From positions 1,440,001-1,504,000 of the forward strand of contig JASGJH010000001.1 in the NCBI GenBank assembly GCA_047601445.1: DNA of 64,000 bases. The letters run 5' to 3'. The notes under the pieces are model-generated. The model saw only the letters and a list, made by a program, of their open reading frames with translations, had not been told where the DNA came from and did not search any database. The DNA is from Myxococcales bacterium (GTDB lineage: Bacteria; Myxococcota_A; Polyangia; Polyangiales; DASUME01). Below, piece after piece: positions 1-64,000 of the stretch. A program made the position numbers and the translations under genes. Each line of letters opens with the position of its first letter. Position 1 is the first letter of the stretch.

Positions 1-73
1 AGTCGCCGCAAGCCGACAGGAGGGCGGCGCTGGAAGCAGCCGCAAAAGCCAAAAGATAAGAAGGGATGCGCAT
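1..73 (-). CDS. N-terminus of a lipoprotein (runs off the window edge)
   Basis: ATG at 73 reads MRIPSYLLAFAAASSAALLSACGD: basic N-terminus, hydrophobic core and lipobox LSAC. Confidence 0.65.
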   Translation of the reverse strand, partial: MRIPSYLLAFAAASSAALLSACGD

Positions 74-305
74 TATTTCTGAGTAAGGAAATTGCTGCCA
101 CAACACAACGGCTGCGGTGACCCCGCGCGTTGACATCTATGACCAAGTGCGGCGTGAGACACCCATTTGGTACTGTCCCTCACCCACGCCTTGGATGCTT
201 TCGCCCAATCGAGCACGTCCCCGGGTCCCGGGAGGGCTGGCCGGTGCGGACCTGCCGTGGCCGTTTCGAACGACTCCTCCCGCTAGAATGTAGGGCGAGG
301 TGGGG

Positions 306-1079
306 ATGGCTTGGTGGCGCGAGGTCGACGAAGTGCTCGTGGGCGTGGCCCTGCTCTGCTTGCTGCTGGGGGCTGCCGAGGCCGGCTTTCGGCTTTCGCG
401 GCGGGTGCGCGGCCCGGGGGAGCAACCGGCCCAGGAAGTCTCGTCCATGCAGGGGGCCGTGCTGGGCCTGCTCGCCCTGCTGCTCGGCTTCACGTTCTCG
501 CTCGCCATGTCGCGCTTCGAGGCACGCAAGGAGTTGATCCGCGACGAGGCCAACGCCATCGGCACTTTCTCGCTTCGTACCCAGCTCTTGCCCGAGGCGA
601 GTCGCGCCAAGATCTCGAAGCTGATGCGTCCCTATCTCGAGACCTGTGTCGAGCTACAGACCGACGGCTATCGGCCCGAGCGGGTCGCCGTGACGCATCG
701 AGCGGCCTTGAAGCTCCAGGATCAGATTTGGTCCGAAGCCATGCAGGCAGCGCGCGCTGCGCCCGAGTCCGAGATGATGGCCTTGTTGGTCGACTCCTTG
801 AACACCATGATCGACCTGCACGGCATGCAGATGGCAGCCCTGCGCAACCGCGTGCCGGTCTCCATCTTCCTGCTGCTCGTGAGCGTAGCCGTGGCTTCGC
901 TCGGCTTGACCGGCTACGCCTCCGGCACGAGCCACCGCGAGAACATGACGCTCACGGTGGTCGTATCGGTGCTGATTACGGCGGTCATCATGCTGATCTT
1001 CGATCTGCACCGGCCCGCTCGAGGCCTCATCACGGTCGACCTGGGGAATCTGGTCGAGTTGCGCGAGAGCCTGCGTTAG
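306..1079 (+). CDS. DUF4239 / bestrophin-like membrane protein
   Basis: GAVLGLLALLLGFTFSLAMSRFEARKELIRDEANAIGT motif and C-terminal DLHRPARGLITVD; 4 TM segments. Confidence 0.75.
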   Translation: MAWWREVDEVLVGVALLCLLLGAAEAGFRLSRRVRGPGEQPAQEVSSMQGAVLGLLALLLGFTFSLAMSRFEARKELIRDEANAIGTFSLRTQLLPEASRAKISKLMRPYLETCVELQTDGYRPERVAVTHRAALKLQDQIWSEAMQAARAAPESEMMALLVDSLNTMIDLHGMQMAALRNRVPVSIFLLLVSVAVASLGLTGYASGTSHRENMTLTVVVSVLITAVIMLIFDLHRPARGLITVDLGNLVELRESLR

Positions 1080-1101
1080 CTCGCGCGCGGAGCCGCTGGG
1101 C

Positions 1102-2349
1102 TCAGCCGTAGACGGGGAAAGCGCGCGTCAGCGCCGACACGCGCTCGCGCACGCGGGCGATGTTCTGCTCGTCGCGCGGGGCGTCGAGCACGTCGGCGAT
1201 GAGGTTCGCCGTGAGCACGGCCTCTTCCTCGCGGAAGCCGCGGGTGGTCATGGCGGGGGTGCCGAGGCGGATGCCGCTCGTGACCATGGGCTTCTCGGGA
1301 TCCTTGGGGATCGCGTTCTTGTTGCACGTAATGTGGGCCTGGCCGAGCACGGCCTCGGCTTCCTTGCCGGTGATGCCCTTGGGGCGCAGGTCCACCAACA
1401 TGACGTGGCTCTCCGTGCGCCCCGACACGATACGAAGTCCGCGCGCGGTGAGCTGGGTCGCCAGAGCGGCCGCGTTCTTCACCACCTGCTGCTGGTAGGT
1501 CTTGAACTCGGGCTGCAGTGCTTCCTGAAAGGCCACCGCCTTGCCGGCGATGACGTGCATCAGCGGGCCGCCCTGCAGGCCGGGGAAAACGGCGCTGTTG
1601 ATGGCCTTGGCCAGGTGCTCCTTCATCATGATGATGCCGCCGCGCGGGCCGCGCAGGCTCTTGTGGGTGGTGGAGGTGACCACGTCCGCGTGAGGCACCG
1701 GGTTCGGGTACACGCCGGCGGCGACCAGACCCGCGTAGTGCGCGATGTCCACCATGAAGTGCGCGCCGACCTCCTTGGCCACGCGGGCGAAGCGCTCGAA
1801 GTCGATACGCAGCGCGTAGGCCGAGGCGCCCGCGATGATGAGCTTGGGCTTGTGCTCACGGGCCAGGCGCTCCATGGCCTCGTAGTCGATGGCTTCCTGG
1901 GCATCGAGGCCGTAGCTCACCACCTTGAACCACTTGCCGCTCATGTTGAGGGGCATGCCGTGGGTGAGGTGACCGCCCTCGGCCAGGCTCATGCCCATGA
2001 TGGTGTCGCCCGGCTGCAGCAGCGCGAAGAACACGCCCTGGTTGGCCTGGGAACCCGAGTTGGGCTGGACGTTGGCGTGCTCGGCGCCGAACAGCTTCTT
2101 GAGGCGGTCGATGGCCAGCTGCTCCACCACGTCGACGTGCTCGCAGCCGCCGTAGTAGCGCTTACCAGGGTAGCCCTCGGCGTACTTGTTGGTGAGCTGA
2201 GAACCCTGCGCCGCGAGAACCGCGGGCGAGGTGTAGTTCTCGGACGCGATCAGCTCGATGTGCTCTTCCTGGCGGCGGTTCTCCGCCTCGATGGCAGCGG
2301 CGATCTCGGGATCGATGGCGGACAGAGCGTACTTGGAACGATCGAACAT
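1102..2349 (-). CDS. glyA: Serine hydroxymethyltransferase
   Basis: [30 protein letters not shown] and [12 protein letters not shown] (PLP lysine) motifs; start ATG 2349 (MFDRSK) with GAGG RBS. Confidence 0.98.
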
Positions 2350-2463
2350 GGGTGTGACCTCGCCTCTTGAAAAGCTTGTGTCCCGCTGCACCGCGAGCCC
2401 CCGCGCCGAATGACTCGGACGGGTGAATCGGGCGCTTCGCCTGGAGACGGCGAACACGCGGAT

Positions 2464-2578
2464 GGCCCAGGCGAACGACACAAGACGGCTGCAGGGACGT
2501 CCTACAGTGGTCGCGCTTCCCGGTGGTAGCCCACCTCGGGCCCCCGGAGGAGAGCCCTTCATCGCCAGTCGCGCAACG
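2464..2578 (-). ncRNA. ZMP/ZTP (pfl) riboswitch upstream of glyA
   Basis: Minus strand reads GTTGCGC-GACTGGCGA...AGGTGGGCTACCACCGGGAAGCGCGAC...GTCGTTCGCCTGGGC, matching the pfl consensus; folate/purine gene downstream. Confidence 0.9.
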
Positions 2579-2656
2579 GGACCGAGTGTAGCCGAAGAGA
2601 CGGCGGGCGGCAGGTCGGACGGGCATGGAGAGACAGCCACCGAGCCGGAAACCGAG

Positions 2657-2848
2657 GCGGTCACGGTGCCGGTGGCCGTGGCGGTGGGGGTGGCCGTAGC
2701 GGTTGTGGCCGGAACAGTGCTGGTGACGGGAGACCGTGGCCGTGGCTTCGGGCACGACCCCGGGGCGGGCACGGTCCCGATCACAGCCACGGTCTCCGGC
2801 CACCAACACCGTCTCTGCCACGGCCACGGCCACCGTCACGGCCACCGC
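2657..2848. repeat. Imperfect long palindrome built from GGTGGC/CGTGGC and GCCACG/GCCACC hexamers
   Basis: Core arms GGAGACCGTGGC (2729-2740) and GCCACGGTCTCC (2786-2797) are exact reverse complements; flanking hexamer runs are complementary. Confidence 0.7.
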
Positions 2849-2942
2849 AAGAAGGGCATCGGCGCAGGTTCCGGTGACGCCTTCACTCGCGTAAGATGGG
2901 CGGCTGCCGCGGGGTGGCTGTCGGCCGCGGGGTAGAGCCTTT

Positions 2943-4136
2943 GTGACGATCGCTGAAAGCCTTAGAGTCGAACCGGCGGGACGTGCGACGCCGCTGAAGG
3001 AGGTGCAGCCGGACCGGCTGGCCTATCTCGACGGCCTGCGTGCCATGGCCTCTCTCTACGTGGTGGTGTTCCACGCGGTGATCGGCTTCCCCCGCGGGGA
3101 GCTCAGCGGGGCCTGGCGCCTGCTCAGGCGCTTGAGTGCGTTCGGACACGAAGCCGTCGCGGTGTTCATCGTGCTCTCGGGCTATTGCCTGATGCTGCCA
3201 GCCCTGCGCGATGGGACCTATCGCCTCCCCCGCAGCCTGGGCAGCTTCGTCGGGCGCCGCGCATTTCGGATCCTACCTCCCTACTACGCCACGCTCGGCA
3301 TCTCGCTGCTGCTCCTGTGGAGCCTCCCCTTGCTGCGGGAGCGCACCGGGACCAGCTGGGATGATTCGTTGCCAGGCCTCGCCTGGCCGCCCGTGCTCGC
3401 TCACCTGCTGCTCGTGCACAACTGGCTTCCGGATCTCGCGGTGCAGATCAACGGCCCGCTCTGGAGCGTGGCCACCGAGTGGCAGATCTACTTCTTCTTC
3501 CCCTTGCTCTTGCTTCCGCTCTGGCGTCGCCTGGGGCCCTTGCCCACCTTGGCCATCGCGACCTTGGTCGGTTACGCACCTTGGCTGTTCCTGCGTGAGG
3601 CGGCCAACGTGGCCATCCCGTGGTACCTCGGACTGTTCGCGTTCGGCATGTTCGCCGCCGCCATCAACCGCTCTCCCCATCCCCGCGAGCGCGCCCTACT
3701 GGACCGCATTGCATGGGATCGCCTGACCACCGGCTTGTGGGTCGCCGTCGCCATCGGTGGCATTCCCTTCGGGGCCCTCTGGTTTCAGTTCAAGCCCCTG
3801 ACGGACCTCCTCGTGGGCATCGCCAGCGCCAGCATGCTGGTCCACATCACGCGCGCCGCCGACCGGGGCGAGCCGAGTCGCCTACTCGCCTGGTTCAACA
3901 CGCGGCCGGCGCTCCAGCTCGGTCATTTCTCCTACAGTCTCTATCTCACGCACCTGCCTGTACTCGCGCTCTGCTTCCACCTGCTCGATCGCTGGGCGCT
4001 CTCGCCCCACGTTCATTCGCTGCTGATGGTGGCCTTCGGCATGCCGGCGTCGCTGCTGTTTGCCTACGCTTTTTACTGGCTCGTCGAACGTCACTGTCTA
4101 ACCCAACCCGCGGCGCTGCGTCGGCTCCTGTCCTGA
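2943..4136 (+). CDS. Acyltransferase family 3 (OafA/YrhL-like) membrane O-acyltransferase
   Basis: YLDGLRAMA, VFIVLSGY, RRAFRILPPYY, LWSVATEWQIY and SYSLYLTH motifs. Confidence 0.92.
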   Translation: MTIAESLRVEPAGRATPLKEVQPDRLAYLDGLRAMASLYVVVFHAVIGFPRGELSGAWRLLRRLSAFGHEAVAVFIVLSGYCLMLPALRDGTYRLPRSLGSFVGRRAFRILPPYYATLGISLLLLWSLPLLRERTGTSWDDSLPGLAWPPVLAHLLLVHNWLPDLAVQINGPLWSVATEWQIYFFFPLLLLPLWRRLGPLPTLAIATLVGYAPWLFLREAANVAIPWYLGLFAFGMFAAAINRSPHPRERALLDRIAWDRLTTGLWVAVAIGGIPFGALWFQFKPLTDLLVGIASASMLVHITRAADRGEPSRLLAWFNTRPALQLGHFSYSLYLTHLPVLALCFHLLDRWALSPHVHSLLMVAFGMPASLLFAYAFYWLVERHCLTQPAALRRLLS

Positions 4137-4194
4137 ATGGCGTTGGAGCCGGGTGCGGCACGGGTGCAGCGCTGGCTCCGTCGCGATGGCGTTG

Positions 4195-4210
4195 CTAAAG
4201 TTTTTCTTAG
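4195..4210 (+). promoter_or_regulatory. Candidate direct-repeat operator CTAAAGTTTTTCTTAG upstream of the split-barrel/regulator operon
   Basis: AT-rich 11-bp-spaced CTWA repeat; resembles two sites at 8946 and 9006. Confidence 0.45.
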
Positions 4211-4223
4211 CCCTCAGGGAGTC

Positions 4224-4727
4224 ATGGTCGTCCTTCCCCAAGTACTCGTGCCCTTCCTCGAAGGCGGCAACTCCCTGCTCGTGGGCACCTGCGACTCGAA
4301 CCGCATGCCCCAAGTGGCGCGCGCCGTCGGCTTGAAGGTGGCCACCGACCGCAGTCGCTTCACCCTGTTCCTGCCCGAACGCACGGCGGCCCGCTCGCTG
4401 GCGGCCCTGGCCCAAGTGCCGTTGTTGGCGGTCACGTGCTCGGAGCCACCCACGCACCGCACCGTGCAGGTAAAGGGCAAGGTCGTGGCCCTACGGGCGC
4501 CCAATGCAGAAGAACAGGCCTGGGTACTGAGCTATCCGGATCGCTTCGCGAACGTGGTGGCCTATGCCGGGCTCGCGCGCGCCACGGTGATGCGCCTTCA
4601 CGTTTGGCCGGCCCGCGCCATCGACGTGGAAGCGACGGATCTGTTCGACCAGACGCCAGGCCCCAAGGCCGGCGCGCCGCTCGACCCGGGTAGCTTCGAG
4701 GGCGCCAAGAAGCCGGTGCATCCATGA
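4224..4727 (+). CDS. Pyridoxamine 5'-phosphate oxidase-like (FMN-binding split-barrel) protein
   Basis: LLVGTCD..PQVARAVG, PTHRTVQVKG and LFDQTPGPKAG motifs; ATG 4224 after AGGGAG; ATGA overlap with the next gene. Confidence 0.75.
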   Translation: MVVLPQVLVPFLEGGNSLLVGTCDSNRMPQVARAVGLKVATDRSRFTLFLPERTAARSLAALAQVPLLAVTCSEPPTHRTVQVKGKVVALRAPNAEEQAWVLSYPDRFANVVAYAGLARATVMRLHVWPARAIDVEATDLFDQTPGPKAGAPLDPGSFEGAKKPVHP

Positions 4728-6103
4728 GCAATCTGAGCCTGAGCTCCCTGATGCACTGCTTTCAAGGTGTCACTCCCTGCAGCGTCGCCACCTGCTCGCG
4801 CGACGGGGTCCCGAACGTGACCTACCTGAGCCAGCTCTTCTACGTGGACGCGAAGCACCTGGCGATGTCTTGCCAGTTCTTCAACAAGACGCGACGCAAC
4901 CTCGATGAGCACCCCTATGCGGCGGTCCAGGTCTATGACCCTACCTGCTTCGAGGCCTACGAGATTCACCTCAAGTTCGTGCGCTCCGAGACCTCCGGGC
5001 CGCTGTTCGATCAGATGTCGCTGCGCATCGACGCCATCGCCTCGCACTCGGGCATGGCGGGCGTGTTCAAGCTGCTCTCAGCCGACGTCTGCGAAGTGCT
5101 CTCGGTGGAACGCATCGAAGGCTTTTTGGAGCCCAACCAGGCCGCACCCGACGCGGTAGAGAACGACCAGGCCGCGCTGCGCAACGAGCTGCGTGCGCTC
5201 CAGGTCATCGGCGAGCGCGTGTGTCGCGCCCCGGATCTCGAAACGCTGCTCGACCGTACGCTGGAGTCCCTCGACGAGCTGCTCGGCATCCAGAACTCTC
5301 TCGTGCTCCTGACGGACGACGACGACAGGCTAGTCACCATCGCCAGCCACGGCTACGGCGAAGCCGGCATCGGCGCCGAGGTCGCGCTCGGCGAAGGCTT
5401 GATCGGCACGGTGGCCCGTGAGCGGCGCAGCTTACGCGTCTCCGGCATGCGCGAGGGTTTGCGCTACGGGCGTGCCATCCGCGACCGCGTGGTCGAGCAA
5501 GGCGGTACGAGCCAGCTGCGCCCGGAGATCCCACTGCCAGGACTTCCGGATGCGGGCTCCCAAATCGCCCTCCCCTTGATCGTCCAGGATCAGCTGCTCG
5601 GCGTGTTGGCCGCGGAGAGCAAGCGGGTGCTCGGATTGGCCGACTGGCAGGAGGCCATGCTCGAGGTGGTGGCGACCCAGCTCGCCGTGGGCATCGACCG
5701 CCTGCTCGAGGAAGAAGACGAGGAAGAAGAAACCGAGCCCATGCGGCCTTCCATGCTCGGGTTCAGCAAGGCACCGCCGCGACGCTTCACCTTCTATCGC
5801 AACGACGACTGTGTGTTCGTGGACGGCGAGTACTTGATCCGCAACGTACCCGGAAAGCTCCTCTGGAAGCTGCTCAAGGCCTACCAGGAGCAGGCTCGTC
5901 AGGAGTTCTCGAACCGCGAGCTCCGGCTCGATCCGTGGCTAGGTTTGCCGGCCGTTAAGGACAATCTCGAGAGCCGCCTGATCTTGCTGCGCAAGCGCCT
6001 GCAGGAGAAGTGCCCCGACATACGGCTGGTGCCCGTACGCCGAGGTCATTTCGCGCTGGAGCTCGACCGGCCCATCGAGCTCTCCGAGCGCGACTCCGCC
6101 TGA
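4724..6103 (+). CDS. PNPOx-like + GAF + C-terminal winged-helix putative transcriptional regulator
   Basis: N-terminal ATCSRDGVPNVTYLSQ...QFFNKTRRN split barrel; GAF (GEGLIGTVARERR, IALPLIVQDQLLGVLAAES); C-terminal FSNRELR...NLESRLILLRKRL. Confidence 0.8.
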   Translation: MSNLSLSSLMHCFQGVTPCSVATCSRDGVPNVTYLSQLFYVDAKHLAMSCQFFNKTRRNLDEHPYAAVQVYDPTCFEAYEIHLKFVRSETSGPLFDQMSLRIDAIASHSGMAGVFKLLSADVCEVLSVERIEGFLEPNQAAPDAVENDQAALRNELRALQVIGERVCRAPDLETLLDRTLESLDELLGIQNSLVLLTDDDDRLVTIASHGYGEAGIGAEVALGEGLIGTVARERRSLRVSGMREGLRYGRAIRDRVVEQGGTSQLRPEIPLPGLPDAGSQIALPLIVQDQLLGVLAAESKRVLGLADWQEAMLEVVATQLAVGIDRLLEEEDEEEETEPMRPSMLGFSKAPPRRFTFYRNDDCVFVDGEYLIRNVPGKLLWKLLKAYQEQARQEFSNRELRLDPWLGLPAVKDNLESRLILLRKRLQEKCPDIRLVPVRRGHFALELDRPIELSERDSA

Positions 6104-6110
6104 GTGGAGC

Positions 6111-7769
6111 TCAGAGCCAGTGTCGGGTCACGGCGACGTCGTAGTTGGCGTCGCTGGCGAAGCCGGCCGTGATGGCGCGCACCGCGGGCACGCGCTCGTC
6201 GGCCTGGAGCACGATGGCGTGGCCCTCATCGCGCTTGCCCGCGGCGGCCACCGTCTCGATGACCAGGCCCGCGTTGCCGAAGCGCGTATCGAGCACGCCC
6301 TGGGCCGTGTAGCGCGCGAGCGCGAAGTTGCCGTTGCTGCCGTTACCCTCGTAGACCCAGCCGCCCAACAAGATCTCGCCGCTGTCCTGCACCACCAGGC
6401 CCATCGCCTCGTCCCAGTTGCTCTCGCTGACCTTGGTGATCACGGGAGCGCCGCCACCAAAGCTCGTGTCGAGCGCGCCGCTCTCGGAGAAGCGCACCAG
6501 CGCGAAGTCGTGGCTGATGTGTCCCGCAACCACGATTTGACCTTCCTTGGTGAGACCGATCCCGCGCGCTGCGCCGATGGTGGACCCGAAGATGGCCTTC
6601 AACTTGCCCTGTTCACCGAAGGACGTGTCGAGCGCGCCGCTCGGCAGATACCGCGCGAGCATGAAGTCTCCTTCGCCACCCGCGGCCAGGATGCGCTGCT
6701 CTCCCCCAATCTGCTCGAGCTGCAGCGCGTAGGCGCTGTCACGCCCGGAGTTGGAGGCAATGGCGGTGGTGAGCTTGCCATCGCCGTCGAAGCTGGCGTC
6801 GAGCGAGCCGTCGGACAGATAGCGGGCCAGCGCGAAGTCGGTGCCGGTCGTGCTGGCGCCCTGGTTGGATTCACCGGCCACCACCAGCCGCCCCTGGGCG
6901 TCGATGGCGAGCGCGTAGGCCGTGTCGGAGTCGTCGGCGAAGGAGGTCACCTGCTTGCCGCCATTGCCGAAGCTCGTGTCGAGACTGCCATCGGCCGCAT
7001 AGCGAACGACCGCGAAGTCGAGGCCCGTGGCGTCACTGTCGGTGGTGCCGACCACGACGATCTTGCCATCGGCCTGGATGGCGACCGCGTGGGCCGTATC
7101 CTGACCGCTGCCGATCTGAGTCTTCACGATGCCCCCCGCGCCAAAGCCGGAGTCCAGCGCACCGTCGCGCATGAGGCGCACCACCATGAAGTCGCCGAGG
7201 TTCTCGTAGCTCTGCCCCACCACCACGATCTTGCCGTCGGGCTGCACGGCCACACCATTGACGTACTCGTCGGAGCTGCCTGCCTTCACCACCACCTTGC
7301 CGCCGAGGAAGCTCTGGTCGAGCGAGCCGGGAGGGCCGTAGACCGTCACGGTGACCGACTTCTCCGCCATCGCGGTGGGGGCGGTGCCGCGCAGCACCAC
7401 CGTGGTGGGCAGCGAGTGCGGGCTGCCCGCGGCGGCGCTCAGCGTAAGCGTGATCTTGTCCTGCCCCGCGGGGATGGAGTTGGTCTCCATCTCGCAACCT
7501 TCGGGTAGATTGGTCGCCTGGATGAGCACGGCTCCGCTGAAGCCGTTCTTGCGGATCACGCTGACCTCGACGGTCTCGCTCGTGCCCTGGAGCACGGGCA
7601 GCTTGTCGCGCGACACCACGAGCTCGAAGCTCTCTTCCTCCTGATCCATGGGCATGGCTGCGTCGGGAGTCTCGCCCGCGTCCACTTCGCCCTCTGCGTC
7701 GGACTCCGTACAAGCCGTCAGCGCACTCAACGACGTCGCCATCACCAAACCGAATGCCAACCGTTTCAT
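6111..7769 (-). CDS. Delta-60 repeat (beta-propeller) lipoprotein
   Basis: Lipobox LTAC; repeated AVQPDGKIVVVG...DFALARY..DGSLDTSFG.GG units. Confidence 0.88.
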   Translation of the reverse strand: MKRLAFGLVMATSLSALTACTESDAEGEVDAGETPDAAMPMDQEEESFELVVSRDKLPVLQGTSETVEVSVIRKNGFSGAVLIQATNLPEGCEMETNSIPAGQDKITLTLSAAAGSPHSLPTTVVLRGTAPTAMAEKSVTVTVYGPPGSLDQSFLGGKVVVKAGSSDEYVNGVAVQPDGKIVVVGQSYENLGDFMVVRLMRDGALDSGFGAGGIVKTQIGSGQDTAHAVAIQADGKIVVVGTTDSDATGLDFAVVRYAADGSLDTSFGNGGKQVTSFADDSDTAYALAIDAQGRLVVAGESNQGASTTGTDFALARYLSDGSLDASFDGDGKLTTAIASNSGRDSAYALQLEQIGGEQRILAAGGEGDFMLARYLPSGALDTSFGEQGKLKAIFGSTIGAARGIGLTKEGQIVVAGHISHDFALVRFSESGALDTSFGGGAPVITKVSESNWDEAMGLVVQDSGEILLGGWVYEGNGSNGNFALARYTAQGVLDTRFGNAGLVIETVAAAGKRDEGHAIVLQADERVPAVRAITAGFASDANYDVAVTRHWL

Positions 7770-7875
7770 GTTGAACCGTCTCCTCCGAAAAAAGGCACGA
7801 ACATCCCGTGCGGTGCGCGACGCGCACCAGCCGTGTGAGCCCTGCGGCTCCTGTCATCTCGAAGCGCGAGCTAGC

Positions 7876-8865
7876 TCAGCTCGGCTTGGCGTAGCCGCGC
7901 GGCCTACGCGTGGGCCCGAGCTCGCGGTGCGTAGGCGGCAGCGCACGCAAGAAGCGATAGATGCTGCGCACGTCTTCCTCGGTCATTCGCCCGAAGGACT
8001 CCCAGGGCATGTGCGAACCCTTGTACACACGGCCGGCCTTGAAGCGCGCCACGAAGCCGTCTTCATCCCAGTTGTAGATGTGGCCGGTGTCCTTGTCGGG
8101 CGTGAGGTTCGGCGGCGCGAATTCCATGCTCGGATCGGTCTCGTCGAGCATCGGCTCGAGCGCACCGGCCAAGTACGGTGCCTCGGGCAGCAGCCCGCTT
8201 TGCGGGCTCGATGCCGAGTGACAACCCGCACAGTTGGCGGGGCCCAACGCGAGGTAGCGACCGCGCTCCACGCTGACGCCACCGGCGGGAACGTAGGGCG
8301 GCGCAGCCCTGCGGTCGGGCTCCATCCCCTTGATCACGAACTTGCCGATCAGCGTGGGCTGGTCGTCCACTGTGGCGCCGCGCGCACCAGGCAGCGTGCG
8401 TAGATAGGAGATCACCGCGACCAGATCTTCGTCGGCCATCGGGGCGATGGTGGCCATGAAGGGACGCATGTGACCGTCACGGGATACGCCGGTGCGCAGC
8501 ACACGGGCGAGTTCCTCATCGGTCCAGGCACCGACTCCCGTAGCGTGCTCGGGCGTGATGTTCGGAGAGATGAACTTGCCGAATACCGGCACGTCGAACA
8601 CGCGTCCGCCCACCATCTGCGGCGCGGCATCGCTCGCCTGACCTTCAGACCCCTTGGGGCTGTGACAGTCGCCACAATGGGCGAGCGCGCGTACCACATA
8701 CTCGCCCTGCTTGATGACCGCCGGGTCCGTGCTGGCCTTCAGCTGCGGCGTGGGGTGGGCGTCGTGGTCCCGGTCCCAGCTGCACTGGATCCAGACGAGG
8801 AATGCGGCGGCGATGGTGGCCACCAACGAGATCAGACCGAGCAAAAGTTTTCCGAGCTTCTTCAT
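7876..8865 (-). CDS. Membrane-anchored dihaem cytochrome c
   Basis: Two CxxCH motifs (CGDCH, CAGCH), each followed by PNITP/PNLTP and a distal Met (MRPFM, MPW); N-terminal TM. Confidence 0.92.
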   Translation of the reverse strand: MKKLGKLLLGLISLVATIAAAFLVWIQCSWDRDHDAHPTPQLKASTDPAVIKQGEYVVRALAHCGDCHSPKGSEGQASDAAPQMVGGRVFDVPVFGKFISPNITPEHATGVGAWTDEELARVLRTGVSRDGHMRPFMATIAPMADEDLVAVISYLRTLPGARGATVDDQPTLIGKFVIKGMEPDRRAAPPYVPAGGVSVERGRYLALGPANCAGCHSASSPQSGLLPEAPYLAGALEPMLDETDPSMEFAPPNLTPDKDTGHIYNWDEDGFVARFKAGRVYKGSHMPWESFGRMTEEDVRSIYRFLRALPPTHRELGPTRRPRGYAKPS

Positions 8866-8945
8866 GGGGGGTTCCTGCGGGGGATTCCCTGCCATCTACG
8901 GACCCCACAAACGGAGCTCCCCGCCCCGCTGGGCCGGGCGTGTCG

Positions 8946-9021
8946 CTTAGGAAACTCTTAGAGGAGCGGCACCTGGCCGCGCGCCAAGCCCCGAAAAAGC
9001 GCCCACTTAGGAAGATTTAAG
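8946..9021 (-). promoter_or_regulatory. Two candidate direct-repeat operators upstream of the cytochrome c operon
   Basis: CTTAGGAAACTCTTAG (8946-8961) and CTTAGGAAGATTTAAG (9006-9021), starts 60 bp apart. Confidence 0.5.
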
Positions 9022-9047
9022 AAGATGGGAAGCGGAGCCGCCGAACA

Positions 9048-9671
9048 CTAACCGACGCGCCAGCGCAGCTCGCGCACCACCGTGAGGATGGCCACGCCGT
9101 GGACACTCGGGGCCGGGCGCGGCTCGAGCCACCGGTGTTGCAGCTCACGGGCTCCCGTCGTGCGCAGAGCGCGGCTGACGAAGGCGCCGGAGCTCTCGCA
9201 ATAGATGGTCTGGAGCAGCGCCGGCACGCCTGTAATGGCGTTCTCCCAGTGTCCGGGCGCAATCTCACGCACTTCGGAGCGCGTGAAGCTGAACAGCTGC
9301 GAGCCGATGCCAGGCAAGCGCTTCACCAGCATCTCGGGTGAGATGGCGCTCAGTAGGAGCTTGTAAACGCCCCGTTGATTGCGCGCAGCCTGGGTGTCGA
9401 AAACCTGGTTCAAGTAGCTCTCGTAGCGCTGTCCCTCCAGGCGCGCGGCGGTCGCCAGCAGCGGATCGAGGCAGGCCGAGTCGTACCAGGCGGATGCCAG
9501 GAAGGATTGCTCGAAGTAGCGCCGCAGGGCTGGATCGGGCAGGGCCGCGAGCACCGACGCGAGGCCGCCGCGGGCGTGCTCGGAGAGGTACTCGACGCAG
9601 CCCCGGCAGATGGACCCTTTGACGCGGAACGGGCTCTCGCCAACGGCGAAAGGCAACGACTTCGAACTCAC
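9048..9671 (-). CDS. Myxobacterial DUF2378/TIGR02265-like protein
   Basis: FRVKG...FLASAWYD...GVYKLLL pattern; start (GTG 9671) uncertain. Confidence 0.55.
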   Translation of the reverse strand: MSSKSLPFAVGESPFRVKGSICRGCVEYLSEHARGGLASVLAALPDPALRRYFEQSFLASAWYDSACLDPLLATAARLEGQRYESYLNQVFDTQAARNQRGVYKLLLSAISPEMLVKRLPGIGSQLFSFTRSEVREIAPGHWENAITGVPALLQTIYCESSGAFVSRALRTTGARELQHRWLEPRPAPSVHGVAILTVVRELRWRVG

Positions 9672-9768
9672 TCGACCATTGTGCACCAGAGCGCCGAGCA
9701 TTCGCCAACACGGGACGAAGTAAGCAGCGACCACCGAAGGGAATTCGGCCGGTGGTATAGTCATTCTA

Positions 9769-11358
9769 GTGGCGCCCGAAGACCGCGAAAGGGAGCACGG
9801 CCTCGAGCACTTGCGAGAGCGAGCAGCCGACCTGCGCGGACTGCTCGACGCCCTTCCGTTAGCCACGGCCGTGAAGGACGCCGAGGGTCTCATCCTGTAC
9901 ATCAACGCAGCGGCAGCCGCTGGTTACGGGCTCTCACCTGCGGAGATGATCGGCCGCGCGGATCACGAGTTGCTGCCCCCCGGCAACGATCCGCTCGACG
10001 TGCTCGCCAAGGACCGCGAAGTGCTCGAGAGCGGGCGCGCGCTGACGGTCCCGGGACAGCGCTTCCGCACCTTCGAAGGCCGGCACATGGTCTTGCACAT
10101 GATCCGCGAGCCCGTGCGCTTCGGGGGTGTGCCCGCAGTGATGGTCACCGCGATGGATGTCACGTCCGCCAGCTCCGCTAACGCAGAGCGCCGACAGATC
10201 GAGCGTCGCCTCGCGGAGTCACAGCGCCTCGAGGGGCTCGGCCTGATGGCGGGGGCCATCGCGCACGACTTCAACAATCTCCTGGTGGGTGTACTCGCTA
10301 GCGCCGACATGGCCCTGGTGGACACGTCGCTCAACGAGCGCACGCGTGGCTTTCTGCAGCGCATCGCCTCGGCGGCCAACCGCCTGGCAGGCCTGGCGCG
10401 CCAGATGCTCACCTATTCCGGTCGCGGTCCGGCCAACCTCCAGCCCATCGACGTGGCGAGCCTGGCGCGCGAGATGATGGAGCTGGTGGCGTCGTCGATC
10501 CCCCCCACGGTTCGCGTGCTGGTCGACTTGCCCGAGGACCTGCCCGCGGTTGCCGGAGACCACGCCCAGCTCGGCCAAGTGCTGGTGAACCTGGTGGTGA
10601 ACGCCGCCGAGGCCATCGGCGCCGATGTGCCGGGCGTGATCCGCGTGTCGGCGCGCCGCGAGTACCTGGACAGCAATCTCACGGCCAGCCTGAGCGTGCG
10701 CTCCTTGCGCGGGGCGGCCGACTTCCTGTGCCTCGAGGTGAGCGACGACGGCCCCGGCATGGACGAAGCGACCCGCGAGCGCATCTTCGATCCGTTCTTC
10801 AGTACCAAGGGCAAGCGCGGTCGCGGGCTCGGCCTGGCTTCGGTGATCGGCATCGTGCGTGCACACCAGGGGGCGCTGCAGGTCGACTCGGTGCTGCACG
10901 AGGGCACGCGCATGCGCGTGTGGCTCCCGCTCGCCCAGGAACGGGCCCGCATCAAGTCGCTGCGCCCCGCGCGCGTGCACGCGAGTCGGGCGGCCAGTGG
11001 GCACCGCGTGCTGGTGGTGGATGATGAGTCGGTGGTGCGCGAAATCGCCGTGGCGGTGCTCGAGGCGCGCGGCTTCACGGTGCTGAGCGCGGCCGATGGC
11101 ACGGCGGCCATCGAGGTGGCGCAGAGCGCCGGTTCCGTGGACCTGGTGCTGCTCGACATGACGATGCCCGGCCCGAGTGTGGATGAAGTGCACCGCGCAT
11201 TGCGCAGCGCCCTACCCGGCGTGCGCGTCCTGTTGACCAGCGGCTACAGCGAACCCGTGGTGCTCGGGAAGTTGCTCGAGGAACCAGGCACGAGCTTCCT
11301 GCAGAAGCCCTTTTCGGCCAGCACATTGGTCGAGCAGGTACACGCGCTGCTCAAGTGA
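9769..11358 (+). CDS. Hybrid sensor histidine kinase (PAS-HisKA-HATPase-REC)
   Basis: PAS domain, IAHDFNNLL H-box, NLVVNAAEA, DDGPGM, FFSTK, GLGLA and receiver LVVDDE/LLDMTMP/KPF. Confidence 0.95.
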   Translation: MAPEDREREHGLEHLRERAADLRGLLDALPLATAVKDAEGLILYINAAAAAGYGLSPAEMIGRADHELLPPGNDPLDVLAKDREVLESGRALTVPGQRFRTFEGRHMVLHMIREPVRFGGVPAVMVTAMDVTSASSANAERRQIERRLAESQRLEGLGLMAGAIAHDFNNLLVGVLASADMALVDTSLNERTRGFLQRIASAANRLAGLARQMLTYSGRGPANLQPIDVASLAREMMELVASSIPPTVRVLVDLPEDLPAVAGDHAQLGQVLVNLVVNAAEAIGADVPGVIRVSARREYLDSNLTASLSVRSLRGAADFLCLEVSDDGPGMDEATRERIFDPFFSTKGKRGRGLGLASVIGIVRAHQGALQVDSVLHEGTRMRVWLPLAQERARIKSLRPARVHASRAASGHRVLVVDDESVVREIAVAVLEARGFTVLSAADGTAAIEVAQSAGSVDLVLLDMTMPGPSVDEVHRALRSALPGVRVLLTSGYSEPVVLGKLLEEPGTSFLQKPFSASTLVEQVHALLK

Positions 11359-11368
11359 CCGTGCGTGC

Positions 11369-11917
11369 TCACGGCGTGGGAGCGGGCTGTGCGGGCGCCA
11401 GGTTCGGGTCGGCGCCAGGTGCGGCCGGGGCAACCGGTGCGACCACCGCAGGTGCTGCCGCCGGCGCGAGGCCTGGACCCGCGGCAGACTCCTTTTGAAT
11501 TTGCTCCGCGAGCCACTTCACCCAGTTGTTGTAGAGACGATGGATGTTCGTTCCGTCGTACTTGAGGCCAGGTGTCGAGTTCACGTAGGAAATGGAGTAG
11601 GTGGAGGGCGTGTAGTCCACGCGGATGGTGGCGCTGTGACCTCGCGACGTGGCCTGGGCACCGATCACGCCGGGGCTCTCGCTGAGCACCGTCCAGTGCT
11701 TGGCCAGCAGGGCGCGCATGATGATGGCGCGGGCATCCGCTTCGCTGAGCGGCTGGCCACTCACGGACACCAGCTGCGCGTTGTTGACGCTGAGCACGGG
11801 CGCGAGGGTCGCGTGACAGGCGCTGCTGAGCACGGCCAGCACGACGGCGAGGGCCAACGCGAGCGACGGCGGGAGCGACGAGCGCGGAGATTTCTGCTTG
11901 TTACGAAGGAGCTGCAT
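11369..11917 (-). CDS. Putative lipoprotein
   Basis: Lipobox LSSAC; YSISYVNS..LKYDGTNIHRLYNNWV motif of a conserved small lipoprotein family; start uncertain. Confidence 0.7.
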   Translation of the reverse strand: MQLLRNKQKSPRSSLPPSLALALAVVLAVLSSACHATLAPVLSVNNAQLVSVSGQPLSEADARAIIMRALLAKHWTVLSESPGVIGAQATSRGHSATIRVDYTPSTYSISYVNSTPGLKYDGTNIHRLYNNWVKWLAEQIQKESAAGPGLAPAAAPAVVAPVAPAAPGADPNLAPAQPAPTP

Positions 11918-12869
11918 GGCGTCGAGCATAGCGCTGCGATAGCCAGGCACACGCCATCAATTGCAGCTGATGGAAGAGCATCAACGGGACCACCAGCAGG
12001 CCCACGCTGGCTTGGCTGAACAGCACGCTGGCCATCGGGAGACCGCTCGCCAGGCTCTTCTTGGAGCCGCAGAAAACCGCCGCAATCTCGTCCTCTTTGC
12101 GGAAGCGCAGCGCGCGGCTGATGGCGGTGGTGAGGATCAGCACGAGGGCCAGCAAGACCGCATCGAGCGCCAACAACCGACCCAGTTGGGCCAACGAGAT
12201 TCGTTGCCACACGCCCGCTACGACCCCTTCGCTGAACGCCGAGTAGACGACCAACAGAATCGAGCCGCGGTCGACGTAGCCCAGGGCCTGCTTGTGGCGT
12301 GTCACCCAGGCGGAGAGCCATGGACGCGAGAGCTGGCCCAGGAAGAACGGCAGCAAGAGCTGCATGGCGAGCTTCGGGATGGCTTCCCCCGACATGGTCG
12401 TGCCTGCACGCCGCAGCATCAACGCCAGCAACATCGGGGTCACCACGACCCCGAGCAGGTTCGAGAGGGAGGCCGCCGTGAGCGCCGCGGCCACGTTCCC
12501 GCGTGCGATGGAGGTGAACGCAATGGAGGACTGCACCGTGGACGGCAGGGCGCACAGCACCAGGAAGCCCACATAGAGTTCTTCGCTCAAGAGTCCTGGC
12601 AAGAGCGCCCGCAAGATCAGGCCGAGCACCGGGAACAGCACGAACGTGAAGGCCAGCACGGTCCCTTGCAGACGCAGATGACGCGCGCCTTCCCAGGCCT
12701 CACGCGGCGACAGTCGCGTGCCGTAGAGAAAGAACAGCAGCGCGATGACGCCGTCGGTGACGTAGTCGAGGGCGGTCCCGACCCTTCCGCGGGCTGGCAC
12801 GAGCGAAGCCAACAGGACGCAGCCGAACAGCGCGAGCAGATAGGGGTCGATGCGGAGCTTGGCGCTCAA
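11901..12869 (-). CDS. Bile acid:sodium symporter family (YfeH/SBF-like) transporter
   Basis: LPSTVQSSIAFTSIARGN, FCGSKKSLASGLPM and PLMLFHQLQL motifs; TTG start at 12869. Confidence 0.9.
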   Translation of the reverse strand: MSAKLRIDPYLLALFGCVLLASLVPARGRVGTALDYVTDGVIALLFFLYGTRLSPREAWEGARHLRLQGTVLAFTFVLFPVLGLILRALLPGLLSEELYVGFLVLCALPSTVQSSIAFTSIARGNVAAALTAASLSNLLGVVVTPMLLALMLRRAGTTMSGEAIPKLAMQLLLPFFLGQLSRPWLSAWVTRHKQALGYVDRGSILLVVYSAFSEGVVAGVWQRISLAQLGRLLALDAVLLALVLILTTAISRALRFRKEDEIAAVFCGSKKSLASGLPMASVLFSQASVGLLVVPLMLFHQLQLMACAWLSQRYARRHAAPS

Positions 12870-13009
12870 CGTCCGTTCCCTCTTGGCGCTCGACCTGAAT
12901 GGTGATCCGCGAACTGCACCCCACGAGCGTAGCCAGCGGGAGCCGCTTCGGCACTTGACCGCCCGGGTTCCTTCGCACATCTTCCGCCAGTCACCAGCTT
13001 GGTGACCGT

Positions 13010-13180
13010 ACGTAGGGTGCCCTTTGGGGCTTAATAGGGAAGTCCGGTGCAACACCGGCGCGGTCCCGCCACTGTAAGCAGGAAGCTTTTCGTCAAGGTC
13101 ACTCGGGTCCCCCGGGGAAGGCGGCGAAAGCGCTGGGTGCGAGCCCTGTACCTGCGAGCCAGGAGACCTACCCCGTGCGT
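13010..13180 (+). ncRNA. Cobalamin riboswitch
   Basis: GGTG...AATAGGGAAGTCCGGTGCAACACCGGCGCGGTCCCGCCACTGTAA...GGGAAGGC...GAGCCAGGAGACCT (B12 box). Confidence 0.95.
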
Positions 13181-13311
13181 GGCAACTCCGCGAGGAAACG
13201 GAGCGAGGCCTTGGGCAGTCACTGGCTCAGTGCTTTTTGATCGTACGGTACCCTTGGTGGGTGGGTCGATCGCTCCTCGTACCGCGCGGACATGGTCCGA
13301 GGAGACGATGC

Positions 13312-14520
13312 ATGAGGCACCCGAAACTTCCCCAGGTTGGTTTGTTGCGCGCGTTCGCGTTCAGTGGCCTGTTGGCCACCGGCTGCGCCGGAGACGGTGA
13401 TCACGAAAAGGCCGCCGGCGATGGCCGCAGCATGGCCGAAGTGCTGATGAATCGCGCCTATATCGTGAGCCTCGAGTCGGAGGAGCTCACGGTGATCGAC
13501 CTCGACGCGCTCGAGATCGTCGGACGCGTGCCCACCGGCGGCGTGGAGAACCACATGGGGGATCTCAACGCGGACTACACCAAGCTCTACATCGACTCGT
13601 CCCACAGCGACGAGACCGTGGTCGTGGACCTGGCGCGCCTCGAGGTGATCAAGCGCATCCCCACGGGCAAGCACCCGTCGCACCTCTCGCTGCACCAGCC
13701 TTCAGGGCTGTTCACCATCATGCTCGAGGGCGACAACGCCGTCTCGTTCCTGGATACGGCGACCGATGAGATCATCAAGACACTGCCGGGCTTCATGACC
13801 CCCCATTTCGCCCGTTATTCAGCCGACGGCAAGTGGGGCTACGTGGCCAATATCGGCGCCCATCACATCTCGCGCCTCGACATGGAGACACTCGAGGTAG
13901 TCGACCAGATCCCGCTCGATGGCTTTGCCGCCAACATGCCCACCGGCGGCGAGGGCGGCTTCGCGGACGTGCAAATCGACCGCGACGGCGTGCTGCACGC
14001 AGCGCACGCGGATACGGGGCGCGTGATGATGGTAGACGCGGCCAGCGGGCAAAAACTCGCCGAGACCACGGTGGGACGGGCGCCCTGGATCGTGTACGCC
14101 GAGCATCCCTTCGACAACGTGCCCATGACGCATCTGGTGCCCAATTTCGGCGACCAGACAGTGTCGATGATCGCCAAGAGCCGCAAGGTGGTGGGCACCG
14201 TGGCCGGCGACCAGGAGTCCTACGGGGTCAACTACTCGTCGCTGAATCCGAACATCGCCTACGTGATGAACCGTATGCGCGAGGACATCGCCGTGGTGGA
14301 CATCGAGCAGGGACAGCTGCTCGAGCGCATCGCGGTGGGCGGCAACACCGAGACCGCTTCGACCACGCCCGATGGGCGCTACATCGTGGCCGCGGTGAGC
14401 GGGGCCAACCGCGTCGTGGTGATCGACGCGCGCACGCGCAAGATCAAGAAGATCTTCGAGAACGTCGGCAAGTACCCGTGGAGCGTGACGATCCCGGGTG
14501 GACAGAACTACTGCCACTAA
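13312..14520 (+). CDS. YncE/YVTN-type beta-propeller lipoprotein, His-rich
   Basis: Lipobox LATGC; repeated TVIDL..LE.V.RIPTG blades; ends GQNYCH; ATG 13312 after GAGGAG. Confidence 0.85.
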   Translation: MRHPKLPQVGLLRAFAFSGLLATGCAGDGDHEKAAGDGRSMAEVLMNRAYIVSLESEELTVIDLDALEIVGRVPTGGVENHMGDLNADYTKLYIDSSHSDETVVVDLARLEVIKRIPTGKHPSHLSLHQPSGLFTIMLEGDNAVSFLDTATDEIIKTLPGFMTPHFARYSADGKWGYVANIGAHHISRLDMETLEVVDQIPLDGFAANMPTGGEGGFADVQIDRDGVLHAAHADTGRVMMVDAASGQKLAETTVGRAPWIVYAEHPFDNVPMTHLVPNFGDQTVSMIAKSRKVVGTVAGDQESYGVNYSSLNPNIAYVMNRMREDIAVVDIEQGQLLERIAVGGNTETASTTPDGRYIVAAVSGANRVVVIDARTRKIKKIFENVGKYPWSVTIPGGQNYCH

Positions 14521-14552
14521 ACGCGCGCGTCATGGGGCTCGCGAGTCGAAAG

Positions 14553-17500
14553 ATGCGACGACTGGGCTGGGCTTGGCTCGGTTTGGTGGCCGCGCTTTGG
14601 TGCGGCTTCGCTCCGCGCACGGCGCGCGCGGAGACGTTGTTCGGCGTGGTGTCCGAGCGAACCGCACAGGTCGCGCTCAGCGCCGCGCAGCCGTTCCTTG
14701 GACGCCATCGGGTTCTATTGCGGACACCCGAGCAGGTAGCGAGCCTGAGTGACCGTGAGCTCGTCGCGCTCTGGCGAGAGGCCGACGCGCTGCTGTTCGC
14801 CAACGTGTTCGGAGAGCAGGCCACGCGCCTGACGCGCCTCTTGCGCGAAGGCGCCGTGAACCCGGCGATCCCCGTGCTGTGCCTGTCGGGAGACCCAGAG
14901 CTCAGCGCGGCATCGCGTCTCGGCGGACAGCGGGTGTTCGAGAACATGAGCACGGACGCGCAGCGCGCGCTGGCGGCGGCCCTTTCGTCGAGCGACCCCG
15001 AGGCCAAGCCCTGGCGGGTTCTGGCCGAGGAGAACCCGCGTCAGGCGGAGTGGATCGAGGGGGCCGCCTACTGGCGCGCGCGCTCGCCTGCCAACGTGAG
15101 CGCGTTGTTTGGGTGGCTATTGCGTCGCGCAGGGGCGGCCGAGACGGTCCCTGGGCCGCGCCCAGCCGAGCCGCTGCGTCTGCTGCAAGACGGCGAGCAA
15201 GCGCGCCTGACGTTGCCCCAGGCTGCGCCTGTGGTGGCGCTGCTCGACTACGACGAAGCCGAGGGCAGCGCCTCCCTGGCACTGCATCGCGCCCTCTGCC
15301 GAGCGATTCTCGCAGCAGGGCCTCGCTTGTGTGAGCGTGCTCGCGCGCTGGGGCCACGCGACGGCGCGCGCACTCGAAGAGCTCCCGCAGCGCCTGGCAC
15401 CGGGACGCTTAACGGGCCTGGTAGTGCTCCAGGACTTCGTGCTCGGAAGCGCAGAGGCGCGCGAACGCGCCAGTCGCGCGCTGGCCAGGCTGGACGTGCC
15501 TGTGTACAAGGCGCTCCGCCTGGTGGATCGCAGCGAGGCCCAGTGGCGGCTCTCCACCGATGGTCTGCCCTGGGACACCGTGCACTATCGCCTGGCCATG
15601 CCCGAGTTGCAGGGCGTGGGACAGCCCGTGGTGCTCGAGGCGGCGGAGCGCGTGCGCACCGATGCGGCCACCGGCCTCGCCTTTCGCCCTGCCCTGCCCC
15701 TCGAGCGCGAGATCGAGCACCTCGCACACAAGCTCGCGCGCAGCGAGCAGCTGGCGCGCAAGCCCAACGCAGCGAAGCGCGTGGCCATCATTTATTACAA
15801 CCACCCACCGGGACGCCACAACATCGGCGCCGACAACCTCGACGTCCCGGCCTCGCTGTGGGAGCTCCTGCGGGCGCTCAGGCGCGCTGGCTATGACGTG
15901 GACGACCTGCCCACGTCGGCCTCCGCGCTGCTCGAGCGCCTGCAACGCGATGGCGTGAATTTGCCCGAAGACCGCGGCGCACTCTCGGACATGGCCCCGC
16001 GCATCGCGCACGTCCCCGAGGCGACCTACGCACACTACTTCCAGAGTTTGCCGGCTTCCGCGCGACTCTCGGTGGAACAGGGTCCCCTCGCGCGGCTCGC
16101 CCACGACGTCGCGCTGGCCCAGCGCGCAGCGGAGCCGGCCAGTGCCCGCGAACGCGTGAGCTTCTGTCTCAAGGACATCCGCCACGTGCTCGAGGGCAGC
16201 GACCACCCGGCACGCCCGCGCGCGCTCGCGCTGTTGGCTCAGCTCACGGATCAGTACGACGCCTGGCTCGATGGCATGGAGACCGGCGTAGACACCCGCG
16301 GGAGCGAGCGCGAGGTGCAGGCGCTCACGCAGAGCCTGATCGCCACGCGCATCGAAGGCCTGACGGGTTGGGGCCCAGCGCCCGGGCGCGGCATGGTGCT
16401 CGACGGAAAGCTCCTCGTGCCGGGGATCACCTTCGGCAACGTGTTCATCGGCCCTCAACCACCGCGCGGCTGGGAGCTCGACGAGGAGCTGCTCCACGCC
16501 AACCTGAGCTTTGCTCCGCCCCATCAGTACCTCGCCTACTACCGCTGGCTACGTGAAGAGTTTCGCGCGGACGTGCTGATCCACGTGGGCCGCCATTCGA
16601 CCTACGAATGGCTGCCGGGACCGAGCGTGGGGCTCTCGCGCGAGGACTTTTCGTCCCTGGTGACCGAGGACTTGCCGAGTCTCTACCTGTACATCGTGGA
16701 CGGCGTGGGCGAAGGCCTCGCCGCCAAGCGGCGTGGCGGCGCCGTGATCATCGATCACCTGACGCCACCGCTGAGCACCACCCCGCTCTACGACGACCTG
16801 CTCGCGCTGCGACAGCTGGTGGAGAGTCATGAAGCCATGGGCTCCTCACCGGACACGCAGGCCGCCCGCGCGCGCGCCGTGCTCGCCATCAAAGAGAAGA
16901 TCCAGAAGCTGCACATGGAAGATGCCCTGCGCGCCAACATGGACAGCGAGCTCAAGCTGCGCGGCGTGAGCTTCAACGAGGTCAGCGACGAGCTCCTGGT
17001 GCACGAGGTCGGACACTATCTGACCGAGCTGCAAGAGCGCTTCATGCCCCACGGCTTGCACGTGTTCGGTCGTCCCTGGCAGCGCCCTGCCCTGCAAAAG
17101 ATGCTCGGATCCATCGAGGGCACGAGCGAAGCAGCACCGGCTCGATCCGCCTCGGCGGCGGCCCTCACGCGCTCGCCCGGGCTCGAGCTCAAGGCTTTGC
17201 TCGGCGCGCTCGCGGGACACTTCGTGGAGCCCGGTCACGGCAACGACCCCGTGCGACGCCCGGAGGTGCTGCCCACGGGCCGCAATTTCCACGCGCTCGA
17301 CGGCGGCCTATTGCCGAGCCAGGTGGCCTACGCGCTCGGCTCCGAGCTCGCCACGTCGGCGCGCGCGCAAAAGCCGGGCAGCGCCGAAGGCAGCGAGTCG
17401 GTGGTGCTTTGGGCCTCGGACACGGCGCGCGACGAAGGCGTGATGGTGGCCTTCGGACTCGACATGCTCGGCGTGCGACCGGTGTGGAACAGTCGGGGCA

Positions 17501-18876
17501 TCCTGCGCTCGCTCGAACGGCTGCCGCTCGCCGAGGGCCGGACGCGGCGCGACGTGAACTTCATCACCAGCGGCCTGTTTCGAGACCTGTACGAGAACCT
17601 GATCGTTTGGCTCGACCGCGCCGTGCTGCTGGCCCTCGATGGCGCGAGCTTGACGCTGCGCGCGGAGCATCCGGAGCTCGCACCGGCCCTGGACGCGGCC
17701 CTCGCGCCGCTCGGGGAACTGCGCGCTCCGGGGACGGAGAGCCTGCGCGAGAATCAGCTCGCGGCACACTGGGCCGAGCAAGCACGGGCGCTGAGCCTCA
17801 AGGGGATGCCGCTCGCAGCTGCCGGGCGTGAGGCCAGCGTGCGCCTCTTCGGCAACGCACCAGGCGGCTACGGGGCCGGCGTGAACAACCTGGTGGAGCG
17901 CTCCGGATCCTGGCAGGACCGTGCGCAGATTGGGAAGTCCTTCGCGCTTCGCATGGGTCACGGCTACGGCGCAGGACTGCGCGGGGCTCCAATGCAGGCT
18001 GGCTTCGAGCAGGCCCTGACGCGCACCGAGCACACCTACCTGGGGCGGGCCAGCCGCCTCTATGGCTTGCTCGATAACAACGACAGCTTCGACTACGTGG
18101 GCGGGCTGCGACTCGCCGTGGAGCAGCGCCGCGGCAAGCCGCCCGAGTCGAGCGTGGTGCAGTACGCCGACGCCCAGCATGCGCGCGTGGAGCCCCTCGA
18201 GCGCGCGTTGTTCAGCGAGCTACGCGGGCGCCACCTCAACCCGACCTATTTGCGCGCGTTGATCCGCCACGGCTACGCGGGCGCGCGCACGCTCAGCTTC
18301 GGCTTCGTGGAGAACCTCTGGGGCTGGCAGGTGACGAGCCCGGACCTGGTGAAGCCCTGGGTGTGGGACGAAGTGCATTCGGTCTACCTGAAGGACAGCC
18401 AGAAGCTCGGGCTCGCCGAGCTCTGGAAGTCCGCACCCAACGCCCACGTGAAGGCCAACATCGAGGCCGTGCTGCTGGTGGCTGCCCACAAGGGCTTCTG
18501 GTCGCCCGACGAGGCCGTACTGCGTGAGCTGGCCCAGGACTTTGCGCGCCTGGTGAGCGAAAACGGCCTGCCGGGCAGCGGCCACACGCGCCCCGATCAT
18601 CCGGTCATGGGTTTCGTGCGAGAGCGACTCGACGCCCAGGCCCGCGCGATGTTCGACCAGGTGTTGCAGCGGGCGCAGCAGCCCTCCTCGCGCGGACAGC
18701 CAGGTCCGAGCGCAGTGGCCGAGCTGCACCCGGATCCGCGCGAGCACGCCGAGGTCTCAGCGGACACCGAGTCGGGGCGCTCCATGTCCGGGCGCGCAGC
18801 GCAAGCCCTGGCTTACGGGCTGCTGACGGGTTGTGTGGGCCTGTTTTTGGCGGGTCTTTGGCGCGGAAGGACGTGA
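14553..18876 (+). CDS. Exported CobN/Mg-chelatase H-family protein (BtuS/HmuS-type); one apparent +1 frameshift near 15300
   Basis: Signal peptide MRRLGWAWLGLVAALWCGFAPRTARA; YYNHPPG, GPQPPRG, PPHQYLA, HVGRHSTYEWLPG, IIDHLTPP, LPTGRNF and NLWGWQ motifs; C-terminal TM; removing one base at ~15300 joins the two frames. Confidence 0.88.
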
Positions 18877-18879
18877 GTG

Positions 18880-19323
18880 ATGGGCGATAGCTTGGGCATG
18901 TTGTTGCGCAGCATGGTGCGCGGGCTGGAGGCGCCGGCCTTGAGCTGCTTGCTGGTGGTATGCGCCTGGGCGCTGTGGGAGGCGGGCCTCGGCCTGGGCG
19001 AGCGTCTGTCGGGGCTGCGTAAGCTGCGCGAGGGCAACGACCTCGAGCGCGTGCGCGACATGGGCCGCGTGCGCATCGAGCGGGCAGACATGTTGGCGCG
19101 CGTGGGTCCCATGCTCGGCCTGGTGGGCACGCTGATCCCCCTCGGGCCCGGGCTGGCCGCGCTCGGGCGCGGGGAGCTGAGCGAGCTCGCGCGCGCGGTG
19201 ACGGTGGCCTTCGACACGACGGTGCTGGGCTTGCTCGTGGGCATGTCGGGGTTCGTGCTCGGACGCCTGCGGCGCCGTTGGTACGACCGACTGCTCGACG
19301 GACTGGAGGCACAGCATGCGTGA
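18880..19323 (+). CDS. MotA/TolQ/ExbB proton-channel family protein
   Basis: GPMLGLVGTLIPLGPGL...AFDTTVLGL motif. Confidence 0.9.
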   Translation: MGDSLGMLLRSMVRGLEAPALSCLLVVCAWALWEAGLGLGERLSGLRKLREGNDLERVRDMGRVRIERADMLARVGPMLGLVGTLIPLGPGLAALGRGELSELARAVTVAFDTTVLGLLVGMSGFVLGRLRRRWYDRLLDGLEAQHA

Positions 19324-19618
19324 CCGCCGCCGCTTTCAGAGCCGCTTCGACGACTCCGATGCCGACCCGCTCACCGGTATGGCCAACCTGGCCGACGTGA
19401 TGCTGGTGTTCGCCTGCGGCCTGATCACTGCGCTCGTGATGGGCGACCTGCGCGCGAGCCCGGCGCGTGAAGGCGGCGGAGCACGCGTGCCTGTGGAACA
19501 GGGCCGTGAGGTGCCCGACCTGCCCCAGGGCGAAGGCGGTCAGGTGGCTGGCTACGAGTCGGTGGGGACGGTCTACCGCGACTCCAAGACGGGAAAACTC
19601 GTGATGGTGAAAAAGTGA
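19316..19618 (+). CDS. DUF2149 family protein (ExbD-like partner)
   Basis: DPLTGMANLADVMLVFACGL TM with Asp; C-terminal GTVYRDSKTGKLVMV. Confidence 0.88.
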   Translation: MRDRRRFQSRFDDSDADPLTGMANLADVMLVFACGLITALVMGDLRASPAREGGGARVPVEQGREVPDLPQGEGGQVAGYESVGTVYRDSKTGKLVMVKK

Positions 19619-19625
19619 GGACAGC

Positions 19626-20165
19626 ATGAAGGAAGAGCAAACAAGCGCGCGCTGGATGTTGGCTTCGTTGGTGGCGCTGCTGCTGGTCACGCGCCTCGCG
19701 CGAGAGGTCCTCGGGGTGCACTTGCCGGATGCCGCCGTGCCTACCTTCTTCTTGGCGGGATGCCTGGGGCTGGGCTCTCGCTCGCTGGCCGTTCTGCTGT
19801 TGGCCGCCGTGGGGGTCGACCTGGTGCAGTTCGCACTCGGCGCCAGCACGGCGTGCGTCTCGCCGGGCTATCCGCTCCTGTTCGTGGCCTACGCCGTGAG
19901 CTGGGGCACGGGCGCGCTCTGTCAGTCCGCCAAGCTCAGCTGGAAAGCCGCTGCTGTGCTGCTCACCGGAGTGGTGGCCTTCGCGCTGACCAGCGGCGGC
20001 TACTACTACCTCTCGGGGAAGTTCCCGCAGCCCGCGTTCGCCGAGTTCGTGGTGCGCAGTCAGCGCTATCTGCCCGACTACATGATCAATGTGCTGCTCT
20101 ACGCAGGCCCTGGCCTGCTGCTGGTCGAGGCCCTGCAGCGGACCGCGGGGCGCGAACGGGCTTGA
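19626..20165 (+). CDS. btuM: BtuM-type solitary S-component cobalamin transporter
   Basis: TR...HLPDA..FFLAG...D...G.STACVSPGY..L..AY...WG.G pattern recalled from BtuM, including the candidate axial Cys; last gene of a B12-riboswitch operon. Confidence 0.72.
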   Translation: MKEEQTSARWMLASLVALLLVTRLAREVLGVHLPDAAVPTFFLAGCLGLGSRSLAVLLLAAVGVDLVQFALGASTACVSPGYPLLFVAYAVSWGTGALCQSAKLSWKAAAVLLTGVVAFALTSGGYYYLSGKFPQPAFAEFVVRSQRYLPDYMINVLLYAGPGLLLVEALQRTAGRERA

Positions 20166-20274
20166 GGGAATTTTCGAAGCCGCCTGGGAATTCCTCCCTC
20201 GTGCGACCTTGGGCAATTGTTCCTATTCCTGATCGCCCTGCCGCCCCTCAAAGTCGCCCCCGGAGGACGACAGG

Positions 20275-20733
20275 ATGGTGACGCAGCAATGGGCCCGAGC
20301 AGGCCGCGGGGTACTTGTGGGGGCGCTGCTCGCCCTGGGCTGCGCCATGAATGCCGCGAGCGCACACGCCGACGGCCTGATCTGCTCGGCACTCGCGGCC
20401 AGCAGCGCGGGCGCCTCGGAGCCGCCCGCCACCGCCACCGGCTTCGCCTTCGTGCGCAGCTACAACCTCTACCGCACCCAGGCCCGCCCGTGGGCGCAGA
20501 TCCCCACAGGGGCAGCCCTGGTGCTGCGCGCCCCCGAGCACACCACCGAGAGCGACCTCCACAACGCGCTACGCGGCTGCGCCAAGCAAGCCAACGCAAC
20601 CTCGCCGCTGTGCGTGAAGGGCTCGAGCTTCCGCGTGCGCGCCGACGGCGAGCTCTACGTGGTGGAGATCACCGGCAAGGATCGCGCGAGCGCCCTGGAA
20701 ATTCAGCACCGCGCTGCCAACCTGCGGCGCTGA
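20275..20733 (+). CDS. Hypothetical secreted protein
   Basis: Signal peptide ending AHA; strong GC3 bias; RBS AGGA. Confidence 0.55.
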   Translation: MVTQQWARAGRGVLVGALLALGCAMNAASAHADGLICSALAASSAGASEPPATATGFAFVRSYNLYRTQARPWAQIPTGAALVLRAPEHTTESDLHNALRGCAKQANATSPLCVKGSSFRVRADGELYVVEITGKDRASALEIQHRAANLRR

Positions 20734-20751
20734 GCCAGCGCGCGCGAGCGC

Positions 20752-21711
20752 TCAACGGCCCATCGACTTCTTGACCGCAGTGCACACAGCCTCGAGCTGC
20801 GGCACGCTGGCCTGCTCGAGCATCCAGGAGGCGGGTGCGGGTGCGTCCGGGCCCGTGAGTCGCACCACCGGCGCACGCAGGGACTCGAACGCCTTCTCGG
20901 AGATTCGCGCGGCCACCTCGGCCCCCACGCCGCACAGGCCGTTGGCCTCGTGCACGATCACCGCGCGCCCAGTCTTGCGCACCGAAGCCAGGATGGTCGC
21001 TTCGTCGAGCGGCTTGAGCGTGCGCAAATCGATCACCTCGGCGCTGATGCCCTGATCCGACAGGCGCGCAGCCGCCTCCACGCAGGTGTTCACCGTCTTG
21101 GCGTACGAGATCAACGTCACGTCGCGCCCGGGTCGAACCACCGCCGCCTGGCCCAGCGGCACGATGTGATCGCCCTCGGGCAGCGCGCCCGGCGCGTGAC
21201 ACAGCGCGAGGTCGGTAAAGAACAGCACCGGGTTGTCGTCGCGGATGGCCGCCTTGAGCAAGCCCTTGAAGTCGGCAGCGTTGGAGGGCATCACCACCTT
21301 CAACCCAGGCGCGTGCACGAACCACGCTTCCAGGTTGTGGTTGTGCTGGCCGCCCACGCCCCAGCCCGCGCCCGAGAGCGTCATCACCACCATCGGGAAC
21401 GCGAACTGGCCGCCCGACAGGTAACGCAGCTTACCCGCGCTGTTCACGATGGCGTCCATCGACAGCGTGAGGAAGGGAGCGAACAGCAAATCCACGATGG
21501 GCCGCAGGCCCGTGGCAGCGGCACCGGCCGCGGTACCCGCGATGATGCCCTCGGCGAGCGGCGTGTTGCGCACGCGGCTCTGGCCGAACTCCTGGACCAG
21601 GTCGTGACGCTTGGTGGCGACGCCCTCACCGAACATCATCACGCGGCCGTCGCGCCGCATCTCTTCGGCAATGGCTTGGCTGATTGCGTCGTTGACGATG
21701 ACTTGTTGCAT
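20752..21711 (-). CDS. TPP-dependent 2-oxoacid/acetoin dehydrogenase E1 beta subunit
   Basis: RVRNTPLAEG, PGLKVVMPS, EVIDLRTLKPLD and SVRKTGRAVIVHE motifs. Confidence 0.92.
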   Translation of the reverse strand: MQQVIVNDAISQAIAEEMRRDGRVMMFGEGVATKRHDLVQEFGQSRVRNTPLAEGIIAGTAAGAAATGLRPIVDLLFAPFLTLSMDAIVNSAGKLRYLSGGQFAFPMVVMTLSGAGWGVGGQHNHNLEAWFVHAPGLKVVMPSNAADFKGLLKAAIRDDNPVLFFTDLALCHAPGALPEGDHIVPLGQAAVVRPGRDVTLISYAKTVNTCVEAAARLSDQGISAEVIDLRTLKPLDEATILASVRKTGRAVIVHEANGLCGVGAEVAARISEKAFESLRAPVVRLTGPDAPAPASWMLEQASVPQLEAVCTAVKKSMGR

Positions 21712-21727
21712 GGACTCTCGGGCTCCT

Positions 21728-22693
21728 TCAGGCGTACACGTCGGTGGTGAGTTCGGTGACATCGGGGGGCGGCGAGCTCTGGGCGAACTCGAGACCGCGC
21801 CGGACGTCCTGCGCCACGCGCTCCTCGATGGCCCGCAGGCGCTCGGCGTCGAGCTGGCCCCGCGCCAGCAAACGCTCGCGCTGCTGGGTGATGGGGTCGC
21901 GCGCACGCCAGCTCTCCAGCTCCGGCTTGGGCACATAGGCCATGTCGTCGGGCTCGAAGTGCCCGCGCATGCGGTAGGTATAGGTCTCGAGGAAGTACGG
22001 CTTGCGCTGCTCGCGCACGAAGGCAACCGCTTCGGAGGCGGCTCGATACACGGTCTCCACATCGTTGCCGTCGACGGTGGTCGCAGGCATGGCATGGGCC
22101 CGCGCCCAGACGCTGATGTGCTCCATGGGCATCGTCTCGCGACGCTGCACGTACGCTTGCCACTGATTGTTCTCGCACACGTAGAGGATCGGCAGGTTCC
22201 ACACCGTGGCCAGGTTGAGCGACTCGTGGAAGATGCCCTCGCAGGCCGCACCATCCCCGAAGAAGCACACCACGATGCCGTCGTCCGTGCCCACCATGCT
22301 CTGCGACAGGCCGACGCCCGTGGCCAGCGAGAGCTCCCCGCCCACGATGGTGGAGGTCAGGATCACGCCGAGCTCGCGCGCCGAGATGTGTAGGGTGCCG
22401 CTCTTGCCGCGACAGTACCCACCACTGCGACCGAGTACCTCGGCGAATAGCCGTCCCGTGTCGGCGCCGCGCGCGATCAGGTGACTCGCGCTGCGGTGGT
22501 TGGTGAGGATGCGGTCGTGGGAGGCGAGCGCGGCGATCACGCCCGCCGCGCTCGCCTCCTGGCCAATGGCGGTGCAGGTGCCAGCGGCCTTGCCGGCGGC
22601 CTGGAGCGACACCAGCCCCTCCTCGAAAGCGCGCGAGCGCATCATGGTCTCGAGCAGGGAGACCGCCTGGGGTTCGGAAATCGTGGGCTTCAT
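21728..22693 (-). CDS. TPP-dependent dehydrogenase E1 alpha subunit
   Basis: GQEA, GDGAACEGIFHESLNLA...CENN TPP motif and TYRMRGH. Confidence 0.92.
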   Translation of the reverse strand: MKPTISEPQAVSLLETMMRSRAFEEGLVSLQAAGKAAGTCTAIGQEASAAGVIAALASHDRILTNHRSASHLIARGADTGRLFAEVLGRSGGYCRGKSGTLHISARELGVILTSTIVGGELSLATGVGLSQSMVGTDDGIVVCFFGDGAACEGIFHESLNLATVWNLPILYVCENNQWQAYVQRRETMPMEHISVWARAHAMPATTVDGNDVETVYRAASEAVAFVREQRKPYFLETYTYRMRGHFEPDDMAYVPKPELESWRARDPITQQRERLLARGQLDAERLRAIEERVAQDVRRGLEFAQSSPPPDVTELTTDVYA

Positions 22694-22804
22694 CGTCGAC
22701 CTTTCGTACTCGCGATGAACCTACGGGGAGCTTTCGACCTGCCTTCCGGGGCGCTCGGGCGTTTAGGAACAAATTAAGGAAGGTTTGGCTGGGCCGCCGC
22801 GTCC

Positions 22805-23549
22805 TCAGAACTCCTGCACGGTCGGGCGGATGACGATTCTCGTTGACGTCCACATCGGCGGGCTGCTCGATCGCATAGGCCACCGCCCGCGCGACGGAAT
22901 CCGCAGGAATTTGCTGCTTGTAGAACTCGTCCAGCTGCTTGCGGCTCGCCGTATCCCCACTCCCGAGCTTGAGCTCCGACTCCACGGCGCCAGGGGAGAT
23001 GATGGTGGTTCGAATCTGCCGGCCCACTTCCACCCGCAGCCCCTCGGAGATGGCACGCACTGCGAACTTGGTGCTCGAGTACACGGTGCCACCGGGGGCG
23101 AACACCTTGAGGCCCCCCACCGAAGCCACGTTGATGAAGTGACCGCCTCCCTGCTTCTCGAACACCGGCAGGGCCGCCGCGATGCCGTAGAGCACGCCCT
23201 TCACGTTGATGTCGATCATGCGCTCCCATTCCTCCACGCGACGTTGTTGGAGCGGGGCAATCGCCATCAGCCCTGCATTGTTCACCAGCACGTCGAGCCG
23301 GCCGAAGGCAGAGACCACGTCCCCCACCAGCTTCTCCACCTCACGCTGCTTGCTCACATCCGCCACGAAGCCCTTGGCTCGCCCCTTGGCCCCCTCGATT
23401 TCGCCGACGATCTTGCGCAGCTTGTCCTCGCGCCTTGCGGCCAACGCCACGCTCGCGCCGCGCGCCGCCAAGTGCCGCGCCATGGCCTCGCCGATCCCGC
23501 TGCTCGCCCCCGTGACCAGCACGACTTTCCCCTGGATGTTCTGATTCAT
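22805..23549 (-). CDS. Short-chain dehydrogenase/reductase; apparent +1 frameshift at ~22837
   Basis: TGASSGIG, NNAG and YSSTK motifs; canonical C-terminus VDVNE-IVIRPTVQEF* is restored by removing one base. Confidence 0.92.
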
Positions 23550-23646
23550 GGCCACCTCTCGTTGATTGATGGCCTTCGATCTAAGCCGCGCCTGGCTCCC
23601 TGTGAAGGTTGACAATTCTGCATTCAATGGTGAGCTGCGTTCATCT

Positions 23647-24570
23647 ATGTCCGCCAAGCTGAGCGAGCTCTCTGCCTTCCTGTCCGTGGCCACCCACCTC
23701 AATTTCCGCGCCGCGGCCCGTGAACGCGGGATCACGCCCTCCGCCGTGAGCCATGCGCTCAGGAGCCTCGAAGAAGAGCTCGGCGTACGCCTACTCCAGC
23801 GCACCACACGCAGCGTCTCGCTCACCGAAGCCGGAGCCCTGCTCTTCGCGCGACTCAAGCCGGCCTTCGGCGAGATCGATCACGCGGTGGAAGCGGTGAA
23901 CAGCTTTCGCGAGACGCCCTACGGACGCTTGCGTCTGAACGTACCGCGCGCGGCGGGAGCCGAGCTCATGGGCGTGTTCGCGCAGCTCGTGAGTGAGAAC
24001 CCGGGGCTTACGCTGGAGGTCGTGGCCGACGACCGCCTAGTGGACATCGTGGCGGGCGGCTTCGACGCGGGCATCCGTTTCGGCGAAAAGCTCGCCAAGG
24101 ACATGGTGGCGGTGCGCGTGGCGCTGCCGCTGAGCTTTGCGGTGGTGGGGTCTCCCGCGTACTTCAAGGGACGAGCGCTGCCGAAGCACCCGGCCGACCT
24201 CGGCGAGCACCGCTGCATTCGCTATCGCTTCCCGAGTGGCGCCAACTTTCCCTGGGAATTCGAGAAGGCTGGCAAGACCCTCGAGGTGGACGTGCAGGGG
24301 CCGCTGGTGCTCGATGATCAGCAACTCATGATCGAAGCCGCCCTCAGCGGCGTGGGCCTCGCCTACGTGTTCACCGAGCGCGTGGCCTCCCAGCTGCAAG
24401 CGGGTCGCCTCGTGCGCTGCCTGGCGGACTATTGCCCGCCCTTCACGGAGCTCTTCCTCTACTACCCGGAGCGCACCTACGTCTCGGCGGGCCTACGCGC
24501 CCTGATCAAGCTACTCAAGCACACGAGCAAGGCCGCGCGCGCGTCGGGCTCGGCTCACAAATCGCGCTGA
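23647..24570 (+). CDS. LysR family transcriptional regulator (divergent from SDR)
   Basis: NFRAAARERGITPSAVSHALRSLEEELGVRLLQRTTRSVSLTEAG; DIVAGGFDAGIR. Confidence 0.95.
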   Translation: MSAKLSELSAFLSVATHLNFRAAARERGITPSAVSHALRSLEEELGVRLLQRTTRSVSLTEAGALLFARLKPAFGEIDHAVEAVNSFRETPYGRLRLNVPRAAGAELMGVFAQLVSENPGLTLEVVADDRLVDIVAGGFDAGIRFGEKLAKDMVAVRVALPLSFAVVGSPAYFKGRALPKHPADLGEHRCIRYRFPSGANFPWEFEKAGKTLEVDVQGPLVLDDQQLMIEAALSGVGLAYVFTERVASQLQAGRLVRCLADYCPPFTELFLYYPERTYVSAGLRALIKLLKHTSKAARASGSAHKSR

Positions 24571-25691
24571 TACACGCGGTATTTCTTGTAAATGGAAGCG
24601 CCCATGGAACGGATGCCGAGGTTGATCGGGGCGTCGTCCTCGCGGGTCCACGAGAGCTCCGCCCATTCGTAGCCCTTGGCCTTGCCGCGCTTCGCGACCT
24701 CCACGTACATGGCCGCAGAGAGCGCGCCGTAGCGCTTCACGTTCTTGCGCAGCTCGGCCCGCACGCCGAGCACGATGAGACGAGCAGACTTGGGATGCTT
24801 CACCTTGGTGCGCCAGAGCAGCTTCGCCCAACCGAAGGGGAACAGCTTGCCCTCGAGGTCGGCGATGACTTCGTAGAGATTCGGGATGGCGATGCACATG
24901 GCGCCAGGCTTGCCGTTTACCTCAGCCACGAAGGCCAGGTCCGGATCGAGCACCATGGACATGTCGCTGGCCATCTTGTCGAGCTCGGCGTTGCTCACGG
25001 GCACATAGCCCCACTTGCCCGCCCAGGTCTCGTTGTAGATCTCCATCACGATGCCGATCTCGTCGCGCAAGCGCTTGAGGTTCAGCGAGCGCAAGCGCAC
25101 CTCCTCGAGCCCTTGCACGTGTTCCCAGGCCCTCTGCGTGCGCGCGTTGAAGCCGCTCGCCACGTCGTAGCGCCAAGCGAACAGGTCCTTTTCCTTGATC
25201 AGGCCACAGGCCTCCGCGAGTCGCGCCTGGTAATCGCGGGAGTGGGACATGTCGAGCATGGGCGGGTGCTCGAAGCCTTCGATCAAGATGCCGGCCTCCT
25301 GACTCGCTCCGAGTGACATCGGCCCGTTCATGCGCCGCATGCCGCGCTCGCGCAGCCACGCGGCGGCGCGCTCCAGCAGGGCGCGCGCCACCTCGACGTC
25401 GTCGATGGTGTCGAAGTAGCCGAAGTGCCCCGTCGCGTCGTTCCAGGTGTCGAGCCAGGCCTTGTCCACCGTGGCCGAGATGCGACCCACGAGCTTGCCC
25501 TCTTGCCAGGCAGTGAAGAGCGCCACCTCGGCATGTTGGTGGAAGGGTTCTTTCTTGGGGTTCAAACGCTCGGCGATCATCATGTGCAGCGGCTGGACCC
25601 AGGCGGCGTCACCGGCGAACACGACCTTGCCCGCCTCGATGAAATCCTCGACGTCCTCTCCGGGCACGTGGCTGCGCAGCTCGATCGACAT
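24555..25691 (-). CDS. GNAT-fold protein (YghO-like)
   Basis: GRISA...GHFGYFD, WAGKWGYVP, AELSWTREDD and KKYRVY motifs. Confidence 0.8.
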   Translation of the reverse strand: MSIELRSHVPGEDVEDFIEAGKVVFAGDAAWVQPLHMMIAERLNPKKEPFHQHAEVALFTAWQEGKLVGRISATVDKAWLDTWNDATGHFGYFDTIDDVEVARALLERAAAWLRERGMRRMNGPMSLGASQEAGILIEGFEHPPMLDMSHSRDYQARLAEACGLIKEKDLFAWRYDVASGFNARTQRAWEHVQGLEEVRLRSLNLKRLRDEIGIVMEIYNETWAGKWGYVPVSNAELDKMASDMSMVLDPDLAFVAEVNGKPGAMCIAIPNLYEVIADLEGKLFPFGWAKLLWRTKVKHPKSARLIVLGVRAELRKNVKRYGALSAAMYVEVAKRGKAKGYEWAELSWTREDDAPINLGIRSMGASIYKKYRVYQRDL

Positions 25692-26147
25692 CCCACTTGC
25701 TTAGCCAAGAACCCAGGCGCTGTACACAAAACGCGGGTGAACCCGAATGGGGGGTGAAGCGGAGCCATTCATCGAACCAGGCACGATTTCCAGCTGTTCG
25801 TGGGCCTCTTCGCGAGCCCGTGGTCAACATCGTGACCGGGTGGAACTTCTTCTGTGCCCAGACCGCCTCGAAGCGACTCGCCTGCAAGGCGCCCCATCTG
25901 CCCGAGGAAGCCCCCGTCCTCGTGGCCGGCTTCGAGCACTCGGTCCAGCTGGCGTGCACCGCCGCCAGCGTCTGCGGCCTCGAGGCGGACGGCTCGGTGC
26001 AGTGTCACGGTGTCGCGAGCAACGCCGCGACCGAGCTCAGCGTGCGACCTGGCGCGCTCTGGCGGAGCGCCAACGCGACCCGTCTGTGTGGCGGCTATCC
26101 AGACGGCAGCCTGGACTGCGTCCAGCGCTGAGTCCTCGTGGGTCCAG

Positions 26148-26588
26148 CTAGCCAATCGGCTCGAGCACCACCACCGGCAACTCACGCTGCGTATGCTTTT
26201 GGTACTGCGACCAGGCCGGGTTCACCTGCTTGCCGCGCTCCCACAGGCGGGCTCGCTCGGTCCCTTCGGCCAGCCGGGCCTTGGCCTGGAACACGCGACG
26301 CCCTACGCGCACCGTGGCACTCGGATCCACGCGCAGATTCAGCCACCACTGCGGATCGCGCCGCGCGCCGCCGTCGGAGCCGACGACCACGTAGCCGCCC
26401 GCGTCCTCGAAATACGCCAGTGGCGTGGTGCGCGGTTGACGCGTCTTGCGACCGGTCACCGTGAGGAGCAGCATCGGCAGCTTGAGGTGCGCCCCGAGCC
26501 GCCCGTCGGTGGCTTCGTAAACACGGGTGTGCAGCTTGAAGAGCGCCTTGAGTACGCGCGCTCTCAGGTGACGTACGCGGGATGCCAT
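26148..26588 (-). CDS. Deazaflavin (F420H2)-dependent nitroreductase family (Ddn-like)
   Basis: LLLTVTGRKTRQPRTTPL, VVGSDGG...PQWWLNL and YQKHTQRELPVVVLEP motifs. Confidence 0.9.
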   Translation of the reverse strand: MASRVRHLRARVLKALFKLHTRVYEATDGRLGAHLKLPMLLLTVTGRKTRQPRTTPLAYFEDAGGYVVVGSDGGARRDPQWWLNLRVDPSATVRVGRRVFQAKARLAEGTERARLWERGKQVNPAWSQYQKHTQRELPVVVLEPIG

Positions 26589-26632
26589 GGAGCGGAAGCT
26601 TTACCCGGGCCGCTCACCGGAGCAACGCTGGC

Positions 26633-28298
26633 TCAGCGCTCCATGCACAACAGGCGCAAGGTGTAGTTCGTGCAAGTGGCAGGACTCGCGAAGTAGGTCC
26701 AGGCGGGCACGCTCGCCGCTAGTCCCACGGTGCAGGAGCTCATGGCATCCCCATACCAAATTGGTCTTGGTGAGGACCCAGTTGTCGCTTTGACTGCTCA
26801 AGTAGTTGCCGGCGGCGTCGAGCAGGAGCGGCACGCGGATGCTCCCCGAGATCAGGTCCGCGATGTTGTTGGCGACCACGAAGCCGTCCGCCCGCACCCA
26901 GGGGCCCGTGCTTGGCCAATTGCCGAGGCCACATTTATCGGTACCGCGCACGCCGCCCGTCGAGACGAGGCGGCACGGGGCCTCGTGACCGGTGTCGCTC
27001 AGCCACGCCACGAAGTTCGCGTGGTTGGCGTAGCCGGCGTCCTGCGCAGCGTCCTGGCAAAACGCGTCGGCCTTGTCGAGCAGGGAGCCGGAGGACGGAT
27101 ACGGGAACGGAGTGCTGGTGAGGAAGAGCGCCTTGCCCGTGCGCTCATGCAGGGTGCTCTTGGGGAAGAAGCCAGAGCCGCTCTGCACGCACAACAAGCC
27201 GCGCGTGGTGCTGCATCCGAAGCTGTAGTAGTCGTCCGGCAGATAGTCGCTGAGCGACGCAGTGGCCCAGGAGTACTGCCCGGACGACGCGCTGCTGGTG
27301 AAGCCCAGACAATCGCTGCCTCCGGCTTGCCCGTTCGCGTCGCCACCGGTCCAGATCGTGTTCCCGGCGTGCGGCGTGCCGTCGGCCTTGTAGTGCACCG
27401 TGCTCAGCCACTGCGCCTTGGCGATGCCCGAAGCTCCATTCACCACGGGGAGTCCGCCGAGGTCGAGAATCGGGGCCTCATCGACCGGCGCTGAAGCCAG
27501 TCCGCAGTGATCGGCCCAGCGCGCGTTCAAGCCGAGCGCACGACAGGCCGCGTCGAACTTCGCTCCGTTCGTGCCGGAGCTGATGAAGGCGCGGAAGGTT
27601 CCTTCGAGTCCGGCCGCATCGGCCTCCGCCTGGCAGATGATGTCACCCGCGGCTGGCCCCGACGCAGCGTTCGCAGCTGCTGGGATCCAGGTGCGCAGAT
27701 CGCCGTTGCCCGTGTGCTGGCTCGCGAACAGGACACGACTGCCGTTGCCGAGCCCATTGAGCGAAACATCGAGCTCGAAGTCGGGCCCGCTGACCTTGGC
27801 GACGTAGTCGATGGGCAGATGAACCTGGTTGAGCGATACGAGAACGGCCGTGGGCCCCGCCTGGGCCACCGAGAGCACCGCGAGATCCTGGGGCCGCGCC
27901 GGACTCAGCGAGACCTCGAGCGCCGCAGCATCGACCGCGCGATCGAAGGCCAGCTTGAGCTGCCCGTACGCCACGAAGCCCGTGTGGCTCGGGTCGGACA
28001 CCGGCGGCCCATCGTTTGCGTCGGGGCCGGCATCTTGGTGACCTCCGTCCGAGCCTGCGTCGCCGGGGCCGCCGTCGGAGCCGGGACCCGCGTCGCCCGT
28101 TCCGCCCCCGTCGAGCCCGTCGAGCCCGCCGTCCGCGTCGGGGTGTTGCGTCCCGCTGTCATGTTCTCCGTGCTGCATCCCAGCATCGGCCTGCGACCCC
28201 ATGGACCCATCGGGATCGAGCGAGCCCGAGCTGGCCGAGTCACCACAACCGACGACACTCGCGAGAGCCCACCACACCACGCGCCGGCCAAACTTCAT
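26633..28298 (-). CDS. Cys-rich lipoprotein with two DUF1554-like domains; apparent +1 frameshift at ~26759
   Basis: Lipobox VVGC; DAG-rich linker; twice AD..CQ..A..AG...F.A(F/W)(I/L)S; removing one base gives C-terminus ...CTNYTLRLLCMER*. Confidence 0.7.
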
Positions 28299-28447
28299 GA
28301 CCCAGGATCCTAACCAAAGTGGGGTCGCGTCCGGCCAGCAGAAAGCCCTCCCCCGAGGGGCCCACCGCCCTTTGCGCAACCTGCGCAACAAAGCGCACAA
28401 CGTGCGAGCGACTGGTTTCGATGCGGGGCGCGCACTAGCTTAAGGGC

Positions 28448-29116
28448 ATGGCTGCGAACCCGAGCGATGGCCTCGAGCGCGAGCTCTGGGTGCTGCGCCA
28501 AATCGCGCAGCTGGTGCCCGCCATGCTCGCGTTCTGGGATACCAGGGAACGCTGCTTGTTCGCGAACGAGGCTTACCGGGCTTGGTTCGGCGTGGCCCCG
28601 GAGAGGCTACCGGGCACGACCCTGGCCGAGCTCCTGGGGCCTGAAATCTACTCGCTCAACATTCCCTACATCGAGGGCGCTCTGCGTGGAGAGCGGCAGC
28701 ACTTCGAGCGCGAGTTCGCGGACCCTCAGGGCGGTCCTTCCCGCTTCAGCCAGGTCGACTACGTGCCCGTGGTGACCGATGGCGCGGTGAAGGGATTCGT
28801 GGTGCTCGTGCAGGATGTCAGCCGGCGCAAGAATCTCGAACTCGAGCTGCAACGCACGGTGGGGGAGCTCCAGACCGCGCTCTCCAGCGTGCGCACGCTG
28901 TCCGGGCTGTTACCCATCTGCGCCTGGTGCAAGAAGGTCCGCACGGACCAGGGCTACTACGAGCAGATCGAGTCGTTCATCACGGCCCACACCGACGCCA
29001 CCTTCACGCATGGTATCTGCCCCGAGTGTGAGGCCCGCGCACGCGACGAGCGGCCCGCCGTACCGGCCGGGCCGACCACCCCGACCGGGCCCGAAAGGGG
29101 CGAAAACTCCCGCTGA
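28448..29116 (+). CDS. PAS domain protein with C-terminal CxxC...HGICPEC putative metal-binding domain
   Basis: PAS (FANEAYRAWFG...VQDVSRRK), coiled coil, then LLPICAWCKKVR...FTHGICPEC. Confidence 0.85.
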   Translation: MAANPSDGLERELWVLRQIAQLVPAMLAFWDTRERCLFANEAYRAWFGVAPERLPGTTLAELLGPEIYSLNIPYIEGALRGERQHFEREFADPQGGPSRFSQVDYVPVVTDGAVKGFVVLVQDVSRRKNLELELQRTVGELQTALSSVRTLSGLLPICAWCKKVRTDQGYYEQIESFITAHTDATFTHGICPECEARARDERPAVPAGPTTPTGPERGENSR

Positions 29117-29209
29117 ATCCCGGGATTTCCTTGCTGCGCGTGCAGCCTTCCGGAGATAGTGGAGGCCCTTGCTAACGCGCGCTGGGCGCGTGCTTCGGAG
29201 CCCTGCCCC

Positions 29210-32200
29210 ATGCTCAACAGCTTGTATCCCGCGGGTCCTGCCACCACGCCGGGCGACCTCACCGCCGTCACCGAGGCGTACAAGCGCCGCGCCTGGATCG
29301 CGATGGCCGTGCTGGTCGGCTTCGCGCTCGTGTACCTGACCTTGTGGGGATGGTTCGGCTGGACCGCCTACCGGCTCGGGCTCGAGCTCTCGCGCCGACA
29401 CATCAACGTGTCCATCATGGCGGGCTGCCTGGTGTCGAGCTTGCTGCTCCTGTTCATGAGCCGAGCCCTGCTCGCCGTAAAGCGTGGCGCGCCCTCCGAG
29501 GACCTCGAGGTCACGGCTCAGGAGCAACCGTTGCTGTTCGAGTTCCTGTGGCGCGTGGCCGACGAGGTGGGGGCCCCCCGGCCCCATCACGTATTCCTCT
29601 CCCCCGACGTGAACGCCGCGGTCTTCTATGACGTGTCGTTCAAGAACCTGCTGGTGCCTTCGCACAAGAACCTGGTGATCGGGCTCGGCCTGGTGAATGC
29701 GTTGACGCTCGGCGAGTTCAAGGCCGTGCTGGCCCACGAGTTCGGCCACTTCGCGCAGCGCTCGATGGCCGTGGGACGCTGGGTCTACACCGCTCAACAA
29801 ATCGCGAATCACCTGGTCCATTCGCGTGGGATCTTCGACCGCATGTTGCGAGGCCTCTCGCGCTTCGACATCCGTGTCGCCTGGGTGGGCTGGATCCTGC
29901 GGCTCATCGTGTGGTCCATGCGCAGTCTGCTCGACACCGTGTTCTCCCTGGTGGTCATGGCGCAGCGTGCGCTGTCGCGCGAGATGGAGCTGCAGGCCGA
30001 CCTGGTCGCGGTCTCGCTCACGGGCAGCGACGCCATCGTGCACGCCCTGCACCGCCTGCGCGCCGCCGATGAGGCCTGGAGCATCGCCGTCCCCTTCGCC
30101 TTTGGCGAGCTCTCTTCTGGGCACCGCGTGGCCGACGTGTTCAGCCTACAGACGCGCGTCACCGAGCAGATGCGCGTGGTGCTCGACGACCCGGACTTCG
30201 GCAGCCCCCCTGCCCTGCCCGAGCGTCCCGAATCCCATCGCGTGTTCGAGGACAGCATCGCCCAACCACCGCGCATGTGGATGACGCATCCGCCGGGCCG
30301 CGAGCGCGAGGAAAACGCCAAGCGCCGCTACGTGTCGGCACCCGTCGATCAACGGAGTGCCTGGTCGGTGTTCGCCGATCCGGAGTCGCTGCGACACAAG
30401 CTCACCGATCGTCTGTTGCTCTCGCCGGAGGCCAAGGAACTACCGGCCGCCAGTCAAATCCAGGAGTCGCTGCAGCGATTGGACGCCGAGTACACGCGCA
30501 AGGGCGTCGACCCGCGCTATCGAGGCGTCTACCTGGGACGCCCGCTGACCCGCGAAGCCCAGCACGCGGACGAACTCTATGAACCTCAATCTCAGGCCGA
30601 TCTCGCGCAGCTCGCCGCGCTCTACCCGCGCAGCCTGGCCGGAGAGCTGAAGACCTGGCGCAATCTCCAGGAAGAGACCGCGATGTTGGAGGCCCTGTCG
30701 CGTGGCGATTCTGAGTCCGCCCGACGGCATCATACGCCACCGCGGGCGCGTGGTTCCGAAGCGAGAGCTCGCCAGCGTGGTCGCCGCCGTGAAGCGCGAA
30801 GAGCAAGCCGCGCTGTCGCGTCTGTGGGACCACGACAAGCAGTGCCGCTCGCTGCACCTCGCCGCAGCGCGCGCGCTGGGCCAGGGCTGGGAGGCCCATC
30901 TGCGGGGTCTGCTCTCGCTGTTGCACTACGCCGAGCACGGCGAGGCCAACCTGCGCGATGCCCGTGGTCACTTCTCGAACACGTTCGCCTGGGTCACCGC
31001 CGACGGCAGTGTCAGCGGGCGGGAGCTCAAGAAACTGGTCGCGGCCGCCAGCGAGGTGCACGTCGCGCTCTGGGAGCTGTTCGAACAGCGTGAGGCCGTC
31101 CAATTGCCCGCCGACGTACGCGAGAAGCTCGAGCTCGAAGGCTGGAGCGCGGCTTGGCCCAAACAGTTCGGGTTGCCGGCGCCCGAGAAGGAAAATATCG
31201 GGAACTTCCTGAACGTCGTGGATGGCTGGACCTCGGGCGTATTGTCGAGCCTGGTTGGCCTCAAGCGGGCGACCCTCGACGCCTTGCTCACGGTCGAGGA
31301 CCACGTGGCCGAATGCACACGCAGCGGCGCGGATCCAGGCGTAGCTCCGGCACCCGCCGCGATCCCCTCGAGCTATCGCATCATTCCGCTCGGGGCTCAG
31401 CGCGCGCGAGAGCGCATGCTGCACTGGTGGGATCGGTTTCAGCTCGGCGATGGCCTATTGCCCTCGAGCGCGCGCTTCGTGGTGGCCTTCAGCATCATGG
31501 CGGCGGTGCTCGGGCTCACGCGCGGCGTCGGTTCGTTCAACGTGGGGATCTACAACGGCCTGCAGACCCATGTCGAAGTCAGGATCGGAGAGCGGACCGT
31601 GCTGCTCGCGCCGCAAGGGCACGCCGAGATCGAGGTCCCTGAGGAGCAGACACTCCGCGTGGAGGCGCGCTTGCCGAGCGGCCAGAGCATCGAGCGATTC
31701 GAGATCACCACGGGTGGCGTGGGCGGTGACTACTTCTACAACGTCGCCAGCGCAGCCTCCCTGGTAGAGTGGACGGCCGTGTACTCGGCCACCGATGCGC
31801 AGCCGCCCGAGCGCTACCTCGGCAGTCCCCGCTGGGGCACCACGCAGGCCGGCGTGCTGTTCGAAGAGCCCCCGACCAAGGGTAAGGGAACGCGACTCGT
31901 GCTGCAGGCACTGGCAGCGAGCCCTGCCAAGCAGGTGGAGAGCATCAGCGATCAAGCGCAAAAGAACGCGCTCGTCGAGGCCCACATGCGCTTCGATTCG
32001 GTCTCGTCCCCCATGCTGGCGTCCTGGCTCGAGCTCGCTCCGATGTCGCCCAAGGCGGGCGACATCCTGCGTGCACGCGTGCAGGAGCACCCGGACGATA
32101 TGCTCGCCCAGCGCTGCCTCCAAAACGTGTTGCCCAAAGACGCGCTCCAGGCCCTCTGTACGCAGCAGCAAGCTCGCGCCGGCGCCGAGCCGGCCAATCA

Positions 32201-33053
32201 CGACTGGCAGTACCTGGCGATTCGCTGCTTGCCCGACTCCCCGGAGCGCGAGCGCGCATTTCTAGCCGCCCACGCTGCGGCGCCCCAGCACCCGTGGTTG
32301 GCCTGGGCTGCGGGTTCCTTCTTCGCGGACCGCGGGCAGTGGAAGGAGGCGTATGCGGCGCTGGCCCCGGCGCTCGCGAACATGCCTAGCGTGACACCCG
32401 ACAGCGTGAGCATGGTGGCTCGCCTCGCCCGCGTCACGGGCCGACAAGGCGACCTGCCGGCGCTCGCCGCGCGGGCGCCAGAACTCGAGCGCGAACTCAC
32501 ATGGGAACGGGGGAGCCCGGAGCTCGCGACGAGCCGCCTGCGAGCGTTCTCACAGCTCGCGCGCGGAGACCTCGAAGGAGCGCTGACGAGCGCACAGGGC
32601 GACGCCCAGCTCGCGGACTACGTGCTGCGCCTGGCAGCGGCGTCCCGCGGCGCGAGCGATGGGCTCGTGCAGCGCGCGCTGGCGCTGCCACCCGATCGCG
32701 GATTGGTCGCCGATTCGCTCTGGTCCACCTTGGCCCTGCACGTACGCCAGCGTCGCGATCTCACTCCATATCAGGACAAGATCGACAGCTTTGCCGGCCC
32801 GCACGCGGCCACCATGCGCCGCATTTTGACGGCGGGCCTCGAAGGCATGGAGCCCCGTCACGCCCATGGTGAGGTCGAGTCCCTGCTGCCAGGACTGCCC
32901 TTCGATCTTCGCGCGCATGCTCTGGTGATGGCGAGCGTGCTGCTCGATTACCGCGTGCCCGGCCCCTGGCTCAGCACGGCGAACGAGCTCCTCTTTGCGT
33001 CGGAGCGCCCCTTTCTGGGAGAATCGCTTGGGCCGACGGCGACCGGAAACTGA
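29210..33053 (+). CDS. Large M48-family (HtpX-like) zinc metalloprotease; apparent +1 frameshift at ~30707
   Basis: VNAAV, AVLAHEFGH, SREMELQAD and THPP motifs; frames join as LSRG-ILSPPDG. Confidence 0.8.
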
Positions 33054-33192
33054 TGCGACCGGCCACCGTGGGTCGTACCGCGCTCGCTTCGATACGGCCT
33101 CGCACGTGCTCGAACGGTCAGTTCGTGTCGAACTCGGGTTTGGCGCTGCCGCGTGCGCGCAGTGAGGAGTAGCTTCTGATGCGAGGGTTTGA

Positions 33193-34926
<1,734 letters not shown>

Positions 34927-35049
34927 CTGCCGCAGGCGGGAACCTTGCGAGCGTTCCGGCTCTATTTCGCCCGCGTTCGCGCGGACCGCGAGCCGGGAAG
35001 TCAGCGTTGAGAAGCGCCCTCCTCCGTGGCACCTCGAAGGAGGGGGACC

Positions 35050-35982
35050 ATGGAAACCGTCGTCACGCTGACCTTGAATCCAGCCGTCGACCTGAACACC
35101 ACCGTCGACGCCATGTTGCCCGAGCACAAGCTGCGCTGCCGCGACTCGCAGTACGATCCGGGCGGCGGCGGTCTCAACGTGGCGCGCGTGGTCCAAGCGC
35201 TTGGCGGTGAGGCGATCGCCGCCTGGACGCGCGGCGGTCCGACCGGCGAGATGTTGCACGCCCTGCTCGACGCCGAGAAGCTACGCCACGCGCCCTTGTC
35301 CATCGCCCAGCCCACGCGCGAGAGCGTGACCGTCACCGAGGCGAGCACCAACGCGCAGTATCGCTTCGTGCTCGAGGGCCCCACGCTGTCGGCAGCCGAG
35401 GCCGAGCGCATGGAGCGCTACGTCGCCGAGCTCGCGCCCACGCCAGACTACCTGGTGTTGAGCGGCAGCTTGCCCCCGGGCCTACCTGATGATTTCTACG
35501 TGCGACTCGCGCGCCGCGCCGGCGGTCGGACCCGGGTGATCGTCGACACCAGCGGGGCCGCGCTGGGCGCGCTCAAGGGCAGCCGCGTGTTCTTGATCAA
35601 GCCGAACCTGCGCGAGCTGAGCCTATTGGTGAAGCGTGAGCTCGAGACCCTGGCCGAGGTGGTGCAGGCCGCGCGCTCGCTGGTGTACGAGGGGACATCG
35701 GAGGCCGTGTTCGTCTCCATGGGAGGCCGCGGCGCGCTGCTCGTGACCCGGGATCGCCACGACGCCATCATGGCGCCTCCGGTGAAGCCCGCGAGTCGCG
35801 TCGGCGCGGGCGACAGCAGCGTGGGCGGCATGGTGGCGGCGCTCACGCGCGGGATGGACCTCTCGCAGGCCGCACGCTTCGGAGTCGCCGCCGGCTCCGC
35901 TTGCGTGATGACTCCGGGCACGCGCCTCTGCACACGCGCCGACACCGAACGATTGTTCCGCAGCATGGGAGATCCGTCATGA
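35050..35982 (+). CDS. pfkB: 1-phosphofructokinase/PfkB-family hexose kinase
   Basis: [35 protein letters not shown] and VGAGDS motifs. Confidence 0.9.
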
Positions 35983-37577
35983 GCAAGCTCGTTTACCTGG
36001 GCATTCAAGTCGCCGACGTCTTGCGCAACGTGCCGCCCGCCGTGCTCTACGGTGAGGCCCTCAAGCGCGAGAAGGGCTCGGTCATCGCGTCCAACGGCGC
36101 GCTGGTGGCGATGTCCGGAGAGAAGACCGGTCGCAGCCCGGGCGACAAGCGCGTGGTCGACGAGCCCGGCAGCAGCGCCGACATCTGGTGGGGACCGGTG
36201 AACATCAGGCTCGAGCGACAGAGCTTCGAGATCAACCGCGAGCGCGCCATCGACTACCTCAACACGCGCGACCGCCTGTACATCGTCGATGGATTCGCGG
36301 GCTGGGATCCCAAGTACCGCATCAAGGTGCGCGTGGTCTGCGCGCGCGCCTACCACGCGCTGTTCATGCACAACATGCTGATCCGCCCCACGCCCCAGGA
36401 GCTCGCGGACTTCGGCGAGCCCGACTACCACGTGATCAACGGCGGCGCCTTCCCTGCCAACCGGCTCACGCCCGGTATGACCTCGCGCACCAGCGTCGAT
36501 TTGAGCCTGGAGCAGCGAACTCTGGTGATCCTGGGCACGGAATACGCGGGCGAGATGAAGAAGGGCGTCTTCACCGTGATGAACTACCTGATGCCCAAGC
36601 GCGGGCATCTTTCGATGCACTGTTCGGCCACCGAAGGCAAAGACGGCGATACCTCGGTGATGTTCGGTCTCTCGGGCACGGGCAAGACCACGCTCTCCGC
36701 CGACCCCAAGCGCCGCCTCATCGGCGACGACGAGCATGTCTGGACGGACCACGGCGTGTTCAACATCGAAGGAGGCTGCTACGCCAAGGCCATCGATCTA
36801 AGCGAAGCGCAGGAGCCAGACATCTATCGGGCCATCCGCTTCGGCACCGTGCTGGAAAACGTGGTCTATGACCCCGACAACCACCACGTCGACTACGCCA
36901 ATGCGAGCATCACCAAGAACACGCGCGCGTCCTATCCCCTGGAGTTCATCGAGAACGTCAAGATCCCCGCCATCGGAGGCATCCCCAAGAACGTGATCTT
37001 CTTGACCGCCGACGCCTTCGGCGTGTTGCCGCCGGTGAGCAACCTGAGCGCGGCCCAGGCCATGTACCACTTCATGAGCGGCTACACGGCCAAGGTGGCT
37101 GGCACCGAGGTCGGCGTGAACGAACCCGAGGCAACCTTCTCGCCCTGCTTCGGCGGCCCGTTCATGGTCTGGCATCCCGCCAAGTACGCCGAGCTCTTGG
37201 CCGAGCGACTCAAGAAGCACGGCGCGCAGACCTGGCTCGTGAACACGGGTTGGTCAGGCGGCTCCTACGGGGTCGGCCGCCGCATCAAGCTGGCCCACAC
37301 GCGCGCCATCATCGACGCCATTCATGACGGCAGCTTGGCCCGCGCCGACACCTACGAGGACCCCATCTTCGGCTTCGCGGTGCCCAAGACGTGCCCGGAT
37401 GTCCCCGCCGAGATCCTGAATCCGCGCAACACCTGGCAGGACAAGGCGGCCTACGACGCGACGGCGCTGAAGCTGGCAGGCCTGTTCGTGGAGAACTTCA
37501 AGAAGTACGAAGCCGGGGCGCGCGCCGACGTCCGGGCCGCAGGTCCCCACGCGCCACGGGGCGCTGCGCTTCACTGA
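35979..37577 (+). CDS. pckA: Phosphoenolpyruvate carboxykinase (ATP)
   Basis: [28 protein letters not shown] and [19 protein letters not shown] motifs. Confidence 0.98.
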
Positions 37578-37583
37578 GGGCCT

Positions 37584-38180
37584 TCAGCGAGGGCGGGACA
37601 GTTCCCCGACGTGCTCGACGATGCGGCCCACCAGCCCGTACTCCATGGCCTCCTGCGCGCCGAGCCAGTGGTTGCGCGCGCTGTCACGGGCGATGCGCTC
37701 CGGCGTCTGCCCCGTGGCCCGCGCGAAGATGCTCTGCAAGCGCGTGCGCATCGCCAGCATCTGCTCCGCCTCGATGGCGATGTCGGCCGCCTGCCCCTGA
37801 TAGCCGCCGCTAGGTTCGTGCAAAAGAAAGCGCGTGTTCGGCAAGCACAGTCGTCGCTCACGCGGCACGGCGCAGTAGATCAAGGCCCCCGCGCTGGCCA
37901 CCCAACCGGTGCCCACGATGTGCACCTCGGGCTGGATGAAGCGGATCATGTCGTGGATGGTGTCCCCCGACTCCACGTGTCCACCGGGTGAATGCAGCAC
38001 GAGGCGGATGGGCTCCGACCCCCGCGCCGCGAGCGCCATGAGTTGCGCCGCGACCCGCTCGGCCAAGGCCGGCGTGACCTCCCCCACGATCAACACGCTG
38101 CGCGCCGCGAACAACGTGTCCGCGATCATCCCACCTGCCCGTGCCAGGGCCTCTGCCAAGTGCTCTGCCTGCTCGCTCAT
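37584..38180 (-). CDS. clpP: ATP-dependent Clp protease proteolytic subunit (stand-alone paralogue)
   Basis: HSPGG, GWVASAG (Ser), RFLLHEP (His), QAADI (Asp) and EAMEYGLV motifs. Confidence 0.9.
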
Positions 38181-38215
38181 GCGATCCAGGCTGGCGCTCC
38201 ACGCCCTGCCTGACC

Positions 38216-38728
38216 ATGTCCGGGACTCTCGGGCTTTTGTCCGAAGCTCTCGTTCTCGAGGCCGTGGCGAACTCACCCTGGACGCGCCACGCGGCGCGGC
38301 GCATGGTCTCAGGCATGGCCCACCCACCGCGTTCCTCCGAGGCTCCCGCGCTGTACCTGGTCCGCACCCAACCCGTCCCCGATCCCATCACGCGCGCCGA
38401 GCAGCTCATGCGAGCTCGCCTCGAGCAGCGCTGGACGGTCAACCAACTGGCGCGCCAGGTGGGCATGTCTCGCCCCGTGTTCGCCCGCAAGTTTCGCGAG
38501 GCCACGGGCCTCTCTCCGCTGCGCTACCTCACGCAGCGCCGCATGGAGCGAGCGGCCGAGTTGCTCGTGCAGTCGGAGCTCGGTCTGTCTGCCGTCGCCG
38601 AGCACGTGGGCTACGTCTCGGAGTTCGCCTTCAACCGAGCCTTCAAGCGCTACCATGCCCTGGCGCCGGGCAGCTTCCGACGCAGGGCCCTGGAGCGCGG
38701 CATGTGGCCCAGCCTGCGCGCCGCCTGA
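38216..38728 (+). CDS. AraC-family HTH protein (essentially DNA-binding domain only)
   Basis: [21 protein letters not shown]...[15 protein letters not shown]; start uncertain (38216-38315). Confidence 0.8.
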
Positions 38729-38731
38729 GAT

Positions 38732-40102
38732 CTACTCCGCGAGAAGCTGGCTGTACGTGTCGTCCGCGCTCGGGCCATCCATGGTGGCGTCGGTCCACTC
38801 GTAGATGTAGTGCGTGCCGCCAAAGCTCGCCGGATCGGCCAGCACTTCGTGGGTGAAGAACCAGGCCGCCGCGTTGGTGCCCGGCGAGTCGAGGCCGTAG
38901 AGCTTGAGCACACGGGCGCGCGAGATGGGGTCGGTCACCGTCTCGATCACGAAGAAGTCGTGGTGCTCATCGAGGATCGAGTAGGGCGCCGTCACGATGG
39001 CCGGGTCGGCTTCCCCGGCCGCGCCGCGCCCGTAGAACCAAGCCGTGGCGCCGTCGAACTTGTTGTAGGACTTGGTCAGCTTGTTGCCTTCCAGGTAGCC
39101 CACGATGTGCTGTCCGAAGGGGCCGCCAAGCACCACCACAAGCTCGCCCGCGCCCACGACCGGCTGTCCGGTCTCCTGGTTCAAGGCGTTGGAGTTGGTC
39201 TGCTCGATGGTCTGCGACGGCGTCTCGTCCGAGCACAGATCGCCGAACGCAATGTAGAGGTCCTGGGCGCGCGCGTCGTCCGTGGCGTGACCATCCAGCA
39301 AGAAGGAGAACTTCACGGCGTCGCACACGTGCGCCACGGTGTTCTCGGTGCAGCTCAGCGCGCCGCAGAACTGGGACGCGTCGCATACGACGTTACAGCC
39401 CTTGCAGTTATCCGGATCGCGCTCGAGCACCGCGCAGCGCGTATCGCAGCAGTCGTAGCCCTCGGGGCAAACCTCGCCGCGGTCTCCACAGGTGGCGATG
39501 CATTGACGCGTCGAGCACACACGCCCTGGAGCGCACTCGTCGTCGGCCACGCACAGGGAGCAGTCTCCGTCGGGCTCGCAGATGCCGCTCGCGCAGCGAT
39601 ACATGTTGCAGCCGACCTTGCAGCTGAAGTCGCTGCCGTCGCAGTACTGCCCAACCGGACAATTGTCCTGGGGCCCCGGCAAGCACTTCACGCAGGTCTG
39701 GCTCTCGAGATCACAGCGTGGCTCTTCGCCGCTGCAGTGGGCTTCCTTCAAGCACTCGACACACAGATGAATGCTCGTGTCGCAATGCCCCTTGGCGCCG
39801 GTGCAGTGCTCGTCGGAGAGACACTCCGCGCAGGTCTTGTCGGGCAAACACAGTCCGGGGCCACAGCTATCGCAGATGTCCGGTACGGGGTCGTCGCCGT
39901 CCCCATCGCCATCGCCCTGCCCGTGACCGCCGTCATCACCCGGGCCCGCCTCGTGCCCGCCCACGGCGCCGTCGCGACCTGCGTCCTGCCCGCCATCAGA
40001 GTCCGTAGAGCCCCCCTCGGGAGTCGTCTCGTCGCAGCTCGCAAACATGCTGAAGAGGGGGAGCGCGGCGGCGGCGATCCACTGCTTCCTTCGCTCCAGC
40101 AT
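38732..40102 (-). CDS. Cys-rich myxobacterial-type lipoprotein
   Basis: Lipobox FASC; G/D-rich linker; many CxxC/C-x5-C repeats. Confidence 0.75.
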   Translation of the reverse strand: MLERRKQWIAAAALPLFSMFASCDETTPEGGSTDSDGGQDAGRDGAVGGHEAGPGDDGGHGQGDGDGDGDDPVPDICDSCGPGLCLPDKTCAECLSDEHCTGAKGHCDTSIHLCVECLKEAHCSGEEPRCDLESQTCVKCLPGPQDNCPVGQYCDGSDFSCKVGCNMYRCASGICEPDGDCSLCVADDECAPGRVCSTRQCIATCGDRGEVCPEGYDCCDTRCAVLERDPDNCKGCNVVCDASQFCGALSCTENTVAHVCDAVKFSFLLDGHATDDARAQDLYIAFGDLCSDETPSQTIEQTNSNALNQETGQPVVGAGELVVVLGGPFGQHIVGYLEGNKLTKSYNKFDGATAWFYGRGAAGEADPAIVTAPYSILDEHHDFFVIETVTDPISRARVLKLYGLDSPGTNAAAWFFTHEVLADPASFGGTHYIYEWTDATMDGPSADDTYSQLLAE

Positions 40103-40327
40103 CCTGCTTCTCCCTCGGCCGCGCGCCCCAATGCGTAAGCCCCATCTGCGATAGTACATACAGCGCGCGCGAACCGCGCCATTTCCCTGGCGTTAAAGCG
40201 TAAGAAGAGCGGACGCTGAGCAAAATCGTCCCAGGTGTGCAGAGGTGGGAGAGCACCGGCGCGCGCGGCAGAGGCGCGGCATTTCGTGCTGAATTTAGGC
40301 TATTTCTACCGCGAGTCGCAGCTTTGA

Positions 40328-40855
40328 CTACGCACGGAGCGCGCGCAGAAATGCCTCTTCGATCCCTCGATCGAAGGCCACCAGCATGACCTGCTCGAGC
40401 TCGGGTGAGAGCTCGCTGCAACGCTGGATCTCCTGCACCGCCACGCGACACGCTGCTTCGTGCGGATAACCGTAGACCCCGCAACTGATGGCCGGAAAAG
40501 CCACGCTACGAAAGCCGTGCTCTCGCACCAGCGCTAGACAGCTGCGATAGCAGCTCGCGAGCAGCTCGGGTTCTCCTCGGCTGCCCCCTTCCCAAATGGG
40601 TCCCACCGTGTGGATGACGTGGCGCGCCGGGAGCGCGAAACCCTGGGTCAGGCGGGCCTCACCCGTGGGACAGCGCACACCGGGGGACGCTTCGGGTAGC
40701 AGACGGCAGGCCTCGAGGAGTTGCGGCCCCGCAGCACGATGGATTGCCCCGTCTACCCCACCACCACCGAGCATGCGCTCGTTGGCGGCGTTCACGATGG
40801 CATCCACCGCGAGCTGCGTGATGTCCCCCAGCACGATCTCGAGCTGCGCCGTCAT
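40328..40855 (-). CDS. ymdB: Macrodomain O-acetyl-ADP-ribose deacetylase
   Basis: [30 protein letters not shown] and [12 protein letters not shown] motifs. Confidence 0.93.
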
Positions 40856-40895
40856 GCCACCACCTGCGCCGCGTTATACCGCACGCGAGCGGGCG

Positions 40896-41501
40896 CTAGG
40901 TCGCCAGGTGATGGTGGTGGTGGTGCTCGAACGACTTGAGGCGCAGCGCCGATCCCGTGAGAGCCGCGCCGAAGATCAGCGCGTAGATGCCCGCCATCCA
41001 CACCAGCGTCGCGATCCCGATCCCGGGCGCCGCCAGGAGCAGAATCCCGAACAGCACCGACGCCCCGCCCGCAATCCACAGCGACCACTCTTTGATCCCC
41101 GTCTCGCGCCGCACGGTGTTGCCGGCGGCGATTTCGGCGCCGCCCGTGACGATGAAGCGCACGGCCACCATGATCAGCACGCCGAGCGCGAACTGCAGTG
41201 GCCGCCGGTAGGCCAGCATGCCCACCAGGATGCTCAGCGCTCCCTCGAGGAGGAACGGCCAATAGCGCTCTCCAGCGCGCGCCGCGCGGAAGCCGGCCAC
41301 CACGCTGAACACACCGTCGACCAAGAAGTACGCGCCTGCCGCCGCCAAGAAGGCCGCCATCGTGAGAGCCGGCCGCGTGAGCGCGAGCAAGCCCACTGCG
41401 ATGCCGAGCAAACCTCGCAGCGCGATGGCCCACCAGGCCTTGTGCATGAACGCTTCGACAAACTCCTGCTTGACCCGGATCGGTCCTTCTTCTCGCATCA
41501 T
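40896..41501 (-). CDS. HdeD/DUF308 family membrane protein with His6 tail
   Basis: WWAIALRGLLGIAVG...GAYFLVDG repeats; ends FEHHHHHHLAT. Confidence 0.85.
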   Translation of the reverse strand: MMREEGPIRVKQEFVEAFMHKAWWAIALRGLLGIAVGLLALTRPALTMAAFLAAAGAYFLVDGVFSVVAGFRAARAGERYWPFLLEGALSILVGMLAYRRPLQFALGVLIMVAVRFIVTGGAEIAAGNTVRRETGIKEWSLWIAGGASVLFGILLLAAPGIGIATLVWMAGIYALIFGAALTGSALRLKSFEHHHHHHLAT

Positions 41502-41903
41502 GACGCCCCTCCCTTGCGTGGTGGCCCCCACGGCCCCGACTGGTAGGCAAAGTGGGTCCAGACGCCGCGCGAGAAAGCCCTGCGCAGCACGCAGACGGCA
41601 GCGGCGCGAGCTTTCAACGCGCGGTAGCGTGCCGAGTCGTTCGAATCCGCAGGGGAGTCGTGCTCTGCGAAGCAATCCGCCGGCCTTTTGTCGGTCGTGA
41701 GCGTCGTGGTGGACATCGACTTTGACGGCCGCGGCGACGGTGTGCGTGATCGCTGCGATGGACGGTTGGAATCGCCGCCGTTGCTATGCCCTCAACGTGG
41801 GTCGCGCACGCACGCCGTCGCGGTCGCTGTCAAAGTGGACGGCGCCGACCAAGTCCAGGGTCAACGGGTAGATTCCCAACGGCTGGCGAGCCTCCCGCAG
41901 ACG

Positions 41904-43127
41904 TCAGCGCCCGGCCAGGGCGTACGGCTGGTACACCGGCACCCCATGCGGCGTCGGCGCGCTGAACTCTCGGATGAGCCGGGCACGCCCGCGCCGCTGG
42001 GCCCAGCCGCGCAGCGACGGAGACAGCTGCTGCGCCAACTCGAACGGCAAGGCGACGGCCGCGATGGTGGGCGCGGCGTGCTTCCAGCGCGTGTCCGCGA
42101 TGCCCAGGGAATCCGAGGCGCGTTTGCCCAGAAAATAGCGACAAAATCCGATCAAAAAGTCCCCGATGTGGTCGCCGAACGGGCCGCGTGCCACGGGGCT
42201 CTCGAGCCAGTGCTGGGTCAGCGCGCTGGCCAGGGCCACACCGTCCGCATCAGGGCCGTCTTCCGTGACGTTGAAGATCCCGAGCAGCTCGAGGCCCTCA
42301 CGGAACGATTTGGGCACGAGCGCGTCGTCCACCCCGAGCAGGTAGCTCACGTAGCGCCAAAGGTGCATCACGGCCTCGCGTTCCTCGGCCGTGTCGATGC
42401 GACCGAGCGCGCAGCTGGCGCCCAGATAGCTCACGCTGAACTGGAGATGGGTGGCGATCAGGTCCCGTTGGTTGATCGGAATGCCCCACGGATCCACGCG
42501 CCAGTCCGGCGAGCGCAGCAGCGAGCGGCGCACCATCGCGTGCATCACGCGCACACGCACGCTGGTCTTGAAGCCCGCGCTCCCGCGGCCCATGTCGCCC
42601 GACGTGTACACGTCCAGGGTGAAGCGGGCCGTGGCATCGAGGCGCTTGGCGGCGAGCTCCGTGAGGGCCCCGGTAGCGACCAGCGGCTTGGTGGCGTACT
42701 TCGTCAGGTAACCGCTCATCAAGACGGCGCTGAGGGCGCACATCGCGTCGGTGCCGTGGCGCAGGACAGCGCGCGTGCCGAGCTCCACCTGACGGCGGTC
42801 GAGCCATGCGGGCTCCGCGTCGAGCTGCTCGAAGAGCGCGACGAGTTCGGGCGGCGCATCCGGGACGCTCGCGATGCCCTGCTCGAGCGCGCGCTCGAAG
42901 AGCGCCCTGCCCTCGCGCATGCCGTATCGGTGGAACGCCTCCACCAGGGCGTCTGCCAAGGGGTCACTCTCCATGCACGCGCGCTCGAGGCGCGTGATGC
43001 GCGGGTCGCTCGGGGCGATGCGGACGTCGAGCAGCCGCAGGGCCACGCCGAGACGCTCGGAGAGCAGGCTGCCCGGCGCGCGCTGACGTCGGAGGGAACG
43101 CTGTGGGCTCGGGCTCGAAGCGATCAT
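41904..43127 (-). CDS. Oxygenase MpaB/DUF2236 (Lcp-like haem oxygenase) family
   Basis: DPLAD, KRLDAT, RVRVMHAMVR, WGIPINQRD and HLWRYVSYLLGV motifs. Confidence 0.88.
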   Translation of the reverse strand: MIASSPSPQRSLRRQRAPGSLLSERLGVALRLLDVRIAPSDPRITRLERACMESDPLADALVEAFHRYGMREGRALFERALEQGIASVPDAPPELVALFEQLDAEPAWLDRRQVELGTRAVLRHGTDAMCALSAVLMSGYLTKYATKPLVATGALTELAAKRLDATARFTLDVYTSGDMGRGSAGFKTSVRVRVMHAMVRRSLLRSPDWRVDPWGIPINQRDLIATHLQFSVSYLGASCALGRIDTAEEREAVMHLWRYVSYLLGVDDALVPKSFREGLELLGIFNVTEDGPDADGVALASALTQHWLESPVARGPFGDHIGDFLIGFCRYFLGKRASDSLGIADTRWKHAAPTIAAVALPFELAQQLSPSLRGWAQRRGRARLIREFSAPTPHGVPVYQPYALAGR

Positions 43128-43159
43128 GGTGGCTCCTTGGGGCTTGCACTCAGGCTAAA

Positions 43160-43175
43160 CCGAGCAAATGCTCGG
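43160..43175. promoter_or_regulatory. Palindromic operator CCGAGCAaaTGCTCGG between divergent oxygenase and TetR genes
   Basis: Perfect 7-bp inverted repeat within a 67-bp divergent intergenic region. Confidence 0.65.
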
Positions 43176-43194
43176 ATCTACTCGGATTCGAGAA

Positions 43195-43836
43195 ATGCCC
43201 ACTACACCCCGCAAACGACCGAAGAAGTCGCGACTTTCCGCGAAGAAGCAGCCCTCTCAGGGGCGCTCGCGCGCCACCTACGAGAGCATCCTCGACGCGG
43301 CTGCTCGGCTTCTCGAGAAGCACGGCTACGCGGAGCTCACCACCAACCACGTGGCCAAGGCGGCCGGTGTAGCCATCGGCTCGCTCTACGAGTATTTCGC
43401 CACCAAGGACGCCATCGTGGCCGAGGTGGTGCGCCGCACCGTGCGCAGCGTGGCGAGCGAGATCGCCGAGAGCTTCCAAGCGTCCCTGGCGGTCGGCATG
43501 GAGCGCGGCTTGCGCCCGCTGATCCGCGCGATGTTCGCAGCCATCGAGACGCGCGGGCGGCTCGTGCGCGTGCTCTCCACGAGCGTGCCCTTCCTCAACG
43601 AGATCGACGAAGTACGGGAGCTCCCGAACATGATGTTGGCGATCGCTCGGCAGGGCATCCCCGGCGCCACCACCAGCTGGCTCAAACGCGATCCGGAGGC
43701 GGCCACCTACTTGCTCACCGTGATGGTCGGCGCGGCGGTGGTCGAGAGCGTGGCTGGTAGGCCGGCTCACCTAACGCTGGCGCAACTCGAGGATTCCCTG
43801 GTGGGTCTCCTGAGTCGGGTGCTGGTGGAGAGCTAG
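43195..43836 (+). CDS. TetR/AcrR family regulator
   Basis: PSQGRSRATYESILDAA...TTNHVAKAAGVAIGSLYEYFATKDA. Confidence 0.95.
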   Translation: MPTTPRKRPKKSRLSAKKQPSQGRSRATYESILDAAARLLEKHGYAELTTNHVAKAAGVAIGSLYEYFATKDAIVAEVVRRTVRSVASEIAESFQASLAVGMERGLRPLIRAMFAAIETRGRLVRVLSTSVPFLNEIDEVRELPNMMLAIARQGIPGATTSWLKRDPEAATYLLTVMVGAAVVESVAGRPAHLTLAQLEDSLVGLLSRVLVES

Positions 43837-44016
43837 CCAGTCCCCTGCGCGGCGGGGAGACAACCTCGCTTCAACTGCATTCGAACGTGACCAACGTCAC
43901 GCTCCCGAACGGGTTAACCCCCCTATTTCGGCGAGCTGACTAACCGTGCGATAGGTGTTCACTTCCTTTCGTGAGTTCTCTCCGACCGAAATTGGGAAGA
44001 GACTCAACTGAGTTAG

Positions 44017-45258
44017 ATGGAGGTCTTTCTGCACAAATCGCTACTCGCTGCCAGCTTCGCACTCGCAACTACCATGGTGATTGAGGCTGCTCCGGCCCAA
44101 GCATCGGACAACTACCAAATCACCCAAGTCGGGACCGAGGTTCCGACCCCGGGCCTGAACCGCACCACGTTCACCGTGTCCGCCGGGCCCTCCGCGCTCG
44201 AGACCTTCCACGTGGTCCGCGTGCGCCAGGCTTCGACCTCCCACCACGGCGACCCGCCCGTGATCCTGATCTCGCCCTTCTCGTTCCCGGCGGAGTTCTG
44301 GGAGATCACCAGCGTGGGAGCCTACGCCGACACCTACGCGGCGCGCGTCGCCAGCGCGGGCTACGACGTGTGGCTGGTCGACAGTCGCGGCTCCAGCATC
44401 GCGCCGGGCAGCTGCGAGAGCGGAGCGGTGGACTGCTCGCCGATGGGCCAGTGGGGCATCGACCTGTCGGTGGAAGACGCCATGTTCGTGCAGCGTCTGG
44501 TGAAGTCCTTCACGCCGAACAAGAAGCCTGTGATCGGCGGTCTCTCGGGCGGCTCCACCACGGCCATCGCCACCATCAACAAGTACCCGAGCAAGTTCTC
44601 CGGCCTCTTCATGTGGGAGGGCACCATCTTCACCGAGGTGCCGGCCATCCACACGCGCAACGCCAACTTCTGCGCCCAGGACGAGGCGCGCATGGCGGCG
44701 GGTAACTTCGCCGATCCGTCGGTGCAGGGCTTCAAGACGCTCTTCCAGCTGGCCGAGGCCGATCCGAACGGTCCCTCACCGATCCCGGTTTTCCCGCCCG
44801 GCACCACGAACCTGCAGGCGCTGCTCTTCGCGTTCACGATGCCGGACCCCAACAACCCGCTCAACTTCACGGACGACTTCGTGCGCATGATCGGCGATCC
44901 CTTCACCACCACGCTGGCCTATGCAGACATCGACCGCGTGTTCGGCTTCGGCAGCCTGATCCCCACCTACGCGCCCGTGCCCTTCATCCGCGATAGCCAC
45001 TGCGCCATGGGCAACGTGACGGGCTATGCGGACCGCTGGGCAGACCGGCTGGACAAGTTCCACGGCGACGCGCTCGTGTTCGTGGAAGGACACGGCTTCA
45101 ACCAGATGATGTTCGACACCGCGAGCCTCTTGACCAAGGCGGACGTCACCATCGACTACCACGCGGAGTTCGGCGAGAGCGACCGCTACTTCAATCGCGA
45201 CTGGGTAACGGTGGCAGTGAACCCGCTGCTCGCCTGGCTCGCCGGCGTGAAGTTCTGA
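44017..45258 (+). CDS. Secreted alpha/beta hydrolase-fold protein
   Basis: Signal peptide (AQA); AGYDVWLVDSRG; GGLSGG nucleophile elbow. Confidence 0.75.
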   Translation: MEVFLHKSLLAASFALATTMVIEAAPAQASDNYQITQVGTEVPTPGLNRTTFTVSAGPSALETFHVVRVRQASTSHHGDPPVILISPFSFPAEFWEITSVGAYADTYAARVASAGYDVWLVDSRGSSIAPGSCESGAVDCSPMGQWGIDLSVEDAMFVQRLVKSFTPNKKPVIGGLSGGSTTAIATINKYPSKFSGLFMWEGTIFTEVPAIHTRNANFCAQDEARMAAGNFADPSVQGFKTLFQLAEADPNGPSPIPVFPPGTTNLQALLFAFTMPDPNNPLNFTDDFVRMIGDPFTTTLAYADIDRVFGFGSLIPTYAPVPFIRDSHCAMGNVTGYADRWADRLDKFHGDALVFVEGHGFNQMMFDTASLLTKADVTIDYHAEFGESDRYFNRDWVTVAVNPLLAWLAGVKF

Positions 45259-45261
45259 GCG

Positions 45262-45624
45262 CTAAACCGCGCCCAGCTCTAGCAGCCTCTCGACGAGGCT
45301 CTTGAATTCCCAGCGCTCGAACAGCTCCAGCGTGCGTTCGAGCGCTTCGCGTTTAAACGGCAGATGGGGGCCCGGGAGCGAGCGGGACAGCGATCTATGG
45401 GCGCGCCAGGCGCTCGCTGGCCCGCAGCTGCTCCGCGTGTTCGAGCCACGAGCTCACGGACGCCACAGCGAACAGAAGCCGCAGCGAGCATCCGTGGCCT
45501 TGCCGTCGCGGGTATTCATCGCCGGCAGCCCGTAGAACGAACGAAAGAACAGCGCGCAGGTGTCGAGCAGGAGAACGCACAGCGGGACTGTGTCGAGTTT
45601 TGCCTCAGTGTGGAAAGACGGCAC
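45262..45624 (-). pseudogene. Internally deleted 5'-3' exonuclease (PolA N-terminal/flap endonuclease) remnant
   Basis: VLLLDTCALFFRSFYGLPAMNTRDGKATDARCGF (N-terminal motif), then LEHAEQLRASERLAR and LELFERWEFKSLVERL (C-terminal motifs), with stops and frameshifts. Confidence 0.7.
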
Positions 45625-45828
45625 GTAGCGCGCGCAGCCGGACTAGCCCATTTTTGCGACCCACGGTTTCCGGCGATCGCCCGCTCAAATGCCGTGAATT
45701 TCCCTGAACCCCCGCGCCGGTGCCTGACGCGACAGAGCCAGCAATTGCGTCGGCACAAGCCGTGCTTATTCGGGCGATTGCGCGCTGCGCAAGCCACCGA
45801 GCTACCCCCTCACCCCTACGAGGAAGCC

Positions 45829-46776
45829 ATGGTCGAACCGTTTGCCAATCTCCCCATCCTGGTCCCCGGAACGTGTATCGCGGGAACCTACGTGCTCGAG
45901 GAGGTCCTCGGAACTGGCGGCTCGGCAGTCGTCTACGGCGCACAGCACACGCGCCTCAAGAAGCGCGTGGCCTTGAAGGTCTACCCCATCCGGCCCGGCA
46001 CCGACCCAAGCTTCGTCCAACGCTTCCAGCAGGAGGCGAGCTTCTTGGCGCGCGTCCACCACGAGAACGTGATCGCCGTCTACGATGATGGCTTTCTGGA
46101 CGACGGCTCTCCCTACCTGGTGGTGCAGCGCCTGCGCGGCGAGACCCTGGCCACCCGCCTCGACCGCGGCCCCCTGCACGTCGATGACGTGGTGGACGTG
46201 GCGCTCGAGATGCTCGCGGCGCTCTCGGCGCTCGCACGCGTGGGCATCACGCACCGCGACGTGAAGCCCGAGAACGTGATGTTCGACCGCAGCCCGGACG
46301 GGCATTCGGTGTTGAAGCTGGTGGACTTCGGCGTGGCCAAGGACGCGGACACCATGCGCCGCGAGGACGGCGATGCGCTCGACGAGTTGGTGGGAACCCC
46401 GCGCTACATGTCCCCCGAGCAGATGCGCTGCGAACACGTGGACCCGCGCTCCGACCTCTACTCCCTCGGAGCCATGCTGTACGAACTCCTGACCGGCCGC
46501 ACCCCGCACTCGGGCGATACGTTGGAGGAGATCGCGCTCGCTACCTGGTACGCTCCCATCGCGTCCATCCGCTCGCTGCGCCCGGATTGTCCGGTGGTGC
46601 TCGAGCGCATCATCTTGAAGGCACTCGCTAGGGAGCCCGAGTGCCGCTACGAGACCGCGAGCGAAATGCGCAAGGAGCTCGAGCGCTGGAACGCCATGCG
46701 TCGCACGGCTCCCATCTCGCACCTCGTGGCAGCGCTCAAAACGCCCGCCGCGCTCCCGCAGGTTGCTTCTTTGTGA
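45829..46776 (+). CDS. Hanks-type Ser/Thr protein kinase
   Basis: LGTGGSAVVY, VALK, HRDVKPEN, DFG, GTPRYMSPEQ and SDLYSLG motifs. Confidence 0.95.
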   Translation: MVEPFANLPILVPGTCIAGTYVLEEVLGTGGSAVVYGAQHTRLKKRVALKVYPIRPGTDPSFVQRFQQEASFLARVHHENVIAVYDDGFLDDGSPYLVVQRLRGETLATRLDRGPLHVDDVVDVALEMLAALSALARVGITHRDVKPENVMFDRSPDGHSVLKLVDFGVAKDADTMRREDGDALDELVGTPRYMSPEQMRCEHVDPRSDLYSLGAMLYELLTGRTPHSGDTLEEIALATWYAPIASIRSLRPDCPVVLERIILKALAREPECRYETASEMRKELERWNAMRRTAPISHLVAALKTPAALPQVASL

Positions 46777-46918
46777 AGATGTGAAGAACTGTTTCTCCTT
46801 GGTTGGGGACGCCTTCCAATTGCACACGGCTCGCGCGACCTCGCACTCGCGCTGCCTTTTTCAGTAGATCCGCTGCACGAGCCTCGCCACAGTAGGCCTC
46901 CGGAAGGTGGGCTGCGCG

Positions 46919-48301
46919 ATGCGTTCGAGGTGGGTTCTCTTGTGGCTGGTTTGTCTCCCTTCCGCCGCCCGCGCGGATGACCGCGATACAGCGGCGGAGG
47001 CGCAGGAGCTCGTCGTCCCACCGGAGGACAAGCCTGCGGGTCGCACCATTGGCTTGAAGGAAGCCATGGACGCGGCGCGCGCGAACCATCCTCAAGTGCG
47101 ACAGGCCAAGGCGCAGACCGAGTACGCCGAGGGCACGGTGGAGGTCTCACGGGCGCCGCTCTTGCCGCAGCTCTCGGGCAACGCGAGCTACGTCCGGACC
47201 ACCTCGAACTTCGTGTTCCGCCCGAGCAACAACCCCAACTCGTTGGGCCAATTGGCCAACAACCCGGCGGCATTCAAGCGCACCAACCAGCTGTTCAACT
47301 TTTACAACTTCGGCATCACGCTCACACAGCAGCTCTACGACTTCGGCAACAGCATCGACAGCTACCGAGCCTCCAAGGAACTGGTGCGCGCGCAGAACGC
47401 CAACGAGCAGTCCGTGCTGCTCTCCGTGGAGTACAACGTGCGCAACGCGTATTTCACCGCGCGGGCCAGCCGCGCCGACGTGGCCGTGGCGCGCCAGACG
47501 GTGCGCAACCAGGAACGCCACAGGGACCAAATCCAGGCCTTCGTGGAGGCGGAGACACGGCCGGAGATCGACCTCGCACAGGTGAAGGCAGACCTCGCGA
47601 ACGCGCGCGTGCAGCTGATCCAGGCTCAGAACGCCTATGATGTGGCGCGCGCCACGCTGAACCAGGCCATGGGCGTCGAAGGCAGCATCGACTACGAAGT
47701 CGCCGACGAGACGCTACCGCCCATCCGCGAAGAAGAGAGCGCAGCCATCGACCTCCTGAAATTGGCGTCGGAGCGCCGCCCAGAGCTGCGCGCCCTCGCC
47801 TACCAGGCGAGCGCTCAACAGCTCACCGAGCGCGCCACCAAGGGACGCTACGGCCCCGTGATCAACGCCCAGGCCAACTTCACCGATGCCGGCAAGGACA
47901 TCGACAACCTGACGTGGAACTGGAACGTGGGCGCCAACCTCACGTGGACGCCCTGGGCCGGCGGCATCATCCGTGGGCAGCTCAAGCAAGTGCGGGCGAA
48001 CATGGCCGACATCCAGGCTCAGGTCGACATCCTGCGCCAACAGGTGTTGGTGCAGCTCGAGCAGGCGCGCCTCGCCGTACGCGCAGGCAAGGCCGTGCTC
48101 GCAGCCTCCGAGGAGGTGCTCGAGAACGCCACCCTGCGCTACGGCTATGCGGATGGGCGCTATCGCGAGGGGGTGGGCGAAGTGATCGAGCTCGAGGACG
48201 CGCAAGTCGCCCTGACGACGGCCCAAGCCCAGAAGGTGCAGGCCGAGTACGACCTGGCCATCGCCCGCGCCCAGCTGCTCAACGCGCTGGGTCGGCCCTA
48301 G
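46919..48301 (+). CDS. TolC family outer-membrane efflux protein
   Basis: Signal peptide; two OEP repeats; RYREGVGEVIELEDAQ and ARAQLLNALG. Confidence 0.9.
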   Translation: MRSRWVLLWLVCLPSAARADDRDTAAEAQELVVPPEDKPAGRTIGLKEAMDAARANHPQVRQAKAQTEYAEGTVEVSRAPLLPQLSGNASYVRTTSNFVFRPSNNPNSLGQLANNPAAFKRTNQLFNFYNFGITLTQQLYDFGNSIDSYRASKELVRAQNANEQSVLLSVEYNVRNAYFTARASRADVAVARQTVRNQERHRDQIQAFVEAETRPEIDLAQVKADLANARVQLIQAQNAYDVARATLNQAMGVEGSIDYEVADETLPPIREEESAAIDLLKLASERRPELRALAYQASAQQLTERATKGRYGPVINAQANFTDAGKDIDNLTWNWNVGANLTWTPWAGGIIRGQLKQVRANMADIQAQVDILRQQVLVQLEQARLAVRAGKAVLAASEEVLENATLRYGYADGRYREGVGEVIELEDAQVALTTAQAQKVQAEYDLAIARAQLLNALGRP

Positions 48302-48348
48302 GATGTCCTGGCGCAAATTGTGTCAGCGATGTCCTGGCATCGCACCTC

Positions 48349-51300
48349 TCACTCCACGGATCTCATTCGCTCGTTGTAAGCCGGAAGCTGGGGCTTGCGG
48401 CGCGAGAAGCGATCGAGGGCCAGGTAGATCACCGGCGTGGTGTAGAGCGTCAGCAGCTGCGAGAAGATCAGGCCGCCCACGATGGCGATGCCGAGCGGTC
48501 GACGCAACTCCGAGCCCACACCGTGGCCGAGCGCCAGCGGGAGCCCACCGAGCAACGCAGCCAGCGTGGTCATCGTGATCGGCCGAAAGCGCATCACGCA
48601 GGCGCGGAAGATGGACTCCTCCGAGCTGAGCCCCTGCTCGCGCTCGGCCTCGATGGCGAAGTCGATCATCATGATGGCGTTCTTCTTCACGATGCCGATC
48701 AACAGAATGATACCTATCACCGCGATGATGCTGAGCTCGGTTTTGGTCACCATCAGCGCCACCAGGGCGCCGACGCCTGCAGACGGCAGCGTGGAGAGGA
48801 TGGTGATGGGATGGATCAGGCTCTCGTAGAGCACGCCGAGCACGATGTAGACCGTGACCAGCGCAGCCAGGATCAAGAGCCCCATGCTGGTGAGCGAAGC
48901 CTGGAACGCCTGCGCGGTCCCGGCGAAGTCCGCGCGCACACTCGGAGGTAAGCCGAGATCGGTGAGCGCACGGTTGATGGCGTCCACGGCCTGTCCCAGG
49001 GCGATGCCGGGGGCGAGGTTGAACGACAGGGTCACCGCAGGGAACTGCCCTTGATGGCTCACCGAGAGTGGCGTCGCGGCAGGCGAGAACGAGGCGATCG
49101 ACTTGAGCGGCACCTGGGAGCCATCGAGGGCGCTCACGTAGAAGCGCTGCAGGGCCTCGGGCGTCTGGGCCAGCTCGGGCTTGAGCTCCAGGATCACGCG
49201 GTACTGATTGCGCTCGGTAAAAATGGTGCTCACCTGGCGCTGCCCAAATGCGTCGTAGAGGGCGGCGTCCACCGCGCTCAGGGACACGCCCAGGCGCGAG
49301 GCGGTGTCGCGGTCCACGTTGACGTTCAAGAGCAGGCCCTTGGTCTGTTGGTCGGTGGCCACGTCCTTGAGCTGGGGGAGCGCACGGAAGCGCTCGAGCA
49401 CCTTGGGAGCCCACTGCTTGAGCTCGTTCAGGTCCGCGTCCTGCAAGGTGTACTGATACTGAGTGCGGCTCGCACGTCCGCCCATGCGCATGTCCTGCAC
49501 GGCCTGCATGAACAGATTGATGCCGCTGATCTTGGCGAGCTTGGGGCGCAGTCGCTCGATGATCTCGTCGGCACTCGATTGGCGCACCCCGAGTGGCTTG
49601 AGCGCCGCGAACACGGTGCCGGTGTTGCCCGCCGATCCTCCTGGGCCACCGCCGATGAACGACACCATGTGGTCCACGTCCGGGTCCGCGCGCACCACGT
49701 GGCTCACCTGCTCCTGCAGGGCGCGCATGGCCGGAAACGAGACGTCTTGCGGCGCCTCGGAGAAGCCCATCAGCTGCCCCGTGTCCTGCTGCGGAAAGAG
49801 GCCCTTGGGGATGGCCTGGTAGAGGTAGACGGTGGCAGCCACCGTGGTCAGCGCCACCAGCAAGGTCAAGCGCCGCCAGCGCAACACCACGCGAAGACTG
49901 CGCGCGTACCCGCGACTGATGAAGCCGTAGGCCTCCTCGACCTCGTGCTCGGCCCGTGACTCGTGGGCCGGGCGCTGCCGCAGGAGCTTGGCGCACATCA
50001 TCGGCGTGAGCGTCAGGGAGATCAGCGCCGAGAGCACGATGGCGATGCTCAGGGTCACTGCGAACTCGCGAAACAAGCGACCGATGATGCCCCCCATCAG
50101 CAAGATCGGGATGAACACGGCGATCAGCGAGACCGTGATCGAGACGATGGTGAAGCCGATCTGGCGGGCACCCTTGAGCGCGGCCGAAAGCGGCGTCTCG
50201 CCGGCCTCGATGTAGCGGGTGACGTTCTCGGTGACCACGATGGCGTCGTCCACCACGAAGCCGGTGGAGATAGTGAGCGCCATCAGCGACAGATTGTCGA
50301 GGCTATAGCCCCACAGGTACATGGCGCCGAACGTCCCCACCAGCGAGAGCGGCACGGCCACGCTCGGGATCACCGTGGCACGCAGACTGCGCAGGAAGGC
50401 GAACACCACCACCACCACCAGGCCCACGCTCAGTAGCAACGTGAACTCCACGTCCTTCACTGAAGCGCGGATGGTCTGGGCGCGGTCGATGGCCACCTGC
50501 ATGTTGATGGCCGGCGAGATGGACTCGGCGAGCCGCGGCAGCATGGCCCGCACACGATCGATGACCTCGAGGATGTTGGCTCCGGGCTGGCGCCGCACGA
50601 TAATCAACACGGCGCGCCGGGCGTCAGCCCAGGCCGCAATGCGGTTGTTCTCCACCCCGTCTTGCACCAACGCGATGTTCTCCAGGCGCACGGCTGCGTT
50701 GTCGCGGTAGGCCACGATCAGCTTGCGATAGTCCGCCGGCTGGTAGAGCTGATCGTCCACGCCGATCGTGAAGCGGTGACTCGGACCGTCGAGGCCCCCC
50801 TTGGGTTGATTGACGTTGGCGCTGGCGAGTGCGCGGCGCACGTCCTCGAGCCCGAGGCCGAGTCCCGCCAGGGTCTCCGGATCGACCTGCACGCGCACGG
50901 CCGGCTGCTGACCGCCTCCCACCATCACCTGGCCCACGCCCGGGACCTGAGAGATTTTCTGGGCCAGCACCGTGTTGGCGGCGTCGAAGATTTGCCCCAG
51001 CGGCAAGGTGTCGGAGGTGAGCGAGAGGATCAGGATGGGCGCGTCGGCCGGGTTGACCTTGCGGTAGTTGGGCCGGGTCGGGAGGTTGAGCGGAAGGTCG
51101 CCCGCAGCGCTATTGATGGCCGCCTGGACATCGCGCGCAGCCGCGTCCACGTCGCGATCGAGGGTGAACTGCAGGTTCACGTTGGTGCTACCCAGCACGC
51201 TCTGGGAGGTCATCTCGGTGATGCCCGCAATGCGCCCGAAGCGCCGCTCGAGCGGCGTAGCCACGGCGGCCGCCATCGTCTCGGGGCTGGCGCCGGGCAG

Positions 51301-51450
51301 CGCTCCGCTCACGGAAATGGTGGGAAAATCCACACGCGGGAGGGGCGCCACCGGGAGCTGCGTGTAGCCCGCTGCGCCGGCCAGGAACAGCGCCGCCGCG
51401 AGCAGCGTGGTGGCCACCGGGCGGCGAATGAACGGGGCCGAGATGTTCAT
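48349..51450 (-). CDS. mdtC: RND efflux permease MdtC-like
   Basis: MNISAPFIRRPVATTLL, LPVAPLPRVDFPTI, GFVVDDAIVV and GIVKKNAIMMIDF motifs. Confidence 0.92.
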   Translation of the reverse strand: MNISAPFIRRPVATTLLAAALFLAGAAGYTQLPVAPLPRVDFPTISVSGALPGASPETMAAAVATPLERRFGRIAGITEMTSQSVLGSTNVNLQFTLDRDVDAAARDVQAAINSAAGDLPLNLPTRPNYRKVNPADAPILILSLTSDTLPLGQIFDAANTVLAQKISQVPGVGQVMVGGGQQPAVRVQVDPETLAGLGLGLEDVRRALASANVNQPKGGLDGPSHRFTIGVDDQLYQPADYRKLIVAYRDNAAVRLENIALVQDGVENNRIAAWADARRAVLIIVRRQPGANILEVIDRVRAMLPRLAESISPAINMQVAIDRAQTIRASVKDVEFTLLLSVGLVVVVVFAFLRSLRATVIPSVAVPLSLVGTFGAMYLWGYSLDNLSLMALTISTGFVVDDAIVVTENVTRYIEAGETPLSAALKGARQIGFTIVSITVSLIAVFIPILLMGGIIGRLFREFAVTLSIAIVLSALISLTLTPMMCAKLLRQRPAHESRAEHEVEEAYGFISRGYARSLRVVLRWRRLTLLVALTTVAATVYLYQAIPKGLFPQQDTGQLMGFSEAPQDVSFPAMRALQEQVSHVVRADPDVDHMVSFIGGGPGGSAGNTGTVFAALKPLGVRQSSADEIIERLRPKLAKISGINLFMQAVQDMRMGGRASRTQYQYTLQDADLNELKQWAPKVLERFRALPQLKDVATDQQTKGLLLNVNVDRDTASRLGVSLSAVDAALYDAFGQRQVSTIFTERNQYRVILELKPELAQTPEALQRFYVSALDGSQVPLKSIASFSPAATPLSVSHQGQFPAVTLSFNLAPGIALGQAVDAINRALTDLGLPPSVRADFAGTAQAFQASLTSMGLLILAALVTVYIVLGVLYESLIHPITILSTLPSAGVGALVALMVTKTELSIIAVIGIILLIGIVKKNAIMMIDFAIEAEREQGLSSEESIFRACVMRFRPITMTTLAALLGGLPLALGHGVGSELRRPLGIAIVGGLIFSQLLTLYTTPVIYLALDRFSRRKPQLPAYNERMRSVE

Positions 51451-54400
51451 GCTTCGCCGCGCCCTTCGGTGTGAGGCGCACCCTCGACCAGCGGGTCTGA
51501 CTTGCCGCCGCGCATTCGTGCAGCCCAGGCCTGCACGCGGGTCATGTAGAGATAGATGACGGGCGTCGTGTAGAGCGTGAGCAGCTGCGAGATGAGCAGC
51601 CCGCCCACGATGGAGATGCCGAGCGGTCGGCGCAGCTCCGAGCCGGTGCCCGTGCCCAGGGCCAGCGGCAAGCCGCCGAACAGTGCGGCCATGGTCGTCA
51701 TCATGATGGGCCGGAAGCGCAGCAAGCACGCTTCATAGATGGCGTCCCGCGGCGACATACCCCGCTCGCGCTCCGCCTCCAAGGCGAAGTCGATCATCAT
51801 GATGGCGTTCTTCTTCACGATGCCGATCAGCAAGATGATGCCGATCAGCGCGATGATGCCGAAGTCCTCCCGACAGATCATCAACGCCAGCAGCGCGCCC
51901 ACACCCGCCGAGGGCAAGGTCGAGAGGATGGTGATCGGATGGATGTAGCTCTCGTAGAGCACGCCGAGCACGATGTAGACCGTGATCAGAGCGGCCAGGA
52001 TCAACACGGGTTCGCTGGCGAGCGAGCTGCGGAACTCCTGGGCGCTGCCGGAGAAGTCCGCGTGGATGCTGGAGGGAAGACCGACCTCTTGGCCCGCCTG
52101 CTCCACGACTTGCACCGCATCGCCGAGCGCCACGCCCGGCGCCAAGTTGAAGGACAACGTGACGGCGGGGAACTGGCCCTGGTGAGTTAACGAGAGTGGC
52201 ACCGGTTCGCTCACGAAGCGCGTGAAGGCGGAGAGCGGAATCTGGCCGCCATCGCTCGAGTGCACGTAGATGTGCCGGAGTGCCTCGGGATCGAACTGGA
52301 ACTCGGGCTTCACCTCGAGGATCACGCGGTACTGGTTGAGCTGGGTGAAGATGGTGGAGACGATGCGCTGCCCGAAGGCGTCGTACAGGGTGTCGTCGAT
52401 GGCTTGGGGGGTCACGCCCAGGCGGGCCGCGGTATCTCGATCGATCTTGATGCTGACCCCGAGACCACCGCTCTGCTGATCGCTGGCCACATCGGAGAGC
52501 TGCGGCAGCGTGCGAAGCTTCTCCAGCATGCGCGGGGCCCAGGTGAGGAGCTCGGCACTGTCGGCGTCCTCGAGCGTGTACTGGTACTGAGTACGACTGG
52601 TGCGGCTCTCGATCTGGAGGTCCTGCACGGGCTGTAGGTACAGGCGGATGCCCTTCACGGACTCGAGCTTGTCCGACAACCTCGCGATCACCTCGCTGGC
52701 GCTGGCCGCCCGCTGCTCGCGGGGCTTGAGCGTGATCGACATGCGACCGCTGTTGGTGGTCGGGTTGGTGCCGTCGGCCCCGATGAACGAGGCCACGTCT
52801 TCCACCGCGGGGTCCGCCAACACCACGTCCACCAGCTGGCGCTGCAGCTCCAACATGCGCTGGAAGGAGACGTCGGGAGCAGCCTCCGAAACGCCCGCCA
52901 AGAGGCCCGTGTCCTGCACGGGAAAAAAGCCCTTCGGCACCAGCACGGCCAGCAGCCCGGTGAGCACTGCGGTCGCGATGGTCACCGCCAAGGTGAGACC
53001 GCGATGGTCGAGCACCCACTTGAGCCCGCTCTCGTAGGTGCGCAGCATCCAGGCGATCGCCCCCTCGGACCAGCGACCCAGGCGCCCCACGGGCGCCTCT
53101 CCCTCTGGCCGCAGCAGCTGGCCGCACATCATGGCGGTCAAACTCAGCGACAGCACTGCCGAAACCGCCACCGCGATGCTCAGGGTCACGGCGAACTCGC
53201 GGAACAGCCGCCCGATGATGCCGCCCATGAACAGCAACGGGATCAACACCGCAATCAGCGACACCGTGAGCGAAACGATCGTGAAGCCGATCTGCTTGGC
53301 GCCCTTGAGCGCCGCCTCGAAGGGACGTTCGCCTTCCTCGATGAAGCGCGAGATGTTCTCCACCATCACGATGGCATCGTCCACCACGAAGCCGGTGGAG
53401 ATGGTGAGGGCCATCAGCGTCAGGTTGTTGAGGCTGTAGCCGCACAAGTACATCACGCCGAAGGTGCCCACGATGGAGAGCGGCACGGCCACCCCCGGGA
53501 TGATGGTGGCGCGTAGACTGCGCAAAAACAGGTAGATCACCGCCACCACCAGGAACACCGTGAGCACCATGGTGAACTGCACGTCCTCCACCGAGGCCCG
53601 CACGGTCTCGGTGCGGTCACTCACGATGGAGACGTTGATGGCCGGCGGCAACGAGGCCCCGAGCTGCGGCAACAGCTTGCGCACTCCGTCGGCCACCGCG
53701 ATCACGTTGGCGCCCGGCTGGCGGTTCACGTTCAGAATGATGGCGCGCTGGTGCTTGTTCCAACCGGCGAGCTGCGCGTTCTCCACGCCGTCGACCACTT
53801 CGGCCACGTCCATCAAGCGCAGCGCCGAGCCATTGCTGTAGGCCAGGATGAGGGGCTTGAAGGAGTCGGCGTCGTAGAGCTGATCGTTGGTGGCCAGCGT
53901 GTAGTCCTGACGCGGACCGTCGATGTTGCCCTTGGGCTGGTTGATGTTGGCGGCCACCAAAGCCTGGCGCACGTCCTCGAGGCTGAGGCCCGATCCTGCC
54001 AAGGCCAGCGGATCCACGCGCACGCGCACGGCCGGCTTCTGGCCACCGTTGATGGTCACCAGGCCCACGCCCGGCACCTGAGAGAGCTTCTGGGCCAAGA
54101 TCGAGTCCGCGTAGTCGTCCACCTGGTTCAACGACAGCGTGTCCGAGCTGACGGCCAAGGTGAGAATGGGCGCATCGGCGGGGTTGCTCTTCGAGTACGT
54201 CGGTGGTGCGGGCAACGTACTCGGCAGCAAGTTCGAGCTGGCGTTGATGGCGGCCTGCACGTCCTGCTCGGCCGCGTCGATGGAGCGATCCAGGGCGAAC
54301 TGCAGGGTAATCTGAGACGATCCGAAGCTCGACACACTGGTCATCTGCGTCAGCGACGGCATCTGCCCGAAGTTGCGCTCGAGCACCACCGTGACCGCCG

Positions 54401-54581
54401 ACGACATGGTCTCGGCGCTGGCGCCGGGCAGCGTGGTGGAGACCAGGACGGTCGGATAGTCCACCTGCGGCAGCGCGGCCACGGGCAGCTCGCGATAGGC
54501 GACCAACCCCGCCAGCAGGAGTCCGATGGTGAGTAGCGTGGTGGCGACCGGCCGCCGGATGAACGGCTCGGAGATGCTCAC
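51447..54581 (-). CDS. mdtB: RND efflux permease MdtB-like
   Basis: FIRRPVATTLL, LPVAALPQVDYPT, ERNFGQMPSL and GFVVDDAIVM motifs; GTG start at 54581. Confidence 0.92.
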   Translation of the reverse strand: MSISEPFIRRPVATTLLTIGLLLAGLVAYRELPVAALPQVDYPTVLVSTTLPGASAETMSSAVTVVLERNFGQMPSLTQMTSVSSFGSSQITLQFALDRSIDAAEQDVQAAINASSNLLPSTLPAPPTYSKSNPADAPILTLAVSSDTLSLNQVDDYADSILAQKLSQVPGVGLVTINGGQKPAVRVRVDPLALAGSGLSLEDVRQALVAANINQPKGNIDGPRQDYTLATNDQLYDADSFKPLILAYSNGSALRLMDVAEVVDGVENAQLAGWNKHQRAIILNVNRQPGANVIAVADGVRKLLPQLGASLPPAINVSIVSDRTETVRASVEDVQFTMVLTVFLVVAVIYLFLRSLRATIIPGVAVPLSIVGTFGVMYLCGYSLNNLTLMALTISTGFVVDDAIVMVENISRFIEEGERPFEAALKGAKQIGFTIVSLTVSLIAVLIPLLFMGGIIGRLFREFAVTLSIAVAVSAVLSLSLTAMMCGQLLRPEGEAPVGRLGRWSEGAIAWMLRTYESGLKWVLDHRGLTLAVTIATAVLTGLLAVLVPKGFFPVQDTGLLAGVSEAAPDVSFQRMLELQRQLVDVVLADPAVEDVASFIGADGTNPTTNSGRMSITLKPREQRAASASEVIARLSDKLESVKGIRLYLQPVQDLQIESRTSRTQYQYTLEDADSAELLTWAPRMLEKLRTLPQLSDVASDQQSGGLGVSIKIDRDTAARLGVTPQAIDDTLYDAFGQRIVSTIFTQLNQYRVILEVKPEFQFDPEALRHIYVHSSDGGQIPLSAFTRFVSEPVPLSLTHQGQFPAVTLSFNLAPGVALGDAVQVVEQAGQEVGLPSSIHADFSGSAQEFRSSLASEPVLILAALITVYIVLGVLYESYIHPITILSTLPSAGVGALLALMICREDFGIIALIGIILLIGIVKKNAIMMIDFALEAERERGMSPRDAIYEACLLRFRPIMMTTMAALFGGLPLALGTGTGSELRRPLGISIVGGLLISQLLTLYTTPVIYLYMTRVQAWAARMRGGKSDPLVEGAPHTEGRGEA

Positions 54582-55828
54582 GGGGACTTCCTGGCAGGTC
54601 CCGCATCTGGACCAGGGGGCTGCCTGTCCGGCGGCGGCCCCGCGTCGGAGCGGGTTGGCGGGCTCGGCTTGTCCGAGGCCTGGCGTGGCTCGACCTTGGC
54701 GTCCGGGCGCAGCTGGTTCTGCCCCTCGATGACGACTTCCTCGCCCTCCCTGACACCGCTCTTCACGAGGGTCACCGCGCCCAGCGCGAGCCCCACCTCG
54801 AGCGGCCGAGCTTCCACGGTGTGATCGGGCCGCACGACGTACACGAACAACCCTTGCGGGCCCCGTTGCACCGCCACCGTGGGCACCAGCAACGCCTGAG
54901 GCTCCACGCTCACGTGCAAGCGCGCCTTCACGAACTGGTTCGGCCAAAGCTTCTGCTGCGCGTTGTCGAACAGCGCCTTGAGGCGGATGGTGGCGGTGGT
55001 CTGGTTGATCTGGTTGTCGATCACGAGCAGCTTGCCCGTGGCCAGCACGGTCTTGCCATCGCGGTCGAGGGCGTCCACCTGCAGCGGTTCCTTGCCGCCC
55101 ATCTCCTGGGCGATGCGCGGCAGGTCGTCCTGGGGCAGCGTGAAGAGCACCGCGATGGGATCGAGCTGGGTCAGCACCACGATGCCGCCGGTGTCGGTGG
55201 CCCGCACGAAGTTACCCGGGTCCACGATGCGTACGCCGGTCACGCCGTCGATGGGCGAGGCGATGCGGGCGTAGCTCAGGTTGAGGCGAGCCGAAGCCAC
55301 CTGGGCGCGGTCCACCTGCACGTTGCCCTCGTACTGTCCGAGCAAGCCGCGGGTCTCGTCGAGCTGTTGCCGAGCCAGGTACTTTTGGCCCGTCAGCTTC
55401 TCGTAGCGCGCCACGTCCAAGCTGGTGCTGGTGAGCAGGGCTTCGTCGCGCTTGAGGTTGCCTTCGGCCTGCTGGAGTTGAATCAAGTAGGGGCGCGGAT
55501 CGATCTGCGCCAGGACCTCGCCGGCCTTCACGCGCTGGCCTTCGGTGTAGAACACCTTCTGCAGCACGCCGTCGACCTGGGAGCGCACGGTCACGGTCTT
55601 GTACGCCGTGACGCTCCCCAGTCCCTCGAGGTCGATGGGCACATCCCGCCGCTCCACCAGCGCGGTGGCCACCACGGTGGGTCGCTTCTGCGCCGCTCCC
55701 TTGGCGTCGGGGCTGGCCGGCTTCCCGTCGGCGCTCGCGCCGGGTTCACAAGCTGCAGCACCGATCAGGGCCAACAGCAGCGCGAACCTCGCCGCGCGCG
55801 TGGCCTGCTTTCCTCGCGTCTCTCCCAA
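54578..55828 (-). CDS. mdtA: RND membrane-fusion protein MdtA-like
   Basis: LGSVTAYKTVTVRSQVDG, IDPRPY, IDNQINQTT and LWPNQFV motifs. Confidence 0.92.
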   Translation of the reverse strand: MGETRGKQATRAARFALLLALIGAAACEPGASADGKPASPDAKGAAQKRPTVVATALVERRDVPIDLEGLGSVTAYKTVTVRSQVDGVLQKVFYTEGQRVKAGEVLAQIDPRPYLIQLQQAEGNLKRDEALLTSTSLDVARYEKLTGQKYLARQQLDETRGLLGQYEGNVQVDRAQVASARLNLSYARIASPIDGVTGVRIVDPGNFVRATDTGGIVVLTQLDPIAVLFTLPQDDLPRIAQEMGGKEPLQVDALDRDGKTVLATGKLLVIDNQINQTTATIRLKALFDNAQQKLWPNQFVKARLHVSVEPQALLVPTVAVQRGPQGLFVYVVRPDHTVEARPLEVGLALGAVTLVKSGVREGEEVVIEGQNQLRPDAKVEPRQASDKPSPPTRSDAGPPPDRQPPGPDAGPARKSP

Positions 55829-56144
55829 AGCCCCCTAAGCCTACACAACTGGGGCGCGCAGGCCGAGCCGCTGAATGTGAAGGACAGGTAAAGAACCCGG
55901 CACGAGGCCTCAAATGCGGCAGTTTTTCACGGCGTTTCGCGGCGTGAGGCGATTTTCCCCTAGGGGGTATCCCTAGTTCCGGTGCGCGTCAGGGCGCGGA
56001 TTTCCGTCGCATCGCGAGCGCGCCCGCAGGCTCGACCTGAAGGTCGGGCCGAGGACGAAAGCCGCGATGCGGGGAAAGGCGCGATGCTGGCGTGCGCCGG
56101 AATTAGGGACGCCCGGACGCCCCCTAGCTAGGACGGGGCGGATG

Positions 56145-57188
56145 CTACTTCCCTTCGAACGGCTTGGGCACCCGACTCGCCCCCTGGCGCTCGAACATCC
56201 AACCCGGATACTCCGCCGGCAGCGCACTCACCGCGTCCAGCGTGGCGAGCTCGTCGGCGCTGAGGCTCAGGCCCGTGGCCGCCAAATTGTCCTCGAGCTG
56301 CGAGAGGCTCTTGGCACCGATGATGACGCTGGTGACGAAGGGCTTGGCCAGCACGTAGGCCAGCGCCACGCGGGCCACGGAGACGTTTCGGCGCGTCCCG
56401 ATCTCCCGCATCGCCGCCACGCAGGCCCAGGCCCGTTCCTTGTTCACGGGCGGGAAGTCGAAGCTCACACGGCGCGCGCCCTCGGGTCCCTTGGCATCCG
56501 GTCCGAACTTGCCCGACAGCAAGCCGCCTGCCAAAGGCGACCACACCAGGAGGCCCAGCTTCTCCTCGCTGAGCATGGGCACCAGCTCGCGCTCGAGGTC
56601 GCGACCGGCGATGGAGTAGTAGGCCTGCAGGGTCTCGAAGCGCGCCCAGCCGTGACGCTCCGCGCTACCGAGGGCCTTCGCGATCTTCCAGGCGGCCCAA
56701 TTCGATACACCGACGTAGCGCACCAGACCCTGGCTCACGAGGTCGTCCAGGGCGCGCAGGGTCTCGTCGATGGGCGTCACGGAATCGTTGGCGTGGATTT
56801 GATAGAGGTCGATGTGATCGGTCTGCAGACGCTCGAGGCTCTTCTTCACCGAGTCCATGATGTGGCCGCGCGAAGCCCCGCGGTTGTTGGGTTGGGGCCC
56901 CATCTCGCTGAAAACCTTGGTGGCGATCACCACGTCTTCACGGCGCGTGCCGACGTTCTTGAGCGCCTGCCCAAGCAGCTTCTCGCTGAGGCCGAACGAG
57001 TACACGTCGGCGGTGTCGATGAAGTTCACGCCCGCCGCCAGCGCTCGACCCACGATTTGGTCCACCTCGTGCTGCTCGAGCTCGCCGACCACCCGCCAAA
57101 AGCCGCCTTCCTTGCCGCCGAAGGTCATGGTGCCGAGGCAAATCTCGGAGACGAACAGACCGGTACGACCTAGCTGCTTGTATTTCAT
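56145..57188 (-). CDS. Aldo/keto reductase
   Basis: LGRTGLFVSEICLGTMTFG, DTADVY, IATK, TDHIDLYQIH and WSPLAGG motifs. Confidence 0.95.
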   Translation of the reverse strand: MKYKQLGRTGLFVSEICLGTMTFGGKEGGFWRVVGELEQHEVDQIVGRALAAGVNFIDTADVYSFGLSEKLLGQALKNVGTRREDVVIATKVFSEMGPQPNNRGASRGHIMDSVKKSLERLQTDHIDLYQIHANDSVTPIDETLRALDDLVSQGLVRYVGVSNWAAWKIAKALGSAERHGWARFETLQAYYSIAGRDLERELVPMLSEEKLGLLVWSPLAGGLLSGKFGPDAKGPEGARRVSFDFPPVNKERAWACVAAMREIGTRRNVSVARVALAYVLAKPFVTSVIIGAKSLSQLEDNLAATGLSLSADELATLDAVSALPAEYPGWMFERQGASRVPKPFEGK

Positions 57189-57292
57189 GGCCCTCTCCCA
57201 CTCGCTTCGCGCCCACCCAAGCACGGGCGCAGAGTTCGAGTCTAGCCCGGCGTCGAGTTGTGTCGGGGACGGGGTTCCGCCAAGCTCTCGAG

Positions 57293-57871
57293 ATGCGACT
57301 GTGCGTTTTCTGCGGTGCAAACCCGGGCGCGCGACCCGCGTATCGGGCGGCGGCCGAGGCCTTCGGCGCACTGCTCGCCCGGCATGGCGTCGAGTTGGTG
57401 TACGGCGGCGCCGCGATCGGATTGATGGGCAGCGTGGCCGACGGCGCGCTCGCGAGCGGTGGTCATGTGATCGGCGTCATCCCCCAGGCGCTTACCTCCA
57501 AGGAGGTGGTGCACCGCGGCTTGCCCGACTTGCGGGTGGTGGGCTCCATGCACGAGCGCAAGGCGTTGATGGCGGAGCTGTCGGACGGCTTCGTCGCTCT
57601 ACCAGGTGGAATCGGCACGCTCGAAGAGCTGTTCGAGGTCTGGACCTGGTCGCAGCTCGGACTGCATCGCAAGCCCTGCGCGTTGCTCGACGTGCACGGC
57701 TTCTACGGCGGCCTGGCCAGCTTCATGGATCACGTGGTCGCCGAGGGCTTCCTCAAGCCCGTGCACCGGACGGCCCTGATCGTGGAGTCCGATCCCGAGC
57801 GTCTGCTCGAGCGCATGCGCGCGTACCGCCCCGAGCCCGTCACCAAGTGGATCGAACCTTCGGATAGCTGA
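57293..57871 (+). CDS. LOG family (TIGR00730) phosphoribohydrolase
   Basis: CVFCG, LVYGG..GLMG, MHERK and PGGIGTLEE motifs. Confidence 0.93.
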   Translation: MRLCVFCGANPGARPAYRAAAEAFGALLARHGVELVYGGAAIGLMGSVADGALASGGHVIGVIPQALTSKEVVHRGLPDLRVVGSMHERKALMAELSDGFVALPGGIGTLEELFEVWTWSQLGLHRKPCALLDVHGFYGGLASFMDHVVAEGFLKPVHRTALIVESDPERLLERMRAYRPEPVTKWIEPSDS

Positions 57872-57977
57872 GGCAGCCGCAGCTCGCCGCTCACGAGCCG
57901 GCACGGCAAAAGCGACTACCTACGAGTCCTCGGTGTCGGCCAAACGGCGCACCGAGCTCAGCTCCGAAAGGTACAAG

Positions 57978-59141
57978 ATGCGCAAATGCTCGTGTGCGTG
58001 CGTGTTTGGTTCGTGCGTGCTCGCGGCGCTGCTGACGAGCCCCCTGCTCATCCTAGAGAACCCAGCTCACGCCGCCCCGGCAACGCCACCACAAGACAGC
58101 ACTTCGCTCCAGGCAGCCATCGACGCGCTCGTGAGGGCCCCCGAGGGGCCTGCGGGCGTCATCGTGGTGATCGACAACGGGAGCTCGACCCGCGTCCAGA
58201 CCGCTGGCGTCGCCAGTACGGGGACCAAGCCCCCTCCCACCGCGGACGGACACCTGCGCGTGGCGAGCCTGACCAAGGCGATGACCGCCGCGGTCGCGCT
58301 GCGCTTGGTGGAGGAAGGGACGCTTCGCCTGGGAGACACGGTGGGAGATTGGCTACCGGAGCTGCCCGCCGCTTGGCACGACGTCAGCTTGCTGCAGCTG
58401 CTGAATCATACGAGCGGCGTGCCGGACTTCGCCAAGAACCCAGCCGTTGCCAAGGCGATCAGCGAATCCCCCACGGTGGCCCCCACGCCCTCGGAGATTT
58501 TGGCCTATGCCGGCAACACCACCGATTTCCCTGCCGGAGCGCGCTACGAGTACTCCAACTCCAACCCCTTCATCACGGGCCTGATCATTCAGGCGGCCAC
58601 AGGAAAGCAGTACGAGGATGTGCTGCGCGCGGAAGTACTCGAACCGCTCGGCATGAAGGACACCTATCTACCTGCGTTCAACGATCCCAAGGTACCCGCT
58701 CCGGTCACGCGAGGTTACCAGGTCGACGACGGCCAGCGCGAAGACGTCACGGAGCTGGTCGCCTTCGGCGGCTGGGGCTGGTCTTCGGGCGGCGTCGTCT
58801 CGACGCCTGCGGACCTGACCAAGTTCGTGCGGGGCTACGTGGGCGGTGAGCTGTTCGGTGAGACCATTCAGGAGACCCAACACGACTCGATGCAGCCGGG
58901 CAACTCGGATCCCGAGGGGCCCGGACGAAACAGCGCGGGCGCCGGGCTGTTCACCTATCAGACCCGCTGCGGCATGGTGTACGGACACACGGGATCGGTC
59001 CTGGGCTACACCTTGTTCATGGCGGCCACCGGTGACGGCGAGCGCTCGGTGGCATTCGCCGTTACGACTCAAATCAGCGACAACATGGTGTCCCAGCTGC
59101 GCGTCGCGCAGGAGCTGGCGGTGTGCGCCGCGCTCGAGTGA
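57978..59141 (+). CDS. Secreted serine hydrolase (beta-lactamase/DD-peptidase family)
   Basis: SLTK, LLNHTSG, YSN and GHTG motifs; signal peptide. Confidence 0.9.
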   Translation: MRKCSCACVFGSCVLAALLTSPLLILENPAHAAPATPPQDSTSLQAAIDALVRAPEGPAGVIVVIDNGSSTRVQTAGVASTGTKPPPTADGHLRVASLTKAMTAAVALRLVEEGTLRLGDTVGDWLPELPAAWHDVSLLQLLNHTSGVPDFAKNPAVAKAISESPTVAPTPSEILAYAGNTTDFPAGARYEYSNSNPFITGLIIQAATGKQYEDVLRAEVLEPLGMKDTYLPAFNDPKVPAPVTRGYQVDDGQREDVTELVAFGGWGWSSGGVVSTPADLTKFVRGYVGGELFGETIQETQHDSMQPGNSDPEGPGRNSAGAGLFTYQTRCGMVYGHTGSVLGYTLFMAATGDGERSVAFAVTTQISDNMVSQLRVAQELAVCAALE

Positions 59142-59153
59142 CCGCGCCCGCGC

Positions 59154-60137
59154 TCAACAGGCGCCTGCGGCCTCCTGCGTCAGCGTGAGTGAGCGCAAGC
59201 GCTTCTCGTGCTCGAACAGCTGGCAAGTGAGGATCACCTCGTCGGCGCCTGTGCGCGCGACGAAGTCACTCAGGCCGCGCTGCACGGTCTCGCGGGAGCC
59301 GACCACCGAACACTGCAGCGCATGCCGCAAGAGCGCGCGCTCCTCCGCGCTGAGCCTGGGCTCCAGGTCGCGCACCGGCGCAGGCAACTTGCGCGGGCGG
59401 CCGCGACGCAGGGCCACGAAGGCCTGTTCGATGGACGAAAAAAGATAGCGAGCTTCGTCGTCGCTGTCCGCCGCGATCACGTTGAGCCCCAGCATCACGC
59501 GCGGCTCGGGCTGCTGGGCCGACGGTCGGAACTGGGCGCGATAGAGCCGTACGGCCTCGTCGAGCTGCGCCGGTGCGAAGTGGGAAGCGAACGAGAAGGG
59601 CAAACCGAAGCGTGCCGCGAGCTGTGCCCCGAACAGGCTCGAGCCCAGAATCCACAGCGGCACCTGGGCCCCCGCGCCGGGCACAGCCTGCACCTGGGCC
59701 CCCGGGTCGTCGCGAAACCAGTGCATGAGCTCCCCCACGTCCTCGGCGAAGCGGTCGGCGCTGCGTGGGTCCCGGCGTAGCGCGTGCTGCGCCAACAGAT
59801 CCGAGCCGGGCGCTCGCCCGAGCCCGAGATCGATGCGCCCGGGAAACAGCGCCTCGAGGGTTCCGAACTGCTCCGCGATCACGTAGGGCGCGTGGTTGGG
59901 CAACATGATGCCGCCCGCGCCCAGGCGAATACGCGAGGTCCCGCCGGCCAGGTGCGCGATGACCACGGCGGTGGCGGCGCTGGCGACGCCAGGAAAGTTG
60001 TGGTGTTCGGCGAGCCAGAAGCGCGTGAACCCGAGACGCTCGGCGTGCTGGGCGAGTTCGAGCGAATTGCGCAGCGCCTGCGATGCCGTGGCCCCTTCCA
60101 CGATGGGCGACAGGTCGAGCACGGACAAGGGAACCAT
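59154..60137 (-). CDS. LLM-class (luciferase-like) flavin-dependent oxidoreductase
   Basis: [37 protein letters not shown] and FASHFAP motifs. Confidence 0.93.
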
Positions 60138-60229
60138 GGGCACTGGTCGCGAGCCCGCTATCCGGCGTTACGCCAGGGCGGCTGGCCGAGGTTGGGCAAA
60201 CTCCGAGAGCTCATCTAGGCTTGACCGCG

Positions 60230-61396
60230 ATGTCTCCCCATCGACTCAGGGCTCCCTTCCTCGAAACGCATCTCACCGCGGGCCGACTCGTCGGCGCCCT
60301 CTCGGTCACGCTGCGGCGCTCAGGCATCGTGAACATCGGCTGCCACGGCGTACGCGACCTCGACACCCGTGAGCCGGTGGGCCCCGACACGGTCTTCCGT
60401 TTGCACTCGATGTCGAAGCCCCTGACCGCGCTCGCGCTCCTCGTGCTGTGCGATGAACGGGGCATCCCGCTTTCCACCCCGGCCAGCGAATTCGTGCCTG
60501 CGCTGCGGGAGCTGCGCGCCTTCGACGCACGCGCCGGCGCGGCAGCCCCGCCGATCACGCTGCACCACCTGCTCACGCATACCTCGGGCCTGCCCTACCC
60601 GGATCCCACCGGGTCACCCGCGGAACGCAGCCTGGCCCGGGCCATCGGCGACATGATGACGGAACCTCACGGGCTCTCCCTGGCCGAGTGGACCGAGCGC
60701 GTGGCCCGGAGCGAGCTAGCCCACGCGCCAGGCGCGGGCTTCACCTACGGCATCTCCATCGATGTCGCAGGTCGCATCGTCGAGGTCCTGGCCAACGCGC
60801 CCCTCGACGAGACCCTGCGAACGCGCGTGTTCGATCCGCTGGGCATGCTCGACACGGGGTTCGCGTTGTCGCCAGCGCAGAGCGCGCGTCTTTCGCGTGT
60901 GTATCATTGCGTGGGGCCGGGCGAGTTCAAGCACGTGCCCGAGTCGGTGGAAGAGCCGCGCTTCCTGTCGGGCGGTGGACGCATCTACTCCACGGGACAT
61001 GACTACGCGCGCTTCTGCCGCATGCTGCTCCATGGCGGCGTGCTCGACGGGACGCGCGTGGTGACGGAGGCCATGCTGCGGGTCAGCGCGGAGTGTCAGC
61101 TCGGTGGCCTGCGTGATCTGCCCGGCATGCGCAACCACCGCGACCTCGGGCTGGGGGCCAGCTTCGGCTTGCTCGGTCGCGTGATCGTGGAAGCCGGCGA
61201 GAGTGACTATGGCGCCCGCGGAACGTTCGGCTGGGACGGCGTCTGTGGAAACACGTTCTTCGTCGACCGGGCGACCGATCTGGCTTCGATTCTGCTCACC
61301 CAGATCCTCCCGTGGCCTGCAGATCTGCACCGCGATTTTCGTAGATGGAGTTACGCGCAGGCCTCAAGCGTGGCAGATCTCCTCAGTGGATCGTGA
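60230..61396 (+). CDS. Cytoplasmic serine hydrolase (beta-lactamase-like esterase)
   Basis: FRLHSMSK, LLTHTSG, FTYG and FGWDG motifs. Confidence 0.88.
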   Translation: MSPHRLRAPFLETHLTAGRLVGALSVTLRRSGIVNIGCHGVRDLDTREPVGPDTVFRLHSMSKPLTALALLVLCDERGIPLSTPASEFVPALRELRAFDARAGAAAPPITLHHLLTHTSGLPYPDPTGSPAERSLARAIGDMMTEPHGLSLAEWTERVARSELAHAPGAGFTYGISIDVAGRIVEVLANAPLDETLRTRVFDPLGMLDTGFALSPAQSARLSRVYHCVGPGEFKHVPESVEEPRFLSGGGRIYSTGHDYARFCRMLLHGGVLDGTRVVTEAMLRVSAECQLGGLRDLPGMRNHRDLGLGASFGLLGRVIVEAGESDYGARGTFGWDGVCGNTFFVDRATDLASILLTQILPWPADLHRDFRRWSYAQASSVADLLSGS

Positions 61397-61552
61397 GTCG
61401 TGTCGATTTCGATCCGTCGTCCCGTCCAGCCAGATCCGAAAGCGTGCAGTCTCGCTGCGATTCGCCGCTGAGAACGTGTCCTTTTTGAAGCCCAGGCTAG
61501 GTGCTGGCGCGTGTCTTGCTCTTTGTGCGAGCAACCCCCTGGAGAACACACC

Positions 61553-62521
61553 GTGAATCAGACCCATCCACAGGTCTCGCCTCTTTCTCGCTCCTCAGGT
61601 CCGTGGGGAGCCCTCTTCTTGTTGCTGACAAGTTACGGGCTCGTGTTGCTCGCCCCAGTGGCCTTTCAGTCACTGCGATTGGCGGCAGGCGGCGTGGCAC
61701 AGCCCGGGCTGGAGCTCGGTGGAGCCGGCATGCCGCACTGGGTCCCGGTGGCCCTGGCCATCGGCCTCTCGCTGTCGGGCGGTGCCGCCATGGTCACGGT
61801 GCTCAAGCGCCTCGTGAGCGAGCTCGAGTTTCACCCCTACGCGGGCGTGGCCGCCGCCTTCGGCGTGCTCATGGGCAGTGCCCTGATCGCGCTGCGTGCG
61901 CCCTTTCAGCTGGGCAGCTTGAACTCGGGCGTCTGCGCGGTCCTGTGCCTGCTGGTGTCCGTGACGGGCGGCGCGCTCTCCCTACGGCCTGGCTTCGCGG
62001 CGGGCGCAATGGGGGGGGTAATCGCGCTGGCTCCCGCCCCGCTCCTGGCCTTGCAGTTCTGGGCTACCTCCGAGCAAACAGGCAGCTTCCAGAGCCTGCT
62101 GAGCGCCATGCATCACGCGGACCGCACCTTCATGGGCCTGACCGCGCTGTTCGGCTTGCTCTTGTGGTTGGTGGCGCTGTCGAGCCGCGCCGTCGCCAGC
62201 CGACGACTCGAGCACGAGCTCGCCATCCCGCTCACGCGCCGGAAGCAACCCGTCATGGACACCGGAAGCGAGCTCGCGCTGGCGCCCACCGTGCTCAATC
62301 AGCCCCAGCTTGCCGCCGCGCTGGCGATGCCGGCGCCGGTGGGTCCCAACGATCCGACGGAGCGCTTCTCCGTGTGGAGCTTCCACGATGCGCCGCCGCG
62401 GCCAGAGGACTTCGAGTTCCCGGAACTGCGCTTGCGCCGGAGCAGCCTGTGGTGGGCACTCGCCGTAGTCTTCGCGTGCATCAGCGGACTCGCGGCCTAT
62501 CTATGGGTGCTCTCGCGCTGA
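61553..62521 (+). CDS. Hypothetical multi-pass membrane protein
   Basis: About 6-7 hydrophobic segments; GTG start after GGAG; no family recognised. Confidence 0.6.
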   Translation: MNQTHPQVSPLSRSSGPWGALFLLLTSYGLVLLAPVAFQSLRLAAGGVAQPGLELGGAGMPHWVPVALAIGLSLSGGAAMVTVLKRLVSELEFHPYAGVAAAFGVLMGSALIALRAPFQLGSLNSGVCAVLCLLVSVTGGALSLRPGFAAGAMGGVIALAPAPLLALQFWATSEQTGSFQSLLSAMHHADRTFMGLTALFGLLLWLVALSSRAVASRRLEHELAIPLTRRKQPVMDTGSELALAPTVLNQPQLAAALAMPAPVGPNDPTERFSVWSFHDAPPRPEDFEFPELRLRRSSLWWALAVVFACISGLAAYLWVLSR

Positions 62522-62533
62522 GCACCATCGGGT

Positions 62534-64000
62534 TCACTGCGCGTTGCGCTGGAGGTTCCAGCTCACGCGCAGCTTGCTCATGTACTCGTCGTACAGGACT
62601 TTCTCGAGCGTGCCGCTGAGCGTATCCGGGTGCTCCGGATCGAGCGTGCCTTCGTAGTAGGTCTCGCTCACGGACTCACTCGACTCCAGCTCCCTGGTAC
62701 CAGAGTCATCCAGCACCTCGCCGCTGCAGAAGTGGGTGTACTTGTCCACCTTCACCTCCTGGCCGGCCAGCGGGATGTACGCCGCATCCACGCCGATGCT
62801 GTACTCACCGTCGTCGCCGACGTACACGTCGCCCGCCACGCTGCCCTCGTAGTGACCGATGTCCCAGCTCGCGATGGAGTACTCGAACAGGTGGCGCAGG
62901 ATCACGGGTCCGCCTGCCTGACAGATCTCGTGGACCTCCTTGCGCATGCTGCCGTCCTTCTCGTAGGAGACGTCCGAGATCTGCTGGAACGTGAGCTCGG
63001 TGCGGTTGCCATCGCGCTTGGTCACGCCGGTCACCGTGAACACGGTTTTGTGGCTGTAAGTATGGGTCTCGGAGCCCACGTAGCCGCTCTGGCCCTGGAC
63101 GGTGTGGCTGCCCCCGACTTCGTAGGCAATCGTTCCGGTCCACTTGGCCGAGTCGTCCTGCACGCGCACGTTGGAGACCAGGATCTGCGTCCCGAAGAGT
63201 TCGGTGACGGTGTCGCGCACGGTGACCGAGATGGCGACGGGATTGCTCGCGGGCGCGCTGCGAGGCGGCGTGTAGATGGCCCTGCCGCGCTGCTGCGACT
63301 CGCGGATGGTACCCACGCTTTCGTCGCCGCCAAGCACGCCGTTCACCGTCCAACCGTAGGCGATGGCGCTGAGGGACTCCTCGGACTCGCAGTCGTAGCC
63401 GAAGCTCACGCTGACGCCGTCCTCGCTCTCCTCGCTGGGTTCCAGGCAGCTCATGACGCGCAGCTCGATGGCTTCACCGATCTTCACTTCGCCCGAGACC
63501 GGCAGCAACGTGGCGCCCTTGATCAGCGACCAGTCGCTGAAATGGTCCGACGTCACGCGCACGCTGTGGGCGGCCGCGTCGAGCTCCACCTTGCGGTAGG
63601 CTCGCCAGATCCCCGCCTCGTCCTGGTAGGCCACACGCAAGAGCTCGGCGGACGATCCCAGTACGTCGGCGTCGTCGTACTGGAAGCCGATGCTCACAGG
63701 CTTCACGAAGTGAATCCCCGCAGGGCTGAGGCGAAAGCTCTTGCCCGTGTGCTGTGGGGACGTCGCCGCCACCTCCTGCACCCCGATCAGCTGCGGCTCG
63801 CTCAGCGCGCCCGCCGGAATGACGAGACTCAAGCGACCGTCACCCGAGTGCAGCTCGCCTCCTTCGGGGCCGACCATCTGCTGCAGCGCTTCACCGAGCG
63901 GATCGCCGTGCGCGACAGGCCCCGCGGACGGCCCTTGCCCCATGCCGTTGTCGACGTCGTGGAGGGGGCCACCGGCGCCTCCATCACCGCACGCCACGGC
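62534..64000 (-). CDS. Lipoprotein with ZU5-like N-terminal domain (5' end outside the window)
   Basis: AVACGDGG lipobox at the edge; VGPEGG...LVIPAGAL...FRLSPAG..F.KPV...HFSDW motif. Confidence 0.7.
   Translation of the reverse strand, partial: AVACGDGGAGGPLHDVDNGMGQGPSAGPVAHGDPLGEALQQMVGPEGGELHSGDGRLSLVIPAGALSEPQLIGVQEVAATSPQHTGKSFRLSPAGIHFVKPVSIGFQYDDADVLGSSAELLRVAYQDEAGIWRAYRKVELDAAAHSVRVTSDHFSDWSLIKGATLLPVSGEVKIGEAIELRVMSCLEPSEESEDGVSVSFGYDCESEESLSAIAYGWTVNGVLGGDESVGTIRESQQRGRAIYTPPRSAPASNPVAISVTVRDTVTELFGTQILVSNVRVQDDSAKWTGTIAYEVGGSHTVQGQSGYVGSETHTYSHKTVFTVTGVTKRDGNRTELTFQQISDVSYEKDGSMRKEVHEICQAGGPVILRHLFEYSIASWDIGHYEGSVAGDVYVGDDGEYSIGVDAAYIPLAGQEVKVDKYTHFCSGEVLDDSGTRELESSESVSETYYEGTLDPEHPDTLSGTLEKVLYDEYMSKLRVSWNLQRNAQ

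Follow-up and report, generated by a model that had tools for sequence, protein, structure and literature searches.

To our knowledge, all class I chelatases characterised so far are cytoplasmic and ATP-driven. The nearest described counterparts of the locus reported here contain periplasm-facing members of the same superfamily: BtuS, a family of proteins resembling CobN (Rodionov et al., 2003, as cited in PMC6460266), for which a role in 'metalloporphyrin salvage' has been proposed, the riboswitch-led hmu-like clusters described in PMC10100974, and HmuS, whose catalytic motif around His538 is defined in PMC12583661. For the B12 transporter BtuM, the key residues, including the cobalt-binding Cys80, have been established (PMC6072759).

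We analysed a window of 64,000 nucleotides from a Myxococcales bacterium (GCA_047601445.1, contig JASGJH010000001.1, positions 1,440,001 to 1,504,000 of the forward strand), in which one of the three cobalamin riboswitches of the genome is followed by five genes on the same strand, with intergenic gaps of 11, 3, -8, and 7 nt (Table 1). A first-pass annotation of the window had described this arrangement, and the Rfam match and the gene family matches bear it out. The operon is a local mosaic of three modules: a His-rich propeller lipoprotein of a type characteristic of myxobacteria that make B12, a widespread exported chelatase coupled to a putative proton motor of small size, and a B12 importer. 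The likeliest role predicted for the five genes is to collect cobalt and to load it, in the periplasm, into B12 rings that the cell has salvaged. A promoter scan of the operon found none. Because both the terminator-like site and the predicted hairpin downstream of the aptamer lie within chance expectation (two terminator-like sites seen versus 3.0 in shuffles; folding z -1.07), we can only infer the mode of riboswitch control.

Table 1. Features of the riboswitch-led operon, in window coordinates
Feature	Position	Strand	Evidence
Cobalamin riboswitch aptamer (RF00174)	12998..13189	+	Rfam, full model, 101.9 bits vs cut-off 31.5, E 2.4e-24
Putative expression platform	13190..13311	+	Terminator-like hairpin ~13211-13238; predicted hairpin in which the gene 1 ribosome site (GAGGAG) is paired
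YVTN/YncE-type propeller lipoprotein, eight blades, 402 aa	13312..14520	+	Pfam YNCE and DUF5074
Exported BtuS/CobN-like chelatase-family gene, signal peptide and C-terminal membrane anchor, two frames in assembly	14532..18876	+	PF02514, 760 bits on 3' piece
Frame change in chelatase gene, at short G run	15318..15322	+	Three-frame translation and GC-frame plot
Superfamily catalytic His (GRHSTYE; equivalent by motif to HmuS His538)	16594..16596	+	27/27 intact relatives and window piece
Asp in place of second HmuS axial His (His1209); Asp also in CobN	18082..18084	+	Alignments to 9d26, 9fpc, 9uk9
Short conserved linker motif P-S-A-V-A-E-L, enzyme body to membrane anchor; candidate motor box	18706..18726	+	
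MotA/TolQ/ExbB-family proton-channel subunit (HmuU-like), 147 aa	18880..19323	+	PF01618, 33.4 bits vs cut-off 22.9
DUF2149 (HmuV-like), one membrane helix	19316..19618	+	PF09919, 34.7 bits vs cut-off 27.1
BtuM-family B12 transporter homologue, 179 aa	19626..20165	+	PDB 8c7p, E 6e-14

The second gene encodes a PF02514 protein that, on sequence grounds, is neither CobN nor BchH/ChlH: its 1184-residue piece, the only one scored, falls below all nine NCBIfam CobN/BchH cut-offs, and its relatives score far below the true CobN/BchH copies of the same genomes. A periplasmic location is indicated by signal peptides, by a C-terminal helix seen in 88/89 tails, and by two conserved Cys that form a pair. 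The HmuS motif LSLDHxxEFMGG, which carries His1209, reads LDNNDxFD in this family, with Asp replacing His in 27/27 relatives. An N-terminal profile of the family did not reach HmuS, and the N-terminal alignment, which covers a region not alignable to 9d26, contains no conserved Met or His-Gly-Arg corresponding to the Met79/His254 haem site. The first reading had listed a CobN-like gene here; the family assignment stands, but in this assembly the gene is not one open frame. The relatives (49-70% identical) are intact single frames of 1430-1630 aa, one of them is matched by the two pieces over their whole lengths, and the frameshift near 15320 is probably an assembly or sequencing error. Alternatively, the gene could be a real and recent pseudogene, so that the operon would by now contribute just the propeller and BtuM, a reading we consider unlikely. 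The frame change is present in the assembly, the host makes its own corrin ring, and the trio of chelatase, ExbB-like, and DUF2149 genes is patchy in this lineage (full-length matches in 2/40 relatives and 1/400 phylum genomes); against this, the break is single and coincides with a short run of G, all key motifs and a codon-position-biased conservation are retained on either side of it, a frame change or stop also occurs in 4/66 other orthologues of the assembly (the control set), and hmuS was reportedly also given a wrong frameshift in its first assembly.

Across 64 well-flanked chelatase loci, the ExbB-like and DUF2149 genes lie beside the chelatase in 63 and a riboswitch is present at 59 (Rfam confirmed it in all seven loci tested). 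The conserved unit is the riboswitch, the exported BtuS/CobN-like protein, the ExbB-like protein, and DUF2149, a combination already in print. The larger arrangement of five genes, which had been proposed as one system, is not supported as a conserved one by the gene-neighbourhood count, as none of 116 other chelatase loci carries both the propeller and BtuM. The trio sits amid late cob genes, directly 3' of cobB in five loci (L041, L080, L105, L111, and L122), and its frequent neighbours include receptor, BtuF/BtuC, BtuM, or CbiZ-like genes. Most carriers (cultured isolates of Marinobacterium, Methylohalomonas, and Pseudomonas among them) are, going by their names, non-predatory Gamma- and Betaproteobacteria, which leaves the idea that corrinoids are taken from lysed prey without specific support. 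None of the five operon genes matches a receptor, HmuY, or HmuT family or looks like HmuT/DUF2162. The first-pass observation that there is no TonB receptor is thus correct for the locus but not for the genome, where a plug-plus-barrel TonB-dependent receptor is encoded directly 3' of another cobalamin riboswitch (contig C1, 8861646-8863994), which does not support a self-contained system; BtuF- and BtuC-like genes also lie elsewhere in the genome. PMC12583661 and PMC10100974 propose for HmuU/HmuV that the pair powers a TonB-dependent receptor, with the chelatase working independently. A receptor is indeed nearby in 36/64 well-flanked loci, but we consider this model highly improbable here: the other 28 have no receptor match within the examined flank, a TonB match occurs in only 2/64, the pair follows the chelatase in all but one locus, and DUF2149 is not needed for receptors because the host genome already has 13 matches to ordinary ExbD.

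The ExbB-like/DUF2149 pair shows the pattern of a proton motor: an ExbB-family subunit and a single-pass partner with an invariant membrane Asp. This residue, Asp27 (64/64 alignment rows), presumably stands where the proton-carrying Asp of ExbD/MotB lies. What the motor might act on is suggested by the tail of the chelatase, where a hydrophobic-x-E/Q/D-hydrophobic motif occurs in 81 of 89 distinct tails versus 16.6 expected from shuffles (the pattern was picked post hoc), with its Glu at least 90% conserved in the tail alignment, and is a candidate counterpart, by sequence resemblance, of the TonB motor box. Two observations speak against such coupling: the motif is shorter than the published D-box pattern and differs from it, and the monomer model of DUF2149, which is of low confidence (pLDDT 67.8, pTM 0.26), consists of a helix (residues 25-46) and a C-terminal hairpin and lacks the periplasmic fold of ExbD. 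A complex prediction with two DUF2149 chains and the chelatase tail scored 0.00 and is uninformative either way. Taken together, the results support the earlier view of a B12-regulated, periplasm-facing CobN-like protein that is probably energised by its own ExbB-like/DUF2149 pair.

Whether cobalt is inserted or removed had been left open, and genome content favours insertion into salvaged rings over stripping, an observation that, like the conserved tail motif, seems to be new. Among trio carriers, CbiC/CobH was found in 9/37 and CbiJ/CobK in 8/38, so that any marker of corrin-ring synthesis is present in 10/38 and none was seen in 28/38, yet 35/38 have cobalamin synthase (CobS synthase) and 27/38 have CobB. 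Insertion is favoured because most carriers thus lack a ring marker while retaining the synthase, and at low B12 the removal of cobalt would be of no benefit to a cell that has no ring synthesis. The ring-making carriers use the cobalt-early route (CbiD in 5/5 tested) and the host genome has CbiX; a role for the exported protein as sole chelatase of de novo synthesis was rejected on these grounds. PMC6771967 describes cobalt as hard to remove from cobalt corrins and reports that cobalt-free corrinoids are produced by purple sulfur bacteria when cobalt is absent. In the freely accessible literature searched, no chemistry of a B12-linked exported chelatase was found; a term search of PMC3766115, PMC8123684, and PMC12204202 gave no mention of BtuS, nor did those of the three searched for DUF2149 mention that term.

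Several observations count against insertion, and some of them argue for a HmuS-like de-chelatase that would take the metal, be it cobalt or not, out of incoming corrinoids or porphyrins and feed cytoplasmic B12 synthesis. The only assayed relatives, HmuS and BtuS1/2, remove metal from haem (PMC12583661 and PMC6460266), and the C-terminal third of the chelatase is closer to HmuS than to CobN (152 versus 93 bits). The ten ring-making carriers, the host among them, could use stripped cobalt; ring synthesis in the host relies on CbiX, its genome matches neither CbiM nor CbtA, and its propeller points to cobalt hunger. In addition, 11 of the 28 non-makers have no CobB match. We nonetheless regard the de-chelatase as doubtful, given that in the 28 carriers without a ring marker liberated cobalt could not go into B12, that Asp replaces His1209 and no conserved Met or His-Gly-Arg was seen for the head and neck, and that cobalt corrins resist demetallation. 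A third possibility, a non-catalytic relay in which the CobN-like protein binds periplasmic corrinoids and the motor aids their release, remodelling, or hand-over to BtuM and BtuCDF, would suit ring non-makers as well as insertion does, requires no rare substrate, and fits the transport genes that often adjoin the trio. However, conservation of the catalytic His and of more than ten other His (93-100% in the relatives) suggests metal chemistry, and a motor-coupled protein of 1450 residues would be a costly substitute for BtuF; we judge the relay improbable.

The propeller, which has 573 homologues at E<=1e-20, belongs to a His/Met-rich, eight-bladed, riboswitch-led myxobacterial family that is separate from the trio, tracks ring synthesis, and seems to be new: a riboswitch lies upstream in 15/18 other loci, CbiC is present in 17/18 propeller-carrying genomes versus a base rate of 9/250 genomes of the class, the gene heads operons running into cbiX-cbiD-cbiC in 4/16 stretches, and a receptor is near in only 1/16. 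The sole carrier without CbiC (G011) is also the one in which the propeller lies directly before the exported chelatase, an observation from one genome. NirF and BtuG are lipoproteins, as is the operon propeller, whose lipobox Cys is present in 69/69 alignment rows; BtuG is a seven-bladed DUF5074 propeller encoded beside BtuB. The AlphaFold2 model (pLDDT 93.9) has eight blades, and its best fold matches are cd1 (Z 37.2), NirF (33.5), and NirN (33.5), followed by the zinc chaperone AztD (28.2), with the BtuB1-BtuG1 entry ranked 30th (24.8); identity to the matched propellers is 12-16%. An atlas search with the propeller returned generic YncE/YVTN clusters only. Because the family tracks corrin-ring synthesis, cobalt binding is more likely than B12 capture, and its invariant His/Met/Cys set with a C-terminal YCH makes the propeller a candidate cobalt-binding protein, which in this ring-making host probably serves cobalt supply in general. 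The first-pass suggestion that it catches corrinoids is correspondingly doubtful, the fold being less similar to BtuG than to the propellers that bind haem d1 or act as zinc chaperones, although the nearest folds, which bind the tetrapyrrole haem d1, and a DUF5074 match above cut-off (35.1 versus 27.2 bits, over an 84-residue stretch only) would be compatible with corrinoid binding. No report on this family was found in the literature listings searched.

Proton-driven cobalt insertion in the periplasm followed by import is, in our opinion, the best reading of the operon, although we hold it tentatively. When B12 is short, the riboswitch would open a mosaic operon for the supply of cobalt and corrin. 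The propeller would bind free cobalt in the envelope through His and Met residues clustered where its central channel opens, while the CobN-like protein, exported and predicted from its sequence to be anchored in the inner membrane through the C-terminal helix, would be served by a small ExbB-like/DUF2149 motor that grips the conserved tail strand as ExbD grips the TonB D-box, taking for an exported enzyme the part that CobST, with ATP, plays for CobN in the cytoplasm. The enzyme would insert cobalt into corrin rings that lack a metal or carry the wrong one and that may come in by way of the B12-regulated TonB receptor encoded elsewhere, and BtuM, by homology, would bind the cobalt corrinoid via its Cys and import it for the cytoplasmic late pathway. 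The fully specified version, a PMF-driven class I chelatase whose ExbB/DUF2149 motor pulls a TonB-like tail box and which inserts propeller-delivered cobalt into scavenged metal-free periplasmic corrins, is rather unlikely to be right in every part; it would provide an unrecognised salvage entry to B12, with HmuU/HmuV reassigned as the motor of HmuS. If an exported chelatase does run on a proton motor, metal chemistry on tetrapyrroles would have a new source of power, and the need of HmuS for membranes during turnover would be explained. If cobalt is inserted, many apparently simple B12/cobinamide salvagers could complete rings without cobalt that neighbours short of the metal release, and genomic inferences about B12 cross-feeding would have to change. 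The propeller family offers a concrete candidate for cobalt acquisition in myxobacterial B12 producers without a CbiM/CbtA match.

Each module of the operon has a described counterpart from which it departs. BtuS and hmu-like clusters share the exported PF02514 protein distinct from CobN/ChlH, the ExbB-like and DUF2149 genes, the cobalamin riboswitch, and a predicted salvage role, but here there is no HmuT/DUF2162-like gene, the receptor lies elsewhere, and the trio is joined to a myxobacterial propeller and BtuM. The HmuS-HmuU-HmuV system of Bacteroidota hmuYRSTUV (B. thetaiotaomicron HmuS, PDB 9d26; PMC12583661 and PMC13227078) resembles ours in superfamily, size, periplasmic orientation, catalytic His, and partners; it differs in being iron-regulated rather than B12-regulated, in a six-gene order that the five operon genes do not match, in its His1209 (Asp here) and a Met79/His254 site not evident here, and in an anchor described as N-terminal, in contrast to the C-terminal helix and conserved linker motif of our protein. 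The class I cobaltochelatase CobNST (PDB 7c6o, 9uk9; PMC7689651) has a homologous large subunit with the same Asp in the second cleft motif, and the genes described here often lie beside cobB and cobO, but our enzyme is exported and membrane-anchored, the host genome has no match to the CobS ATPase (TIGR01650), and the family occurs mostly in genomes without ring synthesis, the ring-makers tested being cobalt-early. TonB/TolA with ExbBD/TolQR (D-box, PMC10907165; motor box, PMC12204202) likewise combine a membrane helix, a flexible linker, and a short conserved hydrophobic/polar strand with an adjoining ExbB-type protein and Asp-bearing partner; here the anchor is C-terminal (inverted topology), the load would be an enzyme, and both the motif and the modelled DUF2149 depart from their counterparts. 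The BtuM homologue, which the first reading had recognised, matches BtuM of Thiobacillus denitrificans (PMC6072759; homologue PDB 8c7p) significantly over 153 residues and keeps the equivalents of four residues (the cobalt-binding Cys80, Asp67, Tyr85, and Arg153), but is shorter, has Arg at His28, and adjoins a chelatase, whereas BtuM is usually linked to btuB. Finally, the propeller is exported like cd1/NirF/NirN (haem d1), AztD (zinc), and BtuG (B12), but its family is tied not to denitrification, zinc uptake, or a neighbouring BtuB but to B12 ring synthesis, and it carries an invariant His/Met set and YCH of its own.

The genes after the cobalamin riboswitch, encoding a YVTN/YncE-type propeller lipoprotein, a CobN-like chelatase, an ExbB-family protein, a DUF2149 protein, and a BtuM homologue, lie in that order on one strand with intergenic gaps of 11, 3, -8, and 7 nt, bearing out the first-pass annotation of a B12-riboswitch operon of five packed co-directional genes. 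The BtuM homologue found no match in Pfam, matches PDB 8c7p (E 6e-14), and retains the cysteine described as essential in BtuM (PMC6072759).

Coordinates of the operon, its surroundings, and the compared loci (L-numbers are fetched loci; G000:C1, host contig)
Feature	Position	Strand	Remark
Cobalamin riboswitch, full	window 12998-13189	+	Rfam, 101.9 bits
Propeller lipoprotein gene	window 13312-14520	+	
CobN/Mg-chelatase-family gene	window 14532-18876	+	
Five-gene operon with riboswitch	window 12998-20165	+	
Exported-looking Cys-containing ORF, 152 aa	window 20275-20733	+	no family; 109 nt 3' of BtuM
SBF-like transporter	window 11901-12869	-	divergent from cobalamin riboswitch
ZMP/ZTP riboswitch RF01750	window 2458-2582	-	43.1 bits, cut-off 39
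Riboswitch-led cobalt-early operon (L054)	G000:C1:4169103-4180155	-	cbiX-DUF3209-FAD oxidoreductase-cbiD-cbiC-cbiET-cbiL-cbiG-cbiH-orf-cbiF-cbiA
Chelatase locus without ExbB or DUF2149 match	L049:11577-13297		sole case among well-flanked loci
CbiZ-like amidohydrolase 3' of DUF2149	L053:12976-15137		also in L072, L135
CbiZ-like amidohydrolase 3' of DUF2149	L046:12665-15063		
Chelatase split over three frames	L048:8001-11322		other assembly

We compared 116 chelatase loci (35 from genomes, the best 80 of 340 from metagenomes, and L053), of which 64 are flanked by at least 3 kb on both sides; neighbour counts rest on our own small profiles and on loci that were not dereplicated. Among the 64, ExbB and DUF2149 accompany the chelatase in 63 and a riboswitch is present in 59; fewer have a TonB receptor (36), cobO (22), cobB (15), BtuM (three), or the propeller (one). 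The riboswitch profile, built on 13 Rfam-called examples, picked exactly the three known sites of the host genome and none in reversed loci; Rfam itself supports a riboswitch in 7/7 loci checked; it also gave a weak site in L046, and no site in L024, L066, or L107. The unit of riboswitch, BtuS-type chelatase, ExbB-like protein, and DUF2149 is already known: the name BtuS dates from 2003, when it was given to a third kind of CobN with a role in metalloporphyrin salvage (cited in PMC6460266), hmu-like clusters led by a riboswitch are recorded in PMC10100974, and this chelatase subfamily may already have its place in Dataset EV4 of PMC12583661 and in the regulon files of PMC3766115. The trio is uncommon in the host lineage (two of the 40 relatives and a single one of 400 genomes from the phylum gave full-length matches). 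The five-gene combination proposed as a system does not recur as a conserved arrangement, propeller and BtuM occurring together in 0 of the 116 other loci, and the operon is mosaic, combining a myxobacterial propeller and BtuM with a BtuS-type trio that has spread horizontally. At L049, small ORFs without a Pfam match follow a chelatase whose tail carries no linker motif. In L053 and L046 a carbon-nitrogen hydrolase follows the CbiZ-like amidohydrolase, and these neighbours could possibly link corrinoid trimming to the trio.

The reading frame of the window chelatase gene shifts at about 15318-15322. Its relatives are single open frames, and both pieces align to one intact relative, at 52% and 69% identity, the changes in each being biased towards third codon positions. 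When 228 ORFs from 20 stretches of another genome (G009) and from L018 were compared with the host assembly, a frame change or stop appeared in 5 of 67 usable orthologues, the chelatase being one of the five. This background of several percent makes assembly error the likely, if unproven, explanation; since other orthologues in this assembly are broken too, it is doubtful that the gene is genuinely broken in the organism, a judgement separate from the readings of mechanism. In another assembly, L050 also has a split chelatase, with its middle segment inverted.

The propeller belongs to a family of at least 573 homologues, of which the best 120 share 54-85% identity with it; for this family a literature search, at the level of listings, returned no paper. 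Its structure is confidently predicted as eight blades (pLDDT 93.9); the closest folds are cd1 nitrite reductase, NirF, and NirN (Z 37.2, 33.5, and 33.5), with AztD (28.2) and BtuG1 (24.8) ranking lower. Invariant residues include His59, Met60, His102, His143, His210, and Cys379 (family-alignment numbering; add 22 for the protein), and in the model three of these histidines open the inner strand of blades 2-4. Of 18 other propeller loci, 15 have a riboswitch upstream; of the three exceptions, two are truncated by the end of a contig and the third is a second copy. Downstream, BtuF/BtuC-like ABC genes occur in 5 of 16 stretches, PepSY-type genes in 3, continuation into cbiX, cbiD, and cbiC in 4, and the trio or BtuM in none. 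Of 18 propeller-carrying genomes, 17 have CbiC; when 250 genomes of the class were sampled once, all six with the propeller fell within the nine with CbiC, an overlap spanning five families (Fisher p 2.6e-10, overstated by kinship). Because the propeller is thus confined to genomes that make the corrin ring, it more likely supplies cobalt, which it would bind, than catches B12. In the only carrier lacking CbiC (G011) the propeller lies directly 5' of an exported chelatase, a single case, with the placement expected if the propeller hands cobalt to an enzyme that inserts it.

The host genome, a single 9.5-Mb contig (98.7% complete), has three cobalamin riboswitches: besides that of the five-gene operon, one heads the cobalt-early synthesis operon and one, elsewhere, a TonB-dependent receptor. 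The five-gene operon is therefore one arm of a regulon that includes a receptor, and not the self-contained, receptor-less system first described. BtuF- and BtuC-like genes, cobO, cobQ, cobD, cobU, cobT, bluB, cobS, and metH lie elsewhere. A search of this genome for CbiJ gave no match, and the FAD-binding protein of the cobalt-early operon is, at a guess, its stand-in; the order cbiX-DUF3209-gap-cbiD-cbiC is repeated in L169, L171, L174, and L190.

Intact chelatase relatives carry an N-terminal signal peptide, and at the C-terminus a hydrophobic helix, seen in 88 of the 89 distinct tails, followed by a basic tail; this places the body on the periplasmic side. ATP is absent from the periplasm, and a search for the CobS ATPase in the host genome gave no match. 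Ring synthesis is infrequent among trio carriers: CbiC/CobH occurs in 9 of 37 genomes and CbiJ/CobK in 8 of 38 (either in 10 of 38), a gap not due to incompleteness, since 35 of 38 have cobalamin synthase. CbiD is present in all five ring-makers checked and absent in all five non-makers checked; CobB is found in 27 of the 38 carriers, including 17 of 28 non-makers. A cell that induces the trio at B12 shortage but has no means of making rings should not be sacrificing corrinoids to obtain cobalt, and cobalt corrins are described as resisting demetallation (PMC6771967). De-chelation by the exported enzyme is for these reasons rather unlikely, although it is the sole activity demonstrated for chelatase relatives and is still plausible in ring-makers such as the host, where CbiM and CbtA gave no match. 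Some purple sulfur bacteria, if deprived of cobalt, make corrinoids that lack the metal (PMC6771967), and our tentative preference is that the periplasm-facing chelatase inserts cobalt into salvaged metal-free rings. The same facts would also suit a chelatase-like protein that relays corrinoids without catalysis, which we consider improbable because its conserved histidines, among them the superfamily catalytic His retained in 27 of 27 intact relatives, seem to fit it less well than insertion. A subclade labelled Ectothiorhodospiraceae (L028, L030, L043, and L044) has altered cleft motifs, Y-x-GRHSTREF and LDNDDGFDFQ, and perhaps a different substrate.

For cobalt insertion, the ExbB-like/DUF2149 pair would act as a motor coupled to the exported chelatase. 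The membrane Asp of DUF2149 is invariant (64/64 rows), and the linker before the chelatase anchor is variable except for a short hydrophobic-x-Glu-hydrophobic motif, found in 81 of 89 tails where shuffles predict 16.6, an excess overstated because the pattern was picked after viewing related tails. The hmu papers, PMC10100974 among them, tie HmuU/HmuV, the haem-uptake relatives of this pair, to the receptor, and the available text of PMC13227078 goes no further than that they may affect HmuS. That the motor serves a TonB receptor here is nonetheless very improbable, given how much more often the pair accompanies the chelatase than a receptor does and the 13 ordinary ExbD matches in the host genome; coupling to the chelatase fits better. 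The linker motif is reminiscent of the TonB D-box captured by the ExbD dimer (PMC10907165), yet shorter and different. Relative to HmuS, whose catalytic and cleft motifs are defined in PMC12583661, the exported chelatase shares the catalytic His and replaces the second His with Asp, the residue that CobN also has at this position.
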